Shown here: positions 1-64,000 of the stretch, piece by piece
How positions within the stretch are numbered: the stretch's first letter is position 1
Layout of the letters: every line of letters begins with the position of its first letter
Notes under the pieces: generated by a model
What the model saw: the letters and a program-made list of their open reading frames with translations, nothing else
What the model was told of the DNA's origin: nothing
Databases searched by the model: none
Made by a program: the position numbers and the translations under genes
Assembly: GCA_038087875.1 (NCBI GenBank)
Contig: CM075996.1
Span: forward strand, 4,652,001 to 4,716,000
Length of the DNA stretch: 64,000 bases
Direction: 5' to 3'
From: Malacoraja senta
Taxonomy: Eukaryota

Positions 1-619
1 GCCACGATCTGAAATATTTATTTCTAGAATAGGTCACACTTGCATGAAAAAAAAATGCTGTAGGAGATACAGCCAGTTCTGGAACAATTTTTCAGTTTAC
101 ATTATTCATACATGTAATCACACGGGAAAGATGCACACCTACAAATAAGTACATTAATGTAAGACCTCCAGACTGCCTGCAGTTTGCAGATTTCATTGTC
201 AAAGGTTTCGTTAGGCAATGAGTGTCGAAAGTGAGGTCCAAGAGTACTCTTCAGTTGTAATAGCTTTGGAGCACAGGAGATAATTGGTGTAAGGTGTGCT
301 GATGTCAGTTTAGTTACACATTCTTTTTATACTTTTATATTTATAATTTATGTGGTATGTTTACATTTATAATGGCAACTAACTGAAAATTTGCCACATT
401 CTGATTGGCATACTGGAGTGCCTTCATGTAACATTTCACAATAGAAAAAGCTGACAGGAGCTATAAATGTTTAATATTCTCCTATTTAGGCTCTTCAAGA
501 CAAAATCTATTTACATATGAAAAGTTGAGATGCAGTAATATGTATTTTCTGTGTCTATTAGTCAAGTTTTTCAGCTAGTCTTTTTCCTTAAGCGGGACTG
601 CAAATTGCATTTTCTTCAG

Positions 620-1145
620 TTTGCCCAGGCCTGCCAGGTTGCCAACCATTTTAACTCCCCTTCCCATTCCCATGTGTTCCGTCATGGGACATCTCCATTG
701 CCAGAGTGAAGAGTGGGTAGATTACAACCTAACGGTATAAACATTCATTTTTGATAACAACCCCCTGCCCCCCATTCCCCTCTTCCCTACGTCGCACTCA
801 GGTGCGCAGCCATTTCACCCTCTATCCTGACCATTATTTCCCTTTCCACCACCACCCCTGTCCCTATCCACCTGTATCCCTTCTTCTGGCTTCACAATTC
901 ACTCCTTCCTTATCTTACATCCATTCGTCTCCTTTTCATCTCTAGCCTTTGTGCACCCATCTGCAATCAACACCCCCCCACCCCCCACCTCTATTCACCT
1001 ATCACTTGCCAGGCTTTGTCCCACCCCCACCTCTTTTTCAGCTTTCTCCCCTACTTCATTCGTTCGGAAGAAGGGTCCTAACCTGAAATGTCACCTATTC
1101 ACGTCCTTTGGAGATGCTGCCCGACCCACTGAGTTACTCAAGCCC
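620..1145 (+). mobile_element. decayed Penelope-like element 3' end
   Basis: ggttgccaaccattttaactcccc (VANHFNSP) GIY-YIG C-terminal remnant, a pyrimidine-rich UTR and a degenerate tail; homologous to the reverse complement of 17043-17420. Confidence 0.75.
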
Positions 1146-1227
1146 TTTATGTAATTTTTACTTTAATGACGATTGTTATTGCAGTCCCATGTTTCACATT
1201 TAATCACCATCTCTTGTTTCCTTTCAG

Positions 1228-1319
1228 AGTCAGCCTATGAGAAAAGAACGAAACAAAAACTTTTCAAGACAAGGACAGTTGCTGTATAGCAATTTAGAAG
1301 CATTTCTTAATGCTTGCAG
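1228..1319 (+). CDS. MEI1: MEI1 coding exon
   Basis: ctttcag|AGT...TGCAG|gtactt; SQPMRKERNKNFSRQGQLLYSNLEAFLNAC(R), cf. human GKFLLSTLEGFRSACR; ends phase 2. Confidence 0.85.
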
Positions 1320-2132
1320 GTACTTCATGTAAAAAAAAATCAGTTGTGATGAACAAGGCCATTTCAATATTATGTTGGGAAATTATCTGACATGATGAGC
1401 ATTTGATGAATCTTGATTTTTACATATGATGGTGACAGTTATAAAGACCTATGCAATGACCAGATGATCGACTTACAGTATGTTAGACATTTAAATGGGA
1501 AATCTTAATATAAAAGCAAAGGCAAAAATAGTCATATTAAGAAATATATTTTATGGATAGGGTGGCACATACTGTGTACATGTTTTTATGTAGTTCTGGC
1601 ATGGTGTCACATGAATAAATAGAATGGAGGGAGAGAAATAGTTAAGAATATGGGAAGAAAATGGGATGAAGAGAAGGAGAATGGAAAAGGAACAATGGGA
1701 GAAAAGTTTAAAGGGGATAGAGATATGGGGAAGCAAGATTATAGGTGGAGTGGAGGGAAACTAAGGAGTGCTGGTGGGTGGGAAGGATTGATAGATAGCA
1801 CTGTGAAGGATATGGGACATGTGGGTTGGTTATGTGTGACATGATCAATGAAATTGCTGCCTGGCACCAAGATCCAGATGTTCCAATAATGGCACCTGAA
1901 ACTGTTAACACACAAAATATACACGTTAGATTATATAATTTTTGTTGACATGATCAAAAATCCAGCATCCTATCATCAGTGCAAGCACTGCTAAAATTGG
2001 GATGTGGGGGGCTGGCAGGGGAGCTGGGATAAGGAATTGTTGATGCTGATTTTGGGAAATTCTGGAAGAGTTTTTGAGTACAGTAAAACTCTTATCTGCC
2101 TTCTGATTATATGGAAATCCTGATAGTTTAGC

Positions 2133-3284
2133 AACTAGCTCACCAAGTACTATTTGCTGCACTCCCTCTCCACTAACTCAGGCCAGAGTTCCCAAAATCT
2201 CGCCGATCTCAAAATGGCGGCGGGTCCGGCAACCCTCCCCCAATTGCGCATAAGAGAGTGTATAACATGGCGGCGCCTCGCGGCAGCTGCCTCTCCAGTC
2301 CGTCTGTCCTTTTTAATCTTTGTCCTGTTGAGTGTATAGTTTGGTTGTAGTTTATATATTGTTTTTAGCTGTGTATATGCGGGGGGGGGGGACTTTCAAA
2401 TTTCTTCCCTGTACGGGGGACCCGACCTTATCCCTGTCGGGTCTCTGCTGTCGTTGGGGCCTAGCACCTTGGAGCGGCCTCCATTCGGAACGACCTGGGG
2501 GCTCCAGTCGCGGAGCCTGCGGACTCACCATCGTGGAGCTGGCCAGCTTCAGAGCGTGGAGAGCTGTGGTGGCGCGCGGCTGCAACCCGACTTCGGAGCT
2601 TCCGAGGCTCCAGCCGCAGGCCCGGTGGACGGTGACATCGGGAGCTCGCGGGTCCCTGGTGGGAGACTGCTTTTCGGAGCTCCCGCAACGGCAACGTCTC
2701 CTACCTGAATTGCGGGTTTGAAAACGACCCGGAGCGGGGCCTTACATCACCCGGAGCGGCCTTAACGGCCACGGGACTTGCCATCGCCCACGTGAGGCTT
2801 TAACATCAGGAGAAGAATGGAAAACGGGAGAGCAATGACTTTGCCTTCCATCACAGTGAGGAGGAGATTCACTGTGATGGATGTTTGTGTTAATTGTGTG
2901 TCTTGGTTTTTTCTCTTGTTGTATGACTGCAGAAACCAAATTTTGTTTGAACTTCATTTGAGGTTCAAATGACAATAAACACTATTGTATTGCATGCGCA
3001 GCTGACGGGTTCCTGTTGTGACGCCACGACAATCCTCCCCCAACTGCGCAGGGGCGGCTGGCAAGTGGGAGCGCGACTGCCAGGTTTATTAAAGTTTAAA
3101 AAAGTCAATAACTTGTAAAATATAACATGAATCTGAACAAAACTTGCTAGTTTACATCGCAGGACAATGGTGAGGAAGGTGGGCCTAACATTGTCGCGCT
3201 ATCGTGTACCGTTTTTGCGGAGTTTTGGGGAAAAACAAATATATATACAAACATACAAGATGAGAATTTTTGTAATATATAGAT
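2133..3284 (+). mobile_element. possible Helentron/HINE-like non-autonomous element hosting the 2252-2995 insertion
   Basis: 3' end acaaacatacaa...gtaatatatagat and an internal repeat cctcccccaaYtgcgca; 5' boundary uncertain. Confidence 0.35.
2252..2995 (+). mobile_element. GC/CpG-rich non-autonomous retroposon with a Rex/Babar-type tail
   Basis: Ends in aaatgacaataaa + (tattg)n, like the Rex-type tail near 61130-61170. Splits the host motif tgcgcat|gcgca, with gcat on both sides. Confidence 0.55.
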
Positions 3285-3392
3285 TTGAAATAGTGTAAAT
3301 AAGAATTTGCAGGGATAGAGACCAACTGAACAGCTAACAATAATTTACTGAAGAATTGGGGTTAATGGAAATGACATGCAGAATGACTGTTT

Positions 3393-3609
3393 AAGAATGA
3401 ACTGCAGATGCTGGAAAAATCGAAGGTAGACAAAAATGCTGGAGAAACACAGCGGGTGAGGCAGCATCTATGGGGCGAAGCTTTTTTCTTCTTCCCGTCC
3501 CCCAACCCCACATCAGTCTGAAGAAGGGTCTCGACCCGAAACGTCACCTATTCCTTCGCTCCATAGATGCTGCCTCACCTGCTGAGTTTCTCCAGCATTT
3601 TTGTCTACC
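3393..3609. mobile_element. Penelope-tail mini-element with inverted arms
   Basis: Arms at about 3425-3480 and 3554-3609 are reverse complements. Hammerhead-like core at 3518-3545. 16-bp TSD tgcagaatga(c/t)tgttt at 3377-3392 and 3610-3625. Confidence 0.9.
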
Positions 3610-4769
3610 TGCAGAATGATTGTTTGTGGTGGCGAAACGGGATGGACGGTAAGAATAACTTCCTTAAAGGTATTTGGGCAATAATTTTGATAATGGTCAA
3701 AGGAATGTTGATAGAGTTGCTGAATTTTGCTATTCAGTTAAATTTATTAGAGAGGCGTGAAGTGATCCCTTGACAAAGTTAGCATTTGACTGAGTGTGGC
3801 ATTGGAGCTTTGGTGAAATTGAACTCATTGGTAATTAAGGGGAAAGGTTTCCATTGCCCAGTCATATCTAGCCTAAAGGAAGATAATTGTGGTCAATCAT
3901 TTCACTCAAAACATCATTCACACTCTTCAGAGCAGGGTCCTAAACTCAACTATAGGTCAGAACAGTAGGTACTAGAAGATTTTCAACTGTGATAAATAAG
4001 TCTGAACTTCCAAAAAGAACTGCACTTGCTAGGTATCTCAGAAAAATTGAAAAAGCTAGAAACACTCGTGGTCAGTCAGCACTCATGAAACGAGATAGAG
4101 ATAATGTTTCAGGCTAAAGATCCGAAGACCAATCTTCAATAAGTCTTTGACCTGCATGCTAGAATAAATAGCCAGTTTTGGGTTAGCCTGGCAGATGAAA
4201 AATGACGTTGACTCCAAATTGACTCCAAATGTTCTGGGCAATGATCACCTCCAGTAAGAGAGTTTAACCACATTCCTTTGCAAGTCCTCCAATATTTACA
4301 TCCTAGGGGAGGGAAACAAAATCAATCTCAAACTTAACTGGATAAGTCACATAAATATAGATACAAAGTGCTGGAGTAACTTTGCAGGTCAGGCAGCATC
4401 TCTGGAGTACATGGATAGGTGACATTTTGGGTCGGGACCCTTCAGACTGGTTGAACTGAGTTTGCAGTTACGCATGTCTGAATACATAAATACTGTGGCT
4501 ACAAGAGAAACCAGAAATTGGGCTCCTTGCATTTTAGTGAGTCAGCACCTGATTCGCCAACGCCTATCCACTCTGTACAAGGTATGTGCTAGCTGTGGAC
4601 ATGAGTGCAGATTCAATGCTGATGCTCAGTAAATCAGGATTGATCAGGAGAAAGCAGCTTGATTGATTGTCATCTAATCTTTCAATTTAAACATTAATTT
4701 GTCAATTACAACATTCTGTTGAAACATTATCAATCATTTCAAAGTTACACTGCAGCAACATTCGTTCAC

Positions 4770-5110
4770 TATCCAGGAATTCAAACAATCTTTTCAAGTG
4801 AAGCGTCATTCACTTGAATTTATTCCACTCTAGTGTTTTGCATTCAGTTTTTACAATGTAGTACTTTCTACATTGGAAACCAAATGCAGATTGTGTGAAC
4901 ACTTTTGTATAGGACCTGAGTGACCCTGAGCTTTTGGTTGCCTGCCATTTTAATTCCCATTTTCACTCTCACTCTGACATATCTGTTGGTGACCTCCTGC
5001 ACTGTCACACTGTTGCCCAATGCATGCTCAATCAAACACCTCATCTTCTGCCTGGGCATTTTGCAACCTTTCAGTCTCGGTATCAAAATCTCCAACTTTA
5101 GGTAACTTAC
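4770..5110 (+). mobile_element. old Penelope-like GIY-YIG fragment
   Basis: Degenerate match to the QSFQV...YIGETK...HFNS...HLIFCLGILQP region of the 17251-18708 ORF. Confidence 0.7.
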
Positions 5111-5164
5111 TCTTTTTGTCAGTTTCAAAACTGGCCAATTCTTCCATTCATCCTCTTGATTTTT

Positions 5165-5720
5165 GGCCCGGCTTGCCGCTGCCACGGACCGCGACAGATG
5201 GGACCCCAGTAAGCAGGCCCGGCTCTCCGCTACTGCGGACTGACGACGGAGAACTGCCCGCCAAGGATCGCAAGCCGTGGATCGATGCCGATGGAGGACC
5301 ACTGCCGCGGACCGAGAATCGCTCGCCGCAGACTGACAATGGAGAACCTACCAATAGGACTGTTAGGCCCTGCTCGCACACCGCAAACTCTGAACTCGGG
5401 CCCGAGCCACCGGCATTGATGAGAACACATCACCAAGAACAAGGAGGGACATGGAACATTGAGGTCGGAGTCACTGGGGACCGAGGTGGACAGGCTGTGT
5501 TGCAGAGAACAAAGGGGACCCAGCGTGGAGAGGGTGGGTTGGGGGGGGGGCAGCGCAGAGGAAAGGTTGGACAAGGGGGGTGGGACAAAGAAAGGACCAA
5601 CGATATTTAAGGGTACTTTTGTAACTTTGTCGGCGCCTTGTGGCGACTCTTTTGTACTGTGTATACAAAAACAAAGAGTTTCACTGTACCTTCACGGTGC
5701 ATGTGACAATAAAGTATCAG
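5165..5720 (+). mobile_element. GC-rich non-autonomous retroposon with a Rex/Babar-type tail
   Basis: Ends in tttcactgtacc...catgtgacaataaag; internal short imperfect repeats (gactgacNaYggagaac). Confidence 0.5.
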
Positions 5721-6372
5721 TTTTGCATTCTTCATTGATATAGTCTGGCTTACTAAGCATGCCCCACATCCCTGATATTTGCAACATATACAAAACAAAG
5801 AAGTTTATCCATGTAAGTGGTAAAATAATTAAAAGGGGAATTGATAGGCAATGATAGAGAATAAATAGCAGGGCTGCATGGTAAGAAGGAATTGGGGGCG
5901 GGAAGAGTTGCATAGAATTGATTGGATGTGCTCTGATGGGAGCCAGCATGGACCCGATAGGTCAAATGGCTTTCATCTGCATCGAAATAAGCAAATGTAA
6001 TGTGATATGAGGACACCAGAAACAAACTCAGACTAAGAAAAGAATAGTTTAGGAATTTGTTAAAATCATTATGAAATGCTTTTGCTTCCAAATAAGAAAC
6101 TGGAGATGAAAAGCTTGGAAGCAGATAACTGGTAAAAATGGACAGTGGTAGGTTAATTCTCAATTGAAAGGCACGGATCGGTTGAAAAGTCTTCCTTGCC
6201 ATTGTTTATTATGGATGATTCAGCATGAAGGAGTTTCTCTGCCAAAAAGTAACTCTATACTTTTTTTTCTTCCCATTTGTGATTCCAAGCCTGTGGTCAT
6301 TTCCTTTGTTGTGGCAATAGACTGCCACTGAAGTTCTGAAAATCTCTTCATGCTCAAAGTATTCTTTTGTAG

Positions 6373-6514
6373 GTTAGCAATTGATTGTCAAAAGGATCGA
6401 TCATTGCAAGAGAATGCTTTCACATCACCTGGAATTGCAAGTGAGAATGTGCTGGAGAATTTCTCAGAGTTTCTGCTGACAATTTGCGACACTTTGTGTA
6501 TCCCAATTGTAATG
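6373..6514 (+). CDS. MEI1: MEI1 coding exon
   Basis: ttgtag|G...ATG|gtaaga; [47 protein letters not shown]; phase 2 to 0. Confidence 0.93.
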
Positions 6515-7531
6515 GTAAGAAATATAAACATTTTATTTATTATAAGTAAATTAATTATTTTTAATACGCTGGATTTCTTGAGCAAAGACAGTTAAAAATT
6601 ATGAATGGTTTTATGAACCAAATACTGAGAAAATATTTCCATTGGTAGAGGGATGGTGACCAGAAAACACAAATTTAAGGTAGCCAAAAACAAACTGCTG
6701 GAGGAACTCAGTAGGTGAGGCAGCACCTTTGAAGGCAAAATTGACATTTCAAGTTGAGATCCTTCATCTGGACTGAAAGAGTAGAGGGATAATACCAGTA
6801 CAAAGAGATGAGGGGAATGGATTGGGCAAGAGCTGGCAAGCAATAGAAGAATCCAGGTGAAGGGTTATATCATACAGAAACAGGCCTTTCGGCCCCTCGT
6901 CCATGCAGACTAAGGTACTCCATCTAAGCCAGTCTCATTAGCCTACATTTGGCCCATATCGCTTTGAACCTTTCTTATCCATGTGCTTATTCAATAGAGG
7001 CAGTGCATCTCACCTAATGTCACTGCAGTAAATGAAAATTTGAAATATATCACTCGTCAGTTGTTGCTACCTTGAATGACCTGGAGGATAGGAAGTTCAG
7101 GTACTGATTTTTACAGGGTCAGGAATCTGGCTGTTGTACTGCATGTGAAAGGCTTCAGAAAGTTTGAGATCTCTATGTGTGTGCTTGAACAGATTTCTGG
7201 AATTGATAGGCAGAAATGTGTATCTGATCTGTATTGGTCCATAAGCATGTCAATTTTGCCTTCAATATGCCTGACTTGCAAATGCAGTTCACAACAGCAC
7301 CCGATGTAAAGCAGAGAAGAAGTTCAAAAGTAGCAGTGCATGTCACCTAATGTCACTGCAGGAGCTTTCTTATTAGAAAACTGCAGAAGTGTGCGTCATG
7401 AGTATGAGTGGCTTCTTATTCACACATTTAAATGAGTACTTTGTGGAAGTTCTATGATTCAGACATTCAGAGACATGGCCTGCAAAGATTGACTGAAAGT
7501 GCCTGGTTTTATTTCCCAAACTACAACTCAA

Positions 7532-7678
7532 AGCAAAGAACCATGTATTTTCATTTTCTCAAAAAAACATTGATTTTCAATTGTATTATTGCTTAAAAAT
7601 TTAGCAAAGAACCATGTATTTTCATTTTCTCAAAAAAAACATTGATTTTCAATTGTATTATTGCTTAAAAATTTAGCA
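7532..7678. repeat. two-copy 71/72-bp tandem duplication
   Basis: agcaaagaaccatgtattttc...gcttaaaaattt is repeated at 7532 and 7603, differing only in A-run length. Confidence 0.95.
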
Positions 7679-8357
7679 TTGAGTAATTCATTTTTAGGAA
7701 TGCTTTTTATGATATTGCAGATTTCACCTTGAAAATCCTTCTTGATAACTAGCAATACTAATGATGAAAATTGTTTGGTAATCAAGCAGATTTTATAATG
7801 CACTTGTTTGTTCTAAAATGTCCCTTGTACTGAACGGAAAGTGCTGCAGCATCTCAGGAGGTCATGGGTAGGTGACATTTTGGGTCATTTTGTGATGATG
7901 ACCTTTCGTCAAAAGTAGAAAAACAATCATTATACAGGGAAAGAGAGATGTAGGGAACAAATTAAAAGCTTTTTATTATGGTGGAGACAAATAGGTTGAA
8001 TATCACAAATAGTGACGATGCTGGCTGAGAAATCTTGCTTTCTTCTCAGAGTTCAAATAAAAAGTAATTGACCTGAAACTTTAACTGTCTCTGCAAATAT
8101 TGAACCCCTCCTGAGTATTTTGGGCATTATTCTTTACTATATCAGATTTTCAGCTGTTTGTTGCTCTTTAACAGTGTAAACTCTCCAGGTCTACCTCACA
8201 TTTTATTCAACAATAAATTTGGGAATTAAACAACAATGAACAAATGTGCCCTTAAGAGACCTGCAACAATAAAGTTTAGCTTGACTGGCAATTGGTTTGT
8301 TCTGTTATATTCATAATTTTATTGGTCAATTTTCTCTTCTGTATTTCATTCTAACAG

Positions 8358-8469
8358 AAATATTATGAAAAGACTCCTAACGCCACAGTGATGGAGGTTT
8401 TCTTCTCCATTCTCAGTGTGCAGTACACTATTTTGCCCAACACAGCCAACCTATTTTCTGTTAAGCTAG
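8358..8469 (+). CDS. MEI1: MEI1 coding exon
   Basis: taacag|AAA...CTAG|gtatgg; KYYEKTPNATVMEVFFSILSVQYTILPNTANLFSVKL; phase 0 to 1. Confidence 0.9.
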
Positions 8470-8648
8470 GTATGGCATTCTACCATTTTTAAGTTCCAAT
8501 GCAATTGTTTGTCAGTACATTAACACTATTATATTTGTGTTGCTTTTAAAATGAATTATAATATTCCTACCATGATAGTTGCCTACATTTACATTTAAAC
8601 TACCTATAAACCACCACTCAATTCAATATTTGAATTAACTACTTACAG

Positions 8649-8709
8649 CTTCATCATCTTTTATAAAGTTTACAATGGAACTGAAAAACAGATTATGTAC
8701 AGGAGGCAG
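8649..8709 (+). CDS. MEI1: MEI1 coding exon
   Basis: ttacag|CT...GGCAG|gtaatg; (A)SSSFIKFTMELKNRLCTGG(R), cf. human ASSSFIRLTLELKARFCSG; phase 1 to 2. Confidence 0.9.
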
Positions 8710-8884
8710 GTAATGCAACCTACATATTCACATATTTATGTTTTACGGCTAAATTATGCTGTCATTTTGTTAGTGAATGTACCTTTTTTCTATTTTATTC
8801 AGTGACTTAAAATTCATTTCCACAGCTCTACCGCTTATGCTAGGTGAGAATTCTAAAATATATGATTTTTTTATGTTTTATTAG

Positions 8885-8979
8885 AAATCCAAAATTGAAT
8901 CAGGCCTGCTCAGACTTCCTTTGTGCCTTGTGTCGAAACCTATTTTCAGCTACGGAAGATGTTCTGAATTATCAGCATG
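8885..8979 (+). CDS. MEI1: MEI1 coding exon
   Basis: tattag|A...CATG|gtatgg; NPKLNQACSDFLCALCRNLFSATEDVLNYQH; phase 2 to 1. Confidence 0.88.
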
Positions 8980-9519
8980 GTATGGATGATATTTTTTTTT
9001 CTCATTTCTAATTTCACAAAAATTATCCTTGAGGCTGCGTGAGACCTGTGGAGTTTTTATGATAAAAACCTGTCACCTTTTCCATTCTCCAGACATTTGC
9101 TTCAATTGCTTATTACCTTGTAAAATGAAATGTTGACATCTATAAAATGGGTAACCAATGTAATTCGTCACCATTATGTGCATTTCACAGAATGACAATT
9201 GTTTCAGCAAAGGAAGCCTTTAGCTTGTGGGAGTACAACATTCCAGTCTCCTGCCCTCTCCCAATGGCCCAGCAAGTTCTTTCTTTTCAGATATTTATCC
9301 AGCTTAATTTTTCTCTTTTGCCTGTGTTTCCATGGATTTACTGGTAATCCATAAACCAGTGATGAAAGTCCCACAACATCTTATTTTGTTGGGAAATGGC
9401 CTGGGAGTATTTCCTTCCTTGATTTAATTCGTATTTTTCAAATGCCAAAGGTCCCACAGTAAAATAAAACCTTCAAGAAAAGATTTTCTGCTGACTCCAA
9501 TATCTTTTTGTTCTGCATC

Positions 9520-9810
9520 CTCAGAGTTCCTGGGTTCAGTCCTGACCTTAGATGCTGTCTGTATGGACTTTGCATGTTCTCTCCATGACTCTCTGAATGA
9601 TCCAGTTTCCTCTATATTCCAACTATGTGCTGGTAGGTTGATTGATTACTCTAAATAAATGACAAAAGAATCTTAAGGGGACTTAATGGGTAAGTGGTAG
9701 GGAATAAGTTGCACGGCCACAGGGAAATAAGAAAGGGAAAAGATCTAATGAGATTTGCTTCACTGGGGTCCAGCATTGATCCAATGGGCTAAATGGCCTC
9801 CTGTGTCATA
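9520..9810 (+). mobile_element. old V-SINE/HE1-like SINE
   Basis: B-box-like gggttcagtcctgacc, V-domain-like gctgtctgtatggactttgcatgttctctcc and a CR1-type tail. Confidence 0.65.
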
Positions 9811-11049
9811 TGTTTATTGTGAATATAAGACCCCTAAAGCACGAGTTTGGACTGGCATAGGAAAGATAAGGAATTTGATGAAATTATTAATTGCAGATAT
9901 CGTTGGAAACTGGAAACAAAAATCCTGGAGTTGGATGACTGCTGTGAACGGGCAGTATTATGTTTCTTTTTTTATTGAAGATCTAGGATGTATTGAAAAG
10001 CCTTCCTTGTCCAAATTAATAATGAGTGATGCAGCATGAAGGGTTTTTTTCTCTCAAGGTGTAACTCTACACTTCTGAATCATTTGTAATTTTCTTTGTC
10101 ATGGCAATATAATGTCATAGAGACAGCTTTGAAAATAACTGTAAATTGCCCATAGAGCAGTGAGTTGTGGGATAATCAGGGGGGGGGGATTCAAGGAGAG
10201 AATCAGGGAGTAGTTAATCACGTGCGTGGTAGCTTGGGAACACCGTCCAATCAGAGGACGGTGATGCAGGACTTGCCCGGGGCACAGTTTTAAAGTGTAG
10301 GAAGTAACTGCAGATGCTGGTTTACACCGAATATAAACACAAAATGCTGGAGTAACTCAATGGGACAGGTAGCACCTCTGGAGAGTAGGAATGCGTGACA
10401 CTTTAAAAGGCTGCAGCTATTTTATGCAAGTCGAGGTGATGTACTATGTTCAAAGTTAGTTCGTAAATTACTTATTCCGTTATCGTTCTGGGCAATTGGT
10501 GACGAGGTTTAAAAAAAAAAGAAACATAAACGGCTCTTCAAGCTCCTTATCTATTCTGGTCGACGGCGACAGCGGGACCATCACCAGAGGCTTCTCCGCT
10601 TTCCAACAACACCTCCCCAGGACCACATTGAGCTTTTACCAATTTTAACACCAACGACAAGACTGGAGGAAGCAGCTGAGCTCAAGATGCTCCACATGCA
10701 CGTGGGAGAGCTTGAGCAGAAATATTTTGACACCCTGCTACTACGCAATGAAGCAGGTTTTCCTAATGCGTTGTCAGCCAGGAACGTCACGGGTGCGCAC
10801 ATGCGTGGTAGATTGGAAACACCGTCCAATCAGCGGGACTTGGCCGGGACACAGTTTAAAAGGCTGCAACCAATTTATGTAGGTTAAGGTGATGTACTAT
10901 GTTTGAAGTAAGTTACTAAATTACAGTTAAATTACTTACTCCGTTGGTATTGTTCCCAGGCAATACATAACAGTGTGTATTAACTCTACTAAGGTCTTGA
11001 CATATTACATTTAGTAAAAATCTTTGGTATGCATATTTCCTTACAACAA

Positions 11050-11372
11050 AGAAACAGGCCATTGTGCTCACTGAGCCAATGCCAGCTCTCAGAGCAATTT
11101 CATCAATCCCACACTTCCACATTTCCCTGTAACCAATTCTCTCATGTGCCTATCAAATCCCCCATGATTTATTTAGCAGTTACCTAAATTAGGCAAAATC
11201 TATAGTAGCCATTAATCTACTGGCATGTCTTTGGGATGCGGGGAGAAATCAATGTACCCACAAGTCACAAGAAGAAGGTGCAAAATTCATATAGACAGTA
11301 CCGGAAATTAGGGTTGAATTCAGATTGCTGGATCTGTGAGACAGCAGCTCTTCTTGCTGCGCTACTGTGTTG
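11050..11372 (-). mobile_element. old V-SINE/HE1-like SINE
   Basis: Reverse complement is homologous to 22623-22940. Confidence 0.6.
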
Positions 11373-11916
11373 CGATTATGTTTTAGCTCCACTTTGTTAA
11401 ATTTGTTATAATACAGTTTACATAAACTTGGGAGTATGTAAGGAAATAAATAGAGATTGATACATTTATATTTATGTAATTTGTCTTGTTTATTTGCTTT
11501 TGTACTTTGCTTCCAATTTTCTCTCCTTATCTCCCAAAGTCACTTCTTCACACTCAACTATGGCTCCACAGATAACAACCCATGAATGCCTCAACCATTA
11601 GCATTATTCATATTTTAGCTTATTGCATATTGACACAATCATGAACAAAAGAAGGCATAATTGCCAAGTTCCTCGCTTTCCATGTCCATGGAAAGCTATC
11701 AAAAGGTGCAGTTCTGAGCGAGTAATTTTGTTACTTTATTCAAATGCTTTAATGCAAATATAGCTGCCAAAATATTGCTCCTGCTTGTTGAATTGACTTC
11801 CTTAATCCATTGCATAAATGTTTGCACGATTCAATGTTATACAGTTATATAGTGTAAGATTAAAACAATGAGAGATGTCACTGTAATTATCTATGAACAA
11901 TTTTCTCTGGTCCTAG

Positions 11917-12094
11917 ATCTGGAAGAAGTTTCTGCACTCTTTGCGAAGTGTATTCCACATCTGAACTATACATTTTTAGACATTATATCTGTACTTTCCG
12001 AAAGTTTAGACACAATTGGAATAGACGAAGATCTCCAAAACCACCAAAATTGTCTGCTATTATTATTATACTTGGCCCATATGTACGATAACAG
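11917..12094 (+). CDS. MEI1: MEI1 coding exon
   Basis: tcctag|AT...AACAG|gtaaca; (D)LEEVSALFAKCIPHL...QNCLLLLLYLAHMYDN(R); phase 1 to 2. Confidence 0.9.
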
Positions 12095-12179
12095 GTAACA
12101 GCCTATTTAGAAACATTGTTTAGTTGTTGATAAAACAAATTGCATACTTGTATCATACAAACTATTGATGGAAGGACAT

Positions 12180-12731
12180 CACATTAATTCTGCTTTAATG
12201 CAATTGTTACATTCTTAAGAAACCTCGTGTTATGGAAAATCGCATTATAAAAACAGTTGTGGCAAAGTGGGTTCGAGGTTAGAGAACTTAAGACTCGCAA
12301 TAACAAAGTATTTTTTTCCCAGCAGGTTTTTCAAAATTAAATATCTTTTAAAAAATGTTATGTTTAGTTTTGTGGCTCTATGTTACATTGGTTAATGGAG
12401 TATCATTGCACAAGTCAATAGAAGTGGTTGCTTGTCAATTTCACTGGCCACCAGAAGTGAAGCTGGTAGACTGTTCTTAAGAGGCAAATCTGTTTGATTA
12501 CTGTGGGAAGGTAATAAACATACAGTAATGTTTATTCCCTAGCTTGTTTTTTGCAAGACAGCTTTTTTCTGCTTTTCAATTTCCAAAGTAGCTTTGAAGT
12601 AGATCGCTAGTTCCAAATCAAAATCATGTAGCCAGTTAGCCCCTCCTGCTGCATATAGTGTTCCCTAATTCATCAATTCCTTTATATCCAATTCATAGTG
12701 TGGAAACACGCGTTATTGAGAACTACCTGTA
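12180..12731. mobile_element. decayed Tigger/pogo-like DNA element
   Basis: Right end cgcgttattgagaactacctgta. The internal part (tttgattactgtgggaag...caagacag...caaagta) recurs at about 47240-47400. Confidence 0.4.
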
Positions 12732-13509
12732 ATTCCTGTTTTTACACCTTTCTCTTCAGCAACAATATTTGATTAAAAAAATGTGATGGATTTGAGAAAG
12801 GAAGAAGACCATGGAAAAGGATGAGTTAATATTGCTTAAGCGATGGGTAAATGAGACTTGGCTGAATTAGCACATGAGTAACACAATTTTAACTTTATGG
12901 AAGGTAGAATGAGGAAGGCCAGGAATGTATGGAAATACTAGCAATAACAAAAACAGAGTTCTGACATGTGCAAACCTGGGTGATATTGCAGAGCTGGAAA
13001 TAGATTACCATAATCACGCCATGGATATGAGGCACAAAGCAGTCAAAATCAAGTATAATATTAAGTTGTGAACAATCTTGTTTCAGTTCATACATTTGTC
13101 AGCGAGTGGGTATGAAGTCAGTCTATTTTTATTTTTTTACCTTGGATAATCAAGCTGGACCAAATTGAACTTTCATTTCAGTGAAAACATTACAAATTAA
13201 AGCATTCACTAAATTGAAAGTCTTTTGATAATATCCTGCTGCCTAAGCAACACAAATATTAGGTTAAGTAATAGTCCTGGCTAAAGTATAATTCAGCAAG
13301 GTTCTACATACACAAAGGAAGAATTAATTTTTCAATTATGCATGTTAGGGAACCGACATTGCAATGTCAGCATGCTAAATTTGTGTGTTTAGAGGAAAAC
13401 CTGAGTTTCAGCCGCTCTTAGAAAAAAATTAAATCGGCAATAGAGTGATGAAGCTTAAAGTTGTCTTAAGCCTGCAGCTATATCACAATAGATAGTTTTA
13501 ATTAATTGA

Positions 13510-13848
13510 ATCATGGAGTCATATAAGCCATGAACTAGTCATCCAGCCCACTAAGTCTGCTCGCCATCAAGCACCTATCCTGCACTTATCCTACTGTATT
13601 TTCCTCACAATTCCATCAACTACTTCCATCCCAATCCCACCAAAATTATACTTACATACCCAAGGCAATTGACAGTAGTCAGTTAACCTACCAAACTGCA
13701 TGTCTTTGAAATGTATGAGGAAACTGGATCACACAGAGGAAATGCACAGTAACGGAGAATTTGCAGACTCCATACTAGCAGTCAGAATTAAATTTGTATT
13801 GCTGAAGCTGTGAGGCAGCAGCTCTATTAGCTGCATTATGGTGCCATA
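13510..13848 (-). mobile_element. old V-SINE/HE1-like SINE
   Basis: Reverse complement is homologous to 22623-22940. Confidence 0.6.
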
Positions 13849-14463
13849 TTGAATTTCTATTCTGAAATATTAATGTTTGTATTTACATAATATAAATGTT
13901 AGTACAGCTGTTAAGATGATAAATGTTGACATAAAATCAATATCAAAAGTACCACATTGAATTAAAGGTGTGCTATTATAGATGAGACGCATATACAAAA
14001 TTAGATAACCCATATACTTACATATGAAAAAATAGAAATTGTTCAGGAGTAATTCAACTAAACTGCTTTTTGACATTTACACAGTCTATAGAAATTCATG
14101 TTTTCCCATCCTGCTTCAAAAGCTTCACTTCAAAGGAGCTTTGGAATTATAGGCATGGACTATAGTTTACTTCTCAATGATCTAACCGCCAATACACCAA
14201 TGTCAAAACCTTTTATTTGCCTTTTAACACTTAGATCATGAAATTATGCTGTGTAAATATTGGTATATAAATGTTTTTATGCTATGGTAAAGCAACATTC
14301 TTACTTTTTTATTAAAGGTTGTTGGTTTAAAATAAATGGTTCAATACTAGAATTAGATTATAATGATTATAGCTTTCCATCAGCTCTTTTATCAGGTTAT
14401 GTACATTTGAAGAGCATACACATGAATATTGTGGAGTACTTCACTCTGTTTTTGTTTCCATAG

Positions 14464-14611
14464 GTTTTTTTCAGAAGGTCATTTATTCAAAGCTATCAGT
14501 AGCTTTTTACACACATCCTTCGATCGAGGACATGCACCTCCGCCCTTTGTACTTAAAGCCGCAATCTATCTATTATCTATATGCCAAGAAAAGTGCAGTA
14601 AACTAGATTTG
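14464..14611 (+). CDS. MEI1: MEI1 coding exon
   Basis: ccatag|G...TTG|gtaaac; FFSEGHLFKAISSFL...PPPFVLKAAIYLLSICQEKCSKLDL; phase 2 to 0. Confidence 0.93.
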
Positions 14612-15460
14612 GTAAACATAGATGATTTTTTATTGTACACTGAGTAAAATTAGTACTTCTGGTCATTTAATTTTTTATTACACTTTTTCTTGTAACAGAA
14701 CAGTGATAACAATCTGATCAATAATTTGCATCTGATGTAGTTGGACTAAAGTCCTAAATTTCTGGAGTATAGCAATATTTGTGTGGCAGAGAATTCTCTC
14801 TTGTATATGTAAACACACACAGACTACAAGAACAAATATTTTTACAATGTAAAAAGGACATCTAATTGCACTTCACAAAAGCATTTGAGAAAAAAAACAC
14901 ATTGGCCCAAAGCAGAGTTGTTAGCAAATGTGTTCCAAAGGTCTAAAGATGTGGAATTTAAGGAGGCTCAAGCAAGTAAAATACCAAAATTTAAAGGAAT
15001 GATTTTAGAACATTAGATTTAGGCAGAATGTTAACATTTGCAGTTAAATTTGGGAGTGGGGTGGTTTGGTGGAAGAAAGATCCTCATCTTCTATTCTTTA
15101 CAAGTTTCAGTGGGGAAGTTAGAATCGGGAACTGCTGAAACTTAGAGAATAGAAGAACAGGTTTCAGCAAAGAATGTTTAGCAGTAGTCAAATGAAGATG
15201 CCGGAAACAACCATGAGGGATTTTTAGGATATAGGATGTGGTAAGGATGGAGAATTACTTGAGCTTATTTTGTGGTGATAAAAACAATCTAACCATTAAT
15301 AGCCAAATAAGTTAACGATAGAATTAGGTTCAAAGAAGACCGAAATTACCAGATAAAATAGGAAACCTAAGGATTGGATGCAGTTTATATTTAAGAAAAG
15401 GAACTAGTAGGTTCTTACTATGATTATTATAATTCTGTTTGTTTTCTCATTTTTTTGCAG

Positions 15461-15724
15461 ATATCACTGAACTCCATTTGTAAGCTCTTGGAGAGTATTG
15501 CCACTGTTTCTTCTGTGTATACGAGTCACCCTCTAGTTCTGAAGTTTTTCTTTCACTATCCAGAGTTGACAGACAGATTTGGTCACTGCATCTTGAAATG
15601 TTGGTTTACACATTTTGATATCAACCATAGTGAGGTTGAAAACATGCTTCCCAACTTTCAGGGTGATGTAAGTTGCTTGATGAATATTATCCAAGGAAAT
15701 CCAAATGTCCTCCTGATTCTGCTG
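15461..15724 (+). CDS. MEI1: MEI1 coding exon
   Basis: ttgcag|ATA...CTG|gtaagt; ISLNSICKLLE...VYTSHPLVLKFFFHYPELTDRFGHCILKCWF...NPNVLLILL; phase 0 to 0. Confidence 0.93.
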
Positions 15725-17103
15725 GTAAGTAACAATCATTATTGCTTGTTATAAGAAATTTGTTTGCTCTAATCAGCAACAAGTGCTGAAGATGATCTTG
15801 CTTTTTATTAATGTCCCAGTTTTTAGCATCAACTGATATCTGGACTGAATTATAATTAGGCTTATTGCTATTTTTTTATAATTTCAGAATCAGACCGGAA
15901 ATTGCATAGATTTTAAATGTCAGTGGAAGAAATCCTATGTCTCTTTTCCCAATTCACTTTGACCTTTCAATATCTCAGCTACCCAACCTATAGACCTCCA
16001 TTTGCTACATTTCTCTACCCACTAATATACTTACCCAAATGATTACTACCATTATTGATCTCTAGTTTCTTCTTTCCTGGGAGATGTTAAAAAGGGTACA
16101 GAAAGGGGGAATACAAGTTGCATATTTCCAATGCTGCATTTAAAGTCCTGGTGAAAATGAGGTAAGTTATCTAGTATTTGCAAATATAAAAGAATCCTCC
16201 TACAGTGGATGGAGATACTTGTGGCTCATAATGCTAGAGAGTCATCCTGAAGACCTGTATACAGAGCGTAAAAGTTGTTAGGATCAGCAAATGCATCTTC
16301 AGATGCCAATTATCACCAACTGCACAGCAAATCTCTGATACTACATTGTGCACTACACTCACTAACCAATGATCCCAATCAAGACTTATGATAAATTGAG
16401 AATTAGATGCTGTAGCACACCTCCATCCAAACCTTATATCTGTATTTTGCAGCCTCCATATATTGCCAGCTATTTCAAGACAAATATATGACCCAAGCAT
16501 ATTATGTGATACCGACACACTCCCTCTCACTTGCAAGACAAGGTATACAGCAGCAGGTAATTCATAGGGAGCAGGCTAGATTCCATTACCCAATATATGA
16601 GGCAGTAACATCATCATTGAAATGGTCGTTGTTGACTCCTTATCAGCATTGGTTGTAAAAACTATTTTAAAATTATGGTATTCTCAGTTTCTAGTTTTCC
16701 TTTCCACAATCTGAAGACTAAATGAAGGTCTGAGGGGTACATTTTCTTTACACAGGGTGGTGAATATTTACAACGTTTAAAAGGTTTTGGAAAGTACTTG
16801 GATAGGAAAGTTGTAGAGGGATAGACACAAAATGCTGGAGTAACTCTGCGGGACAGGCAGCATCTCTGAAGATGGCTCACCCATTCCTTCTAACCAGAGA
16901 TGCTGCCTGTCCCACTTAAATACTCCAGCACTTTGCGTCTATCTTCGGTGTAAACCAGCATCTGCAGTTCCTACACAAATTGTCTTCAAGATTTCTTCAG
17001 ACTTACGTTTTTTTTTGGTAAACCAGCATGTGCAGTTCTTTGGTACACAAAAATGCTGGAGAAACTCAGCGGGTGCAGCAGCATCCATGGAGCGAAGGAA
17101 ATA

Positions 17104-17137
17104 GGTAACGTTTCGGGCCGAAACCCTTCTTCAGACT
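17104..17137 (-). ncRNA. minimal type I hammerhead-like motif in the Penelope tail
   Basis: Minus strand reads agt-CTGAAGA-a-ggg-tttcgg-ccc-GAAA-cg-TT-ac: conserved core boxes, a short stem II and a palindromic AACGTT stem III. Stem I is very short, so activity is unproven. Confidence 0.6.
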
Positions 17138-17250
17138 GATAGGGGGTGGGGAGAAGAAAGGAAAAAAGGAAAAGGCGGAGGAGGAGCCCGAGGGCTGGGG
17201 GAGGGGAGGAGACAACCAGATGGCTGATGAAGGGGAGGGGACAGCCAGGG

Positions 17251-18708
17251 CTAGCAGAATTGGGAGAATTCAACGTTCAGGCCACCAGGATGTAGACTGC
17301 CCAAGCGGAATATGAGGTGCATTTCCTCCAATTTACGGTGTTGCTCGCTGTGGCCATGGAGGAGACCCAGGACAGAGAGGTCAGATACGGAATGGGAGGG
17401 GGAGTTGAAGTGCTGAGCCACCGGGAGTTCAGGTTGGTTATTGCGGACCGACCGGAGGTGTTCGGCGAAACGATCGCCAAGCCTCCGCTTGGTCTCACCG
17501 ATGTAGATCAGCTGGCATCCAGAGCAGCGAATGCAATAGATGAGGTTGGAGGAGATGCAGGTGAACCTCTGTCGCACCTGGAACGACTGCTTGGGTCCTT
17601 GAATGGAGTGGAGGGGGGAAGTGAAGGGACAAGTGTTGCATCTCTTGCGGTTGCAAGGGAAAGTACCAGGGGAGGGGGTGGTATGGGAGGGAAGGGAAGA
17701 ATTGACAAGGGAGTTACGGAGGGAGCGGTCTTTGCGGAAGGCAGACATAGGGGGAGATGGGAAGATGTGGCGAGTGGTGGGGTCACGTTGGAGGTGGCGA
17801 AACTGACGGAGGATCACTTGTTGTATGTGACGGCTGGTGGGGTGAAAGGTGAGGACTAGGGGGACTCTGCCTTTGTTGTGAGTGGGGGGATGGGGAGAGA
17901 GAGCAGTGTTGCGGGGTATGGCAGAGACCCTGGTGCGAGCCTCATCTATGGTGGAGGAGGGGAACCCCGGTTCCCTGAAGAATGAGGACATTTCAGATGC
18001 CCTGGTGTGGAACGCCTCATCCTGGGAGCAGATGCGGCGTAGACGGAGGAATTGGGAGTGGGGGATGGAGTCCTTACAGGAAGCAGGGTGGGAAGAAGTG
18101 TAGTCCAGATAGCCATGGGAGTCGGTAGGTTTGTAGTGGATGTCGGTAAGGAGTCTATCACCTGCGATGGAGATAGTGAGGTCAAGGAATGGTAGGGAAG
18201 TGTCGGAAATGGTCCAGGTGTATTTGAGTGCCGGATGGAAGTGGGTGGTGAAGCGGATGAAGTCAGTCAGTTGTGTGTGGGTGCAGGATGTGGCACCAAA
18301 ACAATCATCGATGTAGCGGAGGTAGAGGTCGGGGATGGGGCCCTGGTACGCATTGAACAAGGATTGTTCTACGTACCCGACAAAGAGGCAGGCGTAGCTG
18401 GGGCCCATGCGTGTGCCCATAGCTACGCCTTGTATTTGGAGAAAATGGGAGGAGTCAAATGAAAAGTTATTGAGTGTAAGTACCAGCTCCGCTAGGCGGA
18501 GGAGGGTGTCAGTGGCCGGGTATAGATTGCTTCTACGGTTGAGGAAAAAACGGAGGGCTTTGAGACCATCCTGGTGGGGGATGGAGGTGTACAGTGACTG
18601 GACGTCCATGGTGAAGATGAGGGGGTGAGGGCCTAGAGAGTGGAATGCGCGGAGATGACGAAGAGTGTCTGAGGTGTCTTGAACATAGGTGGGGAGGGAT
18701 TTAACCAA
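17251..18708 (-). CDS. Penelope-like reverse transcriptase + GIY-YIG endonuclease (N-terminally truncated, 485 aa open)
   Basis: RT motifs TMDVQSLYTSIP, QGVAMGTRMGPSYA, YLRYIDD, LPFLD, HYKPTD; linker CNRKRCNTC; endonuclease NLIYCIRCSGC..YIGET..RL..RF.EH...HF...E...GLN. Confidence 0.93.
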   Translation of the reverse strand: MVKSLPTYVQDTSDTLRHLRAFHSLGPHPLIFTMDVQSLYTSIPHQDGLKALRFFLNRRSNLYPATDTLLRLAELVLTLNNFSFDSSHFLQIQGVAMGTRMGPSYACLFVGYVEQSLFNAYQGPIPDLYLRYIDDCFGATSCTHTQLTDFIRFTTHFHPALKYTWTISDTSLPFLDLTISIAGDRLLTDIHYKPTDSHGYLDYTSSHPASCKDSIPHSQFLRLRRICSQDEAFHTRASEMSSFFREPGFPSSTIDEARTRVSAIPRNTALSPHPPTHNKGRVPLVLTFHPTSRHIQQVILRQFRHLQRDPTTRHIFPSPPMSAFRKDRSLRNSLVNSSLPSHTTPSPGTFPCNRKRCNTCPFTSPLHSIQGPKQSFQVRQRFTCISSNLIYCIRCSGCQLIYIGETKRRLGDRFAEHLRSVRNNQPELPVAQHFNSPSHSVSDLSVLGLLHGHSEQHRKLEEMHLIFRLGSLHPGGLNVEFSQFC

Positions 18709-18839
18709 GGGGGATAGTATGGAGCTGTGCAGTTCTTTGTTTCTACACTAACTTTAGCAAAGCTTGCACAGAGCTTGAAGCTCATCCTTGCTAGCATGGA
18801 AATGGTGGATAGCTCATGAGCTCATTTATGGACAAATTA

Positions 18840-19064
18840 AGGGCCTGTCCCACTTGGCGATTTTTTCCGGCGACTGCCGGCGTCATATCAGTGTCGCCAA
18901 AAGATTTTGAACATTTCAAAATCCAGCGGCGACAAAAAAATGTTGCGATACTTGAAAAAACAGCGCGCGTCAGACGTCATCACGCTACAAATTTTTCAGT
19001 GACCTGATACGTCAGTTAATGATGCTGGCAGCCGCCGAAACAATCGCCAAGTGGGACAGGCCCT
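18840..19064. mobile_element. PIF/Harbinger-like MITE
   Basis: TIR agggcctgtcccacttggcgatt / aatcgccaagtgggacaggccct; 3-bp TSD TTA. Confidence 0.85.
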
Positions 19065-19729
19065 TTATTCGTCACCTGATGTCTTCTTCCGTGAAGCACA
19101 AACAAAAGAGACACTAAGTCAGCTCTCTGGAGGAACTGGTGCAACTCTGTACCAGTTACGTTGTTACCTTTGTGGCTTTGCATACAAATGTTGACAAGGA
19201 CTTGCAATGTGTTATGAACTGTTGCAATCTATCTGCCCGCAGATTCCTGGGATTGTTGAAGCATTATCCCAGGGAGGAGATAGTGGAACATCAAGTGGAA
19301 GTAAATCGTCCTTTATCTTTGGAAAAATGTTGAACAGATAGACATCTAACCGGCTTTGAATGCTGATTGGCATAATGATCTATCCACTCTGCATATTTCC
19401 AACGCATGTTAGCTGTGTAACTTCATCAGAATAGCAACAGATTGTGCCACAACTTTTTCCCTGTACGTTGGCAATAATAATTTCCAGGGTTTAAATTATA
19501 AACATAGCAATACAGATTTAAAAGAATGAATCAACAATAATATATTCTTACACTTTCTGCAAATAATTTTATTTGCATAAACTATTATACAATTTTGAAA
19601 TGTAATAGTATACTTAATTTTTAATATACTGAAGTAAAAAATATTAACAAAACTGATTTATGGTAGTCTGTTGCCAAGCCTTGGTGAGATATGTATATTT
19701 AATATTTTGCAGTTCAAGTTGGATTAGAG

Positions 19730-20460
19730 TCAGAGTTACACAGCATGGAAACAGGCCCTTCAGCCCAACTTGCCCCATCTATACCAGTCCCACCTGTCTG
19801 CATTTGGCCCATTTCCTTTTAAACATTTCTTATCCATGTACCTGCCCAAATATCTTTTAAATGTTGTGATCGTGCCTGCTTCAACTACCTCCTCTGACAG
19901 CTTGTTCCATATACCTATCATCCTTTGGGTGAAAAAGTTGCCCCTCAGGTACCTGTTAAATCTTTCCCCTCTCACCTTAAACGTGTCCTCGGGTTCTTGA
20001 ATCCCCTACTCTAGGTAAAATATTCTGTGCATTTACCCTATCCCCCTCATGATCTTATACATCTCTATAAGATCACCCCTCATCCCCCTTGTACTCCAAG
20101 GAATAAAGTCCTAGCCTGCTCAACCTCTCCCTACAGCTCAGGCCCTCGAGTCCTGGCAACTTCGTACATCTTTTATGCACTCTTTAACAACACTTTTCCT
20201 ATAGCAGGGTGACCAAAGCTGAAGACAATACTCCAAATATGGCCTCACCAATATCTTGTACAAGTGTAACATAACATTCCAACTTCTACACTCAATATCC
20301 TGACTGATAAAGGCCAATGTGCCGAAAACCTTCTTGACCACCCCATCTACCTATGGTGCCATTTTCAAGGAACTATGTTCCTAACTCCTAGATCTCTCTA
20401 CTCAACAACAAACCCCACGACCTTGCCATTTACTGTGATGGTCCTGTCTTTGTCAGACTT
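19730..20460 (-). mobile_element. CR1 LINE 3' fragment
   Basis: LYKILVRPYLEYCLQLWSP and LRGNFFTQRMIGIWNKLSEEVVEAGTITTFKRYL peptides plus a CR1 tail. Confidence 0.9.
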
Positions 20461-20919
20461 CCTGTTCCTGTGCTGTACTTTTCTATGTTGTATAACCTGA
20501 TTTACAGAAATCTGACTACATCGATTCTCCCATAGATTTTTAAAGGATTTGTAAGCTAGTAACAATAATAAAATGTTTCATGGTATTCATAATGACTGAA
20601 TACTGTATATATTCTATTTGTTTAATTATGGCAGTGTTAGAATGGTTATCAAATGAAATGAAAGAATTATAGCAAGTATATGTAGAGCAACATGATGTGG
20701 GTTCCTAAAGAAAATGGACATTTCCAACTCATGGAAAACATAGAACAGTACAGAACAGGAGCAGGCCTTTTTGCCCACAATGTCTGTGCTGAACAAGGTG
20801 AACAAACCGGCTTACAGACAGTCGTGCGGAAGGAAACCCTTAAAACCCAGAAACTGCCTGTAATGATTATGATATAGTTTTTCATGTTACAACACAAAAA
20901 AAATTGTCTTTTCTTTAAG

Positions 20920-21088
20920 GATATAGTTCATACTGAAGAGATTGAATTAGCTTTCAAGGCTTTGCTGGCTTTGAAATCATTCCTGAGGAAAAATGAAAAC
21001 ATGGATCCTGCTTCTGATTTGCTTCGACCTCGATTTCTCCAGATACTACAAAGGTTCACAATAGAAAATAATGCACAGGCTTTCAAAG
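20920..21088 (+). CDS. MEI1: MEI1 coding exon
   Basis: tttaag|GAT...AAAG|gtaagt; DIVHTEEIELAFKALLALKSFLRKNE...FLQILQRFTIENNAQAFK; phase 0 to 1. Confidence 0.92.
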
Positions 21089-21740
21089 GTAAGTTATAAC
21101 ATTGAAGTGTAAGTTATTTAAGAAAATGGTTGATTTTATATAGTAGTAATGCTCACCATCGGGTTTTGCCTGTTTGAAGATATTGATTAATTTAGGTTTC
21201 TAACCAACAAAATATTGAATTAAAACTAATCTTAAAACATCAATCTGTTTGACATACCAGAACATCTATTTCCGAGAGCTTGAGTTAATAAAATAAATCA
21301 CAAGAGGGAGCTGTTGAGAATGTATACAGGAAGTAAAGTTCCTTTAGTTCCCTTATTTGATGGAAAACCTTGATTGTAAGGGCTATCTCAGAAAGACCAT
21401 AGAACTGAAGTGGTCAAGGAAATGTCAATAGCTGCAGAAGGTTACTGCCTCTGCCTCTTAAAAGAAGGGGTTAATAATTGTGCAGCTTGCAAGCAATTGA
21501 CATGCAAGCAATGCCAAATGTAAAGGCACACCACAGTATGGATGCCAAATATGAAATCCTGGAAGTAGAGGTAGTCTACAACAAGGAAGTTCTCTTATGA
21601 GTGGGGATTGCAAAGCTGCACCCATTGGAGGAGCTGGCCAGATGGCGTCATTTAAATGGTGTCATTTATTTTGTATTAATCAAATTGGAATTTATAAGTA
21701 TCATAGATTATTGCTCTAATCAGTTCTTTCTATTATTCAG

Positions 21741-21845
21741 GAAAGAGGAACCTATCTTTGGTATTGGATCTCCTTTCACTGGTACAGGTAAAAATTCAAG
21801 ATCCCAAGGAAATGACCAGTACCGATTTCAAGCTCCTGTATCATG
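21741..21845 (+). CDS. MEI1: MEI1 coding exon
   Basis: attcag|GA...CATG|gtataa; (G)KRNLSLVLDLLSLVQVKIQDPKEMTSTDFKLLYH; phase 1 to 1. Confidence 0.88.
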
Positions 21846-22622
21846 GTATAATGAATAATCCTATACAATCTCAAGAATATTTTTATACATTTCAATTTGA
21901 TCCATCCTTTTAAAGTAGTTTTAAGCACCCAGAAGTTCTGAAGCGAAATTGGATTCTGTGGTGTTTTAAATTCAATGTATGTGACGTTTATTAAACAGAT
22001 GCAGGCCTAATTGATAGTGTGTACAGTAGCTGGAAAATGCTCCACGGATGATGACAGGGCCTCGATCAATGTCCATGATAGGAAGAGGTTTTCAATTTTA
22101 GACTAAAGGAGATGATAGTCTTTCTCCAGATTGGTTTGTTTGTGTCGGGTGGAATTTGATCCTTGATTTAGGACAAGTCTGAGGTGGGGAAGCTTGAGGG
22201 TCCAGGGGTTCAATCAAAAGTTTTGCCTTACCTTGGCAAAGTGCATTCTGTTCTCTTCGGTGAACTGAATGGGATAAATCTATATTTTCAAATTTAAAAA
22301 TAGGGGATGTAGTGCCTGTATCCTAGATAATATTTATTCCTCATTAACATCACAATTGCAATCTTACTCGGAACAAATAATCAGGCCATTATCACATTGC
22401 ACAACGATTAAATCAACTTTAAATCAGTAAAAATTTGTTGCCTTATTTCATACATTCGAATAGTGGCTACAGGAGTTTAAAATTCTTTGGGATGTTCAAA
22501 GGTTGTGCAAGGAACTATATGAAGGCAAAATGTTGCTTTCATTTAAAATGCCAGGCCTGTTACTTAAATAAAATTAGCTGCCTAATCCATGTCAGTAGAT
22601 TTTGTTAAAAGAAAAATTAGGC

Positions 22623-22940
22623 CGGTACGGTGACTCTGCGGTAGAGTTGCTGCCTCACAGCACTTGCAGCGCCAGAGACCTGAGTTTGATCCCGACTACG
22701 GGTGCTGTCTACGGAGTTTGTACGTTCTCCCCGTGACCTGCGAAGGTTTTCTCCGAGATCTTAGTTTTTCTCCCACACTCCAAACACTTACAGGTTTGTA
22801 GGTTAATTGGCTTGGTAAATGTAAACATTGTCCCTGGTGTGTGTAGGATAGTGTAATATGCGGGGATTGCTGTTCGGCGCGGACCCGGTGGGCCGAAGGG
22901 CTTGTTTCCACGCTGTATCCCTAAACTAAAGTAAACTAAA
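22623..22940 (+). mobile_element. V-SINE / HE1-like tRNA-derived SINE
   Basis: tRNA-like head, V-domain ggagtttgtacgttctccccgtgacctg...ctcccacactccaaa, CR1 tail gggccgaagggcttgtttcc and (ctaaa)n. Confidence 0.85.
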
Positions 22941-25001
22941 AATGATATTTAATGATTTAAACTTTTTGATGAGGTGAGAAAGCACCAATTAGGGAAATAC
23001 AACTGAACAGTTGAAGCCCATGGAATAAAAGCACATAGGAAAACAAAATTAGCAATAGTAACAATGAGAGCAAAGTTAAATTTATACACTGGATTGTTAC
23101 TCCGTGATCAGCCTTGGACCCACAGTTTTTCTTGATATATGTTGAAAACTTGGACTTTGGTGAACAGGCTCACACTTACTTCACAGATTATACCAAATCG
23201 TTAAAATACTATAAAGTTTATTGATAGACTTCCAAAGGACATGGGTAGGACAGTGGATTGGGCAAATATGTCAGATGAAATTTACACAGAGAAATGTTAC
23301 ATTTGGAATGAAATATGCAAGAGGTAAAATAATCTATATACCACTTCTCTGAAATGAGTTTTGGAGATAAAAACTTGTGCGTTTTGCACAAGTTTCAAAG
23401 ATATTGAGAGATTGGTAGTGCAGCTCTTCTGAGAAAAACACATTTTGTTCAAAGCTCAGAGTGGTTCAAATGAAATGCCATTCATCATGACGTACTAAAA
23501 TGTATGCAAGCATTTAATTGTAACAAGGATTCATTAGTCAGTGTATTACAATCAAGGCAGGTGAACCTGTAAAGCATCATGTAAGAGTAAAGAAGTGCCA
23601 TTGGAGCTATCTCAGATGCCTATTGGTGTTTTGTGTTGGTGGTAACTAGTTGGTTACAAAATGGACTTCTTACTGGCATGTGGTTTACAAGGTGTAATTC
23701 TATGAGAAATCGTCATTGTCTATTCAGGCAGTGCTCCCCTCCTCAGCTGGAAAATTAAGATGCTGGTATCTGTGTGACATCCCCCTGATAGTTTTCATAG
23801 TCCTCCTACTACTGCAGTTCATCTACATCTGGTTCCTGGACATCAGGACTGTTCTGCCTCAAGCACCTGTTGCTACCTTTTGGCTACCAGATTATGCAGC
23901 GTGTAAAACATGATTATAACATCTCTACTCATGCTGAGCATATTTTGCAATGCACTCACAGATTAATGAAGGCAGAAGAATCTCTTCAGGAGATCAGTAG
24001 CATTCTCCAATAGTATTTTTGGCCGCTGATGTATTAGGCAGATTTGTAAAAGTTGGAAAGATCCAAAAGCAAGACCTCAAAGGATGTTATCTCCTCATTA
24101 CTTAGGTGTCACATGCCAGTGAATATAAAAAATAGGATGATTGTGTGGATGAATGTTTGGCTGGAGTGATGTAGGAGAGGGACCTCTACTTTACTTGGCC
24201 ATTGCGACCATGGATTGTACTTCATAATGGCCCAGACCAATATCCTTACAGTGAGTTTACTTTTGCTGTTTGGGAGGTCCTTAAATTAGCTTGTCAACAG
24301 CATGGAAACGGAGTTAAGATTCAAAAGGAATGAAATCCAATCTGGAACGAGAAGCCAAATTTATAAGAAAGTTTGGAAAGTAGAGAAAAGATAGGTTATA
24401 ATATAGACTTTAAAAAAAAATTTGGCTGTCCTTAATGGGTATATATCTAAAATCATTTTAGTGAATAAAACAGATAATCTAAAGGCACTGATAGGTAAAA
24501 TATTCTACTATGTGTCTATCATGGAAATATGGCCTAAAGTGGGGCCATGGCTGGCAACATGATATCCCTGCCTACAGGATTTCAGACATGGTAGAACAAA
24601 AAGGATTTCATGTAATTTCCAGCTCTTTCAAAGAGACCCAGGTCTTGTACATCAATCACTCCCCAAAACATTTTAAACTATAACATCTAATTGTTTTAAC
24701 ATTGTTTGAAGTGTTGTTCATGCAGAAAAAGACACCAAATAACCACTTCAATTCAAAAGTAATTAATTTTAATAAAAGTTGCACAATAGTTAGTACCTTT
24801 ACAGTTATGTTGCTGTCATTCATCAGAATCCCTGTTCCTTGTTAATCAAGTTATGTGATCTCAAAATTAAAATAAACATTCTAGCCATTTTAATTTTCAA
24901 CTATGTTCAGTAATTGTACAATAGGCACATGATGAAATGCTTATTAAAATATTAAAATAATCACAAACTTGAAAGTAAATGTTTTGTTTGTATTTTTAAA
25001 G

Positions 25002-25112
25002 TAAGTAACTTAGCAGGAAAATGCAAAGACTTGAACACAGATATCTTACAACCTGCTCTTAATTTCTTCTACTGCTGTTTGAAACAAACATCAACCTACA
25101 ACAGGAGCAGAG
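25002..25112 (+). CDS. MEI1: MEI1 coding exon
   Basis: ttaaag|TA...AGAG|gtaatt; (V)SNLAGKCKDLNTDILQPALNFFYCCLKQTSTYNRSR, cf. human VSKLCGKC...DILQPSFNFLY; phase 1 to 1. Confidence 0.9.
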
Positions 25113-25479
25113 GTAATTACATTTTAAAATGTTTCATCAGAATAGGAGCTTTGATTTACAATTTTGGATCCAAAGGAACTGGGTTCAATTATAAAATCTA
25201 TCCAGAAATTGATTTCTCATGATTCTCAAATCATCTTCAATCCTTCTTTGCTTTTGTCTTTGATTTCCTAAGTGACATATCACTAGAACATCTCTGTTCT
25301 TCCACTAATGCCACTGTACATTATGTAATTGCAGAGAATTAATTTAAGCATTCTTCCTTACGGTGATCTGTATTTTAATGTTCAAGCCAAGTTTTGTGAA
25401 GACGAAAGGCACCTGTAAAAGACTGCTCTTGGGAATGGTATCTCTGTATAACACCATGAGAAATAGTGCCAAATGGCTT

Positions 25480-26580
25480 TGAGCCTGCTCTACCTTTTAA
25501 TAGGATCATAGCTGAGCTGACATCTGCAAAGTTCAATTCCCTGCCCTCACCTCTCCTGATCAGACATTTACCTATCTCAGCCTTAAACACAGACGGGGAT
25601 ATATTGCCCCCTCAGCCAATATATTCCAAAGATTTACAACCGCCTGAGAGGATACATTTTTCCTAATTTCAGCTTTCAATGTGTTTTCCTTTTCTGAGAC
25701 CATGCTTTCTAGTTTTGGACTCTCATACTAGAGGAAACATCCTCTCAACATTTACCCTGTCTAATGCCCTGAAAATGTTGTATGTTTCAGTAGGATAATC
25801 TCTCATTTTTCTCACTTCAAATGAGTAGTCTCAACTCATTTAACCTTCCCGATAATCCCTACTACGATCAACCTTTTATGAACCTTCTCTGAACAGCGTC
25901 CAATGAAATAATATCTTTCCTTAAAAGAATGCATCAAAATTGTTCGCAATACTCAAGATGTGGTCTCGCTACTGCCTTCAACAATTGAAGTAAGACTTCC
26001 CCACTTTAAACTACAAACCCTCTTAAAATAAGGGCTAACAATCCATTATATTGCCCTTTTACCTGCTGCAGTTGTAGGCTAGCTTTATGTACTTCATGCA
26101 CAAGGACCCCCAAAATATTTTGTTTCAGCATCCTACAGTTTTGTTTTTTGTCTTTAAGCAAAATTCTACTTTGGTTACTAAGTTAACTCTAAATCTCTCT
26201 GCAGACTCTGCATCCTTCTCACATCTCACCATCCTGCCTAACGTGTTTCAAAAAATTAGATGCATTATATATTTTAACTGTTATTAATATCGATTGTAAA
26301 TTGTCATGGGCTTGGTGCTGAACCTTGCAAAACCCAGCTGATAACAGTCTGCCAATCTTAAAGTGATCGTAAATTCCTACTCTGCTTCATCCTTTACTAG
26401 CCTGTCTGTGGTAATATATCACCCCAACGATATGATCCTTATTTTACATAACAGCCTTTTGTATGGTGCTTTATCATTGCTAAAATCGTGATGCGTTACA
26501 CCCTCTGAGTTCCCTTATCTACCTTACTATTTATATGCAAAATAAAATCTCTGGCTGCATATCTCACTTTCTTTTAGCAT
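25480..26580 (-). mobile_element. old CR1 LINE fragment
   Basis: FKAEIGKCLI peptide and degenerate CR1 RT C-terminal sequence. Confidence 0.6.
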
Positions 26581-27041
26581 GTTGAATTTTAGACACTGTG
26601 TGGAAATAACCAGTTGAAGTACAAATGTTGGTCTCCTGACCAGATATGGTTAACAGTTTACTTGAGTAATTGTAAGCTAAAGTCCCTCCTAAGAAAGACC
26701 CAGCAATAGATACTTAGATTCTTTTGGCTGAGAAACATCTCCAGCCAAGAGCTGCATCCAAAAACAAAGGAATTGAAACTGGACCATTTCCTGCATTTAC
26801 TCCTTGCATTAGCCTCAATGTTGCTCTTGCCTTTTGCTATCATACAGCTCATATATCCTCCCAACTTTGCTGTACTACCACAAGGTAGAGCAGGCCACAA
26901 GCTAAGCACTTGCCCATGAATCACCATGATGGGTTTCTAAAATCTCAGTATTAAGGATTAATTTGGAAAACAATGATAAAATAAATCTTCAAATATAGTT
27001 GCATATTATATAAGCATTTAAATATTTTGTTAATTTTGTAG

Positions 27042-27205
27042 TTGTTTCTGTGTTACTGTCTAATTCCTCCCTGATGGAGTTCCTGGAGAAGATATTAGAG
27101 CTGAGCTGGTCTGACCAATTTGAAACTGTCCCTGATGTCCTGGTCTGCTCTGTCTGGTTATTATTAGCCAGCTTAGTCCAAAACCAGACCAACTATAAGT
27201 CAGAA
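27042..27205 (+). CDS. MEI1: MEI1 coding exon
   Basis: ttgtag|TT...GAA|gtgagt; VSVLLSNSSLMEFLEKILEL...LVCSVWLLLASLVQNQTNYKSE; phase 1 to 0. Confidence 0.9.
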
Positions 27206-27683
27206 GTGAGTAGTTCACACACATCACAGTAGCCGAGAGGTTTCCAAAGAAGTCTTATTTTAAAAATGTCTTGATGCAGTGAATACCTGATAATATATTG
27301 CTTCCATATATTTTAAAAATCTTGAGCATGTTTGCAGTTCCATTGTGAAAGTTTTTAAATCATATTTATGTAAACACTTGAAACAAAAAACTCCTGCTTC
27401 AATATTCCAAATGGAAATCTATTCAGTTGCATGCAATTGAATAATTATAAATTCTGGAGCAGGTTTCTGAAGTGTCTCAACTATAGTGCCATCCTTTTTA
27501 TTTACTTTTATGATGAAACCTTAAATATATTTTTTAGATTTTTTAAAACTTGTGATGGACAAAGACGGAAAAAAAATAAAGGAGGAGGTAAAAGGATAGC
27601 TGTTGCACCACTTGCAGGGGAAAGTACCTGGAGAGGCTGTGGTTTGGTTCGAAAGGGATGAGTGAATCTCCTCCCTCAACACC

Positions 27684-28322
27684 ATCCAGGGACCCCAACA
27701 GTACTTTCAGGTTAGATAGAGGTTCAAATGTACCTCCTCTAACCTAAACTACTGCATCCGATGTTCCCAATGCGAGCTCTTGTACAGCGGCAAGACCAAA
27801 CTTAGACTCGGCGACCATTTCGCTGAACACCTACTCGGACCGCCTAGGCCTACCGAATCTCCTGGTTGCCAACCATTTCAACTTCCATTCCTATACTGAC
27901 CTTTTTGTCCTGGGCCTCCTCCATTGCCAGAGTGAGGCCACATACAAAATGGAGGAACAGCACCACATATTTTGCTTGGGGCGTTTACAACCCAGCAGTA
28001 TGAAACTCCTTAATTAATTTCCACTTACTCCTTTCCCCACTTGTTCTCTTCCTCTACCCTAGTCGTTTTACCAGTTCCACAGTTCTCCACATCGTTCCCC
28101 TTTTGAGATCACACCTTTCCTGGCCAACAATGGGCTGACCATGCACCGCCCTGCCTGAGGTCATTTGTGGCCAACCCTGATTGGTCCTGGTCTTTTCTTG
28201 CCTCCAGCTCTTCACCGCCAACCTCTATTTTCAGTCTGAACAAGGGTCCTGACCCGAAACATCACACATCCTTTCTCTCCGGAGATGCTGCCTGATATGC
28301 TGATTTATTCCAGCATTTTGTG
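27684..28322 (+). mobile_element. decayed Penelope-like 3' fragment (GIY-YIG + tail)
   Basis: Matches the C-terminal part of the 17251-18708 ORF (RLGDHFAEHL, VANHFN, EEQHHIFCLGRLQP); tail cagtctgaacaagggtcctgacccgaaac. Confidence 0.85.
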
Positions 28323-29175
28323 ACTAGTCTTGAGTGAATGTGCCTAATAGATCTTCTTGATCTCTAATCCATTCTTCAGTGTTGCAGCCTGTTCCACATT
28401 CACTCTCAAATTCTCCCATGAATGCTGATAACCTCAGGCTACCAAAAAAACTTTCAAATATATGGTACATGATTCCATGTATCCACATTCCCCTGACCCC
28501 CCCCCCACTCACACCATCCCTACTTGGATTTCTTCCTGCACCATGTCTGCTTTCCACATCCCTGCCCCCAATTCCCCCGGCTTTCACTTAACCAACATTT
28601 CTTAATTCTTCCTTGGAAGTATTCTGATTATAATAATGGTCCAATATCTGGGCCACATTGGTTATTGCTATTCTGATGCAAGGATTATTCCCTGCTACCT
28701 CCATACCCTGGAATTTCTGCCTCATTGGAATATCTCAGAAGATATTGCAAATTTACACAGGAACCATTAAGTGATATTTTCAATTGGTTTCTGGAATCAA
28801 ATGGAGAAATTCTCTTTTGGAAATTTCTCTTTCCATGAGAGAAAAATATAACAAGGTTGTCCACAGAGGGATCAATAAAATAAGTTATTTAATTTAACTA
28901 TTGAATTAGCAAAAATACAAACTTGACACGATTTCTGTTGATGGTATAAATCATTCCAACATGATGACAATTATTTCTGAATGTTGAAATGAAGTAATGA
29001 AGACTACATATTTTAAATTTTATACTAATATGCCTGGAGTTACCAGGATAAATTGCATTAAAATATTTTTTTGCGTGGCTTTCATTTGTTGTTGATTTGT
29101 TACTGTTGCTAATTGTTCTTGTAGTAAATCATTTGCATATTATTTAATGAACTCTTTGGCATGATTTATATGCAG

Positions 29176-29254
29176 GTTCATAGAACAGTTGGTGTGAATC
29201 TGGATAAGGTTATCCACTGCATCAGCTCCAGAAAGGACAGTTCATTGCTGCACG
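29176..29254 (+). CDS. MEI1: MEI1 coding exon
   Basis: atgcag|GTT...CACG|gtgggc; VHRTVGVNLDKVIHCISSRKDSSLLH, cf. human VHQTLSVEMDQVL; phase 0 to 1. Confidence 0.85.
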
Positions 29255-29700
29255 GTGGGCTCTTCCTTTTGTTTTAATTGCCATATTAGAATTAGCATCT
29301 ATGGTTCAGATTTTGACACAGGATCTGCAGCCTCCACTGCCTCACTCCCATAATCTCCAACATTCTGATTTCATTACCAACAGATTTCCTACTTATTAGA
29401 AATTTGGCAGACACTAAGGTACCATTTTAGATGTTTCTTGTCAGTGAAATGGCCAAAAGCAAAATACTCAAAATTGGAAAAAGGAAAAAGCTGACTTGAT
29501 TAAACAAGTCTAGGGTGTTTCCATGTAACCTCCCCACAGTAATTAGACATCATTGTCTCTCATGAAAACAGTCTGTCAGTCTCACTGCAGAGGCAATTAA
29601 AATTGGCAAAAATCACTGATGATTCTTTTGCAATGACATATTAAACAAAGTAACATGGACCTTTTAGTATCTTGAGGTTTAAAGTAACTAAAATAAACTA

Positions 29701-30179
29701 AAGCCTTATTGGCGACCTCCGCAGCATGGTCGCCACAAGGTCGTAGGAGGTCTTCGTAACTCTTCCTCGTGCTCGTGAGTGGAATCCGCGTACTCGTGGC
29801 CTCAAGTACGTTGCGGCGTTTTTTCTAGCCTGATAAAATATGTCCATAAGTTTAAAAAAAAGGTTGGCATGGAAAAAATTTATACTTTTTACTCGTAGGT
29901 AGGTCGTGATGGTAGTCGTGGGTTGGTAACTGGCCCGAGAGAAAAAAATGCAAGCATGACATCATTTTATCATATAATCATTTTCCACTTGTAGCTAGTT
30001 GTAGTTGGTCTTAGGTGTGGAAGACTGAGGTCGAGGGGGGGGTCGTAGACATAGTCGTAGGAGTTCGTAGACATAGTCATAGGAGATCTTTTACTTCGGC
30101 GAGTCAACACGACCTTGACATTTTTTTCAACTCGTCTAGGGTCTTCTAAACTCGTGGATTAGGTTGTGGGACAGGCTCT
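29701..30179. mobile_element. PIF/Harbinger-like MITE, left end damaged
   Basis: Right end gtgggacaggctct-taa; internal ggtcgtag repeats shared with 46872-47067. Confidence 0.6.
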
Positions 30180-30312
30180 TAAGAGAACTACCTGGTCCAG
30201 TATAGTCACTGTTACCTGATGATAAATTATCATGTTTTTTTCTAAAATTGTACGTGATGATAATCTGCAGAAAAAAATTGTGGATTGTATTATTGATTTT
30301 CTTTCTTTCCAG

Positions 30313-30491
30313 TCTGCATTCTTCAGTTTTTGAAGACAGTTCTAAGACACAACTTCATATCTCCATTGCTTATTATTACTGTTACTAACACAAAGAATCG
30401 ACCCCTACCAGATCAGGATGCCTTGTTGTATCCATTCTCTTATCAACAGATCATTTTGTTCTTTTTTCATCTACAGAACTTTCTAGTTCAG
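30313..30491 (+). CDS. MEI1: MEI1 coding exon
   Basis: ttccag|TC...CAG|gtaaag; CILQFLKTVLRHNFISPLL...LQNFLVQ; phase 1 to 0. Confidence 0.9.
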
Positions 30492-30659
30492 GTAAAGATA
30501 TTACTTCCACAGAAAGTATTAAATGCTGAGCATCATCTTTATTTATCTATTTACATAATGTGAACATAATTAGTCAGTATAGAATTGTTGATGCAGCAGA
30601 CATCAAACTTTAATCCAAATATTTCAGTTATTCAAGGGTCTATCTCAAAAGAGTTCCTA

Positions 30660-30964
30660 AAGGTCGTCCCCGGGTAACGAATGGGCTCTGTTTTTCCAGA
30701 TGTTTTTGTCTATTTTATCCATGTTGAAAATACACATTAATCACTCGATTACTACTTTCATAGTATTGTAATGAATGGCAACATAAATTTGATTTAAACC
30801 AAGAACAATTACTAAAAGTGGAAAGAAAAAGAAAACTACTTTTGTTGATCATAGGAATGAAAGTGTGTACATACATTGGAATTTTGAATTCAATAATATT
30901 ATGGGAGCTCATTTGCATGTATGGGTTTCCATAAGTCAAGCATTCGTAACCCAGGGACGTCCTG
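30660..30964. mobile_element. Tigger/pogo-like MITE
   Basis: 24-bp imperfect TIRs aaggtcgtccccgggtaacgaatg / cattcgtaacccagggacgtcctg. Confidence 0.7.
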
Positions 30965-31346
30965 GGTGTTATTTTATATATTAGGTATTGCCATTGTAAA
31001 ATTATATACAAACTGTCCTGCCAAGTATAATTGGCCTTCCAGAAAATTTTCAAGACCAGGAGAATGTCTCTGGTTCTAAGTCCACTTTGATTTGGCATCT
31101 CCCTTCCTCCTCTCTGACTTAACTTGTTGGGAGTTTTGTTGGTCATCCAAATGATGCTAATGAAACATAATCTTAATGATGAATTAGTTCTGCTGAAGAT
31201 AGCTGCAAATGGGAATGAGATATGCGAGGGGTGCTTGCAGCTAAGTAAACATAATTTTCATACCGCTTGTCTCAAGATGTAACATAAAATCACATTAGTA
31301 GACATATCTGTGCATTTTACAGTTAAATCCTACATTTTAATTACAG

Positions 31347-31428
31347 GGAGATGACCTTCTTTTCAGTTCTGCAACTGGCTGTTTGGAAATACTGATGGAG
31401 TACTTGCACAATAGGGACCAGGCCACAG
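31347..31428 (+). CDS. MEI1: MEI1 coding exon
   Basis: ttacag|GGA...ACAG|gtaata; GDDLLFSSATGCLEILMEYLHNRDQAT, cf. human [20 protein letters not shown]; phase 0 to 1. Confidence 0.9.
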
Positions 31429-31689
31429 GTAATATTTATTAAAGTAGAAAATATAAAACAGGAACAGAAGATCTTAGATATACTCATTAAAATGCTTCTA
31501 CCTTGTTTGGTGCCAAAGGTGTTAACTTTTCCAAAGTGAGTCCAATACCTGACAGTATTACACAGTACTCTGAACTAAACGTGGCATAGTTTCCTTAGCC
31601 ATGGAGAGCACAGTTTAGGCAAAAACATGTCATTGACAGTCCTTTATGATTTATTGAAAAGCTAGGTCTCTTGACGAGCATTACCTGCT

Positions 31690-32022
31690 CTTCAGACCTG
31701 CAGCTTATTGTCTCTCATATGCTCACCAACTTTGGATTCATTTGCCACTAACCTGCACAAAGGGCTGATACACTGTGTAAGAAAGAAGTGCAGATGCTGG
31801 TTTAAATCAAAGGTAGACACAAAATGCTGGAGTAACTCAGCGGGACAGGCAGCATCCCTGGAGAGAAGGACTCCATTAGTCACCAACATGCCTTTTGGAT
31901 ATAGGGGGAAACCCGAGCATATGGAGAAAATCCACACAATCCAGTAAAAATACAATCTGCATATACAGCCAGCATCCACGGGCAGAATCGAACACAAAAT
32001 GCTAACTGCCGCACCACCCTGC
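31690..32022 (-). mobile_element. old V-SINE interrupted by a Penelope-tail fragment (about 31773-31870)
   Basis: V-SINE pieces flank gtgtaagaaagaagtgcagatgctgg...ctggagagaagga. Confidence 0.6.
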
Positions 32023-32806
32023 TTCCCATGTGTCCTCACTAAGATTCTCATAGGTGGGTTTTCTGTGTTTTAATAAATGAACATTAGATGGGTGCTGCTT
32101 CATTCTTCTTTCCTTTATCCTCTACCTCGCCTTTTGCAGTGGTTTAATAAGATATGACGCCTCTCTTGAGAAGCTTCACTGGGTACGATAGGTTATCAAC
32201 ATTTCTTGGTTAATTAGCAAGAAGCAAGTTCAAAGTTTCTTGGAAAGATTTAAAAATAAATGCACTCTGGTTATTTTGCAACAGGAAAATTTACTAATCT
32301 AATCTCTCTGAGTTCCTCAAACTTAAGATCTCCTTACTTTCATTTGTCTCAGCCGATCTTGGCAATAGCTGCACTTCATATTTCTAAGCCTTGATGTCTA
32401 GTAGGCAGTGAGCTAAGAACTAGGATGTCGGGCTTCAATTCCACTGGCCTTCACAGTAAGGACCATAAAGCACAAGTGTATTTAGGGCTACTGACTAGGA
32501 TGGAAAATTGCCAGAAACAATTTATGTTCCTGTCATTGGCATGATAAGATAACCACCCAGCCTTCTAATAAGCACAATGCTAAACATTTGGAACCTGATA
32601 TTGATGCAGCACATTGTCAAGAAACCCATACAACAGTGCAATCTATGTGATGGCAATGTTACCATTGGGGTTAATTCATCACATGGTAGAAAAAGGGCCA
32701 ATCTTCTGAATATGTTATAACGAATGTTAATAGTGTACAGTGTGAAAAAGATGCATTATGTTAAAAATTTGCTTTGAGTGTATTGAACCATATACTGTTT
32801 GTTTAG

Positions 32807-32913
32807 TCTGTCATGTGATGTCACAGCCCTGGAGTCGATTCCTTCTTTTCACATTGGTGAATTCTGCAGAGAGCTGCCGTCTCAATTCTGGCTTCCTCAG
32901 ACTTCTCTGTGTG
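32807..32913 (+). CDS. MEI1: MEI1 coding exon
   Basis: gtttag|TC...GTG|gtaaga; CHVMSQPWSRFLLFTLVNSAESCRLNSGFLRLLCV; phase 1 to 0. Confidence 0.93.
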
Positions 32914-33504
32914 GTAAGAAACATTAACATAGGTTTAACCAAGTCTCACAAAGGGGCACATTATTGGCTATTCCTATTTGTCTTATGAACGCTGTGGGAA
33001 GGAACTGCAGATGCTGGTTTACACCGAAGATAGACACAAAATGCTGGAGTAACTTTAGTGGGACAGGCAGCATCCCTGCTTAGAAGGGAGGGCTGACACC
33101 TTGGATTGAGACCGTTTATGAACTCATTCATTTTGTGGCCCATTACTCTGAGACTGGAATCATATATATTCCAGACTGGAGAAGGATGTCAGATATCCTT
33201 CCCTAAAGAATATTACTGAACCAGACTGGGTTTTACCCAAAACTGATAGTCATTATTGTCCCTATTTTATTACTGAATTAAATTTCCAGGCTGCTGGGAT
33301 AGGATCTGAATTAATTTTGGGGGATTATTTGTTCAGGGTTCTGGTTCACTAATCTCGTAATCAAACCACTGGCCTGCTGTGCCCCCACACAGTATATATT
33401 AAATATTCAAAGGTCGTGAATACCGTATCAATTTTATTTTTTATAAAAGAGCGATGTGTCTACATTGCCAGTCAAGACCAGACGACAACAGCAAGTTTTA
33501 GGTG

Positions 33505-33772
33505 GAAACTATTAGCATGGGAACAATCCCTTTAGCCCACCGTTCATTCCAACTATCAATCACCTGTTTACACTAGTTCTTTGTCATCCCAGTTTCTTAC
33601 CCATTCCTTACACACTAGGGCTAATTTTACAGAGGCCATTTAACCTTAAAAAAACTCATGTCTTTGGGATGTGGGAAGAAACTGGACCAGCCGGAGGAAA
33701 CCCATGCAGTCACAGGGAGAATGTACAAACTCCACAGGTCAGGATCAAACCTGCTGTGAGACAGCAGAGCAA
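33505..33772 (-). mobile_element. V-SINE/HE1-like SINE
   Basis: catgtctttgggatgtgggaagaaactgga...cacagggagaatgtacaaactccaca is the reverse complement of the V-domain. Confidence 0.7.
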
Positions 33773-34229
33773 CCGGGAATTGTTGGTCAATCCCTATTTT
33801 TATTTTCAAAAACACATAAATATATAGAATTAACGGTCAATATCTCCAAAATGTTCCCAACAGACACTCCCTCCATTGATCAGCTACATTCCCCAAGATA
33901 AAGTTGTATACTCCCAGCAAAGTAACAACATCGGTTGTTTCCAATTTCAACCCATATAGCCTCGTTTAAGGAGCCTTCTCGAATATCTTCCCTCAATCTC
34001 TGATTGAGTGCAATAGCACTCTGTACCCTTCACCACGAGTCACCCAAGGTTTCTACATTGTTACCTTTCATCAAGTCAATAAAGCAATGGTCTTAACAGT
34101 AAATACCTTAAAATTATACAGAACCCAATCCATTAGTTACTACTATTATAATAATCTCTGGTTATTATTTTACCAGATGACATGAATCATGATTGTGGTT
34201 TATCGACTGGATATTTTCTGTTTCAACAG

Positions 34230-34361
34230 TTTCTGAAATATAACAGTAAGAATATTGTTTCTGAATCTGACATGAAGCAAGTCCTACAGATGGCAGCACA
34301 CCTAAAATTGGAAGAATTGAGCAGCGACACAGCTGAGGCTTTGATTAATTTTCTAAAACAG
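34230..34361 (+). CDS. MEI1: MEI1 coding exon
   Basis: caacag|TTT...CAG|gtggag; FLKYNSKNIVSESDMKQVLQMAAHLKLEELSSDTAEALINFLKQ; phase 0 to 0. Confidence 0.88.
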
Positions 34362-36516
34362 GTGGAGTATATTCCGATGTATTCTCTAATTAATTGGCTT
34401 TTGCAAAATCTATATGGTCATTTCTAATAAGTAGGTTTTGCAAAATGATTTTGCTAACTAAACAAAGATAAACTTGTGGAAGAACCTGTTATGAATCAGA
34501 ATTAGATTTAATGCCAAATTTGAAAACACTGTTTTAAAGAGGATGACATAGCTAAAGCCTGAATAGTTATCAAGAAGACCGTCGCCTTCAAACAGTACAA
34601 ATAGAAACAATGGCTTTTAAAAAAAAATTATATCAAAATTGTAAATAATTGTCATATTTTCAGTTATAAATCAGACAATAAAATAATCAATTTTTGTATT
34701 CAATTTTTACACTGAAATCTGGCAGAGCCCGCCCACGTATTTATGTAATCAATAACAAATTTGAAAAAACAAATGTCAATCTAATTACCATTAAAATTGG
34801 TGATTCTTCGCTATCACTTATCACCTTTAGCCTAATCTTAAATATCAGAAAAAAGTAAAAAATAGTCTTTATCGCTGCTGTCAATTCACCCTTACTCAGA
34901 AACAAGGTGCTTACTACTGCTCATTACAGCTGAGTTACAGAGTTGAGATGAAAGTGACTGTTTTTGACGATCGTCGGCCTTTGATTATGTGTTCAACTAA
35001 TGTATTCAGTCGAGATCATGAGAACAAATGCAAAATCCTTCGATATATTTTAAAAGCAATTCCTCTGCTAGGTTTAGTGATTGCTATTGAATACTGCTCA
35101 CATGAATCTATCCGTGCACCTACATTTGCCATTTTGGCATTTTCAGGTGGTATCATGTGCGGTGGGAAACACATTAGCCCCAATTTAAATTCCCCATGGG
35201 GCTTGTGTAACACATGACCTGGGCAAAGAATGAACTGTTTGGCCTCTTGACTAAAGACCGGGAGATCGTAACTCGGACCTTGGCTGCGAGGCCTCTTTTG
35301 GTCTCCTTCCTAGATCCAGTAGAAAAATGTTTGGTAATAAAAACAGAAAATGCTGGTGACACTCAACATCAATAGAATGAGTTAATGTGTCAGATCAATA
35401 ATTCTTCTCTGGGATGTTGCTGACCTGCCAACTCTGCAGATTTTCAAATCTATCACTTTTGTTCAAGAAGGTGTAGTTGGCTAGCAATTGGGAGGAAGAA
35501 TTTGGGCCACAGCTGGAAGCTCAACAGAATGTTCCCTGGCATTCGGATTAGTAATAGAAGAGGTGAGGGGGTGATGGTTGCAATTAGGTAGTCAACTCAT
35601 TCAACTATTCTTGCCCCTCTTGACAGTACCAAGCCTTTAATGGCCTTGCTCATGTTTGTATACAAGCAAAGATATCACATCAGCTTTCCGTATTGCCCTT
35701 GGGTTAAAATTTCAGTTATCCCTCAATGATATTAATCAGGAACCAATCTTCATATTTATTGCAGAATCCCAAGTGCAAGGTATATCATCTGCCATAAATA
35801 AGACAAGTGGGATCAGCATGGATGAGTCTTTGTGATTATTTCCATCGCATTCCTGTTCAGTTCATTCACATTCATACACATTTCCACCATAAAGACAGGG
35901 TTGAAGTCTGCCTGCTGTACAGCTGTTTTGATTGATTGAATGTTATAGATAGACTGAGCTTCAAGATCTCAAGTTTGTGGACTGCTATGTTCTGAGTCGG
36001 CCTGTCTCATTGGTAATGGCTTTTATATTATACCTTTCGCAGCCCTGAGGTAAACAAAGTATTTTACAGCTTTAATCTAGGGAACACAGTAGCAATAATG
36101 TAGTCTAATGACGTTGGCTGAGATATATTGGCCAATACACTAGAGGGAGCACCTGTGCTCTTGTTCAAAATTGTGCTGCACAACCTTTGGCATCCATTTG
36201 AGTGGACAGATTTCTGGTTTAATTTCTGACCATCACATGTGAAGTATGCTATATGAAGTAAGCTGCATTTTAATTTTGTGCCTCTGAAATCAACACAACA
36301 CAATAGTTCAGAGAAAAATTAGTACATACTAAGGTGCAAACGGTAGTGACACAAACTAACTCTTTGAGCCACAATTTCCACCCAGGTATGTGCATGGATG
36401 TCATTTAAGAATTGTGTCAATTCCATCTATGATGTATATTAAGCCATTCACACTTGAGGTGTGTGTGTGTAACTCCTGTAGGTTTCCAGCTTCAAATGTT
36501 TTAATTTACTTTTTAG

Positions 36517-36635
36517 TTGCATCTACAAAGTGGCAAACTGTTCAATATGGGGCAGAAGGACATGGAGGTTATCCATTCCTTGTTGGAGGATCTAGAGAAC
36601 AGAACCTCAACTCAACCTGATGCCATGAAAATTAT
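36517..36635 (+). CDS. MEI1: MEI1 penultimate coding exon
   Basis: ttttag|TTG...ATTAT|gtatccttt; LHLQSGKLFNMGQKDMEVIHSLLEDLENRTSTQPDAMKI(I); phase 0 to 2. Weaker similarity, but position, length and phases fit. Confidence 0.75.
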
Positions 36636-36989
36636 GTATCCTTTGCTTTCTATATTTTTACATGCCAAATAGAATGGCGCTAGCAGTTTGGAAATTATAC
36701 AATAACTAATTTTTCTGAATGCCACTTTATCATATTAATCTGCTGTCCAGGTCACATGGAATAAGAAGATGAATGCAGTCTTAAATAATTGAAAATAAAA
36801 CATAAAACTGTAGATGTTGGAAAGCTGCAGTAAAATTTGGAGTATTGCCTGATCTAGTTCCATTACAGGGAAGATATGGAGACTTTGGAGAGGGTTCAGA
36901 CAAGGTTTACCCCAATGTTGCCTGGGTTAGTCTTTTGGCTAATCCATATCTCATTACAGACTATTTGTATCCTCTCTCGCAACTCGCTT

Positions 36990-37620
36990 TCCCACCTTTA
37001 TTTTATCATCAAATACTACACTTATTTCCTTCATCAAAGTCATTAATAGAGGTTGTATATCATTGTAGGCACAGCATTGATCGATATGGCACACTGCTAA
37101 TTGTTACTTGCCAACTCTAAAATGACCCATTTACCTTGACAGTTGTCAGCCTATCCATGCTATTCTCAATGTTGTGACACTTCCCTGAATCATAACGTTT
37201 TACATAACATCTTATTGAATGTTTTCTGTGAATCCCAATATGCTGCATCTACTGATTTCCTTTTATCCACATTGCTCATTGTATCTTCAAATAACTCAAG
37301 TGTATTTGTCAAATATGTTTTCCCATTCATAAAATTATATTGAATCGGCTTATGGGAATCATTTTCTGAATGTCCTGCTACTGCTTTCTTAACAATGATT
37401 ATCACCTCTTTTCCCAATGACAGATGTCAGGCTAACTGGCATATAGTTTCAGCTTTCTGTCTCCTTCCTTTCTTGAATAAAGGTGATACATTTCCCGATT
37501 TCCAAAATCCAAGACATTTTAGAAGATCACAATCAATCAATTCAGTATTTTTGCAGATACTTCTTTTAAAATCCTGGGATGGAAAGCATTAGCTCCAGGG
37601 GTCTCCTAAGGAGCTTTAGT
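36990..37620 (-). mobile_element. old CR1 RT fragment
   Basis: GKTYLTNTLELFEDTMSNVDKRKSVDAAYWDSQKTFNK resembles the CR1 RT motif SCLTNLLEFFE..VD..YLDFQKAFDK. Confidence 0.75.
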
Positions 37621-38262
37621 TTGCCTAGTGCCTGTTCCTCAATGATACTGATTGCTATGACCCACCCCTCCTGATTTTCTACTACCGTTAGGATACTTTT
37701 TGTGTTATCTATATTTCCTTATTCACCGTATCAATTCCCACTCATCCTCTTTGCCACCAATATTTATTTACCTCAACTACACTGCTTCTTTATGTACTTA
37801 TAGCTTATTTTTATTACCAGCTTACACTTGTAATCCATCTTTAATGGTTTGAGATGTCGGTTGCAGGTTTTTATAACTTTTGCAATCTTCCATCTTACAC
37901 AAATCTATGCAACCATGATACTCATTCAATTTCATGGCATCCTTGAGTTCTATCATTGTAGAGATTTTATTTCTATATGGAATTTAGATTTGTTGAATTT
38001 AATTTTGTTTTGTTGAAAATTGTATCTCCCTTCGTTGCTAATTTGGCATTTTACATTTCAATCTGTTTTCACACTCCAGATTAGCTAATGGGCTTCGTGT
38101 TTTACAAATTGATTTATTTAAGTTTAATGCATCAGTTTTAGACTTTCAGTTTTCCACTCTTAAACTGAATATGAAATTCTATATCACTCATCATCAGGGT
38201 CCTTTACTTCATTATGGCTTCATTAATTAATCTTGTCACATTATTCATGATGAGAACTAAAG

Positions 38263-38515
38263 AAATAGAAACATAGAAACATAGAAAATAGGTGCAGGAG
38301 TAGGCCATTCGGCCCTTCGAGCCTGCACCGCCATTCGATATGATCATGGCTGATCATCCAACTCAGTATCCCATCCCTGCCTTCTCTCCATACCCCCTGA
38401 TCCCTTTAGCCACAAGGGCCACATCTAACTCCCTCTTAAATATAGCCAATGAACTGGCCTCAACTACCTTCTGTGGCAGAGAATTCCACTGATTCACCAC
38501 TCTTTGTGTAAAAAA
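38263..38515 (-). mobile_element. young CR1 3' end
   Basis: FFTQRVVNQWNSLPQKVVEA...GYGEKAGMGY* with an (atagaaac)n tail. Confidence 0.9.
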
Positions 38516-38599
38516 TCTGTCCTGGTTGGTTCCAGAATTCCTTGCCTGGAGTACACTCAAATAACTCATCCTCAAAATTACACTTCCAAATACTTGCCA

Positions 38600-39075
38600 T
38601 GACACATAGGTTTAAATGAATCCTAAAGAGAGGTATGGCAAATGTGGTGCCCATGACCACAAGAAATTGCCAAGAGTTGTGCACACAAACCAGATACTCC
38701 ACTCCCCAACCCATCCCATTGACTTCATCTATATTTCACGATATCTCAGGGAAACGGCACACCTCCATTATTCTCTATTTTTTCCCTCTCTCCCATTGAG
38801 CAGAAGGTGAAAATGCCTGAAAGCACCACTGGGTTAAAGAACAGCTTCTTCCCGGCTGTTATTGACTCTTAAACGGTCCTCTCGTATGCTAAGGCTGATA
38901 ACCTGATCTTCCAATCTATCTCATTCTGGCCGTTGCAGTTTTTTTTAATTGGCACTTTCTCTGCAGCTGTAACACAACATTCTGCTCTCTGTATATTTTC
39001 TCTTTTGTACTACCTGATGTACTTGTGTCTGGCATGCTATGCTTGATAGCACACAAAGTTTTTCACTGTCTTAGT
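38600..39075 (+). mobile_element. old Rex/Babar-like LINE 3' fragment
   Basis: YGKCGAHDHKKLPRVVH and aagaacagcttcttccc (KNSFFP) motifs, shared with the 61128-61812 and 62475-63066 copies. Confidence 0.55.
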
Positions 39076-39254
39076 ACTCATGAAATTAGTACACCAATAC
39101 CCAAGGAGTCATACCAATCATTATGATGCAGCATCATTGAAGAGAAGGTTTGAAGTTTATGAGAAAAACAATGTTAATAAACTGTGTATCACTTTGAACT
39201 GACAATTATTAGTACTTATTTCATTTGGGTATTTTCATTAACCATGCATCACAG

Positions 39255-39312
39255 ATTTATTGGCAAACTAGCAGTCTGTCTGTCTGATGTCTCCAGCTGC
39301 AACAGGGAATAG
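39255..39312 (+). CDS. MEI1: MEI1 last coding exon
   Basis: tcacag|A TTT ATT GGC...GAA TAG; FIGKLAVCLSDVSSCNRE*, cf. human CLGGVAVSLSHIRN*; phase 2 matches the previous exon. Confidence 0.8.
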
Positions 39313-39401
39313 GGAATCAAATCAAGACTACATTTTCATTGTTATATGGATTAAACCAGCTTCCTCTTCACAAAATACATGTGGCTCTGGGAGTTGGTGT
39401 A

Positions 39402-39407
39402 AATAAA
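39402..39407 (+). promoter_or_regulatory. candidate polyadenylation signal of MEI1
   Basis: First AATAAA, 90 nt after the stop codon; a T/GT-rich tract follows. Confidence 0.45.
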
Positions 39408-40704
39408 ATGTGATGAATTACGTGTGAATGGAAGTAATAATTGTACCATGTTTTTGTTTAATTGCATCTATTTGTAATACTGCAAAAAAAAGTTTTTCCA
39501 GGCAAGTACGGACTGAAGTAAGTAATTACAGTATTTGTAGAATGTATGGAAGAATTTGGTTTATCAGTCACGTGCTCCTAATAAAGAATATTGTTAACTG
39601 AACTTGGCCACTTTGCATTCTTTATAAAACTATACTTGCTTAATTAGTTAAGCAGGATGTCATGGTACAGAGATAGATAGGGTGAAATCTTTGGATTTGA
39701 TCCCTGATCTGTGCTGATCACAGTAGTGGAAATACTAATATTTTCATTAGAAGTTCTGAACAAAGTAGCATAAAAGAAGCCTGGACTAAGGTTACAGGCC
39801 AGCTCTTAACTGAGGAACAAGAGGAGAAATATTTGCTTGAAAAAAAAAGAAATAAATATTCTGACAATAAACCACTTCATTTGGATCATCTAAAAAATAA
39901 AAGGAGTTATGATCCTGTCTTCTCTTCAAATATTTTTCTCTAAATACAAGTAATGGTAAAAGCTAATGGTTAAAGCTAATCGAAGAACTTGGTGTGTGGG
40001 AGCTAAATACACGAGCATTACACAAAGGTTGGAATTCTTTTGTAAAATCATGCAACATTTCAATGCTGGGAAAATGTAAAGCTTTTTGTCTGTTAGTACC
40101 TTGGAGATTTTATGTTGCAATAAAAAAAATTCTGTTATAAGCTGCATCTCTTAGCTATTTAAGAAATAGCAGAATTGGGGGTGAAATTTTCTTGTTTTGC
40201 ATACTAAATGCACACGAGAGCATCCGGTGCTGATTGCATGTATCTGTACATTTGTTTCCATTGAAAGATGTGAAACTAAATATTCTGAGATGAGTACAAC
40301 TGGTGACCAGGAATCTTTCATGTGTTTATTACATTTGAAAAATAATGGGTATCTCCCACTTTTTTTTTCAGGATTATCCGGACTGAAATTCTGTCAGGGG
40401 TATTCAGAAGTATTTCCATTTTTGAAAATTGGTTTTTCGAAAGAATTTATCGGCTAAATGATTTAAATTGGATAGGATGTTTTGTTGTACAAATCCTTTT
40501 AAATTAGTTGTATTAAATTAGATTTTGCTGCAGGTGTGATTGATAATTTCTAGTCAGTATATTTTGTAAATCCTTAATTAGAATTTACTTGCTGGAGACC
40601 TTCACCCATTGCTCTATTACAAAGATGCACAATTGCATTGTTCTGTCAATAGCCTTTCTGCGAATGTTGAAATGCACTGTAACAAATTATGTGGATCTCC
40701 GCAT

Positions 40705-41017
40705 ATAGAAACATAGAAAATAGGTGCAGGAGGAGGCCATTCGGCCCTTCGAGCCAGCACCGCCATTCATTGTGATCATGACTGATCATCCCCTATCAAT
40801 AACCTGTGCCTGCCTTCTCCCCATATCCCTTGATTCCACTAGCCCATAGAGCTCTATCTAACTCTCTTAAATCCATCCAGTGACTTGGCCTCTCCACTGC
40901 CCTCTGTGGCAGGGAATTCCACAAATTCACAACTGTGGCCCCTGGTTCTGGACTTGCCCAACATTGGGAACATTTTTCCTGCATCTAGCTTGTCCAGTCC
41001 TTTTATAATTTTATATG
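40705..41017 (-). mobile_element. CR1 3' end
   Basis: TYKIIKGLDKLDAGKMFPMLG...GYGEKAGTGY* with an (atagaaac)n tail. Confidence 0.9.
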
Positions 41018-41535
41018 TATATTCCACACATGAACATTTGTCACAATATGCTGTTATAACAATAACAACTTGCATTTCCATGCAGCACTCTTGGCCTGGT
41101 AAAATTTCTCAGGGCAATTGAAATATTTAAAATTGGGAATGCTGAAGAGAAAAACAATATGGACGATCACAGTTACAGTATTTAGTTCAGATTTTTAGTC
41201 TAGAGAACTAAACCAAACTTATTAAACTTAATCACAGTTATCTCGGAAAATTGTACGGGAGAGGAAGATTACAAAGATTGGAAGGGCCAATGCCTTGGAT
41301 AGAGTTGAAAACCAGGATGGGTGTTTTAAAAAACGGGGCTTTTTTAAATGTAATGGTATGAATCAGAATGCACTGGTGATAACTGAAGAGGAGTTGATGT
41401 GATTAGAACAGGAAGAACAGTTTTGAGTAATTTTAAAATAACTTGTTTCCATTCAATTGTCAGCCTTCACCTAATTTTTGCTATAGTACATCTGTTTACA
41501 AGTTACAGGCATTGGCAACCTAACGTGTATATGTT

Positions 41536-41714
41536 CAAGAAGGAACTGCAGATGCTGGAAAATCGAAGGTAGTCAAAATTGCTGGCGAAACTCAACGGGT
41601 GCGGCAGCATCTATAGAGCGAAGGAAATAGGCAACGTTTCGGGCCGAAACGTTGCCTATTTCCTTCGCTCCATAGATGCTACCGCACCTGCTGAGTTTCG
41701 CCAGCAATTTTGAC
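41536..41714. mobile_element. palindromic Penelope-tail mini-element
   Basis: 73-bp arms (41570-41642 / 41644-41716) centred on tttcgg-g-ccgaaa; TSD (c)taacgtgtatatgtt at 41520-41535 and 41714-41729. Confidence 0.92.
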
Positions 41715-42489
41715 TAACGTGTATATGTTATCTATAAGCTCACAAAGACTTTTATTGTAGGAGATGGCAATATCATGATGTATGCCTTGTGAAATGTTAA
41801 TATCTAAAAAGGAAACAGTTACCGGTGCTGCTTTCATTAATTCCAAGTTGATAAACAGTGCCAATCTTTAATTTGTGAATTAGACGTATGAAGAAGATGA
41901 CAGATTCAAGCTCACCAGATTTCCTGCAGAGATCTGCCTGATGCTCCTCAACCCCAACTACTCTGAGCTCATCTGTGTCTCTTGCCACATGACGATTATG
42001 TTCTTACACCTGGAAACATTTGATATTAGTGCTTGATTTATTACGGTCACATGTGTGGATAACACCACATTGCAATTTCCATTATCAGTAAATATTTTTC
42101 ACAAGAAAATGTCGCTTTTTCATCCTCATCAGCAATATGCTCCCATGCCTCCAGTGATGTATTGGCACTTCAGGAAAAGAAGATAAGAATGGGAGATGGA
42201 AAATAAAGAAAACTTGTGATTGAGTGAATCTTTACAGGATAGCTATGTTAGCTGCACAGAACAGGAGAGATTAAAGATTAAAATTAAACATATGTGATGG
42301 AACAAGATAATAGAGGTGAATTTGCCAGAGGAATAGTGAGAAATCGATGTATGATTTTAAGTTTGGGGCAAGAGTGTCTGCAGTGACTGGTGGGGTGAAT
42401 TATGTAGAACAGGTCAGGGAATTTCATTAAGGTGAAAGGTGTTGTCATCTCTTGGGTCATATTTTCATTCAGACTGCGATGAGAATGGA

Positions 42490-42750
42490 GAAATACAGCA
42501 TTAAAACAGGCCTTTGGTCCACCTAATCAAACACCTATTTACACTGATTCTACATGGCTTTTATAAATCCAACATCTCCCATCCCAATTCTATCATACAC
42601 CTGCATACTGAGACAATATACAATGGCAAACTGACCGACCAACACACAAATCTCTGAGATAGGAGGAAACCCACGTGGTCGAAGAACAAATGTGCAAACT
42701 CCACAAAGATGGCACTGGAGGCCAAGAGTGAACACTGCGGAGCGGAGAGG
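42490..42750 (-). mobile_element. old V-SINE
   Basis: ggaggaaacccacgtggtc...tgtgcaaactccaca (V-domain, reverse strand) and a CR1-type tail. Confidence 0.55.
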
Positions 42751-43934
42751 TAGTAACTTTTATTAATTATGCCAATAGAAATTGGCAAAAAGATGGGGAA
42801 TAATATTGGCAAACATTGTATTTTGAACAACATTGTGAGACATTTAGTAGGGAAACAATATTCAGCTAAATAGAACACACCAAACAGTCATGGTGTATGG
42901 ATAGATTATAAAGGAACAATTCAGGGTAAGATACATAAACAGGATGAGTACTTGATAAGATAATATAAAAGGATTGGGGGAAGGTTATACAACAGATAGG
43001 AAAGCCAAGGGAAACTGAAAATGAATTATCAAAAGACAAAATATTTTCAATCGGCAAAAAAGAAAGATTGGCTAAGAATTATTAAATTAATGGATTGACC
43101 AATGTACATAATAGGTAACAGGAAAAGGCAGAAATGTTCTTCAGTATTTACCAGAGAGATAGAACTGGTGGACTATGCATCCATCCATCTTAAAATAATC
43201 TAGGGAACATATAGGAGAGGCATTGCTGAAGGTATAATGCTGAAGAATTTTTAAAAGTAATGAAATATCTATAAGAAGAGTGATTTACCATACCTAAGAA
43301 ATCATAGATCATTTTAATATGTAGGGAAAATATTAAAATAATAGATTTTCATTTAGAAACAAGTATCTTGAGGCAATCCCTCAGGATTGAGGATAACCCG
43401 TTTCATTTTGTAGGCTCTGGGGCAGCTGATGTGGGAACTGCAGACATGCATAGATTCAACTGCAGGTTGTAAGTTGATTTTGAGAGTCTGGTGTTTGGCA
43501 TGTGAATGATTTCACCTGACTAACACAGCCAAATGAGTGTAACCAGACCCTCTGCTGGGGATGTTGGCATAGGAGAGGGCATTGACATTGTTTTGTTCAT
43601 CCTTAGAATACATTTGGAAGATTTTGCAATATTCCCTGGAGTATTCATATTTTGCCAATAGAATGTGTGTAGTCCAAATCTCCAAAGCTTACATGGGAGC
43701 ATGGACCCTTGTTACCTGGTAAACCATGAGATTTGTGACAGGTCTGAACGCTTAATCCTCATATACCCCTGCGCGTAAATTGAAGGACTTGGTTTATGAA
43801 GGAAATGTTGAATTTCATAATCGCTGCTAGCTAGCCTTTGACGAAAGGTGTTTCTCATGAGGCACGTGGACCAAATCTTCCAAGATCCCATCATGAACCC
43901 TTAAGGTAGGAAGGGATAGCTGTGGAATTGAGAT

Positions 43935-44630
43935 TTCTAAATTTGCAGACGGTATCAAACTTGGAGAAATATTTAATACTCAGGACTACAGCAACTTAGT
44001 CATTAATAAACTTGTAAAAAGGGATATATTAATTAACACAGATAAAGGTGACATGCTCTGATTGGAAGACAAGAGATCACTCATTATTTGGTATTGTATA
44101 AGAATACAAAGATCTTTGTGTCCAAATGCAACAATTATTAATTAGGGCACCAGAAATGAAGAAAGTAATTTTTTTTTAAAAGCAAAGCATAGAATTGAAA
44201 AGTTGTGAACGTATCCTAAACCTATATTGAAATTTGATTAAACTACACTATACAGTTCTAGTTACTATATAATGAAAAAAATACAGTTGCACTGGAGAAG
44301 ATTTAAGTAGGTCTCATTTCTTTTGGGAGGAGGGCAAGGGATGAGTAACTAGCTCTTTAATATGGAAAAAGGTTTTAGTTGCACAAAAACAGAATACTTC
44401 CACTTGTGAGGATGTGCTAAATTAGAAGCCATTAATCTAGCTGGTGTCAAGAAATCAAATTAGGAATGCTGAAGGGCTGCTTTATTTTTTAAATGCTCGG
44501 AATGTGGAATTCGGCAACAGAGGTTCTGGTTGAAATGACAAATGTACTTAATGTATTTAAGGGGGAGCCTAGATTGTCATTTGGGGAGAAGAGGATAGAG
44601 GGTTATGCCGATACATTTAGACGTGAAAAG
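43935..44630 (+). mobile_element. very old CR1 fragment
   Basis: tctaaatttgcagacggtatcaaactt (SKFADGIKL) and a degenerate WNS..VVE..FK C-terminus. Confidence 0.55.
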
Positions 44631-44680
44631 ACAAACAGGCTGCAGTGGAGCATAAATGTGGACATTAAGTGCTCGAATGT

Positions 44681-45824
44681 CCACTATTGAGAGCAAGATT
44701 AATACCAGAGGTCTCACCATTGAATCTAAAACGGCAGATCAGTTGGTCGTCAAATGTGACTCACTGCTTGGACATATATTCTACGTAAATGACTGTGGAC
44801 GTCTAAGCCACAATAACCATAATATTGGTTTTTTGGCATGCCAGGAATCAGTCGAATGTAATGGATTTTTCCAGTATTTTGAATCGTAGCGTCAACACAT
44901 CACAGAAACAGGCACGTTGAGAAGGAACTGCAGATGCTGTTTTGTGTAAATGATTTAATGTAATTCTATGTGGTGTAAATGTGACAAATTTGTATAATTA
45001 ATTATTAATGGTATGGACCTTGTTTGTAGGTTAATGGATATTATGGAGTGAAATATGTGGAGTGGCAGTGATAGCTGGTTCACCTATAAAATCCAATCAG
45101 AGCTGGAAACAGAGTGGAAGGTAAGGGATGTTGATACACTAAGCCTATGCTGGTCCAATTGACCTGCAAAAGGAAGAGCATTGTATGTACCAATTCACAT
45201 TGGGGCTCAGTAGGATCAGTGACAATTGCTTTGGAGGGGGGCCTACTGGGACTTATCAAAAATCACACAAAAGGACGGTGTAGAATAATCTAACGGAGAG
45301 CTGAGCCTGCAACAGTATTCAAAGAATAAGAAAGGATAGATGCTGAAAGATTCAGGTCCGCAACTTGATGATCAAAGGCAAAGTAAAGAAAGGATACAGT
45401 GTAGGGGAGGGGGAAGAAAAGGGCCAAAACGTGAAAAAAAACATTCATGCGTCATTTGAGTAGAGGTACTTGAAGATGAACTGAATGAGTCAGGCATTCC
45501 ACAATGCTAGAAATAATATTTTAAAGCTGAGCTAATTTCAAGCTAAACCACCTCCAGCAAATTACCACTATTGAGAGCAAGATTAATACCAGAGGTCTCA
45601 CCATTGAATATAAAACGGCAGATCAGTTGGTCGTCAAATGTGACTCACTGCTTGGACATATATTCTGCGTAAATGACTGTGGACGTCTAAGCCACAATAA
45701 CCATAATATTGTTTTTTTTGGCATGCCAGGAATCAGTCAAATGTAATGGATATTTCCAGTATTTTGAATCGTAGCGTCAACACATCACAGAAACAGGCAC
45801 TTTGAGAAGGAACTGCAGATGCTG
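44681..45824. repeat. dispersed direct duplication, about 260 bp x2 (44681-44939 and 45565-45824)
   Basis: Near-identical copies from ccactattgagagc to gaaggaactgcagatgctg. Confidence 0.95.
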
Positions 45825-46871
45825 ATTTAAGCTGAAGATAGACACAAAAAGCTGGAGTAAGTCAGCGGGACAGGCAGCACCTCTGGAGAGAAGGAATGGG
45901 TGACGTTTCAGGTCTTGACCCTATACAGATTTATATATATATGCTGACCTTTGGATTCTTATGTAACCTAATCCCATTTACCACCACTTAGCTTGTGCCA
46001 ATTCTGCCTTAGTCAATGCAGATGCTTGTCCAAATGCTCCTGAGATTTTGTGCGAGTATCTTCGTCTACACCTTATCAGGCGGTGCCTTCCAGGTTGCAA
46101 ACACCTACTGAAAAAGTTATTTCAGTGATCCCCACCATTACTCTCACTCCTCATTTTAAACTTGTGCCCTTAGATCTTAGAGATGTTTAGTTTATTTATT
46201 GTCGCATGTACTGAGGTACAGTGAAAAGACTTCCACCATGTGGAAAAGTATTATAATAGCTACCCAATTCATGCCGTTCATATATACCTCTATCAGATCC
46301 ATCACCCACCCACTGCTGCAAAGAACATAAGCCCAGCCTATCATAGCTGTAACATTGCATCGCACTCTATCTACATGTGCTGCACCTTCAGGGATATTTG
46401 GGCTTGTATACCTAGGTCCCCGGGGTCAAGGAAAGAGCGTTCACGTCACGGCCCTGTTTCCACCAATCTTTCCACCACCACGCACAAGAAGTGACACAAA
46501 GTGCAAGACAGACACCATTGTAGCCAGATGCCGAGAAGTGTGTTCAGCTCTGGCTGAACAAGTTCTAATCTTGTGTGTGGATTCGATAAGACCTAGGTCC
46601 CTATGTTCCTCAATGGTCCTTGGAGCTCGACCATTCATGGAATATGTGCGCAATTTTACATGCGTAAGGCTAATTCTACTGTATGCAATGATAACACAAG
46701 ATTTATTAGGAAAACAACTATTGTGTTATCAATGAACTACCTGCAGCTTTAGACTATAGAATGATATTAACTGGTGAGTTGGGCAGGGCAATGGCAGATG
46801 CATTCCTCTCGTTATAAAGCCAATTGAATGAATGGGGAGAGAGCTTCAGGAGCTAGAGAGTTTCATACTTA

Positions 46872-47067
46872 AGGGTCTGTCCCACTTTCACAACCTAATT
46901 CACGACCTCTGCCGAGTTTGCCCTTGACATACTCGCAGCATGGTCGACAGTAGGTCGTAGCAGGTCATGATGCTAGTCGTAGGTACTCGTGGCATCAAGT
47001 AGGTCGGGCGTTTTTCTAGCATGATGAAAAAGGTCGTGAATTAGGTCGTGAAAGTGGGACAGGCCCT
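46872..47067. mobile_element. PIF/Harbinger-like MITE
   Basis: Long TIRs agggtctgtcccactttcacaacctaattcacgacct / aggtcgtgaattaggtcgtgaaagtgggacaggccct; TSD TTA. Confidence 0.88.
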
Positions 47068-47460
47068 TTAGAATAACAATGTTACCTTTCCGACAGGATT
47101 ATTTTTAAATGGTATTTTTGCAATGTTTATTTTTAATATAGGGTAAACAATATAAAAGGTTGTACTCTACATTGTTTAATAGAATATTATTGCACAAATG
47201 TCATTAAAAGCAAATGCTTATCAATTTCCATGGCCATCTGTTGTTAAAGTAGCAACTGAGTTTGATTACTGTGGGAAGATTACATAGAAACCTTTGTCCC
47301 TTGTGCTGTTTAAATCAAAGACAGTTTTTTTACTGTTACTTTTCAAAGTAACTTTTATGTGGTTCTATAGTTCCCACATGAAATAACTTAAGAAACATTT
47401 TGGCCCTTATAATCTAAAAAAAGTTTCCAAATTTATGGTCGACATTCAAGAATGGGTCGA

Positions 47461-48465
47461 CTGGGCTTGTATTCACTGGAATTTAGTTGGATGAGAGGGG
47501 ATCTTATACAAACATATAAAATTATTAAGGGATTGGACAGGCTAGATGCAGAATAAATGTTCCTGATGTTGGGGGATTCCAGAACCAGGGGTCACAATTT
47601 AAGAATACAAGGCATTGGTGAGGCCAATTCTGGAGTATGGTGTACAATTTTGGTCGCCTAATTATAGGAAGGATGTCAACAAAATAGAGAGAGTACAGAG
47701 GAGATTTACTAGAACGTTGCCTGGGTTTCAACAACTAAGTTACAGAGAAAGGTTGAACAAGTTAGGGCTTTATTCTTTGGAGCACAGAAGGTTAAGGGGG
47801 GGACTTGATAGAGGTCTTTAAAATGATGAGAGGGATAGACAGAGTTGACGTGGATAAGCTTTTCCCATTGAGAGTAGGGAAGATTCAAACAAGGGGACAT
47901 GACTTGAGAATTAAGGGACAGAAGTTTAGGGGTAACACGAGGGGGAACTTCTTTACTCAGAGAGTGGTGGCTGTGTGGAATGAGCTTCCAGTGAAGGTGG
48001 TGGAGGCAGGTTCGTTTTTATCATTTAAAAATAAATTGGATAGTTATATGGATGGGAAAGGAATGGAGGGTTATGGTCTGAGCGCAGGTATATGGGACTA
48101 GGGGAGAATACGTGTTCGGCACGGACTAGAAGGGTCGAGATGGCCTGTTTCCGTGCTGTAATTGTTATATGGTTATATGGTTATGTAGGGTTAGGCCATT
48201 TAGGACTGAGATGAGGAAACACATTTTCACCCTAAGAGTTGTGAATCTGTGGAATTCTCTGCCACAGAAGGCAGTGGAGGCCAATTCACTGGATGTTTTC
48301 AAGGGAGAGTTAGATAGAGCTCTTAGGGCTAATTGAATCATGGGATATGGGGAGAAAGCAGGAACAGGGTACTGATTTTGGATGATCAGCCATGATCATA
48401 TTGAATGGTGGTGCTGGCTCAAAGGGCTGAATGGCCTACTCCTGCACCTATTTTCTATGTTTCTG
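47461..48465 (+). mobile_element. CR1 3' fragment interrupted by a second CR1 subfamily (47608-48186)
   Basis: The outer copy is colinear with 51243-51683 across the junction aagaata|agggttagg. The inner copy encodes VRPILEYGVQFWSP...FFTQRVVAVWNELP and ends in (gttatatg)n. Confidence 0.9.
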
Positions 48466-48784
48466 CTACTTGCATTCTATCCAATTCATGTTATGGAAAC
48501 ATGTTTTATAGCAGAACCACCTGAACCCAGCTTGGGATGTTATGGAGACCTTTGGGGCCAAGCATCTATATCACACATAAACTTGTTTTGAAACTGGCAG
48601 AAGGAATGCACCATCTCTTAAACCATTGTCCTATCTGCCCTGTTGGCCACCTATTGCCCCCTCTGTACACCAGTTAACACCATGCCCACGCAAGGTCACC
48701 CTTTAGTCCAAGGACTGCATAAGAAGCAAAGTTGTGGCTCGCCAGAGGCTTGAGTATAAATATCTAATCCCCTGACTTTACATT

Positions 48785-49392
48785 ACACTAGGGATGTAAT
48801 GTTGAGGCTCTATCAGGCGCTGGTACGGCCGTATTTGGAATATTGTGAGCAATTTTGGGCACCGTATCTAAGGAAGGATGCGCTGGCTCTGGAGAAGGTC
48901 CAGAGGAGGCTTACAAGAATACTCCCAGGAATGAGTAGGGTAACCTACGATGAGTGGCCTGTACTCGCTGGATTTTAGAAGAATGAGGGGAGACCTCATT
49001 GAAACATTCAGAATAGTGTAAGGCTTGGATAGAGTGGATGTGGAGAGGATGCTTCCATTAGCGGGGGAGGGGGTCTAAACTACATGTCATAGCCTCAGAA
49101 TTAAAGTACGTTCCTTTAGGAAGGAGTTGAGGGGACATTTAGTTCGTCAGAGGGTGGGGAATCTGTGGAATTCTTTGCCACAGAAGCCTGTAGAGGTCAA
49201 GTCAGTGGATATTTTTTAAGGCAGAGATAGATAGATTCTTGATTAGTACAGGTGTCAAAGGTTATGGAGAGAAGGCTGGAGAATGGGGTTAGGAGGGAGA
49301 GGTAGATCAGCCATGATTGAATGGCGGAGTAGACTAGATGGGCCGAATGGCCTAATTCAACTCCTAGAACTTATGACCTTATGACTTTATGA
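48785..49392 (+). mobile_element. CR1 3' fragment
   Basis: LYQALVRPYLEYCEQFWAPYLRKDALALEKVQRR peptide and a (ttatgac)n tail. Confidence 0.85.
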
Positions 49393-50088
49393 TCAGGTAG
49401 CACATAGCAACAATTTGAGGAAAACAGTCAGGAAGTAGGAGTTGATGCTAATGTCAATTCCTCATTCATCATCACTGAAACATGATGAGGTAATGAGATT
49501 ATTGTGTACAATTTGGTTCCCTATATTTCTCACAGGTGTCTAATACTAGACAGCATTGTTTTAAGGATAGGAGGAAGAAATATAGAGGAGATTTGACAAA
49601 TGTTTTTTTTTCATTCAGGGGTGGCTGGACTCTGGAGGAAGGTACTCCCACACAATTTAAGAAGAATTTCAATGAGCACTTGAATCATCAAGGCATAGCA
49701 GGCAGTGGAGCAAGTACTGAGATGTGGCAGGTGGATTAGGTTGATATTTGATGCTTGGCATGTACATAATGGACCTTCGAGGTTTGGTTCTGTGCAGTAC
49801 ATAGGGGCACATCAACGCTGCATCATTGATTTAAAAGCTTTTGAATGTTCTGCGGCTGTAAACTCACCGAATAAACTTCTTCATTTCTTTTCCCAGCGGG
49901 CCTTTTGCTTGGGAGTATTCATGCTAAAAAGACAAGGCTCGCAGAGAATTACGGCCTTGTGATCATAAGAGGGGGATATTGTAGCAAAGAACACGTAGCA
50001 TTACAGCACAAAAACAGGCCCTTTGAGCCACAATGTCTGTGTCAAACATGATGCATTTAATAAAAGGAAACAAGCAGGGAAGCAGTCT

Positions 50089-50291
50089 AGGGCCTGTCCC
50101 ACTTGGGCGTCACGCAGATGGCGCGCGAAGATTTTGTACATCCCAAAATCTTGGGGGCGCCACGTGCGACCCTGCATATGGCACCATGCACCATGCACGT
50201 GTAATGTGCACCATGCGCGCGCCGTGTGTCGTGACGCATAAATGATGCCGCGTAAATTACGCGCAAATTACGCCCAAGTAGGACAGGCCCT
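50089..50291. mobile_element. PIF/Harbinger-like MITE
   Basis: TIR agggcctgtcccacttgggcgt / acgcccaagtaggacaggccct; the TSD is not matched on the left. Confidence 0.75.
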
Positions 50292-50864
50292 TAAATCTTT
50301 TTAAAGTGATAGGGGGATACCGGGGGCATACAGTTCAGCCACCAGTACTTTTGCTGCATACAAGACCCAAATCATTGCATCCAGTGGAATTCGCCTCATG
50401 CATGTAAACCTGCGCAAAGACCACTCCTCAACAATCTCCACCCTACCGAGAGTGGAGGGCACGAAGGACACATGATCAGTTGGTTAAGGATGTAGAGAGG
50501 ACAGGTGCCGAGGACCAGAGGTTGCAGGGAGAATTCCTGGAGAGGTTGGGGAGTGGATTCCTGGTGAGGAGGTGATTAGTGGACCTTTGTTAAAGAAGGC
50601 AACATGGGGTGGTTGGCTGGTGATGCCCAGAATAATATGCAAGGCCTGGAGAAGATTGGCAGGAATGGTAGTGGGATGGGTTGATCAGTAACAATGAGAC
50701 ATTGAAAAGACTGGAAAGTTGGCAGGAACTGGTGCCAGCAGCAGCTTATATTGAGTCAGGCCCTTTGACTCATGAGAAGCAGGTAACTAAACCCTCTGGA
50801 TAAGAGCCATTTCACGATTTGTGGTCCCACTGTTCATAGGGCAGTTTTTCAGAATAAAATTTCA

Positions 50865-51050
50865 TGCAGGTGACGTGGCTTTGGATTAAGAGGGCTGATC
50901 CGTGGGCGGTTGCAAGTCGCTGGGACGCACGTCGGGGCTTGATCAACCCCGGCTGGGTTGCCTGGGCGAGGGTGTCTGATGTTGTGAGACCCAAAACACC
51001 CAATGACCCCCAGATCACATCACTGAGGATGCGCCCCAGCGCATCTAGAA
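50865..51050 (+). mobile_element. HERO-like (RLE-clade) LINE extreme 3' end
   Basis: WLWIKRADPW peptide followed by gatcaaccccggctgggttgcctgggcgagggtgtctgatg...acaccc...catcactgaggatg; assignment from recall. Confidence 0.55.
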
Positions 51051-51242
51051 GACGTATCTTTCACACTTCACACAAATAAAGTGGTTTATGCCAATTGACA
51101 TCATCAAGGATGAACATGGTCCTACGCAAACATGCTGTTTGGATAATAATGAACAAAGTGATTTGCAACTCAAGAAGTGAATCGCAGACAGTTATAAGAA
51201 AGTGTCCTAATCTTCTCCCTCTGGCATTAAGGGAAATTAACT

Positions 51243-51683
51243 CACTTAGGAGAATGGAGCAGCTGGGCTTGTACACTCTGGAGTTTAGAAGGATGAGAGG
51301 GGATCTCATTGAAACATATAGGATTATTAAGGGTTTGGACACGCTAGAGGCAGGAAACATGTTCCCGATGTTGGGGGAGTCCAGAACCAGGGGCCACAAT
51401 TTAAGAATAAGGGGTAAGCCATTTAGAACGGAGGCGAGGAAACACTTTTTCTCACAGAGAGTGGTGAGTCTGTGGAATTCTCTGCCTCAGAGGGCGGTGG
51501 AGGCAGGTTCTCTGGATGCTTTCAAGAGAGAGCTAGATAGGGCTCTTGAAGATAGCGCAGTCAGGGGATATGGGGAGAAGGCAGGAACGGGGTACTGATT
51601 GGGGATGATCAGCCATGATCACATTGAATGGCGGTGCTGGCTCGAAGGGCCGAATGGCCTGCTGCATCTATTGTCTATTGTCT
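51243..51683 (+). mobile_element. young 5'-truncated CR1
   Basis: Open frame EQLGLYTLEFRRMRGDLIETY...GYGEKAGTGY*, a (ctattgt)n tail and a 7-bp TSD attaact (51236-51242, 51684-51690). Confidence 0.92.
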
Positions 51684-52011
51684 ATTAACTTAAGTAGTTA
51701 AATTAAGTGGAGTGGTTCTCGATCAGTGTGGCAATGCTGCATGCTATATCTATGACGGGAACCAGCCCTGAGCTGCAATGTTGTTTTACTAATATATCAC
51801 ACCATTATCAAGGTGTACTTAACGGTCAGCATATACAAGGTCAGCTAAAGAGCAAATTACTGCAATTCCGCTAGTATATGATTCTACGGCCACGTTAACT
51901 ATTGAACTGTGAAAGGGAAAATAATAAGGTTGACAACTCGGATTAGATGGATTCCAGAAGGTTCTGTAGCAATCTCCTCAATCCCAACCTTGTCAATATT
52001 TTTTCCTACCT

Positions 52012-52222
52012 ATCTGTGGAATTCTCTGCCTCAGAGGGCGGTGCAGGCAGGTTCTCTGAATACTTTCAAGAGAGAGCTAGATAAGGCTCTTAAAAATAGC
52101 AGAGTCAGGGGATATGGGGAGAAGGCAGGAACGGGGTACTGATTGGGGATGATTAGCCATGATCACATTGAATGGCCAAATGGCCTACTCCTGCACCTGT
52201 TGTCTATTGTCTATTGTCTATC
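52012..52222 (+). mobile_element. CR1 3' end
   Basis: LWNSLPQRAV...GYGEKAGTGY* with a (ctattgt)n tail. Confidence 0.9.
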
Positions 52223-52467
52223 TCTGTTATAATTGTCACTTTTGGGCAGGAGACATAGATGGACAAGATCTGTACCAAAGGACCTGGAGATTAAATATCC
52301 TTGGCCTTCAGTTGTCTTAAATTCAGACAGGTCCTCGTCTCTTGCTCCGACTCAAATCCTGATGAAGGAGTCACTGTCTGTTGGTAAATATTAGTGCAGT
52401 CCCATTCCTGTTCGATAACTGATCATCGGGATTTTCTGCTGAATAATGTTGTCCATTTAAAGGGATA

Positions 52468-52766
52468 TACTTACTTACTTACTTAATGCCAATTATGCCT
52501 CCTGGCATGTAGGGCAGCAACGAAGGCCCTCCACTCAGTAGTGTTGATTCCTTCAGTTTCTGTTTCCGTAACATATTTGTTTTACGAGACAGGGTTGTTA
52601 GCCCTGTGCTCAACCTCCAACCTGGAGGACCAGTGGATCACTCTTCGTCTCGCCTCTCTACCCTTCGACCTGTCCAGCATGGGAGACCCTAACAGGAGAC
52701 AAATCTCCCGCTGGCATAGCTCTAGGGTTCACTGAGACACACAAGGACCCCGACCACGACAAGGTT
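52468..52766 (-). mobile_element. bipartite RTE-derived non-autonomous element
   Basis: Minus strand: RTE-type 5' region (ccttgtcgtgg...gagctatgcc...tggtcctccaggttggaggttg...gggctaacaaccc...cgtaaaa) joined to an RTE 3' tail ending in (taag)n. Confidence 0.65.
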
Positions 52767-53054
52767 TCAATCCAACGGGGAGAAATGGATATAAAGGGAA
52801 ACCATTTCCACAGATGGTTGGTCTTGGATTATCATGTAAGATTTGTGAATCTATCCTGGACGCCAGTGCAGCCTTTGTGAAATTTATTTCTCTCTGTAAC
52901 TGTGTTTCCTCCAGGTGCTCTAATTTCATCTGTGTTTTTTTTAATGTTGTGTGAAGATATGAAAAGTAAAAGATGGGATGTCGGGGAGAAATACCAATGG
53001 CAAACCACAGGAGAAAGAGATTGCTGAGTAGAAACCTCTGGACAAATCACAAGG

Positions 53055-53430
53055 AGAGATCTTCACACAAAGGGCGGTGAGTGTATGGAACGAGCTGCCA
53101 GAGGAGGTAGTTGAGGCTGGGACTATCCCAACATTTAAGAAACAGTTAGACAGGTACATGGATAGGACAGGTTTGAAGGGATATTTGAGCAAACGCAGGC
53201 AGGTGGGGCTAGTGTAGCTGGGACATGTCGGCCGGTGTGGTGGAAGATTGCAACCTTCACGTTGTCCGCCCTGTTTCGACTAATGCAATCAACTCGACGT
53301 GCACAAACGGAAGATCAAATAGAACAAGTTGTCCTACAACTTTAGGCTGTGCACGCCACACGAAAGAAGAAGATGTCGGCCGGTGTGGGCAAGTTGGGCC
53401 GAATGGCCTGTTTCCACTCGACGACTATGA
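53055..53430 (+). mobile_element. CR1 3' end carrying a 132-bp insertion (53241-53372)
   Basis: FTQRAVSVWNELPEEVVEAG peptide; perfect 16-bp TSD atgtcggccggtgtgg at 53225-53240 and 53373-53388. Confidence 0.85.
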
Positions 53431-54453
53431 ATATGAGGGTTCCTGGCGTGGGGGAGAGGAGGGGATCCTCGGGAGAGAGACACCGCAGGATTGAGATAAG
53501 GAGGAGAGGTCTGTGGGGGGAGAAGCGATAGCAGAAGGGGAGAAATTGTGAGTCGAGAGGGCAGAGACGGTGGTGGAGAAAGTTGCTGGGGAAGGGGCTA
53601 TGGGACAGTGGTTACAGAGAGAGTGGAAGAGTTTGCTGAAGCATCTGGTGAAGGAAAGATCACGAGGGGTAGAACTTGCCGTGAATCCAGGAGAGGAAGA
53701 TCATATCTTAAGGGATTAGTTGAAGATGTGTGAATGAGTATTGGGTAAGTTCTGGATAAACATTTATCTGCTGCTGCCAACACTCCCTGTCTCCTGTCAG
53801 CTGAGAGATTTCCTGAGCTCCATACAGCCAGTGAATATAACGCTGGAATCTGAACTGCCCCTTGAGAACTGATGACCTGGATTTGAAAGCCGCCAATTCC
53901 TCACAGCTGAACTGGAACTAAGCATGGTCGCAGACAAACCAGTTTCTCATTTGATGGTATTTTAATCCCTCCCACAAACGTCTCTCCTCCCTCCAAACTT
54001 GTGATACTGCAGCTACCACCACATCTCGCTTTTAGTGCAAACGTCAGGAAGCCCTGCCAGACTTGTATGTGGGATATCACCAGGGAGGGGGGGCGTTCCA
54101 GGCACTTACTGCAGTGAAGCAGATCGGAGCTTGGGAGAGAGCACAGAGATCCTCAGACAGTTCCAGGAATGAGAGGCTTCAGCTGGGATAAGCTGGGTAT
54201 TAAGATGGGATTGTGTTTCAGACAGTGAAGGAAAGTGAGATCTAATAAAAAAAATATGACAGGTGTTGATGGAGTGGAATAGCAGAAGCTGTTTTGACTG
54301 CCGGGTGGGATGAAGGGATGTGGAGAGGGCATTGATTTTTTTTTCCCCTAGTGGGTTATTAAGATCTGGAGCTCTACCTGCAAGAGTGGTGATCTTGCAT
54401 AATCAGTTCCGTTAATTATTCATTTATTAGAGAGGTCATCTGACTGAAATACT

Positions 54454-54454
<1 letters not shown>

Positions 54455-54485
<31 letters not shown>
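54455..54485. repeat. (GT)n microsatellite
   Basis: About 15 GT units. Confidence 0.95.
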
Positions 54486-54489
<4 letters not shown>

Positions 54490-54565
54490 GAGCTTCCAGT
54501 GTTAAAGCGTTACTGCTTCTTTGCATTCAAATTAAGTTTGCTGGAGGACATCGAATATTATTATT

Positions 54566-55180
54566 GGTGGCACAGTGGTACAGCTGGTAGAGCTTCTGCC
54601 TCGCATCACCAGAGGACAGGCTTCAATCCTGACCTCGGATGCTGTCCGTGTGGAGTTTGCACGTTCTCCCCCCCCCCCCCCCCCCCCGTGACCACATGGC
54701 TCCGGTTTTCCTCCCACATCCCAAAGACATGCGGGGTTGTAGGTTCAAGAAGGAACTGCAGATGCTGGAGAATCGAAGGTAGACAAAAGTGCTGGAGAAA
54801 CTCAGCGGGTGCGGCAGCATCTATGGAGCGAAGGTAATAGGCGACGTTTTTCGGGCCGAAACCCTTCTTCAGACATCTGTTTTTATACATGCATAGATGG
54901 ATACACACTGCTAGATACACAAATACACGGATTTGAATGGTACACAAACATATTCTGACATGAAGACACAGAGATAAAATATGCATTGATACTATTGACA
55001 TAAGTATCCACATACATGCGGGGCTGTAGGTTAATCGGCCCTCTGTAAATTGCCCCTAGTGTGTAGGGAGTGGATGTGAAAATGAGATAACATGGAACCA
55101 GCATGAAGAGGTGAATGATGATCGGCATGGACTTGGTGGGCTGAAGGGTCTGTTTCCCTGCTGTATCTTTCAATTAAAAC
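54566..55180 (+). mobile_element. V-SINE interrupted by a Penelope-tail insertion (54746-55013)
   Basis: ggtggcacagtggtacagctggtagagc head, V-domain and CR1 tail; 19-bp TSD acatgcggggYtgtaggtt at 54727-54745 and 55014-55032. Confidence 0.88.
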
Positions 55181-56822
55181 TATTTAGCAACTAGGAATTA
55201 GCTTCCACAAGCAAATTGTCATTTGAATCATTAATTCGTGGTTCACCACAGAGAACGGATTGGGTGTGGGTGGAGAAGGAATATGAATAGACCCTTGCAA
55301 TCTAGGGTTTGGCCAAATAGGGACTTGGTCGTGAAATGTTTCAAAAGATCAATCTGAAATATTTTTGTTTTTAATTTTGAGTCTGTGGGCACGACAGACA
55401 AGGCCATTACTAATGTTTTTGTCCTCCGGGAAGAGTATGTGATACAATGTGCCACTGAAGGAGTTAATGCTGATTTGCTTTCCTGTTCACCAGAACCCCT
55501 GATCCACCCTTCTCTGCTTTTTAAACCACAAGATGAAGATGTGGTCCAACTGAGAGAAACCCATCATCCCTGCTTCCTCTGATATGTCAGAACAACGGCG
55601 TGAATACTGGACCGACAGCACGCAGTGTTCAATGAACAAAAGGGTGAGGGAAGTGTTGGTATTCTGAGAGAGATGGAAGCTTGTTGCGTTTGAAGGGCTC
55701 TATCACGGGGATTTGTTGGAACTTGCAGACTCTTGGCTGAGTGGATTCTGATTCCTTGGCGAACACTCACTGATTGTAAGTTGGAATGTGAAGCTGTCGT
55801 TCCTATTGTGCTTATTATTTTCCAATGTCGTTTTCATAAGCAGAATTACTAATTTTCTATTTATATTTACAATTTAAAATGATTTCCATTATTGTTTGAA
55901 TCCATGTTTCCTTTAATGTATGTGGATACTTATGTCTGTTTCATAATAGTATCAATGCATATTTTATCTCTGTGTCTTCATGTCAGAATATGTTTGTGTA
56001 CCATTCAAATCTGTGTATTTGTGTATCGAGCAGTGTGTATCCATCTATGCATGTATAAAAACAGATATCTGTCCGCATGCATCTATAGATTTGTATCTAT
56101 ATGGATGAGACCATCAGTATATGTATAAGTATTTGCATCAGTAGTTATATAATTTGAAATGTGTGCATTGCCCTGTGTGTTTTGGAAGAATATATGATAT
56201 CTACGCAGTGATTATAACTCAAGTGTAAAAACGTGAAAAATTTATACAAAATTTAAATTGTCGGTATTAAAAAATTAAAGCATGGATCCAAAGGGCAAGA
56301 AATGCTTAGGTAGATACAGCCACATTACCAGCTGGGAAGTTAAACGTGATAAAATAATAATTAGATTAGATTCAGAGTAGATCAACATTTAATGATAGGA
56401 TTGTGGAAAAAATGACAATGGAAAAAAATGAAAAATTGAACAGCAAATATACTATTATTGAGCACATAAGTGTTCCTCAACTGCAATTTATTCCTTTAAA
56501 GCTCTCTTAGTGATACATGTACCTGTGGTAACTGAATATCTGGGTTCTGGCTGTAAAGGATGTGCCTTGGTTTTTACTAAGCTGTGATAATAGTTTCAGC
56601 AAGATAGCTGGAGGCTCCGGTGTAAGACATTGGCTGGACCTGAGGAGCAGGTCCCCAGCCTGTCCTCACCTCTGCTTAAGTTTGCTGTTTGCTGAGATGA
56701 GAATAATGCTTCTTCTTCTTGCGAATGAAACATAAACCAAAGGAATAGTTAGATCTCAAGCCGGGTGTTGAGCAGCCAGGTTGTTGTCTCTGTTGGCGTC
56801 AATGTCTGCCAGGCCCTGAGCT

Positions 56823-56940
56823 CCAGGGGGCGGAGATCCCAGGGGGGACAGGGGGGACACGCCCCCCTCTGTTTTGAGAGGTGGGGGCCGATCCCCCCCC
56901 CCCCCCATTTTTTGTGATCCGGATTTTAAAACCCGGTGAA
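56823..56940. mobile_element. possible hAT-like element terminus
   Basis: cagggggcggagatcccaggggggacaggggggac...ccccc pattern; no partner TIR found. Confidence 0.3.
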
Positions 56941-57243
56941 ATCTCCGCTTTGCGCGAGACTGGGGGTGGGACTGCTGATCGAGTTGGACAAGAGAGACAT
57001 CGGTCAGCAGGCAATGGGGGCGGGACATAATGATTCAGCGCGGTGATTGGAGGAGGGAGATGTGGCACAGGATGTGGCCTCATCCACAGCCAGCATCGAT
57101 CCCGGCCGGCTCTCCGGCGCTGTCCCGTCCCCACGCGAGTGCCCCCCCCCACGCCCGGGGATGGCCAGAGATGTCGGGAATCAGACGGGTGTGGTGCCCC
57201 CAGGCCCACAGCCAACGCAGAGAAGCAGCGCTAAACCCAGCTC

Positions 57244-57392
57244 AACTCTGCCTGTCCCGCCAGGTTAACCTACAGCCCTGCCTGGACCTGCGGGAAATAT
57301 GGCCCAGGCTTACAGCCAGCGCGGAGAAGCAGTGCTGGTGTCCCGTCAGTCCAGGCAGGGCTGTAGGTTAACCCGGCGGGACAGGCAGAGTT
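57244..57392. repeat. 149-bp foldback with 44-bp inverted arms
   Basis: aactctgcctgtcccgccaggttaacctacagccctgcctggac (57244-57287) pairs with 57349-57392 with one mismatch. Confidence 0.9.
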
Positions 57393-57925
57393 AAACATAG
57401 AAACATAGAAAGTAGGTGCGAGAGTAGACCACCAGGCCCATCGAGCCCGCACCGCCATTCGCTCATGGCTGAACACTAAACAGACACCCTTACCCACAAA
57501 CAGTAGACACAAGACACAGAACACAAGACACTACCCTCCCCTTTATATCGCTATCACCCCTCTCCACCCCAAGAACCGCGTGATCTCCTGGGGGAGGCAA
57601 AAAACTGGATAAAAACCCAGGTCCAATTCGGGAAAAAAATCCGGGAAATTCCTCTCCGACCCCAATCCAGGCGATCGACACTTGTCCAGGAGATCACTCA
57701 GGTCTTACTATACTAACCATACCTAGGTCCATATCCCTGCCCTCTCCCCGTAGCCCCTTATCCCCTTGGCAGCTAAAAAACCATCTATTTTAGATTTAAA
57801 TATATTTAATGTTTCTGCTTCCACTGCTCCCTGGGGCAGTGAATTCCATAAATTAACCACCCTCTGGGTGAAGAAGTTCTTCCTCATCTCAGTTTTAAAA
57901 GAGCCCCCTCTTATTCTACAACTAT
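57393..57925 (-). mobile_element. CR1 3' end with a long 3' UTR
   Basis: FKTEMRKNFFTQRVVNLWNSLPQGAVEAETLNIFKSKID...* and an (atagaaac)n tail. Confidence 0.85.
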
Positions 57926-58057
57926 GTCCTGCATTTAGTGCTGTATTGAGCCTCCAAAGCCTCGCGTGTGTGTGTGAGTGTGCGCATGATCGCGGCCGCC
58001 AAGAAATTGTGTACCCTGGTCCCCTCCATATTTTGATAGTGATTTCCGTGCCTGCTG

Positions 58058-58255
58058 AGCTCCATTTGGTGGGTGGTAGAGTGGGCACCCAGAGATGACA
58101 TGGTTGGCTGTCTGTTGTTCTGGTCCGCATTCACAGGCTGGGCTCTGGCGGTGCCTCCATCTCCACGCGCTGGATTGAAACGCCCAACTCCAGTACCAAG
58201 TCTGTTGAGCTTCACGCATGCTGAGTTCCGGGAAGTCCTGTTCCCTTGGAACTTA
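58058..58255 (-). mobile_element. Ingi/Vingi-like LINE C-terminal fragment (frameshifted)
   Basis: VKLNRLGTGVGRFN / WRW..RQSPACECGPEQQTANHVISGCPLY with a CCHC knuckle. Confidence 0.55.
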
Positions 58256-58357
58256 AAGCCCTCAAACACAAATTCTAACGTAGAGCAGATAGGAGGTAAT
58301 TCTGACATTGCTGATTTTGTTAACTGCTTCAAAATGGCAGGAAACAGGAGAGAAATA

Positions 58358-58698
58358 CTGACAAAATCCTGATAAGAATAGATCGGGTAGATGCACAGAG
58401 TCTCTTGCCCAGAGTAGGGGAATCGAGGACCAGAGGACATAGGCTTAAGGTGAGAGGGGAAAAGATTTAATAGGAACCTGAGGGATAACTTTTTCAAACA
58501 AAGAGTGATGGGTGTATGGAACGAGCTGCTGGAGGAGGTAGTTGAGGAGGGTACCGTCGAAACGTTTAAGAAATATTTAGACAGGTACATGGATGTAGAG
58601 GGATATAGGCCAAAGACAGATAGTGTAGATGGGACATGTTGGCCGGTGTGGGCAAGTTGGGCCGAAGGGCCTGTTTCCACGCTGTATGAATCTATGGG
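58358..58698 (+). mobile_element. CR1 3' fragment
   Basis: GVWNELLEEVVEEGTVETFKKYLDRYMD peptide and tail gggccgaagggcctgtttccacgctgtatg. Confidence 0.85.
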
Positions 58699-59210
58699 TC
58701 TATCTTTACAGGCGTCCACTAATCCATTGATTTTAATTTGTTTAAAAAAATTAAAATAAAAATAAAAAGATTTTAATTTGTTGTCCAAATTAACATAATT
58801 GTTTAATTAACCTCCTTTATATGCCACAAACAAGGCTTTTGTCTGAGTTGTCTGCTGATGAATATTGGAAAATCACGCTTGACAACAGGATGGGTCCCTG
58901 GATTTCTTGTCGCCTTTCAAAAGAAACCATGATATTGAAATGTTTTAATGTACAAAACAAGCAATAAATGAGTGTCGTCAAGTCCATGCAGAAGGCAGCT
59001 TTTATTATTTTATACTTTCCATTTTATACTGCTCTCCTGAATGTCAATAAATTCTTGATTTCAACAACTTGTCAGAGGCGGTGAGATGAGCTGGCCAATT
59101 AATTTTACAGAAGCTCCATATGTGTGAAACATTGCAAGTGAGCGCAGTTACAAGAATCTCTCACATGCTGGCAACTTTGTCCCACCCAGGAGTCTGCCCT
59201 GACCCTCTAA

Positions 59211-59527
59211 TAGCCCTGTCCCACGGTACGAGTTCATTCCAAGATAAAAAAAATCCAACTCGTGGTAAGCACGGAGAATGAACGTAGCGGGTACGTCGGA
59301 GCTCGGGGACGTCCCTTAGCGGCTCGTAACGCTAACGGCAGGTACTCGGGAAGACTCGCTAACGGCAGGTAAGCACGGGAAGACTTGTGAAGATTTTTCG
59401 ACATGTTGATAAATGTCCACGAGAGCCCCGAGTACCGACGAGTGGCCATTACCGTAAATCTCCGAGTTCGAATCAGGGCAAACTCGGGAGAGCTCTTGGA
59501 ATGAATTCGTACCGTGGGACAGGGCTT
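59211..59527. mobile_element. PIF/Harbinger-like MITE
   Basis: TIR agccctgtcccacggtacgagttcattccaaga / tcttggaatgaattcgtaccgtgggacagggct; TSD TAA. Confidence 0.88.
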
Positions 59528-59713
59528 TAAGCCTTTATCTCGGGGAACTTGCTTACATAGGCACTGAGGGAGACCTTGTCAACCAAAATAAGTAGGCAAC
59601 AGAAAGCAAAAATTTTGATCATGTTATTGTCTATTTAAATTTTGTTGTTTTATCTCTTTACAGAATTTCATCAGCCATTGCGTCTTTAAAACCTCCTCCT
59701 CCTCGACAACAAC

Positions 59714-60060
59714 ATGGCGGACGACTGGAAGGTCTCTGAAAGCCTTGATTTTAGGCCCGGTAGCTTCATAGTTCCAGTCATCTTTTCGCTGATATTCCTT
59801 CTTGGGACTGTGGGGAATGGCCTGGTCCTGGCGGTGTTACTAAGGAAAGGACAGACAAGCTACAGCACAACCAACCTCTTTATCTTAAACCTCAGCATAG
59901 CTGACCTCTTCTTCATCGTCTTCTGCGTCCCCTTTCAAGCCACTATCTACATGCTGGATGGGTGGCTGTTTGGCTCCTTCATGTGTAAAATGGTCCACTT
60001 TTTCATCTACCTCACCATGTATGCCAGCAGCTTCACGCTGGCTGCTGTATCTGTTGACAG
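59714..60060 (+). CDS. GALR3: galanin/spexin receptor, GALR3-like (GALR2/3 family), first coding exon (N-terminus to TM3)
   Basis: MADDW...[18 protein letters not shown]...[14 protein letters not shown]...CVPFQATIY...[18 protein letters not shown](R)|gtaagc. A phase-2 intron in the DRY arginine codon is typical of GALR2/GALR3. GNGLVL, TMYASS and SVDR match GALR3 better than GALR2. Good Kozak context aacATGG, in-frame TAA at 59687 and upstream acceptor tttacag at 59663. Confidence 0.85.
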
Positions 60061-60194
60061 GTAAGCCCATTCACAAGCCCATTTTGTCAGGACTTTTGTC
60101 GGGTCAGGTGGAACAGAAATAACTTTCAGAGAACAACCAGCTGTTAATCCCTGTCAAGCATTTACTCCCCGACATGGTATCTGCAGAGAGGCCA

Positions 60195-60578
60195 GAAACA
60201 GCGGGTGAGGCAGCATCTATGGAGCGAAGGAAATAGGCAACGTTTCGGGTCGAAACCCTTCTTCAGACTGATGTAGATTGGGTGGGGGGGGGGGGGGGGA
60301 TGGGGAGAAGAAAGGAGAAAGGAAGAGGAGGAGCCAGAGGGCTGAGGGAGAGCTGAGAAGGGGAGGAGACAGCAAGGGCTACCGGAAATTGGAGAAGTCA
60401 ATGTTACCGGAAATTGGAGAAGTCAATGGAAATAGGCAATGCTTCAGGTCGAAACCCTTCTTCAGACCCAAAACGTTCCCTATTTCCTTCGCTCCATAGA
60501 TGCTGCCTCACCCACTGAGTTTCTCCAGCATTTATGTCTACCTTCGATTTTCCAGCATCTGCAGTTCCTTCTTAAACA
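60195..60578. mobile_element. composite Penelope-tail insertion (minus, minus, plus segments)
   Basis: Minus-strand tail + UTR, a 24-bp tandem duplication at the junction, a second minus-strand hammerhead segment, then a plus-strand tail ending gcagttccttcttaaac. Confidence 0.85.
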
Positions 60579-60827
60579 GCAGATAAGTTCATAAGTTATA
60601 GGAGCAGAATTAGGCTACGCAGCCCATCAAGTCTACTCTGCCATTCAATCACAGCTGAACTATCTTTCCCTCTCAACCACATTCTCCTGCCTTCTCCCCA
60701 TAACTGCTGACATCCGTTACTAATCAAAATGCTGAAACCTTGTGTAAACACACAGTGCTGGACAATTCAATGCATCTGGCAACATCTCTGGACAACAGTG
60801 AAATACCAACTTTCAAGTTGGGTAGAC

Positions 60828-61075
60828 AAGACCCGAAACGTCACTTATTCCTTCGCCCCATAGATGCTGCCTCACCCGCTGAGTTTCTCCAGCATTTTTG
60901 TCTACCTTCGATTTTTCCCACATCTGCAGTTCTTTCATAAAAGGTTTCAAGTTGCGAATCCTTCTTCAGACTCTAGGGTCTGAAGAAGGGTCCCAACCCG
61001 ATAACGTCACCTATCCGTGACCCCCAGGCAAGCTGTCTGACCCGCTGAGCTTCCTCCAGCATTTTGTGTTCTACT
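60828..61075 (+). mobile_element. clustered Penelope-tail fragments
   Basis: gacccgaaacgtcac...catctgcagttc and gtctgaagaagggtcccaacccgataacgtcacc. Confidence 0.8.
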
Positions 61076-61127
61076 CATTCGCTGTAGAATACATTATTTG
61101 AAATTGATATGGTAAGGCCATAAATAC

Positions 61128-61812
61128 AATAATAATAATAATAATATATCTTTAATGTCATTGCACAGAGGTACAATGAGATTTGGAATGCAACTTCCAT
61201 CCGATGTAATAACTTAATTAGCTAAAGGTTTAGACACCCAGAGAAACAAGATTTTAAAAAAGCAGTTAAAGCAGTATAAAGTGCAAATAGGTCTGTGCCG
61301 GGTCGATGTGCAATGTGACCATCCGAGGGAGACAGTTCATGGGGGGGGGTGGGGGGCACTCAGCAGGGCCGGTTCAGAGCAGCGATAGCTCTGGGGATGA
61401 AGCTGTTCCTAAGTCTGGAGGTGCGGGCGTAGAAGGCCTTGTAATGTCTGCCGGATGATAGAAGTTCGAACAGACTATTGCAAGGAGTCTTTATGAATGC
61501 TGGCGGCCTTCCTGAGGCACCGTGTATAGTAGATGCCCTCCAAGGCTGGTAGCTGCGGCCCAATTATCTTCTGCGCTCTGTGGACGACCCGCTGAAGAGC
61601 TCTCCTCTCCGCCTCCGTGCAGCTGAGATACCACACACAGAGATGCCGTAATGTTAGGATGCTCTCTGTGCTGCAGCGGTAGAAGGTTGTCAGCAGCTGT
61701 TGGGGCAGACCAGTCTTTTTCAATGTTCTCAGGAAGAACAGTCGTTGCTGTGCCTTCTTGACCAGCGCAGCGGTGTTGGTGGACCATGTGAGGTCCTCCG
61801 AAATGTGTGTGT
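61128..61812 (-). mobile_element. Rex1/Babar LINE 3' fragment
   Basis: HISEDLTWSTNTAALVKKAQQRLFFLRTLKK...FYRCSTESILT and RTSRLRNSFIPRAI peptides; (tat)n tail. Confidence 0.85.
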
Positions 61813-62080
61813 GCCCAGAAACCTGCAGCTGGATCGTTACTAATAAACCTAAGCTCAAGAAAAATATTTTATCCAGCGATGGGTTGGAGCGCAACTATCC
61901 GGCAGATGGAACAGTGGAGGCAAAAACATTCGTTGGCATGGAGACGTTGGATAAAGATGCAAGGAAGGAAAGACTAGGAAGGTAAAAGAGACTCAAGAGA
62001 TGAGGGGAGACTTGGGGAAGTGGAGGGGGAGGATTAGCTACAATCTCACTGCAATGTGGTTATGGTGGGATGTGAAGAAA

Positions 62081-62364
62081 CATTCCAAAGAATGCTTCTT
62101 CACATTCCAAAGAATGCTTCTTCACATTCCAAAGAATGCTTCTTCACATTCCAAAGAATGCTTCTTCACATTCCAAAGAATGCTTCTTCACATTCCAAAG
62201 AATGCTTCTTCACATTCCAAAGAATGCTTCTTCACATTCCAAAGAATGCTTCTTCACATTCCAAAGAATGCTTCTTCACATTCCAAAGAATGCTTCTTCA
62301 CATTCCAAAGAATGCTTCGTCACATTCCAAAGAATGCTTCTTCACATTCCAAAGAATGCTTCTT
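62081..62364. repeat. 22-bp minisatellite, about 12.9 copies
   Basis: Unit cattccaaagaatgcttcttca, head to tail, with a single variant base near 62319. Confidence 0.97.
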
Positions 62365-62474
62365 GTTACAATGCGTGTGGTAATTGATAAGCTGAAGCTT
62401 TGCAGTGAAGAAACACTTGTATGAAAAACCTTAGGGACAGATTGGCCTATATCTGTGCTGTAGATTAGGCACTG

Positions 62475-63066
62475 TCAAGTCAAGTCTATTCGTCTTATAC
62501 ACATACGTGATGTGCAGTGAAATGAAAAGTGGCAATGCTCGCGGATTGTGCAAAAAAAACTACAAACAGAATGGAACAGAATCACAAATTCACATATTAC
62601 ATATTTGTGGGAGGGGAAAAAAAAGAAAAAACAGCAATTGAAAAAAGACACCACACAACAGTAGAATGGTTCAGTAAAGTTAGTCCCTGGTGAGATAGGA
62701 GTTTACAGTCCTAATGGCCTCTGGGAAGAAACTCCTCATCCTCTCCGTTCTCACAGCATGGCAACGGGGGCGTTTGCCTGACCGTAGCAGCTGGAACAGT
62801 CCGTTGCTGGGGTGGAAGGGGTCCCCCATGATCTTGTTGTCACTGGATCTGCACCTTCTGATGTATAGTTCCTGCGGGGGGGTGGGGGGGCGAGTGTAGT
62901 TCCCATAGTGCGTTCGGCCGAATGCCCTACTCTCTGCAGAGCCTTCTTGTCCTGGGCAGAGCAGTTCCCAAACCAAATCGTGATGTTTCCGGACAAGATG
63001 CTTTCCACAGCCGCTGAGTAGAAGCACTGGAGGATCCTCAGAGAAACTCTGAATTTCCTCAATTGC
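62475..63066 (-). mobile_element. Rex1/Babar LINE 3' fragment
   Basis: RKFRVSLRILQCFYSAAVESILSGNITIWFGNCSAQDKKALQRV and RTERMRSFFPEAIR peptides; (ttgac)n tail. Confidence 0.85.
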
Positions 63067-63127
63067 AGTAGGAACAGCGGTGATATGATGGTCCTCAGGG
63101 ACCCTAAACAACACCAACACCAGACAT

Positions 63128-63775
63128 GGACACAAATTGCTGGAGTAACTCAGGCGGCATCTCTGGAGAGAAGGAATGGGTGACGTTTCGGGTCGAGACC
63201 CTTCTTCAGACTGAGAGTTAGGGGAGAGGGACACTAGAGATAGGACGACAGGTGGCGCAATGGGCTAAGTGTTCGGCTGGCAACCGGAAGGTAGCCGGTT
63301 CGAATCCCGCTTGGAGTGCATACTGTCGTTGTGTCCTTGGGCAAGACACTTCACCCACCTTTGCCTGCGTGTGAATGTGTGTGAATGTGTGTGAGTGATT
63401 GGTGGTGGTCGGAGGGGCCGTAGGCGCAGATTAGCAGCCACGCTTCCGTCAGTCTGCCCCAGGGCAGCTGTGGCTACAGAAGTAGCTCACCACCACCGAG
63501 TGTGACTGAGGAGTGAATGAATAATGCGATGTAAAGCGCCTTGAGTATTAGAAAGGCGCTATATAAATCCCATCCATTATTATTATTATTAAGGTAGACA
63601 CAAAAAGCTGGCGTAACTCAGCGGGACAGCATCTCTGGAGAGAAGGGATGACTGAAGAAGGGTCTCGACCCGAAACGCCACACATTCCTTCTCTCCAGAG
63701 ATGCTGCCCGTCCCGCTGAGTTACTCCAGCATTTTCTGTCTATCTTCGGTGTAAAACTGCAGTTCCTTCCTACGC
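63128..63775. mobile_element. Penelope-tail fragments in both orientations, flanking a SINE
   Basis: Minus tail at 63128-63240; inverted-arm copy at 63591-63772 with ctgaagaagggtctcgacccgaaac. Confidence 0.8.
63245..63590 (+). mobile_element. tRNA-derived SINE with a CORE-like domain and L2-type tail
   Basis: A box tggcgcaatgg, B box ggttcgaatccc, tgtgtccttgggcaagacactt, tail tgtaaagcgccttgagtattagaaaggcgctatataaat and (att)n. Confidence 0.85.
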
Positions 63776-64000
63776 ACAACGCCAGCACAGTTTGTTCTCT
63801 CTGAGAAACATCCTGAGACAGAAGCCAAAACCCTTTTATGTTTACACACTAGACCACGGATTGAAACCCCAATGGAATTGTTGATGGAGTCCATTGACCC
63901 ACCGGCCTGCTCTGGTCCAGAGAAAAAAAAACATTTGAAGTAGACTACATCATCTTGTTGGAACTGACAGTGCCGTGGGAGGACCGTCTGGAGGAGGCCC

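Follow-up and report, generated by a model that had tools for sequence, protein, structure and literature searches.

The window, that is, the whole stretch of DNA that was analysed, comprises 64,000 nucleotides of the genome of Malacoraja senta. Toward its right-hand end is the first coding exon of a GALR2-like gene (59714-60064, with the ATG at 59714), whose product matched galanin receptor type 2 with an E value of 3e-43, as against 7e-31 for type 1. An insertion and the host sequence from which part of it was copied are situated 3.6 to 5.0 kb upstream of that exon, as an earlier note on this DNA had stated. The insertion consists of a 19-bp target-site duplication (TSD) that encloses a 129-bp arm derived from a Penelope-like element and a 143-bp filler of host DNA. 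Coordinates are collected in Table 1. The exon is mentioned as context only: nothing in the data links it to the insertion, and they neither show nor predict an effect on the galanin receptor gene.

Table 1. Features of the insertion, its target and its donor, with positions in the window
Feature	Position	Strand	Remarks
Host SINE, left half (start approximate)	54566-54745	+	Alignment to three uninterrupted window copies
TSD, left copy	54727-54745	+	19 bp; 15 bp without the 4-nt overlap
Penelope-like pLTR/tail arm, 5'-truncated	54746-54874	-	129 bp; 91-92% to nearest window copies
Optional 'tail' at 3' end of arm	54746-54777	-	32 nt; missing from second arm of two-armed copies 3610 and 41716
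Hammerhead-like core (CUGAAGA, stem II, GAAA)	54843-54872	-	Alignment; 2 extra A in this copy
Left junction microhomology	54870-54874	.	4 matches, 54870-54873 with 56068-56071; mismatch at 54874 (donor 56067)
Filler, inverted copy of 55916-56066	54875-55017	-	143 bp; 2 substitutions, 8-bp deletion
Right junction microhomology	55008-55017	+	4 nt exact (55014-55017); 8/10 with 54721-54730
TSD, right copy	55014-55032	+	18/19 match to left copy
Host SINE, right half (end approximate)	55033-55180	+	Alignment to window copies
Donor, intact, ancestral copy	55916-56066	+	883 bp past right TSD
Perfect 12-bp palindrome	56061-56072	.	Centred on donor breakpoint 56066|56067; within looser inverted repeat 56043-56090

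The earlier note had described a minus-strand Penelope tail, joined to a reverse complement of nearby DNA and set within a V-SINE between TSD copies that differ at one position, with a 4-nt overlap (acat) of filler and TSD. It is apparent from Table 1 that the two TSD copies, the inverted relationship and the overlap, at 55014-55017, are all present. The arm is identified as a Penelope tail by the BLAST family to which it belongs and by a 91% match to the end of a copy that encodes RT and GIY-YIG domains. The host repeat is a dispersed SINE-like repeat, as alignment to copies in the window and the public contigs indicate, and a candidate member of V-SINE/HE1. ARAGORN called no tRNA at the host SINE. 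A poly-C run within it (54668-54687) is longer than in its paralogues.

In the SINE paralogues of the window, and in the SINE consensus of the public runs where that was listed, the motif duplicated in the TSD is present once. When TSDs were searched for within 2 kb, the one described here received a score of 16; all of 60 random positions stayed below 13. The target sequence ends in gtt/ttt ahead of the arm, and the same is true of four other insertions of the Penelope-like family.

The differences between filler and donor are substitutions at 54913 and 54929 and the absence from the filler of the 8 bp at 55937-55944. In a BLAST search of the window with the filler as query, the donor (E=5e-61) was the sole non-self match below E=0.98. 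The exact inverted match at the filler edge is 38 nt long; none of 300 random 40-mers has one of at least 30 nt within 3 kb. The donor region as a whole is not unusually stable, as 16% of 896 tiles fold equally well.

A public-run search listed 24 runs, with a share of 0.84 for the best-matching run (X24) and of under 0.2 for the other 23. Contigs of four of these runs (X1, X8, X10 and X24) were aligned on 54490-55915. X24 may be the source sample of the window, so that it tests the assembly rather than the population. The X1 contigs leave the unique flank uncovered, and the X10 contig covers 55153-55903 only, with no piece over the filler centre; gaps in cover of this kind carry no weight as evidence.

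One X24 contig piece of 80 nt (54967-55046) shows no differences. It opens with the first 31-mer that is specific to the filler, carries the filler's deletion of 8 bp and continues into the TSD. Under a rule of 31 letters on each side, this piece suffices at 55013|55014 (47/33) and falls short at 55017|55018 (51/29) and at the deletion (30/50). It and one other X24 piece each overlap a third piece (54870-54996) by 30 nt, and a fork of this kind requires two real copies of the sequence. The piece over 54870-54996 has one difference and then runs on for 663 nt off the stretch, a continuation that is read as the right flank of the donor. Among the pieces listed, none spans the left junction, between arm and filler; graph pruning beside a very high-copy repeat could account for this.

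X8 represents a different organism, with 54 differences in 852 nt. One of its contigs spans 55064-55915 and runs directly into the donor, and for this reason the donor at 55916 is the ancestral copy. The X8 donor has the window's donor allele at 54929, and its length (148 versus 143 nt, with 11 gap letters) fits the presence of the 8 bp. These data fit a loss of the 8 bp on the filler side. The same contig is unbroken across 55915|55916, the site of the X24 fork, which hints that the relative does not have the duplicate, contigs being able to show presence and not absence. The divergence of filler from donor, 2 in 143 (95% interval 0.2-5%), and that from this relative, approximately 6%, have intervals that barely overlap. 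This difference suggests, but does not establish, a younger event. The orthologous empty site is bridged by no listed contig in any of the four runs. Contig joints that skip the SINE were considered as candidates for it and were rejected, as they derive from paralogues.

It had been recognized in the earlier note that the filler might itself be a dispersed repeat or a part of the element consensus. Neither is the case. The filler is low-copy, with summed depths over 54922-54969 of 25.5, 0.77, 11 and 0 in the four runs, versus more than 1 million over the arm, and the element consensus beyond the core departs from the filler in 4/4 runs.

The arm had 25 BLAST matches in the window, itself included, and it is 91% identical over 97 bp to the 3' end of a longer family copy (17042-18725). 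That copy is 5'-truncated, has a 14-bp TSD and contains an open frame of approximately 497 aa (ORF 17251-18747) that encodes an RT followed by a C-terminal GIY-YIG. The matches of this ORF to RVT_1 (E=1.4e-5) and to GIY-YIG (E=2.5e-3, or 5e-4 for the C-terminal part) are both below the Pfam curated cut-offs, and its best Atlas cluster (0.97) is annotated GIY-YIG/HTH/RT. The arm would thus be assigned to a family of EN+ Penelope-like elements of the Penelope/Poseidon type, the combination of RT and GIY-YIG being found in the family and not in the fragment.

Head-to-head copies occur in the window at 3393-3610, 16820-16980, 41536-41716, 60428-60574 and 63591-63776. Two of these two-armed insertions, 3393-3610 and 41536-41713, have 16-bp TSDs and carry the tail on one arm only. 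This arrangement fits a protein with two internal start sites that is able to cut and extend each strand. An optional tail extension is a described feature of Penelope-like elements (PMC8557442, PMC11167929). In vitro, a protein of the Poseidon type cuts the two strands and extends each of them, and the same report states that the steps past first-strand synthesis are unvalidated for Penelope-like elements (PMC11167929).

Thirteen matches to the hammerhead-like core were found in the window, of which two (16865 and 34900) were dropped as spurious. The core motifs and stem II are kept across the 11 copies that were aligned, and a putative cleavage site would lie at approximately 54843. Rfam gave no hammerhead match to the core, and for the whole window it gave none of any kind at the gathering threshold and three weak, unrelated matches at E values of up to 10. 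The MFE fold is not hammerhead-shaped in three of four copies, and the fourth shows stem II only; minimal hammerheads of Penelope-like elements are described as having no stable helix III (PMC4209133).

The observation in the earlier note that the arm stops at this core proved to be not only true but recurrent. Five of the 11 core-bearing arms end 0-2 nt from one point (54874, 60467, 60969, 60978 and 63652, two of which share one junction), and the remaining six extend upstream beyond it. In other organisms the same point is rejoined to the tail start in 2 of the 12 junction rows listed from public runs. Self-cleavage was considered as the maker of this 5' end and was rejected, because the stop lies approximately 32 nt 5' of the putative cleavage site and the core is retained in the arm. 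Purely as a hypothesis, the common stop may represent run-off of the cDNA at the RNA 5' end; TCAGT, upstream of the stop point, resembles an initiator. Insertion in vitro proceeds without ribozyme cleavage (PMC11167929).

Both ends of the filler show short microhomologies (Table 1). The features of these junctions were chosen after the sequence had been seen, so that the frequencies given here describe them and do not test them. The 8/10 match at the right junction crosses the left edge of the TSD; comparable sites number two in the 2 kb rightward and none in the 2 kb leftward, and the window as a whole has 26 when both strands are counted. The 12-bp palindrome at the donor breakpoint is the sole perfect one in 55033-57000, as compared with 18 in 63,800 window positions. 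The X8 alignment ends at 54875 and not at 54870, and this relative may therefore differ where the left microhomology lies.

A single insertion event, in the course of which a local template was copied, very probably accounts for these observations, because the TSD is flush with both parts of the insertion, the target is typical of the family and the arm stops at the family's common 5' point. This much of the inference drawn in the earlier note is borne out by the flush TSD, the microhomology at both donor ends, the ancestral donor and the low-copy, non-consensus filler.

We give an even chance to a route in which the second target end folds back onto its own resected arm and copies local DNA. 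The TSD shows that the SINE was cut with a stagger of approximately 19 nt, presumably by the element endonuclease. The top-strand 3' end would then have primed reverse transcription at the tail, as family knowledge suggests, to yield the observed 129-nt product, which halts at the family stop point. The second 3' end, which seems to be the primer of the tail-less inverted arm in the sister copies, would next have folded onto the resected arm and paired there, at 55916, over 4 nt; from this primer it would have copied 151 nt of host sequence, with 8 nt lost then or later. The new strand would have been freed at the palindrome 56061-56072 and paired over 4 nt with the cDNA end, after which the second strand would have been completed; gap filling would have kept the donor intact. 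The polymerase may have been a host end-joining polymerase or the element RT, between which the sequence does not distinguish.

Several features argue for fold-back. The donor is inverted and lies on the reciprocal arm, as expected after ordinary 5' resection, and in each priming step the 3' end pairs perfectly over 4 nt. The TSD is flush with the 3' end of the arm and with the far end of the filler. The sister two-armed copies with 16-bp TSDs (3393-3610 and 41536-41713) are also in keeping with this route. Against it, a resection of approximately 1 kb must be assumed. The other three TSDs measure 14, 16 and 16 bp, and with a stagger of 15 nt at the present site the second end would lack the 4 nt from which it primes. 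The point at which the X8 alignment stops, together with the left junction and the empty site, neither of which any listed contig spans, also weighs against this reading.

The 8/10 match is a further difficulty for fold-back, since the product retains the donor letters there. This is more directly suited to a second route within the same event, in which the cDNA 3' end jumps to the DNA of the donor + strand, copies leftward and anneals to the target overhang. Such a route appears rather unlikely. The breakpoint at the palindrome tip speaks for it, as the template would be a donor strand that was displaced, invaded or nicked at that tip. There are also precedents: in R2 'snap-back' junctions the cDNA 3' end primes on the cDNA and, less often, on nearby rDNA (PMC11371274, PMC11331408), and one report refers to an SDSA-like model for the templated insertions of L1 (bioRxiv 10.1101/2024.08.27.596794). 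The cDNA would, however, have had to prime from a 3'-terminal mismatch (54874), and resection removes the + strand of that arm, so that a special source of single-stranded template is required.

It is improbable that, within the same event, the RT switched to, or was primed on, a local RNA (of the + strand, in the sense of GALR2, or antisense for the second end). Template switching and twin priming of the L1 RT onto other RNAs have been documented (PMC13174262), and a + strand RNA as template would give the filler the same sense as the RNA of the element. The donor, however, lies 3.6 kb upstream of the ATG, and its location within 1 kb of the insertion is unexplained unless the RNA was nascent.

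A similarly small probability is assigned to two events, an ordinary insertion followed by an unrelated templated repair of a break at the 5' junction, possibly with replacement of the second arm. Unrelated local duplications do occur in the window (7532-7678; 44681-44943/45565-45828), and head-to-head arms are palindromic and could break. The limits of such a repair must nevertheless have coincided precisely with the TSD edge and with the 5' stop point common in the family, and the TSD must have remained whole.

A chimeric join in the assembly is very improbable: the left junction is absent from the listed contig pieces and X24 is possibly the window's own sample, but filler and donor differ at two sites and by 8 bp, the difference-free X24 piece 54967-55046 enters the TSD, the fork requires two real copies, and a TSD that fits the family target pattern is atypical of a misjoin.

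Insertions templated by polymerase theta have short microhomologies at both ends and include inverted copies taken from a resected flank, as is seen here. The usual cases are shorter and nearer than 151 nt from 0.9 kb, and the present one is tied to a TSD-bounded retro-insertion.

Two kinds of L1 insertion have been reported, each in three examples: those with inversions near the site and those with templated genomic sequence (PMC11702581, Figs S9C, S10). One of the former, the inverted duplication in Fig. S9C, was ascribed to fold-back of the reciprocal end (PMC11702581). In tumours, 22 templated L1 insertions are described, typically of less than 250 bp and from within 15 bp of the site (bioRxiv 10.1101/2024.08.27.596794). 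Like the present case, each of these L1 insertions combines a truncated retro-copy with a short duplicate of DNA from the vicinity, and the donor is kept. They differ in that they are somatic or from cell lines, whereas the insertion considered here is an inherited genomic copy of a GIY-YIG Penelope-like element without poly(A); the donor, moreover, is 883 bp away, unlike those of the tumour cases. A fish LINE with extra 5' nucleotides has also been described (PMC2666801).

The R2 'snap-back' 5' junctions resemble the present case in having reverse-complemented nearby DNA between the cDNA end and the target (PMC11371274, PMC11331408). They concern engineered transgenes at a fixed rDNA site, and are read as priming by the cDNA end, mostly on the cDNA itself, in contrast to what is proposed here. 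Canonical EN+ Penelope/Poseidon insertions have a TSD, a tail at one end, 5' truncation, a pLTR with a hammerhead-like core and an inverted second arm (PMC8557442, PMC3846280, PMC11167929). All of these are found at the present locus, except that host DNA from the flank, and not element sequence, makes up the inverted second arm. The host captures described for Adineta lie between pLTRs and, in the text available, are not traced to the adjacent flank, unlike the filler here.

The insertion would be placed with those whose TPRT 5' junction is locally templated: a retro-copy and a non-element filler are enclosed in one TSD, a nearby ancestral donor is retained, and the filler is low-copy and departs from the element consensus. 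A literature search that covered few subscription journals disclosed no Penelope-like insertion with its adjoining flank copied into it in inverted orientation. The outcome is already known for L1 and R2; as far as was searched, the novelty is confined to the element class, and it is a single instance.

The earlier note had proposed that these elements generate local inverted duplications in general, which is not supported by the window. Host filler is present in one of the four TSD-bounded copies, and a long inverted local match was found at one of the 48 edges of 24 family blocks, which include a few body fragments or a poly-C false match. Three other matches were left out of the TSD count: a 27-bp 'TSD' (10269/10836) that is part of an older tandem duplication, a 10-bp match (60811/60945) that is within the null (6/60 reach a score of 10), and a match at 44.9k/45.8k that belongs to a longer duplication.

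A model for the lineage may be put forward tentatively, and is doubtful. Synthesis of short Penelope cDNAs would end by run-off at a fixed 5' terminus of the RNA, which would lie immediately upstream of the hammerhead core and may be the transcription start. The other target end would then need a template, usually element RNA, which would give an inverted arm, and at an appreciable rate host DNA within approximately 1 kb, with copying ending at hairpin-prone sites. If this model were true, the tail copies, which are very abundant, would give rise to small inverted duplications of local DNA throughout the genome, and would preserve a fossil record of the way in which Penelope-like elements complete their integration. 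A second arm of unique host DNA reveals priming sites and an orientation that are hidden by element-on-element palindromes. As a single locus, the insertion is a minor case of a repair outcome that was already known.

Other features of the window were noted. A 264-bp direct duplication (44681-44943/45565-45828; 97% identity, 622 bp apart) contains approximately 240 bp of host DNA and the first 24 nt of a tail arm, and is probably a later local copy. An older tandem duplication (10219-10471/10798-10924; 82-90%) has a tail arm in its first copy; as the arm was inserted in that copy, the second shows the empty site. A near-perfect 71-bp tandem duplication is located at 7532-7678 and a 39-bp direct repeat at 6990/7323. 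Three short MITE-like elements (18820-19075, 46860-47075 and 59205-59530) have related terminal inverted repeats. Approximately 2.4 kb upstream of the GALR2-like ATG is a GC-rich segment (57199-57392) with a 52-bp inverted repeat (92%) and a 34-bp direct repeat. Finally, ARAGORN called a tRNA-Ala(GGC) at 63245-63319, adjoining a tail arm; this tRNA could be the head of a SINE.
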